From: Candidatus Nitrosopumilus koreensis AR1
Lineage (GTDB): Archaea > Thermoproteota > Nitrososphaeria > Nitrososphaerales > Nitrosopumilaceae
Direction of reading: 5' to 3'
Length of the DNA stretch: 32,000 bases
Assembly: GCF_000299365.1 (NCBI RefSeq)
Contig: NC_018655.1
Span: 1,230,001-1,262,000 of the forward strand
Of this stretch, positions 1 through 32,000 are shown piece by piece. A model generated the notes under the pieces. It searched no databases. It saw only the letters and a program-made list of their open reading frames with translations, and was not told the DNA's origin. Numbering within the stretch: position 1 is the first letter of the stretch; the number at the start of each line of letters is the position of its first letter. The translations under genes were made by a program, and so were the position numbers.

Positions 1-82
1 TCTCAAAATGCATCAAAGTTTGTTCCATAATAGAATTTTAGATTTGAAAGATATTCATTTCAGTATACAGAGACGATAGATA

Positions 83-775
83 ATGGGTTTAGGAAGTAAT
101 TATTGGGGCGAAGTAATAGAGGTACTTCGTGAAATCATTCCAGTTTATGACAAGGTTAATTCAATTATTTCATTAGGAAAAGATGTAGAGCATCGTAATC
201 GTGGAATTTCACAAAGAGTTTTTCCAGGAAATAAAATACTAGACGCAGGTTCAGGCTTTGGCAACATGTCAAAGACAGCATTGAAGCTTACTGATGGTAA
301 AATTTCAGTTACACTTTATGATCCACTAGTTCCGATGTTAAAAAATACAGGTTCCCATTTTGAAAAAACACCTGACATGGCAAATGGTGTTTTTGAACAT
401 ATTCCATTTAAAGACGAAGAATTTGATGCAGTACTATGCGGTTATTCTTTACGAGACGCAATAAATTTGAGAATTGCAATTTCTGAAATCCACAGGGTCT
501 TGAAAAAAGAAGGACGGTTTGTTATTGTAGATTTGGGAAAGCCCGATAGTGCATTCATCAGAGCAGGAGTTGCATTTTATCTTAGATGTATTTTACCAAT
601 CCTTGCATTTACTGCAGGAGGTAAGCTTGGATTAAAATTTGGAACGCTCTATGGAACTTTCAAGAGATGGCCTCAAAATAAAAAGCTGGAAGGCTTGCTG
701 TTAGAGAAATTCTCCAGGGTAGAATTTGAGAAAGACCTTATGGGTGGAGCAATCATGGTTGCAGCATACAAATGA
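83..775 (+). CDS. Class I SAM-dependent methyltransferase, UbiE/MenG (demethylmenaquinone methyltransferase)-like
   Basis: 230-aa ORF. YDKVNSIISLGKDVEHR resembles the UbiE/COQ5 N-terminal signature and LDAGSGFGN is SAM-binding motif I. ATGA stop/start overlap with the next gene. Confidence 0.75.
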   Translation: MGLGSNYWGEVIEVLREIIPVYDKVNSIISLGKDVEHRNRGISQRVFPGNKILDAGSGFGNMSKTALKLTDGKISVTLYDPLVPMLKNTGSHFEKTPDMANGVFEHIPFKDEEFDAVLCGYSLRDAINLRIAISEIHRVLKKEGRFVIVDLGKPDSAFIRAGVAFYLRCILPILAFTAGGKLGLKFGTLYGTFKRWPQNKKLEGLLLEKFSRVEFEKDLMGGAIMVAAYK

Positions 776-1926
776 ACAAAGTTCTGATTCTAGTAAACAT
801 CACTGGACTAATCATTGGGATTTCGTATGGACTACACGGACCAATCCTTCCAGTGTTTGCAAAAAACATCATAGGTGCATCATACTCTGAATTAGGGTTT
901 ATCGGATTAGCTAATTTCATCCCCTACATGTTTATTCCATTATTTGTAGGGATTCTTCTTGATAGGTTTAACAACGGATACCTTTTAGCATTAGGTGCTG
1001 CGATAAATTCTGCATCAATTTACCTACTATCAATTGCACAATCAGTTCCAGAAATCATGGGATTTAGGATAATGACAGGTGTGGCTCATGCATTTTTTTG
1101 GCCTCCATGTGAATCAATCATATCAAATGAGAGTTCTGAGAAAAACAGAGTAAGAAACATTTCATGGTTTACAATGTTTTTTGTCATTGGGTTCATGGTA
1201 GGACCACTGCTTGGAACCGTATTTTTAGAGGGACTAGACATAACATACAGAATTCTATTTCAGATTACTGCATTTATTCTGGCTACTGCATTGATTTCTG
1301 CAATTCTTGTCTCAAGAAAAAGTGTTAGAAATCATCACGAGCATTTTTCATTTTCATCAATCAAAGAGATGAAGAGGTTTCCAGAAGCCATAGTCTTGTT
1401 GCTTTTTTGCACATCATCATTTGGCATAGTTCTGACAATCTATCCAGCATTTCTAAATGATAATGGAATGACAGATACTGACATTTTGTTACTATTTTTT
1501 ATTTTTGGAATTTCGCGGGTAGTGTCACTAGCATTAGCAGGAAAGCTTGCAAGAAAAACTAGTCATACCTTGATTGCTGCAGTATCTGCAATATCAATAG
1601 GACTTGCAATTTCGGCTGTTGCAGATTCCATCGTGGGATTTGCAGTGGCATTAGTACTGATGGGATTCGGGTTTAGTATATTTTTCCCACTTACTTTGGA
1701 GATAGTTTTGAGTAGGACCAAAAAAGGAATATCAGGAAAAATTATTGGTGCATATGAAACAGTTTTTGGGATGGGTTGGGTAATAGGACCAACAATCGGA
1801 GGTCCAATAACACAATCTCTCGGAGCCAACACACCATACTTGATATTTTGTGTTATAGGGGTTGGAGTAGCACTGCTTGCAACAATATCAAGAAAGAAAT
1901 TAGAACCTCAAAGGACCGTGTATTAG
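772..1926 (+). CDS. MFS-type membrane transporter
   Basis: 384-aa ORF, hydrophobic throughout with about 12 predicted helices in two halves separated by a charged loop (RKSVRNHHEHF). LDRFN-like motif after TM2. Confidence 0.7.
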   Translation: MNKVLILVNITGLIIGISYGLHGPILPVFAKNIIGASYSELGFIGLANFIPYMFIPLFVGILLDRFNNGYLLALGAAINSASIYLLSIAQSVPEIMGFRIMTGVAHAFFWPPCESIISNESSEKNRVRNISWFTMFFVIGFMVGPLLGTVFLEGLDITYRILFQITAFILATALISAILVSRKSVRNHHEHFSFSSIKEMKRFPEAIVLLLFCTSSFGIVLTIYPAFLNDNGMTDTDILLLFFIFGISRVVSLALAGKLARKTSHTLIAAVSAISIGLAISAVADSIVGFAVALVLMGFGFSIFFPLTLEIVLSRTKKGISGKIIGAYETVFGMGWVIGPTIGGPITQSLGANTPYLIFCVIGVGVALLATISRKKLEPQRTVY

Positions 1927-2237
1927 ATATCCATTGTTCCACGTTTCTTAGTACAGATATCTAGTGCATCAACTACTTCTGTAACAAAGACTTTACCGTC
2001 ACCTTTAGTTCCGGTACATGCTACATTGGCAATTGCATTAATTATTTCATCTACTTTAGGATCATCAACTACACAGATTATCATTTCTCTGCTAAAGAAT
2101 TCTCCAACTAAAGGAGGATCTTGTGAACCTTGACCCTGAACTTGATGAACAGTTACACCACCAACACCAATTTTTTTGATTGCAGCAATAACTGCATCTT
2201 TCTTTCCAGATGGAACTATTGTTTCAATTTTCTTCAT
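1923..2237 (-). CDS. P-II family signal-transduction protein
   Basis: 104-aa ORF. MKKIETIVP...GVGGVTVHQVQGQG...GDGKVFVTEV follows the GlnB/P-II fold pattern (T-loop region and C-terminal GDGKIF motif). Confidence 0.75.
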   Translation of the reverse strand: MKKIETIVPSGKKDAVIAAIKKIGVGGVTVHQVQGQGSQDPPLVGEFFSREMIICVVDDPKVDEIINAIANVACTGTKGDGKVFVTEVVDALDICTKKRGTMDI

Positions 2238-2364
2238 AAATGTAAACTGTTTTGAATTTATTTAAATCAATAACTACTTCTCATTCGTGATATTGAGAAA
2301 AAATTGAAGATATAGGCATAAACACAGACATTACGTTTAATTTCAAATTAAGGTACACAAGAAT

Positions 2365-2712
2365 ATGATAGATCATTTGCTAAACATAGGAGGTAGTGAA
2401 TGGATAATCATAATTTTTGTTGCGCTAGTTTTGATTTTAGGTACAGGAAAACTTCCAGGTGCAGCAAGAAAACTTGGAAAAGCAGTTAACGAATACAACA
2501 AGGCAAAAAACGATATTCAAGAAAGCATGAAAGAAGTTACAGAGGAGACACCAAAGATTTCAGGACCAGTAGAATCAGAGAGACAAAAACTAGAGACAAT
2601 TGCAAAATCAATAGGAGTCAAAACAGAAGGTAAAACAGATGATGAGTTAAGAAAAATCATTTCAAATAAAATTGGCCAAAAGAAGATAGATGAGCCAGAA
2701 AACAACCAATAA
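2365..2712 (+). CDS. tatA: Twin-arginine translocase subunit TatA/E
   Basis: One N-terminal TM helix (WIIIIFVALVLILGTGKLP), then an amphipathic helix (AARKLGKAVNEYNKAK) and a charged tail, the typical TatA layout. Confidence 0.75.
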   Translation: MIDHLLNIGGSEWIIIIFVALVLILGTGKLPGAARKLGKAVNEYNKAKNDIQESMKEVTEETPKISGPVESERQKLETIAKSIGVKTEGKTDDELRKIISNKIGQKKIDEPENNQ

Positions 2713-3507
2713 CTATTTTGATTTTTTAATTCGATACAAATCTTTGTCTAGTCGTTTTTTTGCAAATTTGTAATAATCAGGAACAATTTCAAATCCAAGA
2801 AATCTTCTGTTAAGCGATTTACTCACAACAGCAACTTGCCCTGAACCAAGAAAAGGATCTAATACAATGTCTTTTTTTTCACTAGAATATTCCAAGAGTT
2901 TTTGTATTAATTCTGAAGGAAGTTTTGTTGGTGTTTTTTCATCACCAGTCCAATATTCTCGTTTGATATCCCATACATCCTCCTTGTCCTTATAATGAAG
3001 ACTACGCCCATCTTTTGTTTTATCTTCCTTTTTGAACCTAGAAAATGGAAAGAATTTCCGTTTTTTATCATCTTTGCAAACATAGATACAATGATAGTGA
3101 GATGTAACAAATTTCCTTTTAGTTACCACGCCAAACTGGTATTTCCAAATGATGTGGTTAATGGTAATAAAACCAACATCATCTAATGCTTGTAAAATAT
3201 CCTTCAAATTGTTCCATCCTGAGAAAACATACATGCTTCCCGAATCCTTTAGAATTCGAAAAATCTCACTCATCCACATAAATGTAAAATCATAGTAATC
3301 TTCAGGTTTGATTTCATTGTATCCAGATATAACACGAGAGGATGTCCTGTTGTAATTTGCTTTTTTTGCCTTGAAATTTATGGCAAAAGGTGGATCAGTA
3401 ATAACTAGATCAATCTTGTTTTTAGGAATAGATTTCATTCCTTCTATACAGTTTTGATTGTAAATTTTGTTAATCTCAATTTTTTTCAATTTTAAGTTCA
3501 AGACCAT
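2713..3507 (-). CDS. DNA methyltransferase, beta-class N6-adenine/N4-cytosine type (orphan, no nuclease seen)
   Basis: 264-aa ORF. Catalytic motif IV DPPF (VITDPPFAINF) is near the N-terminus and SAM motif I (VLDPFLGSGQ) near the C-terminus, the beta-class order. Confidence 0.85.
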   Translation of the reverse strand: MVLNLKLKKIEINKIYNQNCIEGMKSIPKNKIDLVITDPPFAINFKAKKANYNRTSSRVISGYNEIKPEDYYDFTFMWMSEIFRILKDSGSMYVFSGWNNLKDILQALDDVGFITINHIIWKYQFGVVTKRKFVTSHYHCIYVCKDDKKRKFFPFSRFKKEDKTKDGRSLHYKDKEDVWDIKREYWTGDEKTPTKLPSELIQKLLEYSSEKKDIVLDPFLGSGQVAVVSKSLNRRFLGFEIVPDYYKFAKKRLDKDLYRIKKSK

Positions 3508-3583
3508 ACTCTAGCATAATAATGTCATGGGTAAATTCTATGAAGTAACAATAAATCACTAATCATTTCTTAGCAAATAGATC

Positions 3584-6093
3584 TTGAAACTATCATGTCC
3601 CAAATGCAAGTCCAAAATAGAGATTCAAAAGACTTTCAATAAAAAAATGCATGTATCTTGTGGAAATTGTGGAATAGAAGACCTGCTAGAATTTTCAAAA
3701 AACATAGACGAGGTGTTTTTAGAGTTTCTTTCAAGATACGACAAGGGCTTAGTAGTTGAAAATGGATTGTCTGAAGGTCTCAAAAATGAAGGAATTGTAC
3801 GTGATGAAAGCGAAATTAGAGATATGATTGGCAAAAACAAACCAGACAAAATAACTGAAGAAATTTTATTTTCAAAAAAAGATTATGTCTCGCAATACAA
3901 AGTTTTGAGCAATCCTGAGCCCAAGATGGGCTCTAAAGTAGAAGATTTAGGGTTAGATGAGGCAATTACCAAACACCTCAAGGAATTAGGAATTAATCAA
4001 TTTTACAAATTTCAAGAAGAGGCAATCATGGAAATTGCATATGGGGAAAATATTGTCATTGAAGCACCTACTGCTTCAGGAAAAACAGAGGCATTTTTAA
4101 TTCCAGTTATTCAAAAAATTAAAAAAATACAAGTGATGGCAAGGTCTTTGCAATTTTTGTTTATCCAACAAAGGCACTTGCAAGAGATCAGTTTCCAAAG
4201 ATCAAAAAATTTGCAGAAAAAATTGGAATTAACGTAAAGGTGTTTGACGGAGATACAAAGATTACAGAAAGAAGAGACATCATAGACAATCCTCCACACA
4301 TTCTTGTAACAAACTTTGATGTTTTACATTATCACATGTGGCATCAAACGAAATTTTCATCAATACTCAGTTCCACAAGAATTTTGGTAACAGATGAAGC
4401 ACATGTGTATTCAGGTATTTTTGGCTCTAATGTACACTACATCATAAAAAGGCTCAAAAGAATTTGCACAAACAAACTGCAGTTTGTAGCCGCATCAGCC
4501 ACACTAGATGATGCCAAAGGATTCTGTGAGAAACTGTTTGGAGAAAAAATGCAAAAAATTCAAGGCTCTGGAAAAAAAGGCCAAACAGACTTTGCAATGT
4601 TGTTTCCATCACTTCGGACACAAAGATCACTGATGGTTGAATTGACAAAAAAGCTTACTCAAAAAAATCACAAAACTATGGTCTTTAATAACTCACATCT
4701 AAATTCTGAATTACTAGCTATTCAAGCCAAAAAACAAAAAGTCAACATCAAGGTTCACAGGGCCGGATTAATGGCAAATTATCGAACATTTGTTGAAAAA
4801 CAGTTCAAAGAAGACATGCTTGATGCAATTTCATGCACACCTACTCTTGAATTGGGCATAGATGTAGGAAATGTTGATTGTGTGATATCATCAACCATAC
4901 CAGTAAATCGACTTATTCAGAGAATAGGTAGGGCTGCAAGAAAGGGACAGAAAGGATATGCGTTTTTGACATTAGGAAATGATCCAATTTCACAATACTA
5001 CAAAAATCACCCTGATGACTATTTTGAGGATGTAGAGAAAACATACATCGATCCCAAAAATCCCTTTGTAGAAGAATTTCAAGTGTTGGCAATGGCTTGT
5101 GACAGACCAATATCAAAACATGAGCTCAAAGAACACCAAGAAGTAATAGAGCACCACATCATCAAAGGAACACTAAAAGAATTCAACAATAGAATAATTC
5201 CAAATTTTGACAAAATTAATTCTATTCTCAACGAATACAGCATAAGAGGAATAGGAAAATCAGTAGACATTTTCTTAAATAACAAAAAAGTAGGAGATAG
5301 AATTCTGCCAATCGCACTAGAAGAACTGCATAAAGATGCAATCTATTTTCTAGCAGGAATTAGATACAAAGTAAAAGAGTTTGACTATCCAGAAAAAAAT
5401 TATGCAAAGATTGAGAAAATTCCCAGAGATTATCCATACTATACAAAGGCATTAACTGAAGAGTGGCCCACAATTGAAACAGTTTTTGAGAAAAGAGAAG
5501 CAGGTGGAGTTGAAGTTGCATTTTGTAAATTACATATTGAGAAAAAAGTATATGGATATGTCAATATCGAACTTGGACAAGAAGTAGCTCAAGGAGAAAA
5601 AGTTCTACTAGAAAATCCACTAGAATATAATTTCGTTACAAAGGGAATTGTATTTCATGCACCAAGACCTCTCAAAGTAATAGAAGAGTCTGAAGATGAA
5701 GAATACACAGAGGCAAGCGGATATCATGCAACTGAACATGTGGTAATTGAAGGAAGCAATATGATCACAGGAGGGGCATCTCAAGACTTGGGCGGCATAT
5801 CACTAGGCACATCAGGCTTGATTTTCATTTATGATGGAGCAATTGGCGGAAGTGGTGCAAGCAAAGCACTCTATGACAGATTTGAGAAAGCACTTGAAAG
5901 AAGTATGTTTATTGTAAAGGAATGTCCATGCAAAAACGAAGCAGGCTGTCCTCGATGTACGTTCTCATACAGATGTGGAAACAACAATGAGTACTTGCAC
6001 AAATATTCTTCTTTAGAAATTTTGGAGAGAATTAACAATGGTGAAAAAACACAACTAATTGATCCTACAGAAGGAGACAGGCCTCTTGTTTGA
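3584..6093 (+). pseudogene. DEXH helicase with N-terminal Zn-ribbon and C-terminal DUF1998/MZB Zn domain (MrfA/YprA-like), split by a 1-nt frameshift in an A7 run
   Basis: ORFs 3584-4237 and 4240-6093. Motif I APTASGKTEAF is in frame 1. Motif Ia VYPTKALARDQ is read only in the second frame from 4123 on. DEAH (VTDEAH) and the C-terminal CPCKNEAGCPRC...C cluster follow. The frames join if A7 at 4121-4127 is read as A8. TTG start is needed to keep the CPKC...CGNC ribbon. Confidence 0.85.
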
Positions 6094-6132
6094 ATCAAAA
6101 TGGGATAAATATAACAGAAAATTATAATCATC

Positions 6133-6963
6133 ATGGAAAAAGTAGCTCTAGTTACCGGGAGTTCTTCTGGAATTGGATTAGAGACGGCATTAGCACTTGC
6201 AAAAGATGGATATCATACATTTGCAAGTATGAGGGATGTATCAAAAGCAGGTGAATTAGAAAACGCTGCAAAAAAAGAAAATCTTCCAATTGAAGTGATA
6301 GAGCTTGACGTTGATAAAGAAGAATCTATCACATCAGCTGTTAAAAAAGTAATTGAAGATGCTGGAAGATTAGATGTTTTAGTAAATAATGCAGGATATG
6401 GACAATTTGGATGTACAGAAGATGTTTCAGTAGATGACTTTAGAAAACAGTTTGAAACTAATTTCTTTAGCGTTGTAAGAATCATTCAAGAGGTTGCACC
6501 AATTATGAGAAATCAAAATTCAGGAATTATTGTAAACATTAGTTCAGTAGCTGGAAGAATGGGATTACCAGGATCTCCTGCATATATCAGTTCAAAGTTT
6601 GCATTAGAAGGATTAGGCGAATGTTTACGATATGAGCTTGGTCAATTTGGAATCAAGACAACCCTAATTGAGCCAGGTGTAATCAAGACAAACTTTTTTG
6701 AATCAATGAGAGTTCCAGATTCAAAATCAGATCCAAAATACAAAGAGTTGACAGACCACATTCTTTCAGGACTAAAAATGATGGTTCAGATGGGAACTGC
6801 GCCATCACAGGTAGCAGAAGTGATCATCAAGGCGATTCATGATGATGAGATGCTTCCAAGATATGTTGTTGGGACAGACGCTGCCATGTTTATGGAGGCA
6901 AAAAAAATGAAAACAGACTTGGAATTTGAGAAATATATGAGCAAAGAATTATTTCCAAGTTAA
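6133..6963 (+). CDS. Short-chain dehydrogenase/reductase (SDR)
   Basis: TGSSSGIG cofactor motif, NNAG, and catalytic S...YxxxK (YISSK). Confidence 0.9.
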   Translation: MEKVALVTGSSSGIGLETALALAKDGYHTFASMRDVSKAGELENAAKKENLPIEVIELDVDKEESITSAVKKVIEDAGRLDVLVNNAGYGQFGCTEDVSVDDFRKQFETNFFSVVRIIQEVAPIMRNQNSGIIVNISSVAGRMGLPGSPAYISSKFALEGLGECLRYELGQFGIKTTLIEPGVIKTNFFESMRVPDSKSDPKYKELTDHILSGLKMMVQMGTAPSQVAEVIIKAIHDDEMLPRYVVGTDAAMFMEAKKMKTDLEFEKYMSKELFPS

Positions 6964-7055
6964 AATATTTGAGTCACTGAATTTTACAAAAAACATGTCA
7001 ACTAAACATTTTTGATTCTAATGGAAAGACAAAACATAGAGTCTAAGAAGACTTT

Positions 7056-7877
7056 TCAGATTTGACAGATGACTTCACTTGATGTCCCACCATCATAAAG
7101 ATGAATTATTGCATCAATAGTACAATCAGAGATATAAGGAAAATCAGTTTCAATAGAGGGATACATAAGATCTTCAGGCGCTGTAGAATGCGCAAGACCA
7201 AATGCATGTCCAAGTTCATGACGCAATATTGTTTTAAATTGAGAATCAGAAAGATTATCTGTTTCAAAAATTACTATATGTGATTTTAAAATTTGGTTTT
7301 GTGTATCATCGGTTATTGATTTGGTCCAACCGGAATACCCATCACCATTTCTGAAATTAGAGAGTTCAATTGTAATATCACCTTCACCATTTTTTGAATT
7401 TATCAATTCAATGTTTATAGGAATAAACAATTCAGTATCTTGCTTTTCTGAAGCTGCTTCTAGTGCACCTTTCCATCCAAGATAATACGTAGACATAGTA
7501 CCCTCAGGTCCTTTATGTAGTAATGAGTTGTCAATTTCAATTGTTTCGCCTGACAAGAGGACGGATTTTATTAATTCAATTTTTTCAGAATGCTTTTCAC
7601 CATTAAGTATATTGACATATAGCGTATCACCATCTACCAACCTCCAAGAGAGATGAGTGTCAATTGTGTCTCCTTTCAAATTTTGAATGAAATATCCCGT
7701 ATTTGTCAATGAATTCAATTCAACTTGGTGTTCTTCACCAACCACGGATGTGAAAAATAATGAAGAAAGTATCAGCACTCCAGATAAAATGGATGTAATT
7801 AAAACAAGATTCTTTTTAAATACGTTGTTTTTTTTTCCATGATTTGTTTCGTCAAGAAACAGAATTATCTTTGTCAA
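7056..7877 (-). CDS. Membrane-anchored or secreted metzincin zinc protease (matrixin/M10-like)
   Basis: HELGHAFGLAHS (HExxHxxGxxH) followed by a Met-turn (LMYP). N-terminal hydrophobic anchor LVLITSILSGVLILSSLFF. Confidence 0.8.
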   Translation of the reverse strand: MTKIILFLDETNHGKKNNVFKKNLVLITSILSGVLILSSLFFTSVVGEEHQVELNSLTNTGYFIQNLKGDTIDTHLSWRLVDGDTLYVNILNGEKHSEKIELIKSVLLSGETIEIDNSLLHKGPEGTMSTYYLGWKGALEAASEKQDTELFIPINIELINSKNGEGDITIELSNFRNGDGYSGWTKSITDDTQNQILKSHIVIFETDNLSDSQFKTILRHELGHAFGLAHSTAPEDLMYPSIETDFPYISDCTIDAIIHLYDGGTSSEVICQI

Positions 7878-7922
7878 TTCACTCCCTCTCGCACCTTATG
7901 AATTACTTATTTAATATAACAT

Positions 7923-8753
7923 ATGATCAAGTTATGGAGGGGTAAATTGGAAATAAAATATAATGGAAATTTAACATATTACAAATACACACTAATCAAA
8001 AAATGGGACAAAAATTTTAAGAATAACAAAAGAAGAAACTTAAAGTTTGTAAATGAAGTGTTGACATTATTTTGTTTTAATAATGAATTAACATCTTGGG
8101 AAGCAGCAAAAAAAATTTCAAAGAAGAATTTTGAATCAATTAATAAAAATGAAAAAAAAATAAAGAGATTATTTGTAGGACGGATGGATAATGGGACAAA
8201 ATATGAAGGGTTATTACAAAACGAAATTATAATTAACATTAAAAATAAAAAAAATAACAAATATAGAATTTCTTTGTTTGGGTTGTTGTATTGTTTAACA
8301 TATTTGAAGCTGACCAATAAAGAGATTGATAACATAGCAAAAATGCATCAAAAACTACTCCCAAAAATTTTTAGTCGTTGGGATGAAATGAAAGAAAAGG
8401 GAGATGAATGTTACAGATTACGATTGTTATCAAGAGGGCTACTACTAGATCGATTTGACATGATTAATGATAGAAAATTTCCAACGATGGAAATGTTATT
8501 TTATTTACATATGAAATTTTTAAAATATTCAGAAATGTGTCATGAAAAGGATTTGGCAGAGGAGATATCATATTGGTTTTATATCACATATTTTTATTCA
8601 AAAAGATCATATTCAATTCAAGAAAAAAATAACTTTAAAAAAATTCTTAACAAAAATCCGTCAATAAATACATGGTTCAAAAAATTTTTGTTCGAAACCA
8701 AAAAATATTTTAAAAAAAGTAACACAATATTGGTTAAAAATGAATGGGTTTAA
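7923..8753 (+). CDS. Hypothetical Lys/Asn-rich protein, no recognisable domain
   Basis: 276-aa ORF, visibly more AT-rich than its neighbours. Ends about 25 nt before the receiver gene start on the same strand. Confidence 0.5.
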   Translation: MIKLWRGKLEIKYNGNLTYYKYTLIKKWDKNFKNNKRRNLKFVNEVLTLFCFNNELTSWEAAKKISKKNFESINKNEKKIKRLFVGRMDNGTKYEGLLQNEIIINIKNKKNNKYRISLFGLLYCLTYLKLTNKEIDNIAKMHQKLLPKIFSRWDEMKEKGDECYRLRLLSRGLLLDRFDMINDRKFPTMEMLFYLHMKFLKYSEMCHEKDLAEEISYWFYITYFYSKRSYSIQEKNNFKKILNKNPSINTWFKKFLFETKKYFKKSNTILVKNEWV

Positions 8754-8777
8754 GAGCAATAGAGGGTATTGAAAGGT

Positions 8778-9155
8778 ATGAGTTTAAAAAAGAAAGTTTT
8801 GGTTATTGACGATGATAAAGAAGTGTTAGAAACCACTTCAGCTATGATAGAAATGTTTGGGTATGATACAATTCAGGCAGAGAATGGATTTGATGGAATT
8901 GAGAAATTAATAGAAAAACCAGATCTGGTGTTAATGGATGGAAGAATGCCAGGTATGGATGGATATGAGACATTTAAAAAAATGAGGGAAAACGATGCAA
9001 GAATCAACGTTATTTTTATGACTGCGTATAAAGACGACGAAAAGTGGAAAGAAGCAAAAAAAAATTGTGCCATATATAATATTCAGAAGCCTTTTGAGCC
9101 AAAATTTTTAGAAGAATTAATCAAAAGACACGTAAATCAAATTACAAATTGTTAG
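8778..9155 (+). CDS. Single-domain response regulator (CheY-like receiver)
   Basis: VLVIDDD...LVLMDGRMPGMDG...MTAYKD gives the acidic pocket, phospho-acceptor Asp, and T and K residues. ATG at 8778 is preferred over the TTG at 8769. No output domain. Confidence 0.85.
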   Translation: MSLKKKVLVIDDDKEVLETTSAMIEMFGYDTIQAENGFDGIEKLIEKPDLVLMDGRMPGMDGYETFKKMRENDARINVIFMTAYKDDEKWKEAKKNCAIYNIQKPFEPKFLEELIKRHVNQITNC

Positions 9156-9159
9156 AAAA

Positions 9160-11295
9160 TCAAACAGGCAAAACTATATGAAAAGTTGTAGGGTTTAGAG
9201 ATACAGAGATAGAACCTCCATGTTGTTCTATAATGTTTTTACAGGTAGTTAATCCCAATCCAGTACCCTGTTGTTTGGTAGTTGTCAAAGGTTCAAAAAC
9301 AGAATCAACGATATTTTTTGGTATTCCAATACCAGAATCTTGAAAATAAATATGGATTAGATTGTCGGTTTTTTTGTAGAATATTTTGATACTACCATCT
9401 TTATCCCCTATTGCATGAATTGAATTATGAATCAGATTAATGAAAACAATTTCAAGTTTATTGAGATCTGCACGAACTTCTAATTTTTCTTTTGGGAGTT
9501 CAACAGATATATGTTTTGGAATCATGATTTGAGTCAGCACATCTTGCAAAAATGATTTAAGTTCTAATGAGGAGTAATCAAGTTTGGATGTTTTTACAAA
9601 ATTTAACACATCATTAATTTGATGATCAATTCTACGTATAGATTTTTCAACAGATTCAAAATATTTTGTTAGTTCTTTTTCTTGTATGGTTTTCATTCTC
9701 AACACAATAACAGAATTTTTAATGGCTGTAAGCGGGTTTTTAATATCATGTGCAATACGAGCAGATAATTCACCTATCGTAAGCAATTTTTCAGTTTTTA
9801 GATTTTTTTCAACTATCTTTAATTTTTCTTGGAGTTGTTTTAATTCAGAAATATTAACTAAAACAGTATTACTTCCAATCAGAGCATTATTAGCATCATA
9901 CAGGTTCGATACTGAAATCAAACAAGTCACAATTTTACCGCTCTTTGATTCTAAATCAATCTCTAAACCTTGAACATTACCATGACCCTTCCAAGTCTGA
10001 AAAATTTGTTCTAATTTTTTCTTATCATGATCAGCAACGTGATCGAATATGTGTGCTCCTATAACTTCATTTTTAGAATATTCAAGGGTTTCACAATATT
10101 TCTTATTACAATTATTGATTTTCCCATCCAATCCAACACTTCTTAACATCTCAGGCATGCCATCATAGAGATTTTGATATCTTTCTGAAAGCGATTTGAT
10201 GGAGTCAGTGTATGATTTTATTTCATCAACCATTTGTTTGAAACTTCGTGCTAATTTTCCAATTTCATCATTACCAAATTTACTAATATCAATCTGAAAT
10301 TGCCTTTGAGTAATGTTACTAGTCTGAGATTCCAAAATACGTATAGGTCTTGTAAGAATTCGGGCAAAATATAACGAAGTTGCAATTGCAACAAGAATAG
10401 AAAATACGATCAATATTATCAATAGAATAATAGTCTGGTAAAAGGAACCAAATAATTCTGGAGAAGAAAATTCAATTGCATAATAATAATCATCATAATT
10501 TGTAGAAATTAGATAGAAAACTGAATCATGATAATGTATAGTTTGTATCAAAGAATTATCTACTAGATTGTTTAACGATGTTTGTAATTGTAGTTTTTTT
10601 TCATTTGAGAAATTATTAAAAAAAGATGTTGCAGATTGGATGTCTTTTGAAATAGTATCACCATCAGAATTTATAATGGTACGAGACAAATAAGAATTTG
10701 AAGAGAAAGTAGGTGGCAACACAACATCATAAATTAATAACACATATCCAATAGTTTCGACATCATTATTGATGGTACTCAAAAATCCCAGACTATTTCC
10801 AAAGCGCATATCAAATTCAGAAATAACATTTAATTTTTTTAAATCATTTTTGTTTTGAATTTTCATTTGAATATATTCTACATATGGCTTGTACGAAGAA
10901 AGAACATCTACAGTGTAAACCATATTACTAAATTTATCAAAAATAATAATATTTTGAATATTTTTATTGTTATTTTCAAAGGAAGAGGAAATAGACTCTA
11001 GTTGGAAGAGATATGGTAATGATTCAACAGAGGTTGATGTATCCAAAAAAGTCATTGAATGGATAAGTATGTTATTTTTTGAAAAAATATCTAAAGAATT
11101 TTCAATATAAGACAGGTTATCATAGATTTGAGTTTGTCCAGAAATTAAATCAGAATTTATTTCAGATTGAACAGTATTTGAAAAATTTTCATATTCATTT
11201 ATCAACAAAAAAGTACTAAAAAGAGTCAAAGGGATGACGCTAGATAACAAGACAATGAAGAGCAGCCTATGATAGAAACTAGAAAAAAAATTCAT
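9160..11295 (-). CDS. Sensor histidine kinase (TM, ~270-aa extracytoplasmic domain, TM, HAMP, PAS, HisKA, HATPase_c)
   Basis: H-box SARIAHDIKNPLTAI, N-box FINLIHNSIHA, G-boxes DSGIGI and GTGLGL. Two hydrophobic segments flank a large outside domain. The ATG at 11295 overlaps the upstream stop (ATGA). Confidence 0.9.
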   Translation of the reverse strand: MNFFSSFYHRLLFIVLLSSVIPLTLFSTFLLINEYENFSNTVQSEINSDLISGQTQIYDNLSYIENSLDIFSKNNILIHSMTFLDTSTSVESLPYLFQLESISSSFENNNKNIQNIIIFDKFSNMVYTVDVLSSYKPYVEYIQMKIQNKNDLKKLNVISEFDMRFGNSLGFLSTINNDVETIGYVLLIYDVVLPPTFSSNSYLSRTIINSDGDTISKDIQSATSFFNNFSNEKKLQLQTSLNNLVDNSLIQTIHYHDSVFYLISTNYDDYYYAIEFSSPELFGSFYQTIILLIILIVFSILVAIATSLYFARILTRPIRILESQTSNITQRQFQIDISKFGNDEIGKLARSFKQMVDEIKSYTDSIKSLSERYQNLYDGMPEMLRSVGLDGKINNCNKKYCETLEYSKNEVIGAHIFDHVADHDKKKLEQIFQTWKGHGNVQGLEIDLESKSGKIVTCLISVSNLYDANNALIGSNTVLVNISELKQLQEKLKIVEKNLKTEKLLTIGELSARIAHDIKNPLTAIKNSVIVLRMKTIQEKELTKYFESVEKSIRRIDHQINDVLNFVKTSKLDYSSLELKSFLQDVLTQIMIPKHISVELPKEKLEVRADLNKLEIVFINLIHNSIHAIGDKDGSIKIFYKKTDNLIHIYFQDSGIGIPKNIVDSVFEPLTTTKQQGTGLGLTTCKNIIEQHGGSISVSLNPTTFHIVLPV

Positions 11296-12581
11296 GACTG
11301 GTTTTCCCAGGAATTTCCCCATTTTGCATAAAGGTAATTTAAGAAATCATTCCATTCACCGACTGTTCTTGTATCAGGGTAAGGATTAGGAGGGATGGGG
11401 TTTTGAGAGCTGAAAATAATTTCAACTTGACCATCAGACAAGATTTTACCTATACGCATAGTTTTGTAAACATGATTAGTAGGATCAATACCAGTTATTC
11501 CACTAGGGGCAGAAAAGGTAATTTGTTTTAACTTATCAAGCACGTCATCATTTTCAAAAGAATTTGCTTTTTCAACAGCCTTTGCATAAAGGTAAATTCC
11601 TACATAAGCTGCCTCCATAGAATCAGAAATGAAATACTTAGACCCAAGTGTTTTTTTAATATTTGACACAAATTGACGGTTCTCATAACTGGGTATATTT
11701 TCAAAATAATTCCACACAAGATAATCATCTTCTACAGATACAGCATAATTAGAGATTTGTGATTGACTCAAACTAAAAGACATGGTAGGAATCAGATCAG
11801 AAGTTATTCCCTGTTTTCTTAATTCTTTAAAAAAATATTCGTTGCTATCACCGTTAATAGTGTTAATAATTACATCAGGATTTGTTTTCTTTATGTTTGC
11901 AACTATATCCACAAAATTTTTTGCTCCAAGTAATGCATATTCTTCTCCAACAATATCAAAACCGTATGTTTTAGAATAGTCTTTGATTATTGTATTTGCA
12001 CTATATGGAAAAACATAATCAGACCCCACCAAGAAAAATTTTGTTCCAAGATTTTCTTGTGCCCAGATTATTCCAGGTATTACCTGTTGATTCGGGGCAG
12101 CCCCCAGATAAAGAATATTCGGACGAGATTCTAATCCTTCGTATTGTACAGGATAAAATAAAACCGCATCATATTCATCTAATACAGGAATCATGCTTTT
12201 TCTACTTGCGGAAGTCCATCCACCAAAAATTACAGACACATTATCATCTTTTAGTAAATCGGTTGCTCTAGATGCAAATGTTTGTCCATTTGATTCACCA
12301 TCATAAATTATTGGAACAATTTTTTTATCTAACAAACCACCTTTGGAATTAATTTCTTCAATCGCAAATAATGTTGCATTAAGCACAGGCAATTCACTTG
12401 AGGCCATAGTTCCAGTTAACGAATGTAATATTCCAACTTTAATCACATCGTGTTGTTGAGAAATATTTTGACTTGGAGTTAATACAGATTCAGAATCAAA
12501 TGAAAAGAAGAAAAAAAGACCTAAAGCAAAAACAAAGAATCCAATTAATGCAAGAATCACAAATTCATTTCTTTGATTCAA
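11292..12581 (-). CDS. Type I periplasmic-binding-fold protein, UrtA/AmiC/FmdD (urea/short-amide binding)-like, membrane-anchored
   Basis: 429 aa with an N-terminal anchor. From memory, KVGILHSLTGTMA, GGWTSASRK, LFYPVQYEG, VGSDYVFP and NTINGDSN closely follow UrtA/AmiC-clade signature blocks. No ABC permease or ATPase genes nearby. Confidence 0.75.
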   Translation of the reverse strand: MNQRNEFVILALIGFFVFALGLFFFFSFDSESVLTPSQNISQQHDVIKVGILHSLTGTMASSELPVLNATLFAIEEINSKGGLLDKKIVPIIYDGESNGQTFASRATDLLKDDNVSVIFGGWTSASRKSMIPVLDEYDAVLFYPVQYEGLESRPNILYLGAAPNQQVIPGIIWAQENLGTKFFLVGSDYVFPYSANTIIKDYSKTYGFDIVGEEYALLGAKNFVDIVANIKKTNPDVIINTINGDSNEYFFKELRKQGITSDLIPTMSFSLSQSQISNYAVSVEDDYLVWNYFENIPSYENRQFVSNIKKTLGSKYFISDSMEAAYVGIYLYAKAVEKANSFENDDVLDKLKQITFSAPSGITGIDPTNHVYKTMRIGKILSDGQVEIIFSSQNPIPPNPYPDTRTVGEWNDFLNYLYAKWGNSWENQS

Positions 12582-12705
12582 TTTTTTTCAGTATATTTTG
12601 AATTATTTATCTATGTTTATCATAGTTTGAAAAAAGATGTAAAAAAATATCACCTTACATCACGGCAAATAGAAAGGATTATCAATTATCATTAGAAATC
12701 ATTGT

Positions 12706-13066
12706 GTGGATGAAGTAAAATTTGAAGAGTTATGCAAACAAATCTTTGCAATAAATGAAAAAATCCGTTTTGTAGGTATTGTAGAAAATAACAAGTTTTT
12801 TTATAAAATGAGAGAAGGAATAAACTCATATCTTTCTAAAAAAACAAACAGAAGAATCTCTTCTAGGAGCATTGAAAAGATGGGAAATTAGAGATGAATT
12901 TAAAGAAGAGATTGGAGATGCGTTTTACGCAATGGCAATGTATGAACAAACAAAACGATTTACAATGAAGATGGGAAAGGGATTGTTGTGCATCAGTACA
13001 GAAATAGATGTTGATAACGATGAGATTGTCATGAAGGTACTAAATGAAACCAGTAAGGTATTATGA
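12706..13066 (+). pseudogene. Small conserved hypothetical protein (~120 aa) split by a frameshift in an A7 run; distant paralog of 31600-31986
   Basis: ORFs 12706-12891 and 12872-13066 overlap. Reading A7 (12838-12844) as A6 gives a continuous ...SYLSKKQTEESLLGALKRWEIRDEF... Similar length and pattern to the 128-aa ORF at the window end. GTG start. Confidence 0.55.
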
Positions 13067-13165
13067 TATAGACATTAAATATCAGATCCGTGATTAGTAA
13101 GAATAGATTGATATACACATAGAGTCCAGTTTTTGTCAAAGTCCACAATTTTAGAGTGAAAAAGA

Positions 13166-14827
13166 ATGAAATGGAAAACACTACAACACAACGGAATCTT
13201 ATTTCCTCCTGCCTATGAGGCACAGGGTATTAAAATAAAGATCAAAGGAGAAAAAATCAATCTCAGTTTAGAGCAGGAAGAGATGGTATACCAATGGGCA
13301 AAAAAGAAAGACACCCCATATGCTCAAGACAAAGTTTTTCAAAAAAATTTTACAGCAGATTTTGCAAAAACACTAGATTCTAAATTTAAAAAAATTTCAT
13401 ATGAAGATATTGATTTTTCTGATGCTTACAAGCTTGTAGACAAAGAAAAAGATCTCAAAGAGATGATGACAAAAGAAGAAAAAAAGGCAATTGCTGCAAA
13501 AAGAAAAGAGCTTCGTGAAGAACTCAAAGCAAAATACGGAGTTGCCATCATGGATGGAATAAAAGTCGAAGTTGGAAACTACATGGCAGAACCACCAGGA
13601 ATTTTTATTGGCAGAGGAGAGCATCCATTACGAGGACGATGGAAACCTCGTGTTACACCAAAAGATGTCACGCTAAACATGGGAAAAGAGGCAAAAATTC
13701 CTGAAGGAAAATGGGGTAAAATTATTCATGATAAAGATTCAATGTGGCTTGCAAGTTGGATGGATTTTCTTACACAAAAAAGAAAGTATGTTTGGCTTGC
13801 AGACACTGCAGGACTAAAACAAGACAGAGACAAAGAAAAGTATGAAAAAGCAGTAAAGCTTGCAAAAGAAATTGAAAAAATCAAAGATAGAATTGTAAAA
13901 GATATGAAGAGTGCGGATCCAAAAATTAGTAGAATTGCTACTGCATGTTATTTGATTTACAGAACTGCTATGAGAGTGGGAGATGAAAAGGATCCAGAAG
14001 AAGCAGATACTGTTGGTGCAACTACCCTAAGAAAAGAACATATCAAAATTACTTCAGATGCAATAGAATTTGACTTTTTAGGAAAAGACAGCGTCAGATG
14101 GCAAGAGACAGTCAAAGCAGAAGGACAAGACAAACAATTTCAAGAAAACCTCAAGAAATTAGTAGAAAAGAAAAAACCAAAAGATGAGATTTTTCACGAT
14201 ATAACTTCACGACATGTTAATGCATATTATTCTAGTATTGTAAAGGGACTTACTGCAAAAGTATTCAGAACATATCTGGCAACAACCGTGGTCAAAGATT
14301 ATCTAAAAGAACATGACAACATGAAGGGAAAATCAGACAATGAGAAACTATACCATGCAAAACTAGCAAATCTTGAAGCCGCAATTATGTGTAATCACAA
14401 ACGAACCATACCAAAAACGTTTGAGCAGTCATTACAAAAAAAGAAAGATACTCTCAAGAACAGGGAAAAAGAAAAAGCATGGGAGAAAACACAGCAGACC
14501 CTCAAAAAAGTAGAATCAACTGAGCCAAAGACAGAGACTCAAAAAAAGAACAAGGCAAAAAGAATCAAGACATTAAATGAGCAAATCAAGAAACAAAAAC
14601 AAAAACACAAAGAACGAATTGAGAAACTAAAGTTACAGGTTGACTTGTCAGAAAGGACTAGGGATTACAATCTTGGAACGTCACTTAGAAATTACATAGA
14701 TCCACGTGTTTTCAAGGCATGGACTGATGAGGTAGGTGCAGAATGGGAGAAATTGTATACTGCTGCACTTCAAAAGAAGTTCCTCTGGGTCAAAAATGAA
14801 AACGTAAAGTGGAAGGAAATTAAATAA
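13166..14827 (+). CDS. top1: DNA topoisomerase IB (eukaryotic type)
   Basis: 553 aa. N-terminal WKTLQHNGILFPP, core AxxYLIYRTAMRVGDEK, lysine-rich linker, and C-terminal LGTSLRNYIDPRV carrying the catalytic Tyr context (SKxNYxDPR). Confidence 0.92.
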   Translation: MKWKTLQHNGILFPPAYEAQGIKIKIKGEKINLSLEQEEMVYQWAKKKDTPYAQDKVFQKNFTADFAKTLDSKFKKISYEDIDFSDAYKLVDKEKDLKEMMTKEEKKAIAAKRKELREELKAKYGVAIMDGIKVEVGNYMAEPPGIFIGRGEHPLRGRWKPRVTPKDVTLNMGKEAKIPEGKWGKIIHDKDSMWLASWMDFLTQKRKYVWLADTAGLKQDRDKEKYEKAVKLAKEIEKIKDRIVKDMKSADPKISRIATACYLIYRTAMRVGDEKDPEEADTVGATTLRKEHIKITSDAIEFDFLGKDSVRWQETVKAEGQDKQFQENLKKLVEKKKPKDEIFHDITSRHVNAYYSSIVKGLTAKVFRTYLATTVVKDYLKEHDNMKGKSDNEKLYHAKLANLEAAIMCNHKRTIPKTFEQSLQKKKDTLKNREKEKAWEKTQQTLKKVESTEPKTETQKKNKAKRIKTLNEQIKKQKQKHKERIEKLKLQVDLSERTRDYNLGTSLRNYIDPRVFKAWTDEVGAEWEKLYTAALQKKFLWVKNENVKWKEIK

Positions 14828-14837
14828 TTAAAAAAGA

Positions 14838-16442
14838 TTACTTGGGAACATATTCAAAGCCAGGTCCCCATGTAGAGCGCTGTCTCTTTTGATAATCCTT
14901 TGAAGACTCTACATCTCCTTTCTTAGGATCATTCATGCCAAGGTGAGGGTCTATCGGAGAATAACCCGAGCATTCAAAATGGAATTCATTTGTTAGTGCA
15001 AATCCATTGTAAAAGCTTTCTTCAAGATCATGTTCTGTTTTAAGAATATAATCAGTTACATGGCAACTTGAATAATCATATCCTCTAGCAAGAACATCTC
15101 CATACATCAAATCAATTTTTACATTAAACAATTCATCATTAGAAGAAACCCCAGTTGATTTTGCACCAGCCTTTCTAGCATTATCAACCACATCATAAAG
15201 CAATGGGGTTACTCCAGGCACTCCTACAAGTTCAAATGTAGGATTTGCTCTTGCAATCAGATTACCCTGATAAAACTCAGGAAATTCTACAATCTCAGTT
15301 CCACTATCAAAACTAAATGTAGCCACGGCTTTAGGACCAGTACCCATGTTATAATCAACTGTGACAGGCTCAGGTTCATTGTCTGGATTTACAGGACTCA
15401 ATCCAGAACACTCAACATCAAGAATTTCTGCAGTAGCAAATCCGCGTTTTCCAGTATACCCTTCTTCTTTATCTTGCAAAGTTAGTATATCATATCCACT
15501 TACAATACAGCCCTCATATTCAAGTCCACGTATTTTTTGTTCAGGTACTGCTGTTAATCCACTCAATTTTTCAGGAATTACAAATTCTACATTAACATCA
15601 AAGTCTTCATTAAAACTTGTCGCAAGGCCATCAACTTTTTGAGATTTTATAATTGCATTGTCAATTAATGGGTGAGGTAGCACTGCAGTGATTATTTGGA
15701 AGCTTGGAGTTCCAATATCTTCCTCACTAAATCCTCCAGTTGATGTAAAGATTACAGATTCTATCTTTTCAGCACCATTATCAAAGTCAAATGTTAGAAA
15801 AGTTCGTAAATCATTTGCTTGTTTGAATGGCAATGCGCCATAATCTGTAAAAGTTCTTTCTCCAGGACGTACACTTGGAAAATTTTCTTTTTGATTGATT
15901 GATACACCACCGCAGTTAAACTCTATGGAATTGACAATAGCAAATCCAGAGTTTGCTGCATGATAGGATTCATAATCATCATTTTGGGTTGTTACAGAAT
16001 GTGAAGTGATTTCACAGTTTCTGTATGAGAATGATTTCAAGGTTGTATCAGCTTGCATTATTTTTACATCCGCATCAAAAAATCTATGATCATATTCAAA
16101 TGCACTACCGCCAGTTAATTTTGCTAGTCTGAATTTGTATGCTTCATCTAATGCCATATGAAGATGAGGGTTATGACCAACTACACCTTCCATCGAAAAA
16201 CTAGTTCCAGAACCAGATACTATATCAGAAGTAGTTGAAAAGACAGGGAAATTTACAGTTTCAACACCGTCTCTAAAATGAAAAGTCGCCACATTGTGTA
16301 TTCCTGCTACAAAATCATATTCATGAGGAATTCCCTCATCATCTGCAAATGCCATGTTTGAAGATACTTGAGAATACATTAGAATTGTTGAGATTATTAG
16401 AATGGATGTCAGAAAAGCGGTTTTTTGAAAAAATCTCTTCAT
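14838..16442 (-). CDS. Secreted protein made of three ~145-aa divergent tandem domains of unknown function
   Basis: The start is taken at the internal MKRFFQKTAFLTSILIISTILMYSQVSSNMAFA, a signal-peptide-like sequence. Each repeat has (A/R)TFxFxxGxExVxFP near its start and ends in a C...ExxCxGxSP pattern. Confidence 0.7.
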   Translation of the reverse strand: MKRFFQKTAFLTSILIISTILMYSQVSSNMAFADDEGIPHEYDFVAGIHNVATFHFRDGVETVNFPVFSTTSDIVSGSGTSFSMEGVVGHNPHLHMALDEAYKFRLAKLTGGSAFEYDHRFFDADVKIMQADTTLKSFSYRNCEITSHSVTTQNDDYESYHAANSGFAIVNSIEFNCGGVSINQKENFPSVRPGERTFTDYGALPFKQANDLRTFLTFDFDNGAEKIESVIFTSTGGFSEEDIGTPSFQIITAVLPHPLIDNAIIKSQKVDGLATSFNEDFDVNVEFVIPEKLSGLTAVPEQKIRGLEYEGCIVSGYDILTLQDKEEGYTGKRGFATAEILDVECSGLSPVNPDNEPEPVTVDYNMGTGPKAVATFSFDSGTEIVEFPEFYQGNLIARANPTFELVGVPGVTPLLYDVVDNARKAGAKSTGVSSNDELFNVKIDLMYGDVLARGYDYSSCHVTDYILKTEHDLEESFYNGFALTNEFHFECSGYSPIDPHLGMNDPKKGDVESSKDYQKRQRSTWGPGFEYVPK

Positions 16443-16593
16443 TGAGGCCAATATTCCAAAAAAGAAGTTAAAGAGTGAGTATTCATTGCAAGGCAGTGTA
16501 TTTTTTTGAAAAAATTTAGTTATAAAAAAACAAAAATGCAAGCAAAATTTTGAAAGAATCATTTAATTTCCCATATTTTCAGGCATATACTAT

Positions 16594-16707
16594 GCCGGGG
16601 TAGCTCAGCCTGGTTAGAGTGCCAGTTACTTGGTAAACTCTAGCGGTTCTCCAACTAAGGCAATACTCATAATCTGGAGGTCGCGAGTTCGAAACTCGCC
16701 CCCGGCA
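16594..16707 (+). tRNA. tRNA with CAT anticodon (elongator Met or Ile2) containing a 39-nt intron at a non-canonical position (30/31)
   Basis: Perfect 7-bp acceptor stem GCCGGGG/CCCCGGC. D arm GCTC-AGCCTGGTTA-GAGT, T arm GCGAG-TTCGAAA-CTCGC. Removing 16626-16664 restores the anticodon arm CCAGA-CTCATAA-TCTGG, giving a 75-nt mature tRNA. Confidence 0.85.
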
Positions 16708-16830
16708 CACATACGGCATCCAACTAAAGATGCAATACAGTACCAGGTTCAAAACTATGTAGAACTATGCAATTTTCACAGGGTATCTAACTACACTGCA
16801 ATGGAGTTTAATTCACGTGGGCTTGGATAA

Positions 16831-17631
16831 TTAGGATATTTTGAATAATTTTTTTGCATGTTTATACATGAAACCATCCCTGAACTCACTTTTGATTTTC
16901 AATTTTGCAACAAAATTAAGATAAGAATCCATTGTACTTATTGGCCAATCAGTACCGTATAGAAGATAACGAGGTTCACCTGCATAGTTGATAAGCTCTG
17001 CAACTTTTTCCTTTATCATTTTTTCAAAATAATGATCAAACGAACCTATTACCAATCCAGAAACGTCTGCATACACATTCTTATTTTTGTAGAGAACTTC
17101 TTGGGCATCTTGAATCCAAGGATTTCCTAAATGACACATAACAATTTTTAGTTCAGGATTGTCTACTGCAACCTCATCTAGGTTAAGTGGTCTTGCAAAA
17201 CGCAACTTTCCCTTTTCAGAATAAGTATCTCCCGTATGAAACATCACAGGAATGCCAAACTCTATGCATGTATCATAGACTTTTTGGTAACGCTCGTCAT
17301 ACGGATAATAATGCTCATATCCAGAATAAATCTTCATGGCTTTGATTTTACCGTCTTTTATCCATTGCCGATACTTTCGCAAGTCATCATCTGTATGGTT
17401 GTCAATGGTAAATCCTGCTGCAATCCCTAAATTGTCATATTTTTGAATGGCGTCAATGATCTGTTTTGTTGATGGACGTTCAGAATTGACTTTGTAAGAA
17501 GACAGTATTATGGCATAATCTACATTATTGTTGGTCATCTCAGTTTGAAGTGCGTTTAAACGATCTTCCAAGTTTGGAACATTCTGAAGTAGTTCGTATT
17601 GATTTATGTGAACGTGGCAATCAATGATCAT
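16831..17631 (-). CDS. Metal-dependent TIM-barrel amidohydrolase (amidohydrolase_2-like)
   Basis: N-terminal IDCHVH metal motif, later FHTGD, CHLGNPW and GTDWP. Confidence 0.75.
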   Translation of the reverse strand: MIIDCHVHINQYELLQNVPNLEDRLNALQTEMTNNNVDYAIILSSYKVNSERPSTKQIIDAIQKYDNLGIAAGFTIDNHTDDDLRKYRQWIKDGKIKAMKIYSGYEHYYPYDERYQKVYDTCIEFGIPVMFHTGDTYSEKGKLRFARPLNLDEVAVDNPELKIVMCHLGNPWIQDAQEVLYKNKNVYADVSGLVIGSFDHYFEKMIKEKVAELINYAGEPRYLLYGTDWPISTMDSYLNFVAKLKIKSEFRDGFMYKHAKKLFKIS

Positions 17632-18268
17632 TGTCTACAAAATTGGGGTTTTTCCATTCAATAAAAGTTGCATAGTTTAGAGACCTAGAATCTTTGATGT
17701 AATTTGGCAGAATTTTGATAAATCTGAACCCATTTCTTAATTGGAATGATAAAACAGGTTCTCGTATTTCATGGCGTTTGACCTTTTTGACATAATCAAT
17801 CGGAGTCAATGATTCTGCATGTTCACAGTAATTGAAGATTCTTCCGCCTGCAATAATCCTTTTTAGTCCTAATTTTATTGCAAGATCCTTTCGGGCATTA
17901 TACAATTTTGTGGCAATTCCCAATCGTCTAAAATCAGGATGAGTTAATACCTCTGCTCCATAAAGAGTATCTCCTTTCGGATCATGATTTTTAAACATGC
18001 TATCTCCACAGACTTCTCTCCACGAATGTTCTTTGTATTCAGGATTTAATGTGATTATCAAACTACTAGACGAACCAACTATCATGTCTTTGTATTCTGC
18101 TACAATCTGCCCCTCAGGAAATTTGTTTATATGCTCTTTGAGGTGCTTGGGTTTCCAATAGACCCCTTCAGCTGCCATGTAAGGAAAGGCAACTTTTTCT
18201 AATTCAATAATTTTTGAGATATCCTCCAAATCCATTTTACGGACAGTTACATAGTTTTTAGTATTCAT
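17621..18268 (-). CDS. GNAT-family N-acetyltransferase
   Basis: Acetyl-CoA motif A region (HPDFRRLGIATKLY). Overlaps the downstream amidohydrolase by 11 nt. Confidence 0.7.
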   Translation of the reverse strand: MNTKNYVTVRKMDLEDISKIIELEKVAFPYMAAEGVYWKPKHLKEHINKFPEGQIVAEYKDMIVGSSSSLIITLNPEYKEHSWREVCGDSMFKNHDPKGDTLYGAEVLTHPDFRRLGIATKLYNARKDLAIKLGLKRIIAGGRIFNYCEHAESLTPIDYVKKVKRHEIREPVLSFQLRNGFRFIKILPNYIKDSRSLNYATFIEWKNPNFVDNDH

Positions 18269-18405
18269 GTTATTTTTAGCAATTTTATAGTATTTTTTTA
18301 CAAATAAAAGAATTCAGAGAATTGGTTGAATGTGTATGGGATTTGATCTCAGGGAATTAGACTAGTTTGAACATTTTTGTTTTATCTTTATTATGCAAAG
18401 ATATG

Positions 18406-18567
18406 TCATGATTCCTTGTGTTGAACAACCCAGTCTTTGATTGCCATGTCTGTGCGATGTTTCTGACATCTGACATGAGGACATGGAATCAATCTAGTGC
18501 ATTCTGGCTCTTCACATTTTCTATATGATCCTGGAATGTTGGTTCCTTTAGGAGAAATTAATGTCAT
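18406..18567 (-). CDS. Cys/His-rich miniprotein (53 aa)
   Basis: My own translation: MTLISPKGTNIPGSYRKCEEPECTRLIPCPHVRCQKHRTDMAIKDWVVQHKES. It starts 1 nt after the upstream miniprotein stop and is last in a five-gene string. Confidence 0.5.
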   Translation of the reverse strand: MTLISPKGTNIPGSYRKCEEPECTRLIPCPHVRCQKHRTDMAIKDWVVQHKES

Positions 18568-18568
18568 G

Positions 18569-18691
18569 TTAATTTTTTGACCGTTTAGAACTGCTCTTTT
18601 TCAAATGGGTTTTTTCGTGTTTGCGTACTTCATCAAACGTGTATGATGTTCCAATCCAATGAAAATCGCATTGACTGCATCGATACTTCAT
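18569..18691 (-). CDS. C2H2-like zinc-finger miniprotein (40 aa), MKYxCxxC...HEKTH family
   Basis: MKYRCSQCDFHWIGTSYTFDEVRKHEKTHLKKSSSKRSKN. Paralogs at 18784-18891, 27405-27632 and 31094-31210. ATGA overlap with the upstream ORF. Confidence 0.7.
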   Translation of the reverse strand: MKYRCSQCDFHWIGTSYTFDEVRKHEKTHLKKSSSKRSKN

Positions 18692-18783
18692 TTTTTAAGA
18701 CACCTACACCCACAGTCAAACATTCCAGCTTTTTCCATGCATTGTTCATGATGTTCGTTATAGCACTTGTTACAGGTTATCAT
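18688..18783 (-). CDS. Cys-rich miniprotein (31 aa), CNKCYN...MEKAGMF family
   Basis: MITCNKCYNEHHEQCMEKAGMFDCGCRCLKK. About 80 percent identical to 31012-31107, and several of the differences are synonymous. Confidence 0.7.
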   Translation of the reverse strand: MITCNKCYNEHHEQCMEKAGMFDCGCRCLKK

Positions 18784-18891
18784 CTATGAAGACCTCTTTA
18801 CCAGATGAGTCTTTTCATGGAGAAGTAATTGCTGGATGTTATCTTCAGCTGCATCCCAAGTGAAATTGCAGTGTTTGCAACGATATGTCAT
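18784..18891 (-). CDS. C2H2-like zinc-finger miniprotein (35 aa), MKYxCxxC...HEKTH family
   Basis: MTYRCKHCNFTWDAAEDNIQQLLLHEKTHLVKRSS. Its stop abuts the next start. Confidence 0.65.
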   Translation of the reverse strand: MTYRCKHCNFTWDAAEDNIQQLLLHEKTHLVKRSS

Positions 18892-19007
18892 TATTTGGCG
18901 GTACTCTCTGATTTCTTTTTTTCAGATTCTGTGAATGCATTTACATCACTAGCACTTTCGGTTTTACAAGAACCAATTTTCAGTTTTTCAAGTATTTTTT
19001 TAAACAT
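18891..19007 (-). CDS. Miniprotein (38 aa), MFKKIxEKLxxGSCKT family
   Basis: MFKKILEKLKIGSCKTESASDVNAFTESEKKKSESTAK. Paralog at 27289-27404. TAATG stop/start overlap with the next ORF. Confidence 0.6.
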   Translation of the reverse strand: MFKKILEKLKIGSCKTESASDVNAFTESEKKKSESTAK

Positions 19008-19166
19008 ACTTTATCTAGTTTATCTACGATATATACCGGCGTAATTCAACAAAAATTCCAATAATGTTAATCCTTACAAATTTCATAAAAATAAAAAAAG
19101 AGGTTTTGAGAATATCTGAAAATAATCTAGTTTAAAATTAATCAAACGAAACTAATCTAAAATCTT

Positions 19167-19295
19167 CTACTTTCTATGTTTTGGCAAACATTCTTTGCAA
19201 TATACGGGTCTATCCTGTTTTGGTTCGAAAGGAACTTCAGAATCTTTACCACAGTCAGCACATGTACATGGGTACATTTTTCTTTCTTGTGACAT
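19167..19295 (-). CDS. CxxC-x17-CxxC zinc-finger miniprotein (42 aa)
   Basis: MSQERKMYPCTCADCGKDSEVPFEPKQDRPVYCKECLPKHRK. The VPFxPxxxRPVYCxxC pattern is a known small Zn-binding domain. Confidence 0.7.
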   Translation of the reverse strand: MSQERKMYPCTCADCGKDSEVPFEPKQDRPVYCKECLPKHRK

Positions 19296-19630
19296 ACTTT
19301 TGATGAATTTCTTAGCTATAAGAACCGGTGTATTTGGGGGAAAAAGATCAATAATACATCTTGTTCTTATAATAGAAGAAAAGACAAGAGCATGAAAATA
19401 AAAACCACAAATATGACTAATTGTGTGGGTATTTCAAATTTCAACGGGCTTGATTTGATGCAATATGAATTATAGAAAATCTATTCTTTACTATCTTAAC
19501 ATATTGGATTCAGAATATGAAGAAAATAATGAGACCTTATCAGATGATTAAGAAAATTTTTTGATGAGATAAAATATGCCAGCGTAAACTCAAAAATCAA
19601 AGGCAAGAATAGATCACTATGTGATTGGGA

Positions 19631-19675
19631 TTAGGCACAAAAAATAATTGCAAAATAAGCCAGTTATTATATGAT
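19631..19675 (+). promoter_or_regulatory. Putative promoter with upstream TTAGGCACAAAA box and TATA-like TTATTATAT, in front of TFB-1
   Basis: Aligns over about 40 nt with 27232-27270 (TTAGGCACAAAA..TAA..CAAAAT..GCCAGT..ATATAT). The 12-mer core also occurs at 28121. Confidence 0.45.
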
Positions 19676-19688
19676 GAATAACAATTGA

Positions 19689-20633
19689 TTGCGGAATGAT
19701 TTTTTGGTTTTAGAAGTTATCAAGAGCGACTCTTTCTGCAATCGTTGTGGAAAAAATAGTGTGATTTCAGATAATGAGACAGGGGAAAGATTTTGTGATA
19801 AATGTGGTTTTGTAATTAGAGAAACATTACAATCATCAGGCCCAGAATGGAGGTCGTTTGCAAAAGAAGGAGGTACTGATCCAACCAGAACAGGAGCACC
19901 AACGTCGCTTACGATGCATGACAGAGGACTGTCCACAGTTATTAGTCAAAGTAACAGAGATGCTACTGGTAAGCCACTTTCAACATCTATGAAAAGTACC
20001 ATTGAAAGACTGCGAACTTGGGATAGCAGAAGTAAAGTAACTTCATCTGCAGATAAAAATCTCAGACAGGCACTTGGTCAGTTATCTGTACTTAAAGACA
20101 AACTTTCACTTTCTGATTCTGTAAATGAAAAAGCATCATACATTTACAGAAAAGCATTAGAAAATGGACTAGTAAAAGGCCGCTCCATATCAGCATTAAT
20201 TGCAGCATCAATATATGCAGCATGCAGAGATACTGAAACTCCTAGAACTCTAAAAGATGTTGCCGATGCAGGTAACATTAAGAAAAAAGATATTTCCAGA
20301 TGTTATAGAATATTGCATTATGAATTGGAACTCAAGATGCCTGTTGTAAATCCAATTCAATGTATTGCAAGAATTTCAAGTAAATTACGAATAACAGAAA
20401 AATCAAAGCGCTATGCAATCAAAGTACTTCAAGTTGCTCAAGAACATGAAGAAAGTGCTGGAAAAGATCCTATGGGTATTGCTGCAGCTGCATTATACCT
20501 AGCATGTGTCAAAAACAATGAATATGTAACTCAACGTGATGTTGCAGAAGCATCAAATGTTACCGAAGTCACAATAAGAAATCGATACAAAGGTCTAAGA
20601 TTAGACCAAGATACAGAATTACAGGTAAAATAG
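19689..20633 (+). CDS. tfb: Transcription initiation factor B (TFB), paralog 1
   Basis: Zn-ribbon CNRCG...CDKCG, B-reader/linker, and two cyclin-fold repeats. No ATG lies upstream of the ribbon, so the start is TTG at 19689 or 19704. Confidence 0.92.
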   Translation: MRNDFLVLEVIKSDSFCNRCGKNSVISDNETGERFCDKCGFVIRETLQSSGPEWRSFAKEGGTDPTRTGAPTSLTMHDRGLSTVISQSNRDATGKPLSTSMKSTIERLRTWDSRSKVTSSADKNLRQALGQLSVLKDKLSLSDSVNEKASYIYRKALENGLVKGRSISALIAASIYAACRDTETPRTLKDVADAGNIKKKDISRCYRILHYELELKMPVVNPIQCIARISSKLRITEKSKRYAIKVLQVAQEHEESAGKDPMGIAAAALYLACVKNNEYVTQRDVAEASNVTEVTIRNRYKGLRLDQDTELQVK

Positions 20634-20635
20634 AT

Positions 20636-21214
<579 letters not shown>

Positions 21215-21240
21215 ACTGTTGAAAATACACTACTAGTAAC

Positions 21241-22104
21241 TTAAGGGGCCATCGGTATCTGAATAAACGGAGTTCCGCCTTCACCAACTACCAGAGGCAA
21301 CTTTCCATCCCAGGCTTGTGTTTTTAGCCATTCCAAATAGTTTGGATTCTCAGAAAGTGCCTTATTGATAATTGCGATTGCTTCGGCCTCACCTTTGGCT
21401 TCTGCAATATTTGCATTAGCAAGACCAATGGCGTTTGCTTCACGTTGTCTTGCCTCCACCTCAATTCGTCTCAAATCATTTTCGGCCCGAAGTGCGTTTT
21501 GCTCTGCCTCTACTTTGGACTCGATGGCTTGAGCAAATAATGGCGAGAATTCAAAGTCAGTGATGGAAATCACATCTGTTACCACATTAAATTGGTTTAG
21601 CCTTTCTGTGATTGCAGCTTCAATATCTTGTTTGACAAGAGGCCTTTTTGTAATTAATTCTTCAGCATTGTACTTTGCAGTGACTTGTTTTACTGTCTCC
21701 TCGATTGCAGGCTGAATTACTCTGTTTTCATAATCCAGTCCCAAATTCTTGTAGAGTGTGTGTACTCTTTCTTTATCGGGATGATAGTTGACTGTAACTG
21801 TTGTCTCAACTGTCTGCAAATCTCTTGATGCACTGCGGGCATCACTTGCATATTTTAGAGTACGAACTTCAATGTTGACTACTTCATCTTGGAATGGCAC
21901 TACAAAATGCAATCCTTCATCAAGTGGAGGTTGCGTTAAATCAACTGCATTCCAGTGTAAAAGAACGCCTCTGTGACCAGAATCCACGATTTTTACTGAC
22001 GCAGTAGCTATTACTCCAATCAAAATAAGAACAACAATTCCTATTGCAACACCTTTTGCGGCATTCATATTTACATTAACACTAGGCGAACGGTATTGAG
22101 ACAA
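21241..22104 (-). CDS. SPFH/Band-7 (prohibitin-like) membrane protein
   Basis: N-terminal TM, an SPFH core (GHRGVLLHWNAV...), and a C-terminal Ala/Glu-rich coiled coil. Confidence 0.85.
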   Translation of the reverse strand: MSQYRSPSVNVNMNAAKGVAIGIVVLILIGVIATASVKIVDSGHRGVLLHWNAVDLTQPPLDEGLHFVVPFQDEVVNIEVRTLKYASDARSASRDLQTVETTVTVNYHPDKERVHTLYKNLGLDYENRVIQPAIEETVKQVTAKYNAEELITKRPLVKQDIEAAITERLNQFNVVTDVISITDFEFSPLFAQAIESKVEAEQNALRAENDLRRIEVEARQREANAIGLANANIAEAKGEAEAIAIINKALSENPNYLEWLKTQAWDGKLPLVVGEGGTPFIQIPMAP

Positions 22105-22552
22105 GTACAGATTGTAGTTGTTTCTCTTTATTATACCCGTAGATTAACGCGGGTTTATTAGTAAGAACAGACATTTTATTGCGAAATGATTTTTTGGAAT
22201 TTGATTCAATTCAGAGTTATGCAAACTCGAGTCTATAGAGGCTCAATTAATGAATGATTATACTTTTACACGTAATTGTTTAGAATTAGATAGAAAATAT
22301 CTTTGCCATGATTGTGTAAAGAATTCATGTAATGTTGTAGAACAAATGGCGGTTTCATAGTTGTTCAAATCAAAACTTCGGAATCGTGATCAATCATCTA
22401 ATATTATAATAATTACGCTGGTGGGATTATCCATACTGTTTGTTTATTTTGGATTGGAGCGATGAATATGACAAGGAAATTTGCATTAATTGAAAAAATA
22501 CAGATAGTCACTTTTCAAGGATTGCTTCAACGCATAAAAATTGAGAACAGAT

Positions 22553-22666
22553 ATGGTTAAGAAAAAATGTGATAGATGCGGTTCTGTTTTAGGAATTGAA
22601 AGTACGAAAACAAAACAAAAATTTTGTGGCAAATGCAAAAAAAAGTTTCAATTGCACCGATATTAG
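22553..22666 (+). CDS. Zn-ribbon miniprotein (37 aa)
   Basis: MVKKKCDRCGSVLGIESTKTKQKFCGKCKKKFQLHRY, with a CxxC-x14-CxxC pattern. Confidence 0.45.
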   Translation: MVKKKCDRCGSVLGIESTKTKQKFCGKCKKKFQLHRY

Positions 22667-22694
22667 ACAATCATTCTGAGCAGATAAGGTGAGA

Positions 22695-22850
22695 CTATTC
22701 CTTATAGTGAACTAGCAAAGAATTTCCCATGACAGGCATCACTGCAATTATGTTTTCACCTTTTTCTGCTAGAAAGTCATTTACCACATCTTGAAGATAT
22801 ACGCCTTCAGACAGTGTCTTTGTTTCAAAATAGCGAATTTTATGAATCAT
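22695..22850 (-). CDS. Hypothetical miniprotein (51 aa)
   Basis: ATG-initiated ORF MIHKIRYFETKTLSEGVYLQDVVNDFLAEKGENIIAVMPVMGNSLLVHYKE with protein-like composition. Confidence 0.4.
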   Translation of the reverse strand: MIHKIRYFETKTLSEGVYLQDVVNDFLAEKGENIIAVMPVMGNSLLVHYKE

Positions 22851-23540
22851 TGTAGATAAAAAATGCATGTACAAGTATATTATACTTTGAAAATGAGAAA
22901 AATTTCCCTAAATACTAGTGTGACATACAATAGTATGAACTGTAACAAGAAAAGTGAAGCACATCTTTGGAGATATTCGAAACACAATAAAATTCGTAGA
23001 TGCTTAAAGTGTAAATCTAGACTGCCAATTACTGAGAAAGAATACTATCTCAAATGGGGCATGCATGAAAACATTGCAAAGTAGATAAATTATATTTTAT
23101 TTATTTTCCTATTTCTCTTGCACAAGTTGATGAACAAGTAGAATCATGACTCAAACTTTCATATTCTCTGCCACAATGAACACATTTTCTAAAAGACATG
23201 TAATAATTACATGTTCATGTTATAAAAGAAAACATTTTTTCAGTTAATTCTATTGTTAGGAACAATCAGACAAAACCATCTATTTGAATTCAAAAGACAA
23301 AGAAGTTATTAAAAAACAAAACAAAATTCAAGATAATTCAAGTTTAACAAACAAATCCAAGTTTAATTACTTTCTTGAATATTCAACCACTTAAAGGAGG
23401 GTTAGATGTAGTTTAATCGGTTTAGTGGAGTTGAAGATGAGACAGTTTTGTTCACTCACTGCCACTATTCCAAAATTAATTTTAAAATTCAAATTTCATG
23501 TATTGCCAACGTTAATAGTGTAGAGTGCTTACTAATTGCA

Positions 23541-23855
23541 TTGGGAAAACGTCAAGTAAAAAATGAAAGTGCACTAAAGGAAATAAAATTGCCTGCAAAT
23601 GAGGAAGAGCAGTTTGGAAGAGTTATCAAAATGATGGGAGGAGAAAATCTCATGGTAAAATGTCAAGACAAGGTTGTCCGAAGAGGACGTATTAGAGGTA
23701 AACTAAAGAGAAGAGTGTGGATCAGAGCCAATGACGTAGTGATTATAGCACCTTGGGAATTTGGAAAAGAGGATCGAGGAGATATTTTGTGGAGATATAC
23801 ACTGCCACAAGTAGAATGGTTAAAACAAGAAAAATACATTCCGCTAGACTTTTAG
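23541..23855 (+). CDS. Translation initiation factor aIF-1A
   Basis: S1/OB-fold pattern FGRVIKMMGGENLMVKCQDKVVRRGRIRGKLKRRVWIRANDVVIIAPW...DILWRY. The long ORF from 23448 has a non-protein-like leader, so TTG at 23541 is the most plausible start (104 aa). Confidence 0.85.
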   Translation: MGKRQVKNESALKEIKLPANEEEQFGRVIKMMGGENLMVKCQDKVVRRGRIRGKLKRRVWIRANDVVIIAPWEFGKEDRGDILWRYTLPQVEWLKQEKYIPLDF

Positions 23856-23976
23856 ATTCAAGTCCTTAGAGACGTTTGGAAACAAAGAAGATTCAATTTA
23901 GAATCACTGGACCAGACATCACCATTTCAACTCTAAAAATGGGTACATTATCAATGAAATGCATCCCAAACAAGAT

Positions 23977-24153
23977 TTAATGTTGAATACAAAATTTACA
24001 AGGGATAAACCCTTGGTTTGTTGCTTGTTCTAAAATATCTGGTGTAAAGTACTGTCGATGTTTCATATCTATGTTGTAAATATCACATTCTTTTTTCTTG
24101 CAAGCAAGATGGTGAACAAGTTTAGATTTAGCATCTCCCAAATATCCTGCCAT
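23977..24153 (-). CDS. Small Ada-type metal-binding-domain-like protein (58 aa)
   Basis: SKLVHHLACKK...YFTPDILEQATNQGFIPCKFC resembles the YHxxxC...F.....A...G..PCK.C pattern of the Ada Zn-binding domain. The internal ATG at 24153 is preferred. Confidence 0.5.
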   Translation of the reverse strand: MAGYLGDAKSKLVHHLACKKKECDIYNIDMKHRQYFTPDILEQATNQGFIPCKFCIQH

Positions 24154-24340
24154 TTTTAATCCTCCAAAAATTTGTGACGCATGATACATTCGTATTGATT
24201 TTTGTATCCTGGCATCTTGACTTTAGCATTATGCAGACATGTGTTTTGTGTAATTATTTTAAATACCAAATCAAAACACCCTATCGTTAATTATGCACTC
24301 CAAATTTTTATCCTGTAAGTGACGTTATTCTTAATCATGA

Positions 24341-24865
24341 TTATTCACTATCCTGTAATTTGTTATAATCCAACATAATTTTTGGGAGTTTATCATCATG
24401 GTTTATGTGAATTTTGTGTTTTTTGCAGTAATGAAAATAATTTGGCCAGTTCTTTTTAGTTGTGTTTAAAAAATCCTCTCCAACCATATCATCATACCAA
24501 TCAATAATGCTCAAACCATATGCAAAAAATCGTTCAAGATAGGTAGCAATTCCTTTTGGTATTTTTCCAGCATCATCTAAAAAGGCTATCTCATCCACGG
24601 TGTTTAGATAATCATTTGCATATCTCTTACAATCATCTGTAGTTTTAAGAATGGAGTTTTTGTTAAGACGATTTGTCAAGTCTTCATGAAATCCTCGTAA
24701 TAGTTGAGAGTAAGTTGTGTTGGTGCTTTCATGGATATTTTTCCAAGTAATCACAACCAACACAGCAAGTATAGTTGCAGTTACAGAACTTACAATAATT
24801 GCAATTGTGGATAAATCTAGAGTTTGTGGAATTTGCAGTAATATACTTTCAAAATTAAGCAACAT
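24341..24865 (-). CDS. Hypothetical membrane-anchored protein
   Basis: 174-aa ORF with one N-terminal TM (IAIIVSSVTATILAVLVVITW). No recognisable domain. Confidence 0.55.
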   Translation of the reverse strand: MLLNFESILLQIPQTLDLSTIAIIVSSVTATILAVLVVITWKNIHESTNTTYSQLLRGFHEDLTNRLNKNSILKTTDDCKRYANDYLNTVDEIAFLDDAGKIPKGIATYLERFFAYGLSIIDWYDDMVGEDFLNTTKKNWPNYFHYCKKHKIHINHDDKLPKIMLDYNKLQDSE

Positions 24866-25295
24866 AGTTTTATCATTAATCTACCTGATTGAAAATACAA
24901 TCATTATGAGTCTGGGTCATTTTTATGGTTCCCAATGACAATCGCAATTACATCCCTTTTGGCAATGAACTCTTTTACAATCAGAACATGTTTTTTGATA
25001 ATGGGATGGTATTGTGTTCACAATATTGATAGTTGTTTCATCCTAATTAACCTACAATTAAGGAAGATCTGCAAGTAAAACAGAAGTAATTACCATATCG
25101 TAGTGGTGTAAGTTTGGGAATATGCATAAAAGTACTGAATTAACTACTCAGTTACGTATACCAATTGGCAAGAAATCATCTGCATCTTATATGTTAGTAC
25201 GGCCTCTTAATGTATGACAAAAAATTCATTGCCAAAACAACAAAGTAAATACAACTATCAATCAACTAACCAATTCTTGTATGGTGGAAACTAAA

Positions 25296-25469
25296 TTTGT
25301 ACTGTGCAAATTGTGGGAATCAGGCAAGTTGGAGAGATCCTACATGTAACAAATGCAAAAAACCATTACATCAAACAAATTGTAAAACAAAGTCATCTGA
25401 TTGCAAATGTCACCAAATCAACGAACAGGCATGGACACAAAAAAAGACCCCAGATACAATATAAAATAG
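25296..25469 (+). CDS. Cys-rich miniprotein (57 aa, TTG start)
   Basis: (M)YCANCGNQASWRDPTCNKCKKPLHQTNCKTKSSDCKCHQ... has a Zn-ribbon-like CxxC-x9-CxxC. No ATG is available. Confidence 0.35.
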
Positions 25470-25497
25470 ATTTAATCTAGATATTTTTCTAATTAAT

Positions 25498-25632
25498 TCA
25501 CTTTGAACATTTGTCGCATGATGATTCACCAATCATGCTATTTACAGGTTTGAATGTATTGTGGCATATTGCACAGATGTTTAGTAAGGTTATTCCATTA
25601 ACGACAGTAGGATCTTTTTGTTTTTCTGTCAA
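25498..25632 (-). CDS. Zn-ribbon miniprotein (44 aa, TTG start) directly downstream of TFB-2
   Basis: (M)TEKQKDPTVVNGITLLNICAICHNTFKPVNSMIGESSCDKCSK, with CxxC-x16-CxxC. Begins 14 nt after the TFB-2 stop. Confidence 0.35.
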   Translation of the reverse strand: MTEKQKDPTVVNGITLLNICAICHNTFKPVNSMIGESSCDKCSK

Positions 25633-25646
25633 TTAATCAGTCTCTG

Positions 25647-26576
25647 CTAATTGATTGTTGAAAACAAACCCAACTTTGTTTTAAATTCACGAATTCTATT
25701 TCTTATTGAAACTGTACTGGTGTTTGCAGCTTCGGCAACTTGGGTTTGGGATTTTAGTTCTCCAGTAATCACACATGCTGCATAAATTACAGATGCTGCC
25801 AAAATTTCCGGATTTTTACCAACCGTGATTCCTGCATCTTGGGCTACAGTTAAAATTTGTGTTGCTTTGCGAATTGTTTTTTCAGATAATTCAAGTTTAC
25901 TGGTAATCTTAGAAATTAACTTTATTGGATTTACTACATTTACTGTAAATCCCAATTCTTTAAACAATATGCGATAAGCCCGAGAGATCTCTTTTCTTTT
26001 AATCACAAATTGAATGGCAATTTCTGTTAGAGATCTATCATGTTCAAGATCCTTGCATGCCGCATACAGGCATGCTGCTGCAACCGATTTTACGGTTCTG
26101 CCTCGAATAAGATTTCTCTTTATTGCCTTTCTATAAAACAGAGATGCTCGTTCAATTATAGTGTCAGATAGGCCTAATTTTGATTGTACTTTGTCAAATT
26201 CCACAAGTGCAACCCTAAGATTTTTGTCTGCCGAGTTTTTTGTTTGTGACCTACTATCCCATTTTCGTAGTCTTCCAAATATCTGAACAGTTTTTACAGG
26301 TAGAGGTTTTCCAACTGAATCTCGATTCTGTGCACCTATGATTGTGTTTAGTCCTTTGTCATGCATTTTAAGTGTCAACCCAGGACCAGTTCTTGTGTTA
26401 TCAGATGTACTTGAAATAAATCTACGATCCGTCCCTCTGTATTCAGCATTTTCTGAAATTACAAATCCACAACTTGAACAAACAGTTTCTCCAAGAATCT
26501 CATCAGTTACAAATCCAGAAGCATTACAGTAATTACAAAAAATTTTTGCTTTTTCAACTGTTGTAGTTAATGTCAA
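25647..26576 (-). CDS. tfb: Transcription initiation factor B (TFB), paralog 2 (divergent)
   Basis: Zn-ribbon CNYC...CSSCG and two cyclin-fold repeats. Clearly more divergent from TFB-1 and TFB-3 than those two are from each other. Confidence 0.92.
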   Translation of the reverse strand: MTLTTTVEKAKIFCNYCNASGFVTDEILGETVCSSCGFVISENAEYRGTDRRFISSTSDNTRTGPGLTLKMHDKGLNTIIGAQNRDSVGKPLPVKTVQIFGRLRKWDSRSQTKNSADKNLRVALVEFDKVQSKLGLSDTIIERASLFYRKAIKRNLIRGRTVKSVAAACLYAACKDLEHDRSLTEIAIQFVIKRKEISRAYRILFKELGFTVNVVNPIKLISKITSKLELSEKTIRKATQILTVAQDAGITVGKNPEILAASVIYAACVITGELKSQTQVAEAANTSTVSIRNRIREFKTKLGLFSTIN

Positions 26577-26585
26577 AAATTTTCG

Positions 26586-26750
26586 CTAAACCGTTATAGT
26601 TATTTTTTTAGCAATACAATCAGAATGAATTTCCTTATCTGTATTAATATTGCAATTGTGGCAAATAAACTCTATGGGGTTTTTACATTCAGAACAGCTT
26701 TGATATACTTCCATTCTGTTTCCACATTTTCTACAAGAGGTTATTTTCAT
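26586..26750 (-). CDS. Zn-ribbon miniprotein (54 aa) directly upstream of TFB-2
   Basis: MKITSCRKCGNRMEVYQSCSECKNPIEFICHNCNINTDKEIHSDCIAKKITITV. Its stop is 9 nt before the TFB-2 start. Confidence 0.55.
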   Translation of the reverse strand: MKITSCRKCGNRMEVYQSCSECKNPIEFICHNCNINTDKEIHSDCIAKKITITV

Positions 26751-26829
26751 GACTTACAATGTGTTATTGTTTGTATTAAAGGTGTGTAAAATTAGTAGAC
26801 ACTAATGTACATTGACACCACTAAACATT

Positions 26830-27012
26830 TTAAAGTTCATGAGATATGTACTCTACATCATCCTCATCAGATAATGCATCATGAAATTTTTGAAATATTG
26901 AATCATCCATTTTAGATAGAAATAACATAAATTCTAATTCCAATACTTTCAAACGATTCATTTCTGCTAATTCTTTTTCCATTATTTTTGATACGATTAA
27001 TTGTTGATTCAT
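26830..27012 (-). CDS. Small helical protein, EMNRLKxLELEF family
   Basis: 60-aa ORF. EKELAEMNRLKVLELEFMLFLSKMDDSIFQKFHDAL aligns with the N-terminal half of 30674-30928. Confidence 0.6.
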   Translation of the reverse strand: MNQQLIVSKIMEKELAEMNRLKVLELEFMLFLSKMDDSIFQKFHDALSDEDDVEYISHEL

Positions 27013-27231
27013 TATAATTTGATAATTGGTAACCCATGTAAAAGATGGGAAAGATGTAATTCTATTCGTCTTTTTTAGAAGAGTCGTCTTTCTTTGGCTC
27101 TTCTTTTTTCTCGTCGTTACCGACTACTATTGTTGGGTTCTGTTCTTTATTTTCCATATCTATATAGATATTAAACTACATATATACTTAGTCAAAGAAG
27201 TTTATAGATAGTCAATTATATGTATAGAAAA

Positions 27232-27270
27232 TTAGGCACAAAATAACAAAATCCAGCCAGTATATATCAT
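27232..27270 (+). promoter_or_regulatory. Putative promoter with TTAGGCACAAAA box and TATATAT, in front of miniprotein cluster B
   Basis: Aligns with 19631-19675. Lies 10-20 nt upstream of the ATGs at 27280 and 27289. Confidence 0.45.
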
Positions 27271-27288
27271 AGAAGAATCATGAAAGGT

Positions 27289-27404
27289 ATGTTCAAAAAA
27301 TAATTGAAAAACTAAGGTTTGGGTCTTGTAAGACAATGCCTTCTAAAGATGCAGATTCATTCAAAGAAGCTCAGAAAAACAACAAAGAGGATTTTAAAAA
27401 ATAA
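27289..27404 (+). pseudogene. MFKKIxEKLxxGSCKT-family miniprotein, out of frame because of an A6 run (A7 would restore it)
   Basis: As given, ATG TTC AAA AAA TAA stops after 4 codons. With one more A at 27295-27300 it reads MFKKIIEKLRFGSCKTMPSKDADSFKEAQKNNKEDFKK, ending directly before the ATG at 27405, the next miniprotein start. Paralog of 18891-19007. Confidence 0.5.
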
Positions 27405-27632
27405 ATGAAATATCAATGCAAAACATGTAACTTTCATTGGGAAGGCACTTCACAAACTTTTGACGAGGTACGTGATCATGAAAAAACTCATTTAAAAAAT
27501 AAAACTACTGTTCGTTGTAAAGTTTGTAATGCATCAAAGAGTATGATTGATGTAGAGCATAATTCAGATGAAAAATGGGAGTGTCAAAATTGTGGGAACA
27601 TACTTGATATGCAAGGTCTAATTAGTTCATAG
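27405..27632 (+). CDS. C2H2-like finger (MKYxCxxC...HEKTH family) fused to a C-terminal CxxC...CxxC Zn-ribbon
   Basis: 75-aa ORF MKYQCKTCNFHWEGTSQTFDEVRDHEKTHLKNKTTVRCKVCNAS...WECQNCGNILD. Confidence 0.75.
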   Translation: MKYQCKTCNFHWEGTSQTFDEVRDHEKTHLKNKTTVRCKVCNASKSMIDVEHNSDEKWECQNCGNILDMQGLISS

Positions 27633-27709
27633 TAAGACAATGACAAAAATAGATTTTAATATTTTTAACACATACAACACTCTTTATACTTTGTTTCCAT
27701 TTTAAATGC

Positions 27710-27805
27710 ATGTCAAATCAACTATATTGCCAAGTATGCCATAAACTCAAATTCACCAAGTTTGATAAACAACAAAAATGCGAGTGTAAAACAGGTAAAA
27801 ATTAA
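27710..27805 (+). CDS. Cys-rich miniprotein (31 aa)
   Basis: MSNQLYCQVCHKLKFTKFDKQQKCECKTGKN. Confidence 0.35.
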   Translation: MSNQLYCQVCHKLKFTKFDKQQKCECKTGKN

Positions 27806-28120
27806 ATCATTTTTTGACTATTTCCATAACAGTTACTTTTCAGTCCACCAATGATGTTTCTCTTGGATGTTGTGATGTAAAAGCATATGTAAGATTTTTT
27901 TAATATTTTTGAAAACTTTGAAATTCATTAATTGAGTATTTCCTTTTTCCACACATTGCATGCAGGACATCTATTTGTGATTTTTTCTCCTAATTTTTTC
28001 AAGAATACATTTCCACAATTATCACAAGATCTTAGATTATCAGTTGTTATCAGGTTATTACTACGTCTTTCTTACTTAAGTACTGGATCATTTTTCAAAC
28101 AAGAATCAATTAGAATACTG

Positions 28121-28132
28121 TTAGGCACAAAA
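28121..28132 (+). promoter_or_regulatory. Third copy of the TTAGGCACAAAA box
   Basis: Exact 12-mer on the same strand, about 117 nt upstream of the PEFG-CTERM protein gene. Confidence 0.3.
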
Positions 28133-28248
28133 TCTCAACAATTTCAAATGCAATTCCTTGACAAACGGTTCATAATGCTGACAAATTTGTCGATAAAAGT
28201 AACAGAAAAGTCAGCGTTTGTTAATATTCCCGAATTCACATACGGTAC

Positions 28249-28761
28249 ATGGCAACAAAAAATAATCCAGGACAAAAAATTTTATGTTTTTCGATATTAT
28301 TTATTGCCGTATTTGCTGTTACAAATTTTCACACATTTGCATTTGCAGAAATCTCGCTTTCATCTTATGATTCTATAATTGGTCCAACAGATAGACTGCT
28401 CATAATGGGAACCATAGAGGGAGATATTCAATCATTTAATCCAATCAAACTTGTAGTTTATGATCCATCAGGAAATATTGTTTATCAACCAAACGTGGCA
28501 ATTGATGGGGATGGCAAATTCAAATATCTGATAACACCAACTCTTCCTAGCTTTGATGATGGACAATATGTTGTAGAAGCAAGTCAAGAAGATTTAAAAG
28601 AAAAAACACAGATGTATTTCACAGTTTCAAGTGATATCTCTGATGGTTTATTTGATGAGGACATGGAAACTGAAATTATACCTGAATTTGGAACAATTAC
28701 AATGATGATTCTTGTTGTTTCAATTATTAGCATATTGGCAATTACAACCAAAACAAAATGA
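28249..28761 (+). CDS. Secreted surface protein with PEFG-CTERM archaeal sorting signal
   Basis: N-terminal signal peptide (ILCFSILFIAVFAVTNFHTFAFA). The C-terminus is PEFG, then a hydrophobic helix, then a basic tail (PEFGTITMMILVVSIISILAITTKTK). Confidence 0.8.
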   Translation: MATKNNPGQKILCFSILFIAVFAVTNFHTFAFAEISLSSYDSIIGPTDRLLIMGTIEGDIQSFNPIKLVVYDPSGNIVYQPNVAIDGDGKFKYLITPTLPSFDDGQYVVEASQEDLKEKTQMYFTVSSDISDGLFDEDMETEIIPEFGTITMMILVVSIISILAITTKTK

Positions 28762-29138
28762 TGTTCAAATCATCTTCCATTTAATAAAATAAAAAAAATA
28801 GTCTAAACTAAAAACAACTCTAGTTTTGATTTCTGTGGTATTGTTAATAGAAAATTTTAGATGATACTCAATATACAGAATTAGTTCCACCATAGATAAA
28901 AAATACCGCCATGTGGTTTGGCGAAGATATGAGACACATCTATTCAACTCACTTAGGGCATATAGAAATTGAAATAATTGAGTCTTGACAACTACAAAGT
29001 ATATCTCTGAACATCATACTGCAAGTCCAAAGAGAATATGGTCATGGCTGCAATATGGCAATTATCACCCAATTTTACTATGTTTTATCAAAGATAACAC
29101 AATGTAAAAAGAAAGAATGGGATTAACCCAAAAATTGA

Positions 29139-29414
29139 TTAACGTTTAGATTTTTTGGCCTTACGTTTAGTAGTCTTTGCTGCTTTCTTAGTAGTTCGTT
29201 TTGCTTTAGTAGCTGCTTTCTTTGCTGTACGTTTAGTAGTTCGTTTTGCTTTAGTAGCTGCTTTCTTTGCTGTACGTTTAGTAGTTCGTTTTGCTTTAGT
29301 AGCTGCTTTCTTTGCTGTACGTTTAGTAGTTCGTTTTGCTTTAGTAGCTGCTTTCTTTGCTGTACGTTTTACTTTTTTTGCAGTTTTTTTGATAGCTTTT
29401 TTGGCTGTTGCCAT
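29139..29414 (-). CDS. Lys/Ala/Thr-rich basic repeat protein (histone H1/Hc1-like composition)
   Basis: 91 aa, four perfect 15-aa units KRTAKKAATKAKRTT, about 45 percent Lys+Arg. The antisense ORF (29155-29442) is a shadow. Confidence 0.7.
   Translation of the reverse strand: MATAKKAIKKTAKKVKRTAKKAATKAKRTTKRTAKKAATKAKRTTKRTAKKAATKAKRTTKRTAKKAATKAKRTTKKAAKTTKRKAKKSKR
29188..29369. repeat. Perfect 45-bp tandem repeat, about 4 copies, inside the Lys-rich gene
   Basis: TAGTAGTTCG recurs at 29189, 29234, 29279 and 29324, and the units are identical at every base. The flanks are degenerate copies. Confidence 0.9.
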
Positions 29415-29742
29415 AACTAAAAGAAAACTCTTTGTTCTTTAAGTACAAAACAAATGGACAAACTGAGCTTTAGTTAATTTTTTTTATGTTAAATTCAAAA
29501 GTTATTTTTCATTCTTTATTCTTAACATTGATCTAATTCTATATCATTTTGAAGACAAAGAGGTATACAAAGAATTTTGTAGTGATCTTGTTGTTTTTTT
29601 AGCTTTTTCAGTAATTTGCCACAAATAATTTGAATCTTAATTTTTATAAAAATTAAAAAAAGATAAAAATTGATTTTCTTTATAAGCAAAATAGTACGGC
29701 ATCAAACTAAACAGAACTCTCTACCTGCACACACAAATTAAT

Positions 29743-30663
29743 TTAAGATTCTAACTTGAAATTTGGCTGTTTTTTTAATCCTTTGTACCTATTTCTTATG
29801 GTCACTTCTGTTACTCCTGCCGCCTCGGCAAGATCCCGTTGAGTAATAGAGCCACCATGTTTCAAACAAGCAATGTATAATGCAGTTGCAGCAAGCCCCA
29901 TAGGGTCTTTTCCAGCAGATTCTTTGTTATTCTGAGCTTCTTGAAGTACTTTGATTGCATGTCGTTTGATTTTTTCAGATAGTTCCAATTTGCTTGAGAT
30001 TCTCGATATGCATTGAATTGAATTTACAACAGGCATCTTGAGTTCCAATTCATGATGCAATAATCTGTAACATCGAGCAATATCTTTACGTTTAACATTT
30101 GCAGCATCTGCAACATCTTTTAGAGTTCTAGGAGTTTCAGTATCTCTGCATGCTGCATATATTGATGCAGCAATCATTGCAGAAATAGATCTTCCACGAA
30201 CTAGTTTTTTCTCTAATGCTTTTCTATACAAATATGCAGCTTTTTCAAGAACATTTGTAGAAAGTGCAATCTTGTCTTTTATTCTAGTTAATTCACCGAG
30301 TGCTTGTCTGAGATTTCTATCTTGAGGTTCATGAGCTTGGCTTCTGCTATCCCAAGTCCGTAATCGTTCAATGGTGCTTTTCATAGATGTTGATAGTGGC
30401 TTGCCAGTAGCATCCTTGTTTATTGGATTAATTACAGTAGATAGCCCCATATCATGTATCAAAAGTGATGAGGGTGCTCCAGTTCTTGCGGGATTTGCCC
30501 CACTATCTGTCTGAAATGCCCTCCATTCTGGACCTGACTCATTTGATTTTTCAGAAACAACATATCCACATTTACCACAAAACTGTTCTCCAGTAACATT
30601 ATCAGTCTGCATGGAATTTTTTCCACAGCGTAGACAGTTAGAATCTGTAATTGAGACCACCAT
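29743..30663 (-). CDS. tfb: Transcription initiation factor B (TFB), paralog 3 (close to paralog 1)
   Basis: Zn-ribbon CLRCG...CGKCG and two cyclin-fold repeats. Long identical blocks with TFB-1 (GKPLSTSMKSTIERLRTWDSRS, IAASIYAACRDTETPRTLKDVADA). Confidence 0.92.
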   Translation of the reverse strand: MVVSITDSNCLRCGKNSMQTDNVTGEQFCGKCGYVVSEKSNESGPEWRAFQTDSGANPARTGAPSSLLIHDMGLSTVINPINKDATGKPLSTSMKSTIERLRTWDSRSQAHEPQDRNLRQALGELTRIKDKIALSTNVLEKAAYLYRKALEKKLVRGRSISAMIAASIYAACRDTETPRTLKDVADAANVKRKDIARCYRLLHHELELKMPVVNSIQCISRISSKLELSEKIKRHAIKVLQEAQNNKESAGKDPMGLAATALYIACLKHGGSITQRDLAEAAGVTEVTIRNRYKGLKKQPNFKLES

Positions 30664-30673
30664 GAAAGGTGCT

Positions 30674-30928
30674 TTATGCTGCCACCTTTTTTATTGGGAT
30701 TTTAAGTGATGAAACATTTCTAATTTTTTCATCTTGTGATTCTAATTTTGAGTCAGATTGTGTATTGTCAATATCTGCATTCTCAAAGATTATATTTTCA
30801 TTCGTTAATGCCGCACGAAATTTTTGAGACATTGTTTCATCCATTCGGGTTTTAAAAAACAAGAATTCTAATTCTAATCTTTTCAGCCTATTCATTTCAG
30901 ATAATTCTTCTTCAATTCTTTTTGTCAT
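30674..30928 (-). CDS. Small protein: EMNRLKxLELEF-family helical N-half plus an Alba-C-terminus-like tail
   Basis: 84-aa ORF ending 10 nt before the TFB-3 start. The N-half aligns with 26830-27012. The tail LESQDEKIRNVSSLKIPIKKV matches the Alba tail LESQDGRKRDVSTIEIPISKKV. Confidence 0.65.
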   Translation of the reverse strand: MTKRIEEELSEMNRLKRLELEFLFFKTRMDETMSQKFRAALTNENIIFENADIDNTQSDSKLESQDEKIRNVSSLKIPIKKVAA

Positions 30929-31011
30929 GATCTATGTTCCATTCATCACACTTAAAGATGATTGTATTTGGAACGGATTTGCATTTTGTGAAGAAAAAAA
31001 TGAGCGGAAAA

Positions 31012-31107
31012 TCATTTTTTTAAACAATCACACCCACAAGAAAACATTCCAGCTTTTTCCATGCATTGATCATGATGCCCATTATAGCATTTGTTACAAA
31101 TCACCAT
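31012..31107 (-). CDS. Cys-rich miniprotein (31 aa), CNKCYN...MEKAGMF family
   Basis: MVICNKCYNGHHDQCMEKAGMFSCGCDCLKK. Overlaps the upstream miniprotein by 14 nt. Confidence 0.7.
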   Translation of the reverse strand: MVICNKCYNGHHDQCMEKAGMFSCGCDCLKK

Positions 31108-31210
31108 TAGAACTCACTTTTTTATGGGTTTTTTCGTGTTCCAACACTTTGGAAAATGTATCAGAAAATCCATCCCATTGGAATTTACATTTTTGACAAT
31201 TGTATTTCAT
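31094..31210 (-). CDS. C2H2-like zinc-finger miniprotein (38 aa), MKYxCxxC...HEKTH family
   Basis: MKYNCQKCKFQWDGFSDTFSKVLEHEKTHKKVSSNGDL. The start codon directly abuts the Alba stop (0-nt spacer). Confidence 0.7.
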   Translation of the reverse strand: MKYNCQKCKFQWDGFSDTFSKVLEHEKTHKKVSSNGDL

Positions 31211-31492
31211 CTATTTTACCTTCTTAGAAATTGGAATTTCTATGGTGGAGACATCTCTTTTTCGCCCATCTTGAGATTCTAGTGATTCAGAATTGATTTT
31301 GACACATCCTACTTCAAATGCGTCTGTTTTTTTTAAGAGGACCTGAGTGACATCTACTGCAAGTCCAATACTCATACCTCTGGCCTTAATGACTATGGAA
31401 TCTAATGAAGATAGTTGGATTATTGCAGAGGTGACATATGACATTAACGGTTTTTTTCCGATAAAAATTGTATCATGTGGTTTATCTAACAT
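31211..31492 (-). CDS. albA: Chromatin/RNA-binding protein Alba
   Basis: 93 aa. IFIGKKPLMSYVTSAIIQL...IVIKARGMSIGLAVDVTQVL... is the canonical Alba pattern. Confidence 0.88.
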   Translation of the reverse strand: MLDKPHDTIFIGKKPLMSYVTSAIIQLSSLDSIVIKARGMSIGLAVDVTQVLLKKTDAFEVGCVKINSESLESQDGRKRDVSTIEIPISKKVK

Positions 31493-31599
31493 ACAAAATT
31501 AGATGTAATGCCTCATTTAAAGTGGGTGTGTGAATCTAGTCACAAATATCATAAAAATGAAAAGAGAACATCATCTTTTCTTGTTATTGTTATTCAATA

Positions 31600-31986
31600 C
31601 TAATTTTGATGCAAATCAATTATGTCAAATAGATCTTCAGCTCGTTTGATTATTTTTGAAGAACTGGTGTCTTTGTCAGCACTAATCAATACTAGATGAT
31701 TGGTAGTGGGAACACTTATGATCATGACATTTTTCCTTCGTGATGTAATATAGTCAATTGGGCCAAGAATTTCATCTAGTTCTTGTCTCATTCGTAAATC
31801 AAGCATCATTTGCATATAGACCATCTTGATTTTTTCATCATCTAACAATCTTGGAATTCCTGATTTGAATTTGCTTGCTACTGGTCGTCCTAATTTGTTA
31901 ATTACTGCAACATGCCTAATTTCATCCATTTGAACCAGTTTAGCACATGCATTGTCTAATGAACTAATTTTTTCAACTGAATTCAT
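31600..31986 (-). CDS. Conserved hypothetical protein (128 aa), weakly similar to 12706-13066
   Basis: Clean ATG ORF. It shares the pattern IRxVxVxN...G...L...R.E...G..Y...L.IS..D with the frameshifted gene at 12.7 kb. The fold guess (roadblock/LC7-like) is speculative. Confidence 0.55.
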   Translation of the reverse strand: MNSVEKISSLDNACAKLVQMDEIRHVAVINKLGRPVASKFKSGIPRLLDDEKIKMVYMQMMLDLRMRQELDEILGPIDYITSRRKNVMIISVPTTNHLVLISADKDTSSSKIIKRAEDLFDIIDLHQN

Positions 31987-32000
31987 TTTGAATTCATAGT

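Follow-up and report, generated by a model that had tools for sequence, protein, structure and literature searches.

Nontransport type I substrate-binding proteins (SBPs) encoded beside a membrane histidine kinase are found in LuxP-LuxQ, TorT-TorS, HptA-HptS, and ChvE-VirA, and in systems of the LuxP-LuxQ type the SBP docks on a dCache-type outer domain of the kinase (PMC8050422). SBP-stimulated dCache receptors are also known from archaea, where BasB-BasT and CosB-CosT of Halobacterium salinarum combine an anchored SBP with a dCache-like transducer and operate without a transporter (PMC8050422). The review in question covers 13 SBP families of binding-protein-operated receptors; Peripla_BP_5, the sister family of the Peripla_BP_6 family to which BasB belongs, is not among them, and urea is not mentioned (PMC8050422). 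Peripla_BP_5 includes UrtA of the UrtABCDE transporter, and for Prochlorococcus marinus UrtA urea binding has been measured, with mutation of most contacts lowering or abolishing it (PMC10392092). In the literature that we searched, no SBP-dependent urea receptor was described in any organism, and no link was reported between Peripla_BP_5/UrtA and either sensor kinases or dCache receptors. AmiC of the Pseudomonas aeruginosa AmiC-AmiR system belongs to the same family and has a regulatory, not a transport, role, being a cytoplasmic protein that sequesters an ANTAR antiterminator. TlpB of Helicobacter pylori is a dedicated extracytoplasmic urea sensor, but there urea is bound by the Cache/PAS-like domain of the receptor itself and the signal feeds chemotaxis; TlpB uses no separate binding protein, unlike the SBP-kinase pair described here. 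For marine nitrifiers, urea is a major source of both nitrogen and energy, and we know of no characterised extracellular urea-sensing pathway in archaea.

We analysed a 32,000-nucleotide stretch of the Candidatus Nitrosopumilus koreensis AR1 genome (hereafter the window; positions are counted from its first letter). The genome is closed, in one contig of 1,639,964 bp with 99.46% completeness, and its AmoA (E 8e-115) identifies the host, a marine archaeon, as an ammonia oxidiser. The minus-strand gene at 11292..12581 (P0001) encodes an UrtA-clade SBP of 429 aa counted from TTG, while the public gene call starts at GTG 12560 and gives 422 aa. Pfam Peripla_BP_5 (PF13433) matched it with 434.8 bits (E 3e-130; cut-off, 27 bits) in an alignment covering positions 1-361 of the 363 in the profile, and it is the one Peripla_BP_5 gene in the closed genome. 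A hydropathy scan placed an N-terminal membrane anchor at residues 4-28 (12498..12572, minus strand), and the AF2 model (pLDDT 79.8) showed a helix at residues 2-27, a low-confidence linker at 28-43, and a type I binding-protein fold. The open reading frame, the anchor, and the fold thus agree with the 429-aa membrane-anchored type I binding protein described in the first-pass annotation. Among NCBIfam profiles the best match was TIGR03407 UrtA, with 427.6 bits against a curated cut-off of 492.75, and branched-chain amino-acid binders were not at the top. The PDB relatives were 8tg1 (E 2e-116), cyanobacterial UrtA (about 1e-90), and AmiC, the last of these a weak match (4e-41 versus 1e-90 to 1e-116 for the UrtA-type structures).

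The pocket of the SBP was mapped by transferring the urea-contacting residues of P. marinus UrtA (W120, S122, Y141, Q144, E146, Y190, F192, N246, and S274; PMC10392092) through the 8hic alignment. All nine are kept, as W122, S124, Y143, Q146, E148, Y189, F191, N243, and S270, in codons spanning 11772..12218 on the minus strand. The same contacts are unchanged across 14 archaeal homologues, and the pattern WSYQEYFNS occurs in 81/89 family members, including 18/18 of those linked to a receptor gene (see below). AmiC, by comparison, matches the SBP at 4/9 positions, with W to Y, Q to P, F to Y, N to V, and S to T exchanges at the others. The clade had been labelled UrtA/AmiC beforehand; the UrtA half of that label is borne out by the urea-type contacts and by the best profile and structure matches, and the AmiC half is weak because only four pocket positions agree and AmiC is cytoplasmic. 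An AmiC-like amide sensor was ruled out on the pocket and on location (a membrane anchor versus a cytoplasmic protein); a Pfam scan of the neighbouring genes found no ANTAR domain. As judged from these residues, urea is most probably the ligand of the SBP.

The SBP gene is directly coupled to that of a sensor histidine kinase (P0002; 9160..11295, minus strand). As the first-pass annotation reported and the sequence directly confirms, the SBP stop codon (TGA, 11292-11294) and the kinase start codon (ATG, 11293-11295) overlap in ATGA (11292..11295, minus strand). The same 4-nt overlap is present in G051 and G027 (L011/L012) and in G170, and G079 has a 3-nt gap instead. Starting from ATG 11295 the kinase has 711 aa, and from a second in-frame ATG at 11322 it would have 720 aa; the relatives begin with M..FFSSYY, comparable to MNFFSSFYH at 11295. 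In all, the genome encodes 11 HisKA kinases, this one included. The order of the kinase, all on the minus strand, is a first hydrophobic transmembrane segment (TM1, 11197-11268), an extracytoplasmic domain (residues 43-296, 10435..11196), a second hydrophobic segment (TM2, 10363-10434), HAMP (residues 319-369) and PAS (380-493) at 9844..10365, and HisKA (517-577) and HATPase_c (619-719) at 9166..9774, the last four being matched by Pfam. The phosphoacceptor His525 (codon 9748-9750) and the N (629), G1 (662), and G2 (686) boxes are intact. A large extracytoplasmic domain together with HAMP and PAS had been predicted for this kinase, and the Pfam matches and the approximately 255 aa between the hydrophobic segments bear this out.

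The outer domain itself matched no Pfam family, including dCache_1 (PF02743) at E ≤ 5, and a word-indexed search with it returned only the domain itself, with no homologue at E ≤ 1e-3. Alignment with the relatives by hhalign was weak (pairwise E 0.005, probability 7%) and collinear across 239 columns, so the assignment of a dCache fold comes from AF2 and Foldseek. The AF2 model (pLDDT 75.8, pTM 0.63, with 16 partner receptors in the input) matched the dCache domains of McpB/McpC, 3lid, Mlp24, Tlp3, and DctB with E values down to 9e-11, the sole exception to a recognisable dCache being the rank 5 match, a WalK model. On this modelling the outer domain is a dCache fold, which is the superfamily of the LuxQ periplasmic domain, and the analogy to LuxP/LuxQ drawn in the first-pass annotation is thereby strengthened. 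Against dCache_1 (cut-off, 45 bits), the kinases of the relatives scored 52.5 (L019), 51.0 (G170), 64.1 (one kinase), and 26-45 (five kinases), and matches are recorded, with no scores given, for those of L016-L018.

A receiver-only response regulator (Response_reg, E 5e-24) lies on the plus strand at 8769..9155, with a probable start at ATG 8778, and retains all the signature residues (DD, Asp57, Thr, and Lys). It is convergent with the kinase, with 4 nt between the two ends; since the genes are not cotranscribed, it is by proximity that the regulator becomes the putative partner of the kinase. The SBP is rare in Nitrosopumilaceae, where a search of 151 genomes found 8 carriers, or 9 once G170 is added. 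In 9/9 of these SBP-positive genomes, a homologous kinase gene lies directly downstream, as it does on four archaeal metagenome/MAG contigs. In G049, the SBP and the kinase form a natural read-through open reading frame.

To place the SBP among its relatives, we built a tree of 89 UrtA-like domains, sampled as the best 80 matches of an alignment-based search of genome contigs; the same search with the single SBP protein as query gave no matches. A split with an SH-aLRT value of 99 put 18/18 receptor-linked proteins, from archaea and six named bacterial phyla, on one side and 55/55 urtBCDE-linked proteins on the other. The window SBP falls in a clade of 25 rows with zero urtBCDE-linked members, within an archaeal subclade (support 99), and not with the transporter-linked UrtA proteins, all sampled members of which are across the split from it. 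The structure 8tg1 grouped with transporter-linked UrtA of Bacillota. The receptor-linked, or sensor-type, UrtA clade as we define it here is recognised by tree placement, by a C-terminal EW..FL..LY..W...W tail, and by a downstream dCache-HAMP receptor, and the window SBP shows all three. Its own tail, PNPYPDTRTVGEWNDFLNYLYAKWGNSW (11301..11390, minus strand), carries a helix predicted at residues 407-420 in the AF2 model; tails of this kind are shared by receptor-linked SBPs from archaea and from several bacterial phyla, and urtBCDE-linked UrtA proteins have other tails in their place. Of the 18 partner receptors, 16 match Pfam dCache_1, L024 shows HAMP-SpoIIE only, and the window's partner has the dCache fold without a Pfam match. 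HAMP is found in all except L022, whose sole called open reading frame is a 227-aa dCache_1 fragment. The outputs vary (histidine kinase, hybrid histidine kinase, SpoIIE, and GGDEF-EAL), which argues that the conserved contact is that between SBP and dCache. Among the nearest 50%-identity cluster representatives of the SBP, 94/150 are multidomain, and the fused representatives that were scanned (n=58) included 24 with Pkinase, 6 with HATPase_c, 3 with a cyclase, and 3 with GGDEF.

Compared with the described systems, the locus shares with the LuxPQ type its gene coupling and conserved pairing, the lack of a cognate transporter, and, as modelled, an outer domain suited to SBP docking. It differs in that the SBPs of that type are Peripla_BP_4/1 or SBP_bac_11 and this one is of the Peripla_BP_5/UrtA clade, and in its archaeal host, tethered SBP, HAMP and PAS in the kinase, and receiver-only regulator. 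BasB-BasT and CosB-CosT have a chemotaxis transducer as output and amino acids or compatible solutes as ligands, in contrast to the histidine kinase and urea-type pocket found here; CheW was not found in the genome, and a chemotaxis output was thus ruled out. UrtA of UrtABCDE (P. marinus MIT 9313, 8HIC; Synechococcus, 7S6E/7S6F) shares its fold and family with the window SBP, is about 45% identical to it, and has identical contacts, but the window SBP lacks urtBCDE, has another tail, and scores below the TIGR03407 cut-off. We consider it rather likely that the SBP and the kinase constitute a binding-protein-dependent two-component sensor and not a transporter fragment, with urea as the most probable ligand, and most likely a two-part extracellular urea sensor of a widespread, uncharacterised kind. 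In this scheme, the membrane-tethered UrtA-type SBP would capture a small ligand, most probably urea, outside the cell and hold it in the cleft formed by the nine contact residues, and the liganded (or free) SBP would dock onto the dCache-fold outer domain of the cotranslated kinase. The signal may then travel via TM2, HAMP, and PAS and reach the HisKA/HATPase core, leading to phosphorylation of His525 and transfer of the phosphate to Asp57 of the neighbouring regulator, which would act on some partner via protein-protein contact. Within this scheme we infer the ligand, the contact between SBP and kinase, the direction of regulation, the partnership of kinase and regulator, and the output.

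The public records give both the SBP and its homologues in archaea the label "urea ABC transporter substrate-binding protein," a name that favours a remnant of a fragmented urtABCDE transporter, beside which the kinase would lie by coincidence. That explanation is effectively refuted. The first-pass annotation had proposed that no transporter accompanies the SBP and had taken adjoining urtBCDE genes as the sign of simple fragmentation, yet the neighbouring genes are unrelated, and a BPD_transp_2 profile scan of the whole closed genome, which therefore included the entire window, found no Urt/HAAT-type permease, nor did a Pfam scan of window positions 3584-18268 find any permease. In the 7/9 carriers covered, five relatives lack such a permease as well and G079 has two, located solely on another contig; the kinase pairing is kept throughout the carriers, and the SBP clade contains no transporter-linked member. 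It is unlikely, although with more in its favour, that the architecture is as proposed and the ligand is another compound, such as formamide, acetamide, hydroxyurea, a guanidine-like compound, or a methylated urea, be it in the entire receptor-linked clade or in this divergent copy alone. The subthreshold UrtA score speaks for this, as do the end branch of the window SBP, the longest in the tree (0.9 versus a median of 0.12), and four changes at near-universal pocket-adjacent positions, R193Y, A272S, E273Q, and E275Q, which lie 2-5 residues away from F191 or S270 and are made by the window SBP alone in the 89-domain set. So does the missing link to urease: the urease alpha subunit was not found in the closed genome, and urease occurs in 4/8 carriers (5/9 once G170 is counted) versus 82/151 genomes (54%) overall, by which a link to urea catabolism as a general rule was ruled out. 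The lack of association (50% versus 54%) and a genome unable to use urea weaken the case for a benefit from sensing urea. Set against these points, an UrtA with measured urea binding has identical residues at all nine direct contacts (PMC10392092), and the pocket pattern is shared by nearly the whole family and every receptor-linked member.

Urea capture by the SBP would be of secondary weight if the kinase dCache bound a ligand of its own and the SBP acted as a modulator or second input, either in a dual-input sensor or as an apo-SBP brake like that of ChiS-CBP, in which apo-CBP acts as a brake. This we regard as rather improbable, despite the cytoplasmic PAS also present in the kinase. For dCache domains in general, direct binding of a ligand by the membrane-distal module is the usual mode, and the SBP-stimulated dCache-like kinases include ChiS (PMC8050422). 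In these loci, however, the outer domain evolves far faster than the SBP, so that near-identical SBPs (L006 and L014) are paired with sensor domains just 74% identical, and the fast divergence, along with a window sensor domain that has no sequence relative, is more in keeping with a docking scaffold than with a conserved pocket for a small molecule. The lack of a sequence relative for the sensor domain, beside an SBP copy that diverges more than any other in the tree, makes altered specificity or relaxed selection possible. We see only a slim chance that the cassette rides along, inactive or decaying, on a recently acquired island and is functionless at present in this strain: the island is strain specific and low in GC, the SBP and kinase are both extremely divergent, and a frameshift splits a small gene nearby, but the frames are open throughout (429 and 711-720 codons), the pocket, the H, N, G1, and G2 motifs, and the receiver residues are all retained, and AF2 folds the SBP and the kinase outer domain confidently.

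Extended beyond this locus, the interpretation of the pair as a urea sensor would make the receptor-linked UrtA clade a family of urea receptors that act outside the cell and occur across domains of life, in which a detachable or tethered SBP drives dCache-HAMP, the output being exchangeable among a histidine kinase, a PP2C phosphatase, c-di-GMP enzymes, and a Ser/Thr kinase, and which, in ammonia-oxidising archaea, forms a small mobile cassette that reports ambient urea regardless of urea use. We give this broader proposal somewhat less than an even chance; if true, ambient urea could point the cell to nitrogen-rich microenvironments or to ureolytic partners, for example, and Peripla_BP_5 would become the fourteenth SBP family, and bring a new ligand class, for binding-protein-operated receptors. 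The importance that the first-pass annotation attached to such sensing in ammonia oxidisers found no support as a central physiological role, given 8/151 genomes, a strain-specific island, and no association with urease. In a 2026 genome paper, the orphan SBP was met with puzzlement and a guess at osmoadaptation (PMC12949516). The urea transporter subunit label misleads metabolic reconstructions of ammonia oxidisers, and the clade signature (tail, pocket, and dCache-HAMP neighbour) provides a simple reannotation rule.

The whole cassette is carried by a 6.1-kb low-GC insert (6967..13104; 29.5% GC versus 34-35% in the flanks). An SDR gene (6133-6963) and a topoisomerase IB gene (13166-14827) lie on either side of it; these are about 10-25 bp apart in approximately 35 same-genus genomes, and in comparison with those the insert is found in this genome only. 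No convincing att-like repeat was seen at the island borders, an Rfam search of the island gave no match, and a promoter/terminator scan, based on a model of bacterial promoters and applied here to an archaeal host, yielded the same counts as shuffled sequence. On the plus strand, 15 nt upstream of the regulator, a 276-aa Lys/Asn-rich orphan open reading frame (7923..8753; 24% GC) matched no Pfam family and had no homologue in the cassettes of the relatives; it is an unproven candidate for the output partner of the regulator. A small gene near the cassette is split by a frameshift. The insert also encodes an M10 (matrixin-like) metallopeptidase, identified by Pfam (7056..7877, minus strand), a homologue of which adjoins an SBP-HK-RR-RR arrangement at another genomic site in the same-genus genome G079.

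The closed genome of the host (1,639,964 bp, ~33% GC, 99.46% complete; the window spans its positions 1,230,001-1,262,000) encodes an archaeal AmoA and a single Peripla_BP_5 gene. The product of the latter, the solute-binding protein (SBP) P0001, is specified by a 429-aa ORF at 11292-12581 on the minus strand. Hydropathy and modeling placed a hydrophobic N-terminal membrane anchor at residues 4-28, and the AF2 model predicted a type I binding-protein fold after the anchor and a low-confidence linker. P0001 scored 434.8 bits against Pfam Peripla_BP_5 and 427.6 bits against the NCBIfam UrtA profile TIGR03407, below the cut-off of 492.75, whereas the branched-chain amino-acid binder profiles yielded 35 bits. 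Among structures, it matched PDB 8tg1 at an E value of 2e-116, cyanobacterial UrtA proteins at ~1e-90, and AmiC at 4e-41. The anchor and these UrtA-type matches bear out the first-pass annotation of a membrane-anchored urea-type binding protein, and the UrtA HMM search proposed there as a check clearly set it apart from the branched-chain amino-acid binders.

Nine residues surrounding urea are known from the crystal structure and mutational analysis of UrtA from Prochlorococcus (PMC10392092). Upon alignment with the Prochlorococcus marinus UrtA structure 8hic, all nine were found to be identical in P0001 (W122, S124, Y143, Q146, E148, Y189, F191, N243, and S270); they were invariant across 14 archaeal homologues, and the pattern was retained in 81/89 sampled family members, whereas AmiC differs at 5 of the 9 positions. 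Of the earlier UrtA/AmiC-like label, the UrtA part held and the AmiC part is weak. P0001 alone in the family sample of 89 alters the near-universal pocket-adjacent residues, namely, R193Y, A272S, E273Q, and E275Q. The retained contacts point to urea as the best-supported ligand of P0001, short of proof, since these four substitutions adjoin the pocket.

Downstream lies the gene for the sensor histidine kinase P0002 (9160-11322, minus strand, 720-aa ORF). As had been claimed, the SBP stop codon TGA overlaps an ATG in the kinase frame, yielding ATGA at 11292-11295, and the same overlap was present in three relatives. An alternative in-frame ATG at 11322 is also open. Since the kinases of relatives start with M..FFSSYY and the window counterpart, MNFFSSFYH, begins at 11295, the start at ATG 11295 is supported. 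The public protein record of the kinase (P0123, 681 aa) begins ~40 residues downstream and loses the first transmembrane helix.

Profile and hydropathy scans of P0002 revealed TM1, an extracytoplasmic region of ~255 aa, TM2, HAMP, PAS, HisKA, and HATPase_c, in this order, in agreement with the large extracytoplasmic domain, HAMP, and PAS described at first pass; P0002 retains His525 as well as intact N, G1, and G2 boxes. A receiver-only regulator gene (8769-9155, plus strand) is convergent on the kinase gene, ending 4 nt from the kinase stop, and its product keeps all receiver signature residues. The kinase outer domain gave no match to Pfam, and in a sequence search of 5.8 billion proteins the sole match was itself; hhalign yielded a weak, collinear match to the relatives, whose kinases matched dCache_1, weakly in most cases. 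An AF2 model of this domain built with 16 partner receptors (pLDDT 75.8, pTM 0.63) exhibited a long stalk helix and two PAS-like modules ahead of TM2. Foldseek matched the model to dCache domains (McpB/McpC, vpHK1S-Z8, Mlp24, Tlp3, and DctB) with E values down to 9e-11, the exception being one WalK model at rank 5. The outer domain is thus predicted to have a dCache fold, a class that also covers the sensor domains of LuxQ, ChiS, VirA, and the archaeal BasT (PMC8050422).

At two loci in relatives, L006 (genome G025) and L014 (genome G049), the SBPs are near-identical (end branches of 0.04) and the kinase sensor domains 74% identical, suggesting that the dCache partner diverges far more rapidly than the SBP. 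At L014 (contig C52, 6186-9848, minus strand), which belongs to a metagenome-assembled genome, the SBP frame reads into the kinase frame without a stop, and the resulting single 1220-aa ORF carries Peripla_BP_5, dCache_1, HAMP, PAS, HisKA, and HATPase_c. A true fusion would misplace the dCache domain relative to the membrane, and a kinase start at its own Met, or an assembly error, is the more likely explanation.

UrtA of the urea transporter is a homologue of P0001, and the SBP gene could be read as a transporter fragment. The closed genome was searched as a whole, and neither a BPD_transp_2 (Urt/HAAT) permease nor a urtBCDE cluster adjacent to the SBP gene was found, in line with the absence of transporter genes claimed from the window; searches of the same genome for the urease alpha subunit and for CheW were likewise negative. 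SBP carriers amounted to 8/151 same-family genomes, with a ninth (G170) recovered by a genus scan, and a homologous kinase lies directly downstream of the SBP in 9/9 carriers, two of which are short contigs ending inside the kinase gene. The SBP-kinase order also occurs on four archaeal metagenome or MAG contigs, often with a receiver-only gene alongside. No Urt-type permease was found in five of the six carriers tested; in the remaining one, two occur, both away from the SBP contig. Urease was present in 82/151 family genomes (54%) versus 4/8 SBP carriers in the sample, a descriptive comparison between kindred genomes, and the cassette (the SBP, kinase, and regulator genes) is therefore independent of urea catabolism. 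This independence was also noted for Nitrosarchaeum in a genome paper of 2026, which overlooked the kinase (PMC12949516).

The family was sampled by an alignment-based scan with one genome per species. Among the matches listed, the SBP gene is followed by urtBCDE in 55 of the best 80 loci, and in those closest to P0001 it is followed by a gene for a receptor starting with dCache_1-HAMP, except for one locus with a HAMP match only and another at which only a 227-aa dCache_1 fragment was called. The receptor output is a histidine kinase in Thaumarchaeota, Trichormus, Mariprofundus, Ghiorsea, and Terasakiella, a SpoIIE phosphatase in Scytonematopsis and an acidobacterium, GGDEF-EAL in Gallionella, and HK-REC-EAL in a Nitrosomonadales genome; direct SBP fusions to a Ser/Thr kinase (Planctomycetota) and to a TrmB domain (Woesearchaeota) were also found. 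In a maximum-likelihood tree of 89 domains (quick search) from the best 80 loci among the matches listed, a split with an SH-aLRT of 99 separated 25 rows, including 18/18 receptor-linked SBPs, from a side holding 55/55 transporter-linked UrtA proteins plus 8hic and 8tg1. The 25-row side also contains the Ser/Thr-kinase and TrmB fusions and four rows without a context label, two of which later proved kinase-linked. The window SBP falls inside an archaeal subclade (support 99), on the longest end branch of the tree (0.9 versus a median of 0.12). A C-terminal tail, P.PYP..(K/R)(S/T)..EW..FL..LY..WG..W, is common to the receptor-linked clade and absent from transporter-linked UrtA; it is present in P0001, where the AF2 model predicted it to be helical. 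P0001 departs from the transporter UrtA in three defining features: its score below the cut-off, its lack of urtBCDE linkage, and its clade placement. The missing permease in the closed genome, the conserved kinase pairing, and the separate clade together effectively ruled out the transporter fragment.

Searching 1.84 billion cluster representatives retrieved 1,103 proteins at E ≤ 1e-30, and 94 of the best 150 of these were multidomain. In 58 fused representatives scanned, we found a protein kinase domain (24), HATPase_c (6), a nucleotide cyclase (3), and GGDEF (3). Such frequent fusions to signaling domains indicate, at the level of domain composition, wide use of the UrtA-like domain as a sensor module. 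In the giant relatives P0126-P0134 the UrtA-like domain recurs: 9 stretches matched in one protein of 3745 aa, and two in each of eight others (~1450-1600 aa). Two SBP-GAF-histidine-kinase fusions without a transmembrane receptor (L041 and L045) lie on the transporter-type side of the tree, with the pocket change Q146E, and suggest that UrtA was recruited into signaling a second time, independently.

Taken as a pair, P0001 and P0002 are reasonably likely to constitute a binding-protein-dependent two-component sensor, most probably for urea. The SBP, positively or negatively, would act on the dCache domain of its partner receptor, the main argument being that receptors keep the dCache-HAMP module but exchange their outputs; the kinase would in turn signal to the convergent regulator. 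Since CheW is missing and a receiver is the sole domain in about three quarters of thaumarchaeal regulators (PMC5847659), the regulator output is probably a protein-protein switch. The proposed working mode is that of LuxP-LuxQ and BasB-BasT, but the window pair belongs to neither family. The main review of SBP-operated receptors covers 13 SBP families, without Peripla_BP_5 or urea (PMC8050422), a later survey gives "amide" as the sole entry for the one Peripla_BP_5 structure, and our literature search for UrtA-type proteins tied to sensor kinases or dCache receptors found none.

In ~35 same-genus genomes, only 10-25 bp lie between the gene for an SDR (6133-6963) and that for topoisomerase IB (13166-14827). 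In the window they are separated by a 6.1-kb insert (6967-13104; 29.5% GC versus 34-35% in the flanks) containing an M10 peptidase gene, orf276, the regulator, kinase, and SBP genes, and a frameshift-split small gene. Two other same-genus genomes have the cassette at different sites, one with an M10 peptidase gene alongside; the second same-genus cassette sits between the genes for an EMG1 methyltransferase and ribosomal protein S19e. The cassette is therefore part of the flexible genome. Neither integrase genes (by a Pfam scan of the neighborhood) nor clear border repeats were seen at the insert. The orphan orf276 (7923-8753, plus strand; 276 aa, Lys/Asn-rich, 24% GC) matched no Pfam family and had no homologue within the relatives' cassettes; it ends 15 nt before the regulator gene and is, by this position, a candidate output partner.

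Beyond the insert, a 574-aa ORF (14838-16562, minus strand) matched no Pfam family at E ≤ 1. The small gene of the insert (~120 aa; 12706-13066, plus strand) is read as a pair of overlapping ORFs (61 and 64 aa), and a DEAD/DEAH helicase gene with an MrfA Zn domain (3584-6093, plus strand) is likewise broken, its two ORFs encoding 217 and 617 aa; both splits could reflect homopolymer sequencing errors or real pseudogenes.

What the first reader, a model, noticed from the sequence alone, without database searches (positions are those of the whole stretch)
25498..27012. Second TFB cassette: same helical-miniprotein family upstream, Zn-ribbons on both flanks of TFB-2
The minus-strand order is EMNRLKxLELEF-family protein (27012-26830), a 54-aa Zn-ribbon (26750-26586, stop 9 nt before TFB-2), TFB-2, then a 44-aa CxxC...CxxC ORF starting 14 nt after the TFB-2 stop. 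The helical family therefore occurs twice in the window, each time upstream of a TFB paralog on the same strand. That is unlikely by chance.
Basis: partly seen in the sequence, partly recalled or inferred. Interest (0 to 1): 0.62.

Follow-up and report, generated by a model that had tools for sequence, protein, structure and literature searches.

The report
Miniprotein genes around an accessory TFB
A spare copy of the archaeal basal transcription factor gene TFB in a marine ammonia-oxidiser is always paired with a tiny zinc-binding protein gene, whereas the small helical-protein gene in front of it is a genus-specific orphan that lies near TFB genes far more often than chance but is not a fixed part of the unit.

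Summary
The two helical ORFs are homologous, are the only copies in this 1.64-Mb genome, and each lies upstream of a TFB gene on the same strand.

The helical family is a real protein-coding orphan: dN/dS is 0.14 and AlphaFold2 predicts one long helix. It was found only in this genus, in 23 of 150 other species, and it has its own conserved promoter-like box. A TFB gene lies within 3 kb at 20 of 34 loci, against roughly 4% expected. However, orientation varies, seven fully flanked loci have no TFB, and the gene stays intact where TFB-2 has decayed.

The conserved core of the "second cassette" is different. It is the 54-aa zinc-ribbon gene followed after 9 nt by TFB-2, which has a conserved TTG start. 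In front of it sits a conserved TTAG-N6-CTAA palindrome plus a TATA-like box, whatever gene lies upstream. The same-strand position of the helical gene here is a rearrangement shared with one relative. The 44-aa downstream ORF is a shortened form of an 85-125-aa gene.

Earlier follow-ups in this scan on neighbouring findings had already described the Alba chimera and the miniprotein modules. Function remains inferred.

The parts
27062..27157 (-). 31-aa K/E-rich miniprotein gene ('orf31'), lying upstream of the helical gene on the same strand
   Evidence: It is conserved at 61-87% identity at the edge of the TFB-2 module in at least 12 species and one other genus. In the usual arrangement it is divergent from C2H2->Znr54->TFB-2.
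27035..27047 (-). Promoter-like box CATCTTTTACATG, 22 nt before the helical ATG
   Evidence: It is nearly identical in the close relative G086. It resembles the box ATCATCCTTAAGTG found at the same distance upstream of about 30 of 34 family members. Calling it a promoter is an inference.
26830..27012 (-). Helical miniprotein gene, TFB-2-side copy (Hel_B, 60 aa)
   Evidence: It is homologous to 30674-30928 and its ATG is conserved in G086. For the family, dN/dS is 0.14, dS is saturated, and third-codon-position entropy is 5 times that of the second position. This copy is less constrained: dN/dS is 0.45 against G086, compared with 0.11 for TFB-2.
26791..26806 (-). Palindrome ATTAG-N6-CTAAT, a putative operator
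   Evidence: The TTAG and CTAA half-sites are invariant in 16 of 16 orthologous loci while the 6-nt spacer varies freely. The same motif, often in tandem, precedes Znr54 paralogs in this genome and in other genera.
26772..26782 (-). TATA-like box CCTTTAATACA, about 22-32 nt before the Znr54 ATG
   Evidence: CTTTAATACAAA is conserved in 16 of 16 loci regardless of the upstream gene. Its role as a BRE/TATA element is inferred from general knowledge of archaeal promoters.
26586..26750 (-). Znr54, a 54-aa miniprotein with four conserved metal-ligand pairs (C6/C9, C19/C22, C30/C33, H42/C45)
   Evidence: All eight ligands are invariant in 16 sequences. It lies directly upstream of every intact TFB-2 ortholog for which upstream sequence was available (15 loci), and of TFB-2-like genes in two other genera. 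AF2 gives beta-hairpins plus a C-terminal helix at pLDDT 68.
25647..26576 (-). TFB-2 (TFB_B), a divergent accessory TFB paralog with a TTG start 9 nt after the Znr54 stop
   Evidence: Family matches are in Pfam and NCBIfam. Orthologs were found in only 15 of 150 other species of the genus. The TTG is conserved while the codons after it vary, and there is no in-frame ATG before the Zn-ribbon cysteines.
25498..25632 (-). Znr44, a C-x2-C...C-x2-C knuckle ORF and N-terminally shortened form of a conserved downstream gene
   Evidence: Orthologs in other species are 85-125 aa and have an acidic N-terminal part (EFKIQLSxEDIxKIDEEI). Only the window and G086 have the 44-aa form. Its dN/dS against G086 is 0.18.
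27405..27632 (+). 75-aa C2H2 finger plus ribbon miniprotein gene, here divergent from the cassette
   Evidence: In 10-11 other species its ortholog lies on the TFB-2 strand directly upstream of Znr54. This indicates an inversion in the window and G086.
30674..30928 (-). Helical miniprotein gene, TFB-3-side copy (long form, 84 aa), a chimera with the old Alba 3' end
   Evidence: Its tail LESQDEKIRNVSSLKIPIKK matches the Alba C-terminus (E 3e-6; 0 of 5000 shuffles reach the score). At the empty site in G149, Alba ends ...IPIKKVAA directly before the TFB-3 ortholog.
29743..30663 (-). TFB-3 (TFB_C), a paralog conserved across the genus
   Evidence: Orthologs at 80-89% identity occur in most of the 150 genomes searched. 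It is normally preceded by alba.

Best explanation
SHOWN. The stretch is this genome's copy of an accessory alternative-TFB module. The conserved core of the module is a two-gene unit: the Znr54 zinc miniprotein gene, then 9 nt, then TFB-2 with a TTG start. In front of it are an invariant TTAG-N6-CTAA palindrome and a TATA-like box. Behind it is a Zn-knuckle gene, which is shortened here. The helical gene is a separate unit with its own promoter-like box. It encodes a genus-specific orphan protein predicted to be one roughly 40-residue amphipathic helix. It is recurrently but not obligatorily located next to TFB genes of three paralog groups. In this genome and one close relative, a local inversion placed it, together with a 31-aa K/E-rich gene, directly upstream of Znr54/TFB-2. 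INFERRED. Znr54 and TFB-2 are co-transcribed from their own regulated promoter. TFB-2 translation is coupled to Znr54 translation, which would fix their stoichiometry. A dimeric factor, possibly a Znr54-family protein itself, binds the palindrome. The helical protein works by helix-helix binding, either as a homo-oligomer or on a conserved partner of the basal-transcription/chromatin neighbourhood. It would be a general, dispensable modulator, not a dedicated partner of TFB-2.
For: Znr54 abuts TFB-2 at every intact ortholog that has upstream sequence, and does so in two other genera. The palindrome half-sites and the TATA-like box are invariant while the spacer and the upstream gene vary. The same palindrome precedes Znr54 paralogs. 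The TTG start is conserved. The helical family is coding and strongly constrained. AF2 predicts a single helix over residues 2-41, with pLDDT above 90 for residues 1-30. The family's own upstream box is conserved in about 30 of 34 loci. A TFB lies within 3 kb at 20 of 34 loci, in six arrangement classes. The gene order comparison supports an inversion. The helical gene is intact beside decayed TFB-2 genes in G164 and G181. AOA are reported to switch their dominant TFB paralog between growth modes (PMC12448741).
Against: The promoter, operator and translational-coupling roles are read from conservation only. No inverted repeats that could mediate the inversion were found. Much of the TFB linkage is shared ancestry: 11 of the 20 loci stem from one event. 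Seven loci with full flanks have no TFB. A single predicted helix says little about function.
Confidence: 0.5

Rival explanations
1. Dedicated TFB cassette. The helical protein is a specific cofactor or antagonist of the TFB encoded downstream and is co-transcribed with it, like an anti-sigma or sigma-partner gene.
For: At 13 of 34 loci the helical gene is directly upstream of a TFB on the same strand. Eleven of these have a gap of 17 nt or less before TFB-3. Both copies in this genome are so placed. Three TFB paralog groups are involved.
Against: The helical gene and Znr54/TFB-2 each keep their own promoter-like element. Orientation relative to TFB-2 is divergent or distant in most species, and the same-strand state is a derived inversion in 2 of 16. 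The helical gene persists where TFB-2 is a remnant and in 17 genomes without TFB-2. Nine genomes have TFB-2 without it. Hel_B is the least constrained gene of the cassette.
Confidence: 0.15
2. Hitch-hiking. The helical gene has no functional link to transcription. It is a small self-contained orphan gene that accumulates, with other miniprotein genes, in recombination-prone variable regions where TFB paralogs also sit.
For: Distribution is patchy: 23 of 150 species in one genus and 0 of 60 genomes in the 24 other genera sampled. It sits in many different contexts, and 7 loci have no TFB. The commonest neighbours are C2H2 miniprotein genes (20 of 34 loci), which themselves cluster by TFBs. Rearrangements are evident: the Alba chimera, the inversion, and decayed copies in G116 and G181.
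Against: The core is very strongly conserved despite saturated dS. There were several independent juxtapositions with three TFB groups. No viral, defence or mobile-element signature was found.
Confidence: 0.28
3. Not a protein. The conserved stretch is a cis-regulatory leader or uORF, or an RNA element, of the downstream gene.
For: The ORF is short, it is adjacent to a regulated gene, and the upstream non-coding sequence is very conserved.
Against: There is clear three-base periodicity of variation and dN/dS of 0.14. The ORF occurs at loci with unrelated downstream genes. The two window copies share 53% identity and 84% similarity at the amino-acid level.
Confidence: 0.03

Closest known systems
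Alternative TFB/TBP paralogs used as global switches (Halobacterium TFB/TBP network; TFB switching in AOA biofilms, PMC12448741; Sulfolobus TFB2, bioRxiv 10.64898/2026.09.06.749720)
   Same: TFB-2 is a full-length divergent TFB paralog, present as one of 11 in the genome. It has an intact Zn ribbon and two cyclin repeats.
   Different: TFB-2 is accessory: it was found in 15 of 150 other species. It is always preceded by a translationally abutting zinc miniprotein gene with a palindromic upstream element. I found no description of such a pairing in the papers searched.
Archaeal zinc-finger micro-proteins with C(P)XCG motifs (Haloferax volcanii HVO_2753 with four motifs, PDB 6YDH, and HVO_0758; PMC11241148)
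   Same: Znr54 is under 70 aa with four Cys/His pairs, and its first motif is CRKCG. It belongs to a multi-copy family of miniproteins found in 16 of 25 genera sampled.
   Different: There is no detectable sequence relationship. Only one of the four motifs fits C(P)XCG. The fixed coupling to a TFB gene and the shared palindrome are not reported for the Haloferax proteins. [quoted passage not shown]
Bacterial sigma/anti-sigma operons (an analogy only)
   Same: A small protein gene sits beside the gene for an alternative promoter-recognition factor.
   Different: There is no homology. The helical gene has its own promoter-like box and a variable orientation, and it survives without the TFB. Co-transcription and binding are untested.
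Alba (Sac10b) chromatin protein, as the source of the long-form tail
   Same: The last 20 or so residues of the 84-aa helical protein are the former Alba C-terminus.
   Different: The helical core has no relationship to Alba. The copy in this finding (26830-27012) lacks the tail.

Membership tests
TFB / TFIIB (for 25647-26576) | Two cyclin-like TFIIB repeats | tested here: met
   PF00382 gives 104 bits with two stretches. NCBIfam NF001658 aligns over 8-308 of 312 positions at 278 bits, which is below its subfamily cut-off of 384.
TFB / TFIIB (for 25647-26576) | N-terminal CxxC...CxxC zinc ribbon | tested here: met
   The four cysteines are present (FCNYC...CSSCG). Pfam Zn_Ribbon_TF scores 25.8 bits, just under its cut-off of 29.
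Zinc-ribbon miniprotein (for 26586-26750) | Conserved metal-ligand pairs on beta-hairpin knuckles | tested here: met
   Eight Cys/His ligands are invariant in 16 sequences. AF2 predicts hairpins at pLDDT 68.
Zinc-ribbon miniprotein (for 26586-26750) | Match to a curated zinc-ribbon family above threshold | tested here: not met
   The best Pfam and NCBIfam hits have E of 0.009-0.1 and fall below their cut-offs. Foldseek against the PDB finds nothing with E below 0.4.
Zinc-ribbon miniprotein (for 26586-26750) | Zinc binding | not testable with these tools
   This needs metal analysis of purified protein.
C(P)XCG micro-proteins (Haloferax type) | [quoted passage not shown] | tested here: not met
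   Only CRKCG fits. The other pairs are CSECK, CHNCN and HSDC.
Anti-sigma-like dedicated partner of the adjacent initiation factor (for the helical gene) | Conserved co-orientation and co-occurrence with the factor gene | tested here: not met
   For TFB-2, the same-strand upstream arrangement occurs in 2 of 16 species. Seventeen genomes have the helical gene without TFB-2 and nine have TFB-2 without it.
Anti-sigma-like dedicated partner of the adjacent initiation factor (for the helical gene) | Physical binding to the factor | not testable with these tools
   Only single chains can be modelled here.
Viral or defence-island gene (for the helical, Znr54 and Znr44 genes) | Relatives in viral contigs, PHROGs or PADLOC | tested here: not met
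   There were no hits.

The most novel reading that the evidence does not exclude
The module is a self-contained alternative-initiation switch built from microproteins. Znr54 would be an autoregulatory DNA-binding zinc protein that recognises the TTAG-N6-CTAA operator and is made in fixed ratio with TFB-2 through translational coupling. The genus-born helical protein would be a TFB-binding modulator, an archaeal counterpart of an anti-sigma or co-factor. That would be the first such factor described for archaeal TFB paralogs.
Probability: 0.15. Interest if true: 0.75.

Novelty: new variant of a known kind. Interest (0 to 1): 0.5.

Why it matters
Ammonia-oxidising archaea carry many TFB paralogs and appear to switch between them (PMC12448741), but how a given paralog is controlled is unknown. 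A TFB paralog that is always made behind a zinc miniprotein from a promoter with a conserved palindrome gives a concrete, testable regulatory unit. The helical orphan is a clean example of a young, strongly constrained microprotein gene. Its repeated placement beside basal-factor genes can be tested for interaction. If either miniprotein touches TFB or its promoter, that would add a layer of control to archaeal transcription initiation.

Tried and rejected
- Pfam, NCBIfam, PHROGs and PADLOC scans of the helical, Znr54, Znr44, orf31 and C2H2 proteins gave nothing above threshold.
- Profile searches of PDB sequences found nothing for the helical family and only chance-level zinc-knuckle hits for Znr54.
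- Foldseek of the Znr54 model against the PDB gave no match with E below 0.4, only generic zinc ribbons such as Rpb9, Trm112 and the TFIIB N-terminus. I did not fold-search the helical model because a single helix is uninformative.
- A profile search of 1.8 billion representative proteins returned only 11 clusters at E < 1e-10, so there are no distant relatives.
- I tested a viral or mobile origin. IMG/VR had no relatives, and no shared 3' element or flanking repeats delimit a mobile unit. I rejected this idea for lack of evidence.
- I looked for inverted repeats that could mediate the proposed inversion and found none convincing.
- Looking up the two miniproteins by sequence in earlier findings returned nothing.

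Full report
**Observation**

- the helical ORF, 27012-26830, 60 aa;
- a 54-aa Cys/His ORF, 26750-26586, whose stop lies 9 nt before TFB-2;
- TFB-2, 26576-25647, with a TTG start;
- a 44-aa CxxC...CxxC ORF, 25632-25498, starting 14 nt after the TFB-2 stop.

TFB-2 matches the TFIIB repeat twice, and TFB-1 (19689-20633) and TFB-3 (29743-30663) are also TFBs. The helical ORF is homologous to 30674-30928, which ends 10 nt before TFB-3. The match is 53% identity and 84% similarity over 45 aa, E 2e-16. The window lies in a complete 1.64-Mb genome. That genome has 11 TFB genes and exactly two helical-family matches, the two in the window.

**What the helical family is**

It is a real protein-coding gene.
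- Across 33 distinct copies, third codon positions vary about five times more than second positions in the first 22 codons.
- Pairwise dN/dS is about 0.14, with dS largely saturated.
- Residues 8-25 (ELAEMNRLKRLELEFLFF) are almost invariant.
- AlphaFold2 predicts a single helix over residues 2-41, with pLDDT above 90 for residues 1-30. The rest is disordered.

The family has no Pfam, NCBIfam, PHROGs, PADLOC or PDB relatives. It forms only 11 clusters at E < 1e-10 among 1.8 billion representative proteins. It has no relatives in IMG/VR.

It was found in 23 of 150 other species of the window's genus. It was found in none of 60 genomes from the family's other 24 sampled genera. Source names on the hits say Nitrosopumilus. 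It is therefore a genus-restricted, patchily distributed orphan.

About 30 of 34 copies carry the same upstream box, AAAAA..ATCATCCTTAAGTG, which ends about 22 nt before the ATG. The TFB-2-side copies have a related box, CATCTTTTACATG, at the same distance, nearly identical in the close relative G086. I read this box as the gene's own promoter. That reading is an inference.

**Linkage to TFB genes**

I compiled 34 non-redundant loci with flanks. A TFB gene or TFB remnant lies within 3 kb at 20 of them. The expectation is about 4%, which is my estimate from about 10 TFBs and a 7-kb target in 1.6 Mb.

The arrangements fall into several classes:
- Eleven long-form genes directly precede the TFB-3 ortholog, with a gap of 17 nt or less.
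- Two precede Znr54/TFB-2. These are the window and G086.
- Three are divergent from a TFB-2 locus (L009, L006, L014).
- One lies 1.4 kb upstream of TFB-2 on the same strand (L019).
- One is divergent from a TFB-1-like gene (L022).
- Two are convergent with a TFB-1-like gene (L024, L029).

Seven loci with at least 3 kb on both sides have no TFB. The linkage is therefore real and arose more than once, but neither orientation nor presence is fixed.

The commonest other neighbours are C2H2 miniprotein genes, at 20 of 34 loci. In this genome six of seven C2H2 copies lie within about 2 kb of a TFB gene. This agrees with earlier follow-ups of this scan on neighbouring findings.

**The TFB-2 module**

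TFB-2 orthologs (63-90% identity) occur in only 15 of 150 other species. Two further species retain only remnants.

In every locus with an intact TFB-2 and available upstream sequence, the 54-aa gene (Znr54) abuts TFB-2. That is 15 loci. The same holds in two other genera, where the TFB-2-like genes are 62-65% identical. All eight Cys/His ligands of Znr54 are invariant.

The TFB-2 start is a TTG 9 nt after the Znr54 stop in 14 of 16 loci. It is a GTG in one locus, and the two ORFs overlap in one. The following codons vary, and no in-frame ATG precedes the Zn-ribbon cysteines. I infer translational coupling from this.

All 16 loci share the sequence TTAG-N6-CTAA, then TTTAC, then CTTTAATACAAA, about 25-60 nt before the Znr54 ATG. 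They share it whatever gene lies upstream. The half-sites are invariant and the spacer varies freely. In the window these elements are at 26791-26806 and 26772-26782.

The same palindrome followed by T-rich sequence occurs at only four sites in this genome. Three of them lie directly upstream of Znr54-family genes. Tandem copies (ATTAG-N6-CTAATTAG-N6-CTAAT) precede paralogs in other genera. Znr54 belongs to a multi-copy family found in 16 of 25 sampled genera. I infer that Znr54/TFB-2 is an autonomous, regulated transcription unit.

The usual gene order is orf31 (divergent), then C2H2-plus-ribbon, Znr54, TFB-2, and an 85-125-aa Zn-knuckle gene, all four on one strand. In the window and G086 only, the C2H2 gene points away (27405-27632, plus strand). 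There, orf31 (27157-27062) and the helical gene read into Znr54.

This pattern is what an inversion of the upstream block would give. I found no repeats that could mediate such an inversion. The 44-aa ORF is the C-terminal knuckle of the longer downstream gene, shortened in these two genomes but still constrained, with dN/dS 0.18.

The window's helical copy departs from the family at several near-invariant positions (R17V, L23M, F24L). Against G086 its dN/dS is 0.45, compared with 0.11 for TFB-2 and 0.26 for Znr54. In G164 and G181 the helical gene is intact next to TFB-2 remnants. Nine genomes have TFB-2 without the helical gene.

**The TFB-3 side**

TFB-3 orthologs occur in most genomes of the genus and are normally preceded directly by alba. 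In 11 species a block of C2H2, Cys-rich and helical genes lies between alba and TFB-3.

The long form's tail is the former Alba C-terminus. BLASTP gives E 3e-6, and 0 of 5000 shuffles reach the observed score. At the empty site in G149, Alba ends ...IPIKKVAA, and the 45 nt before TFB-3 are nearly identical to those of filled sites. This confirms what an earlier follow-up reported.

**Mechanism**

The anatomy and conservation described above are shown. The rest is inferred:
1. Znr54 and TFB-2 are co-transcribed from their own promoter.
2. TFB-2 is translated by re-initiation after Znr54, which would tie their amounts together.
3. A dimeric factor, possibly a Znr54-family protein, binds the palindrome just upstream of the TATA-like box. 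That is the position used by archaeal activators and repressors (general knowledge).
4. The helical protein acts through helix-helix contacts as a dispensable, general modulator, not a TFB-2-specific partner.

The rivals are a dedicated anti-TFB or cofactor role, pure hitch-hiking in variable miniprotein regions, and a non-protein element. They are weighed in the report's rival-explanations section.

**Limits**

Only single chains could be modelled. Related genomes are not independent, so the counts overstate the number of separate events.

Noticed in passing
window 26791-26806; own genome C1:842302(-), 919561(+), 1013694(+); L103, L106, L107: ATTAG-N6-CTAAT palindromes, often two in tandem sharing CTAATTAG, sit just upstream of a T-rich or TATA-like box in front of Znr54-family miniprotein genes, in this genome and in other genera. 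One further site precedes a small membrane-protein ORF. This looks like a family-wide operator.
   Followed up: partly
window 30949-30962 and 27035-27047; about 30 of 34 related loci: A conserved box, AAAAA..ATCATCCTTAAGTG, ends about 22 nt before the ATG of almost every helical-family gene. The gene therefore carries its own promoter-like element wherever it lies.
   Followed up: partly
window 27062-27157 (-): A 31-aa lysine/glutamate-rich ORF (MENKEQNPTIVVGNDEKKEEPKKDDSSKKDE) is conserved at the edge of the TFB-2 module in many species and one other genus. Its nucleotide sequence is almost identical between the window and G086.
   Followed up: partly
L014 (G164), L006 (G181), L088 (G137), L062 (G116): Decayed copies occur in relatives. 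They include TFB-2 reduced to a C-terminal or N-terminal fragment, a TFB-2 with an internal TAG, and a frameshifted long-form helical gene whose downstream TFB is missing.
   Followed up: partly
window 23448-23855 (+); own genome C1:469670 and C1:1008088: There are three aIF1A-like ORFs in the genome. One (1008088-1008414) lies directly beside another TFB gene (1008459-1009376), and one lies in this window 1.8 kb from TFB-2. I identified them by eye from the sequence motif, not by a family search.
   Followed up: no
It shares the TTAG half-site with the palindrome described here.
   Followed up: no
window 3584-4237 and 4240-6093 (+): Two adjacent same-strand ORFs of 217 and 617 aa look like one helicase-type gene split at a stop codon or frame change.
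   Followed up: no

Follow-up and report, generated by a model that had tools for sequence, protein, structure and literature searches.

Conserved miniproteins between Alba and a TFB paralog in Candidatus Nitrosopumilus koreensis AR1, one of them a hairpin-Alba chimera

Ammonia-oxidising archaea encode 8-11 TFB paralogs (PMC4084955), and the dominant TFB of N. maritimus switches between planktonic and biofilm growth (PMC12448741). In Candidatus Nitrosopumilus koreensis AR1, three very small open reading frames lie between a gene for Alba and one such paralog, TFB3, which raises the question of whether these reading frames are genuine genes and, if so, whether they serve the neighboring TFB. 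The window, i.e., the whole stretch of AR1 DNA analysed here (32,000 nucleotides), contains the string on its minus strand, and the same-strand layout given in the original prediction was verified to the base in every coordinate and spacing:

31211-31492, minus strand: Alba, 93 aa, first gene of a proposed unit Alba-m38-m31
31094-31210, minus strand: m38, 38 aa, 0-nt spacer after Alba (the Alba TAG is directly followed by the ATG)
31012-31107, minus strand: m31, 31 aa, overlapping m38 by 14 nt
30929-31011: gap of 83 nt between m31 and h84
30674-30928, minus strand: h84, 84 aa, 10-nt spacer to TFB3
29743-30663, minus strand: TFB3, TFB/TFIIB paralog, 306 aa

The two larger genes are members of their Pfam families. 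The Alba ORF matches PF01918 over residues 8-62 (44.4 bits against a cut-off of 25, E 1.4e-11), and TFB3 has the N-terminal Zn ribbon (Zn_Ribbon_TF, 41.1 bits, E 1.3e-10) and two TFIIB repeats (TFIIB, 142.3 bits in two stretches, E 5e-42) of the TFB/TFIIB family. The full string is kept in order and spacing in at least nine other genomes or contigs (loci L004-L007, L009, L078, L079, L080 and L088), and in a neighbor-joining tree without bootstrap TFB3 clusters with the TFBs from these full-string loci. An Rfam search of the string returned no RNA families.

The three small ORFs are genuine genes, as had been predicted, and are under purifying selection. Pooled pairwise comparisons over 10 genomes gave dN/dS values of 0.18 for m38, 0.04 for m31 and 0.05 for residues 1-45 of h84 (Alba, 0.10), at dS values of 0.7-1.0 in the miniprotein comparisons. 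Protein databases hold 122 clusters of the m38 family, 17 of the m31 family and 231 of the h family to which h84 belongs, and every named source of the three families is a member of the Nitrosopumilaceae. Chance ORFs in AT-rich intergenic DNA might be suspected from the very short lengths, the low GC content of the string (32-35%) and the absence of m31 from recorded contig annotations; however, the low dN/dS at such dS, the invariance of Cys and His ligands among paralogs and the database clusters in the hundreds all speak against them. Since dN/dS demonstrates purifying selection, an origin by chance is effectively refuted, and hardly any probability can be left to it. The expectation that annotation misses such small ORFs was borne out for m31; the existing gene calls on identical NCBI contigs contain m38 and h84 and lack m31.

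The protein m38 is predicted, from a structural model and its conserved ligands, to be a C2H2-like beta-beta-alpha zinc-finger miniprotein with putative zinc binding. Its ligand pattern is C5-x2-C8-x16-H25-x3-H29, and in an alignment of 12 sequences the residues M1, Y3, C5, C8, F10, W12, H25, E26, K27 and H29 are invariant, so that both Cys and both His ligands of a C2H2 finger are present throughout. Across 82 family members, C5, C8 and H25 remain invariant and H29 is at least 90% conserved. In the AF2 model (pLDDT 82), residues 2-4 and 11-13 form strands and residues 20-33 a helix. A Foldseek search ranked C2H2 fingers highest (rmsd 1.8-2.2 A, TMq about 0.52), although every match had E > 3 and was not significant. 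The canonical spacing C-x2-4-C-x12-H-x3-5-H does not apply, because 16 residues separate C8 from H25. Curated Pfam C2H2 profiles matched none of the 82 members at threshold (sub-threshold matches: zf-H2C2_2 in 13/82, best E 0.0013; zf-H2C2_5 in 10/82), and no PDB sequence relative of m38 was found at E < 0.2. The smaller m31 is, by its sequence, a Cys6His miniprotein and putative metal binder, with invariant ligands C4, C7, H12, C15, C24, C26 and C28 and 84-87% identity between species. It is rare, with only 17 representative clusters among 1.84 billion proteins, and neither Pfam nor the PDB (E < 0.2) contained a relative.

The third protein is of composite structure. The original prediction of an 84-aa helical protein holds for residues 1-45, but it overlooked a tail that is predicted to be disordered and that resembles the end of Alba:

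30794-30928, minus strand: h84 residues 1-45, helical-hairpin core of the h family (AF2; dN/dS 0.05)
30674-30793, minus strand: h84 residues 46-84, relic of the Alba 3' end (homology, colinear DNA; dN/dS 0.43)

The AF2 model of h84 contains helices at residues 2-26 and 31-41, with mean pLDDT values per 10-residue block of 88, 94, 81 and 77. A ribbon-helix-helix fold considered for the h family was rejected, given the helix at 2-26 and the absence of an N-terminal strand. Sequence searches with the h family returned no Pfam match and no PDB relative at E < 0.2, and a fold search with h84 gave no match. Most h-family clusters are about 58 aa long and lack the tail. The h84 tail shares 12/20 identities with the neighboring Alba (BLASTP, E 3e-6), tail residues 58-86 align with Alba 61-93 (hhalign, E 3.8e-4, probability 36%), and at DNA level the tail aligns colinearly with the 3' end of Alba at sister loci, here called type B. 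At these loci an intact Alba occupies the position of the h84 tail, with its stop 9-11 nt before the TFB3 ATG (n = 6 direct loci: L008, L012, L013, L047, L048 and L054); at loci arranged like the string, type A, the stop of the h84-type gene precedes that ATG by 9-12 nt. Over at least 10 loci, the spacing between h-type genes and TFB3 is 9-13 nt. CPx42 lies upstream in both arrangements, which marks the Alba of the string as positionally orthologous to the one abutting TFB3 in the sisters. By homology and colinearity, h84 is a chimera, in which a 45-aa h hairpin continues in frame into what is left of the last ~35 codons of Alba, now decayed. Since h84 itself does not match the Pfam Alba profile, and its alignment to Alba is limited to the last ~30 residues (Alba 61-93), it carries an Alba relic and does not belong to the Alba family. 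The type-A arrangement may have arisen in either of two ways: an insertion that duplicated the 3' end of Alba, or a recombination event involving two loci that each contained an Alba.

Selection on the tail is relaxed (the dN/dS of 0.43 given above), and its reading frame nevertheless remains open to the ancestral Alba stop in 11/12 lineages, compared with 23 and 63 stops in the alternative frames over 406 tail codons. The Alba 3' end was apparently captured because it carried the start signals of the next gene, and the relic would have been kept open to the old stop because it holds the TFB3 start signals, through either translational coupling or an embedded A-rich promoter element. Three promoter-like elements accompany the string:

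31515-31521, minus strand: TTTAAAT, a TATA-like box at -29 from the Alba ATG; putative promoter, leaderless-type
30951-30956, minus strand: (C)TTTAAG(T), a TATA-like box at -28 from the h84 ATG; putative promoter of an h84-TFB3 unit
30685-30695, minus strand: A-rich block AATAAAAAAGG inside the h84 tail, at roughly -30 from the TFB3 ATG

The block GTTTAAATGAGG at the Alba box is preserved, save for one or two substitutions, across nine aligned loci while its flanks vary, and CTTAAGTG at the h84 box is kept in 9/9 aligned loci within an otherwise variable spacer. In a scan, the -28/-29 box spacing was also found at PII, K38, E31 and h84; for KR91 the scan flagged no box, and visual inspection showed TTAAAG at roughly this distance. 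These boxes suggest two leaderless-type units, Alba-m38-m31 (box at -29, 0-nt spacer, 14-nt overlap) and h84-TFB3 (box at -28, 10-nt spacer), in agreement with the original prediction of one or two transcription units. At DNA level, type-A loci hardly differ from one another in the AATAAAAAAGG block or in the 10-nt spacer, and type-B Alba 3' ends contain a similar ATAAA(A/G)AGG block; AATAAAAAAGG is possibly an internal TFB3 promoter or start signal. A search of the available literature for Nitrosopumilus transcription start sites, leaderless mRNAs, small zinc-finger proteins, expression, proteomics or interaction returned nothing usable.

The recurrence of the miniprotein families next to the other TFB genes of the window, also predicted, was found for m38, m31 and h paralogs:

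25647-26576, minus strand: TFB2
26586-26750, minus strand: ZnRw, Cys-rich zinc-ribbon miniprotein, 9 nt upstream of TFB2
26830-27012, minus strand: h60, second h-family gene (jackhmmer E 4e-27), upstream of ZnRw-TFB2
27405-27632, plus strand: m38 fused to a ZnR44 zinc ribbon, 75 aa, NKOR_07550
18406-19007, minus strand: five-gene cassette K38-m38-m31-m38-C53, divergent from TFB1-TBP
18569-18691, minus strand: m38 paralog
18688-18783, minus strand: m31 paralog
18784-18891, minus strand: m38 paralog
19689-21214: TFB1-TBP

Within the five-gene cassette, neighboring ORFs either abut or share up to 4 nt. Elsewhere m38 and ZnR44 are not fused but lie side by side as two genes of the array K38-m38-ZnR44-ZnRw-TFB2, which occurs with E31 and h in divergent orientation on at least seven distinct contigs. 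K38, m38, m31, ZnR44, ZnRw, C53, E31 and h make up a miniprotein set restricted to the Nitrosopumilaceae. Its genes are tightly packed into cassettes, each genome has several copies, and despite many rearrangements they have remained near TFB1-TBP, TFB2, TFB3 and Alba.

Proximity to TFB genes is strong for two of these families. In a sample of loci picked via h-family proteins rather than via TFB, the flanks around h-family genes (160 kb) contained 16 TFB genes, or 0.10 per kb. The genome-wide density is roughly 0.005-0.007 per kb (from 8-11 TFBs (PMC4084955) and the 1.64-Mb AR1 record), so that TFB genes occur near h-family genes at about 15-20 times the expected frequency. However, this enrichment derives mostly from one ancestral, often-rearranged region containing three TFBs and TBP, and the events are therefore not independent. 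A TFB gene lies within 2 kb in 15/36 distinct h loci, and most h genes of the ~58-aa type, often on short contigs, have no TFB in the available sequence. One h gene adjoins TBP and aconitase, and one h73 variant has lost its adjacency to TFB3. For ZnRw, a same-strand TFB2-type start lies within 30 nt downstream in 13/13 loci (11 ORFs in survey loci plus 2/2 independent look-ups); these include identical and near-identical loci and therefore represent about 8-10 distinct arrangements. Both h84 and ZnRw thus display a conserved, operon-like adjacency to a TFB gene.

This co-location might reflect nothing but descent, i.e., unrelated small genes that were carried along when an ancestral region with many TFB, TBP and Alba genes underwent segmental duplication and rearrangement, and that have no functional link to TFB. 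One 14-kb stretch of the window does hold TFB1-TBP, TFB2, TFB3, Alba and all of the miniprotein families, the same genes are found shuffled in L006, L048, L086, L107 and L118, and cassettes are present elsewhere too. Shared descent would not readily account for a co-location that survives many gene orders and orientations, for strand-conserved, operon-like spacing (ZnRw-TFB2, 7-10 nt in 13/13; h-TFB3, 9-13 nt) or for an h tail that stays open to a stop just before TFB3. Descent without function is considered fairly unlikely, albeit the most serious of the competing readings.

The broader claim of the original prediction, that all three miniproteins are dedicated to particular TFB paralogs as partners or modulators (e.g., an anti-factor, a recruitment factor or a Zn-dependent switch), fared worse, and for m38 and m31 it was not sustained. 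Families from the string do recur beside all three TFBs of the window, m38 is part of the K38-m38-ZnR44-ZnRw-TFB2 array in several genomes, and a TFB lay within 1 kb in 2/6 look-ups of m38 picked regardless of TFB. In 3/6 of these look-ups, however, neither TFB nor Alba was found within 5 kb. K38-m38 cassettes occur next to Thi4/Usp, in a biotin gene cluster and by methylmalonyl-CoA mutase, in each case with TFB absent within 5 kb, and the K38-m38-m38-C53 cassette that the window has beside TFB1-TBP is found again in N. piranensis and N. sp. SW in unrelated surroundings. By gene order, m38 and m31 are coupled to Alba or to each other (m31 to m38 and Alba) rather than to TFB. The linkage in relatives, whose absence was to count against the prediction, proved to be divided: the string itself recurs as described above, but 42/63 TFB3-group loci contain none of these families in the examined flanks (up to 8 kb a side), and TFB3 therefore needs no such neighbors. 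Dedication of all three miniproteins to particular TFBs is accordingly judged improbable.

The scattered cassettes also raise the prospect that K38-m38-(m31) modules are small mobile or selfish elements, with Alba and TFB as incidental targets. The several copies per genome in unrelated contexts would fit, as would the duplicated Alba 3' end flanking the Alba-TFB3 insert and the IS elements nearby in one MAG. Yet genes for a transposase, an integrase or a nuclease are missing from the cassettes, the only terminal repeats, whether inverted or direct, are AT-rich matches at chance level, and the miniproteins are under strong purifying selection. Mobility of this kind is very improbable.

The explanation preferred here, and held with slightly more belief than doubt, combines real, conserved miniproteins, a chimeric h84, two transcription units, an accessory role of h84 and ZnRw for TFB3 and TFB2, respectively, and an association of m38 and m31 with Alba. 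As part of an h84-TFB3 unit, h84 would be made together with TFB3, as ZnRw would be with TFB2, and each is most likely a small accessory or modulating partner of the adjoining TFB paralog. The products of m38 and m31 would be co-produced with Alba; for these miniproteins, a general, zinc-dependent association with nucleic acid or chromatin is more likely than a TFB-specific function.

Several known systems offer comparisons. Bacterial anti-sigma factors are encoded in operons with their sigma factors, and archaeal TFB helpers include TFE and TFB-RF1. The h84-TFB3 and ZnRw-TFB2 pairs would resemble anti-sigma/sigma operons in that a small gene is tightly co-oriented with a specificity-factor paralog; since h84 and ZnRw have no homology to anti-sigma factors, TFE or TFB-RF1, this serves as a working analogy only. 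Sulfolobus has Alba1/Alba2 paralog pairs. The 93-aa Alba of the string is a bona fide member of PF01918, and the h84 tail descends from the beta3-beta4 end of such a protein; unlike Alba, h84 retains only about 35 decayed residues, which are predicted to be disordered, and fails the Alba model. Haloarchaeal zinc-finger micro-proteins such as HVO_2753 (PDB 6YDH), which uses CPxCG-type motifs, are similarly tiny, Cys-rich and easily overlooked by annotation, with zinc binding putative in the proteins described here; m38 has a weak fold match to HVO_2753 (rank 12, TMq 0.33), and the two sequences are unrelated. Like the AFV1p06 family (PDB 2LVH), m38 is a small, archaeon-encoded protein with a single CxxC...HxxxH motif and a predicted beta-hairpin and helix. 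AFV1p06 binds zinc and DNA, and no homologues were found in Thaumarchaeota (PMC3541406). The m38 family differs in its 16-residue rather than 12-residue ligand spacer and falls below the Pfam C2H2 cut-offs, and its zinc and DNA binding are putative.

The string thus yields three lineage-restricted Zn/Cys miniprotein families under strong purifying selection, one of which (m31) is missing from recorded gene calls. It also provides a clear case of gene birth by fusion, in which a free-standing hairpin gene took the 3' end of Alba. The two miniprotein families with operon-like coupling to specific TFB paralogs are concrete candidates for TFB partners. In a more speculative form, which is tentative and on balance unlikely, the h hairpin and ZnRw would be the first paralog-specific TFB accessory subunits or antagonists, co-translated with their cognate TFBs (h with TFB3, ZnRw with TFB2) and tuning promoter choice, while the m38/m31/K38 cassettes would encode zinc-finger adaptors linking Alba chromatin to initiation. 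If true, this would provide a mechanism for the use that ammonia-oxidising archaea make of their 8-11 TFB paralogs.

Five genes stand on the minus strand in a string that ends in TFB3, one of the three TFB genes of the window, and their coordinates and spacings are exactly those of the original prediction.

Genes of the Alba-TFB3 string
31492-31211, minus: Alba (Pfam Alba)
31210-31094, minus: m38, a 38-aa ORF, 0 nt after Alba
31107-31012, minus: m31, a 31-aa ORF, overlapping m38 by 14 nt
30928-30674, minus: h84, an 84-aa ORF, 83 nt after m31
30663-29743, minus: TFB3 (Pfam Zn ribbon and two TFIIB repeats), 10 nt after h84

A Pfam search with m38, m31 and h84 returned nothing credible. NKOR_07570 (Ca. 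Nitrosopumilus koreensis AR1) has the same protein sequence as h84, and two NCBI draft contigs with identical DNA across the string have gene calls that include m38 and h84 and omit m31. When species-representative genomes were scanned with TFB3, 63 loci were obtained, among which L004-L007 and L009 (L-numbers denote individual loci or contigs) carry the full string with order and spacing unchanged. N. sp. SW (L078) has it too, as have three contigs from metagenomes (L079, L080, L088). Pooled dN/dS values (Nei-Gojobori, 10 loci) are 0.10 for Alba, 0.18 for m38, 0.04 for m31 and 0.05 for h84 residues 1-45, with underlying dS of about 0.4 for Alba and 0.7-1.0 for the three small genes. The retention of the string in other genomes and the low dN/dS values show that the three small ORFs are real genes, as predicted. 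Profile searches recovered 122 clusters for m38, 231 clusters for the h family (to which h84 belongs) and 17 representatives for m31. The majority are unnamed metagenome proteins, the clusters with an organism name are all from Nitrosopumilus-type archaea except one labelled Bathyarchaeota, and no Pfam domain is on record among the m38 and h clusters.

Across nine aligned loci, a TTTAAAT box (TATAAAT in three of the nine) is conserved 29 nt upstream of the Alba ATG and CTTAAGTG is conserved 28 nt upstream of the h84 ATG, both within spacers that otherwise vary. The placement at -28/-29, also seen at several further genes of the window, fits leaderless mRNAs. No TATA-like box was seen at m38 or m31, both of which abut or overlap the upstream gene. 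Given the conserved boxes at Alba and h84 and none at m38 or m31, two transcription units, Alba-m38-m31 and h84-TFB3, are likely. Just downstream of TFB3, a 91-aa Lys/Arg/Ala/Thr-rich protein that may be a basic nucleic-acid-binding protein is encoded (29139-29414, minus), with TTAAAG some 29 nt ahead of its ATG; its gene contains four perfect 45-nt tandem repeats (29188-29369), and such perfection implies a very recent expansion. A DUF6659 gene precedes Alba (31600-31986, minus), and another m38 paralog overlaps the DUF6659 start just past the window end (L001 4833-4946). DUF6659 paralogs also lie within a few kb of TFB genes in L012, L013, L049, L057, L065, L066 and L123.

In the m38 alignment, C5, C8, H25 and H29 are invariant, along with Y3, F10 and W12, and the AlphaFold2 prediction is a beta-hairpin followed by a helix (pLDDT 82). 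The top structural matches are the C2H2 fingers of SALL3, ZNF473 and BCL11A ZF0 (rmsd about 2 A), none of them significant for so short a query; Pfam C2H2 models give sub-threshold matches only, and the ligand spacer is 16 residues, compared with the classical 12. Judged on alignment and model, m38 would be C2H2-like and not a member of the C2H2 family. Six Cys and one His are invariant within the 31 residues of m31, for which no relatives were found in the PDB or Pfam. For h84, a helical hairpin (helices 2-26 and 31-41) is confidently predicted, with a disordered tail (46-84). The m38, m31 and h families, which are confined to Nitrosopumilaceae, have yet to be characterised. Nearest to them among known proteins are archaeal zinc-finger miniproteins such as AFV1p06, for which no thaumarchaeal homologue was found by its authors (PMC3541406).

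The C-terminal 20 residues of h84 share 60% identity with the end of the adjacent Alba protein (E 3e-6), and a profile-profile comparison aligns Alba 61-93 to h tail 58-86 (E 3.8e-4, though the probability is just 36%). An Alba-like tail is missing from most members of the h family, which have a length of about 58 aa and end in ...DLQYV. Six TFB3-group loci (L008, L012, L013, L047, L048, L054) have an intact Alba as the immediate upstream neighbour of TFB3, with 9-11 nt between its end and the ATG, and in a seventh (L086) the distance from Alba to TFB3 is about 36 nt. Where an h-type gene precedes TFB3 instead, the TFB3 ATG follows 9-12 nt past its end, and the DNA of the h tail is colinear with the last ~35 codons of the Alba genes that precede TFB3 in other loci. 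Since the gene for CPx42, a 42-aa CxxC...CxxC protein, lies upstream of Alba in both arrangements, their Alba genes are regarded as positional orthologs. The homology, the colinearity, the loci with intact Alba and the shared CPx42 together indicate that h84 is a chimera of an h hairpin and a leftover Alba 3' end: m38-m31, together with the 5' portion of an h gene, would have split an ancestral Alba-TFB3 pair, with the h frame now running through the remnant. The tail has a dN/dS of 0.43, a sign of relaxed constraint. Its frame nevertheless runs uninterrupted as far as the ancestral stop in 11 of the 12 lineages (23 and 63 stops occur in the other two frames over 406 codons), the exception being L096, where the tail is truncated and TFB3 is no longer the neighbour. 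The final ~35 nt of the tail (AATAAAAAAGGTGGC...) and the spacer before TFB3 are near-invariant DNA, and the Alba relic may have persisted because it carries start signals for TFB3, by translational coupling or an embedded A-rich promoter element.

In ten other loci (L006, L009, L012, L013, L048, L054, L078, L086, L088, L107) CPx42 precedes Alba by 140-270 nt, and its L078 ortholog matches Pfam zf_Tbcl_2. In the window it lies at 19167-19295 (minus), upstream of a K38-containing cassette of miniprotein genes and not by Alba, a sign of local rearrangement in N. koreensis. In L115 and L116, a diverged h-family gene, encoding 80 aa with 49% identity, shares 4 nt with the beginning of a TFB3-like gene, and the h-to-TFB3 arrangement therefore reaches a more distant lineage.

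The predicted recurrence of the miniprotein families within the window was borne out, and further conserved families were found (K38, ZnR44, ZnRw, C53, E31 and CPx42).

Further miniprotein genes near TFB genes
19007-18406, minus: cassette K38-m38-m31-m38-C53, five abutting genes (38, 35, 31, 40 and 53 aa), divergent from TFB1-TBP (19689-21214)
27157-25647, minus: E31-h60-ZnRw-TFB2, h60 being the second h-family gene
26586-26750, minus: ZnRw, a 54-aa Cys-rich zinc-ribbon miniprotein, ending 9 nt before TFB2
25647-26576, minus: TFB2
27405-27632, plus: m38::ZnR44 fusion

A same-strand TFB2-type gene begins no more than 30 nt past ZnRw in 11 of 11 loci and in both of two further look-ups, the 13 loci including identical and near-identical ones and amounting to about 8-10 distinct arrangements. 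In a sample picked through h-family proteins and not through TFB, 160 kb of flank around h genes contained 16 TFB genes (0.10 per kb), compared with some 0.005-0.007 per kb genome-wide, a density obtained from 8-11 TFBs per genome (PMC4084955) and the 1.64 Mb of the AR1 record. A TFB lies within 2 kb at 15 of 36 distinct h loci, and at least seven distinct contigs carry the array K38-m38-ZnR44-ZnRw-TFB2 with E31 and h in divergent orientation. Three of six m38 look-ups had neither TFB nor Alba within 5 kb, a K38-m38-m38-C53 cassette occurs at unrelated loci in two cultured species, and at 42 of the 63 TFB3-group loci the flanks examined are devoid of these families, many of these loci having an 87-aa Cys-rich gene upstream instead. 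The TFB enrichment largely reflects one ancestral region with three TFBs, TBP and Alba that has been rearranged many times, so the loci are not independent events.

The K38-m38-(m31-)m38-C53 cassette lies near Thi4/Usp in N. piranensis (L067) and inside bioA-bioB in N. sp. SW (L069). The acidic, Lys-rich 31-aa ORF E31 (MENKEQNPT...; 27062-27157, minus) has TATATA 29 nt ahead of its ATG. Conservation of E31 extends to at least eight other loci, where it usually diverges from the K38-m38 cassette. In one metagenome assembly (L076, L077), DDE_3, IS1595 and IS66 elements lie in and around the h/K38-m38-ZnR44-ZnRw-TFB2 array; in L077 one DDE_3 element separates h from E31, and in L076 TFB2 is cut short by another. 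Most Alba-less loci (L014-L045 and similar) encode an 86-88-aa Cys-rich protein (MTEDVCDFCKG..., DnaJ-like CxxCxGxG) whose gene precedes the TFB3 ortholog by about 140-400 nt; in L048 that gene lies upstream of Alba-TFB3. TFB1 (19689-20633, plus) is followed after 2 nt by TBP (20636-21214, plus) in an apparent operon, a pair also present in L006 and L048. A eukaryote-type topoisomerase IB (13166-14827, plus) shares the 32-kb region with the three TFBs, TBP, eIF-1A and Alba, and just upstream of it are two adjacent DUF6659 fragments (12706-13066, plus), possibly a frameshifted copy. A DEAD/Helicase_C/MZB helicase is divided between adjacent plus-strand ORFs (3584-4237, the DEAD N-terminal part; 4240-6093, the rest), which could be due to a frameshift or an internal stop, or else be a genuine split gene. 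A 114-nt Rfam tRNA match (16594-16707, plus; 48 bits), missed by ARAGORN, is probably an intron-containing archaeal tRNA.

The original prediction that the miniproteins are dedicated partners or modulators of particular TFB paralogs is partly supported, its observation being confirmed and its interpretation holding in part. There is good support for an operon-like link between a miniprotein gene and one particular TFB paralog in the pairs h84-TFB3 and ZnRw-TFB2, the latter beyond the stretch originally described. Such a link is not supported for m38 and m31, which are tied to Alba and to each other and are also found elsewhere. From gene context, a functional partnership with TFB is possible for h84 and ZnRw, if on balance doubtful, and less probable still for m38 and m31. 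The case matters for the question of how ammonia-oxidising archaea regulate their many TFB paralogs (PMC4084955, PMC12448741): these miniproteins are concrete, testable candidates for such regulation.
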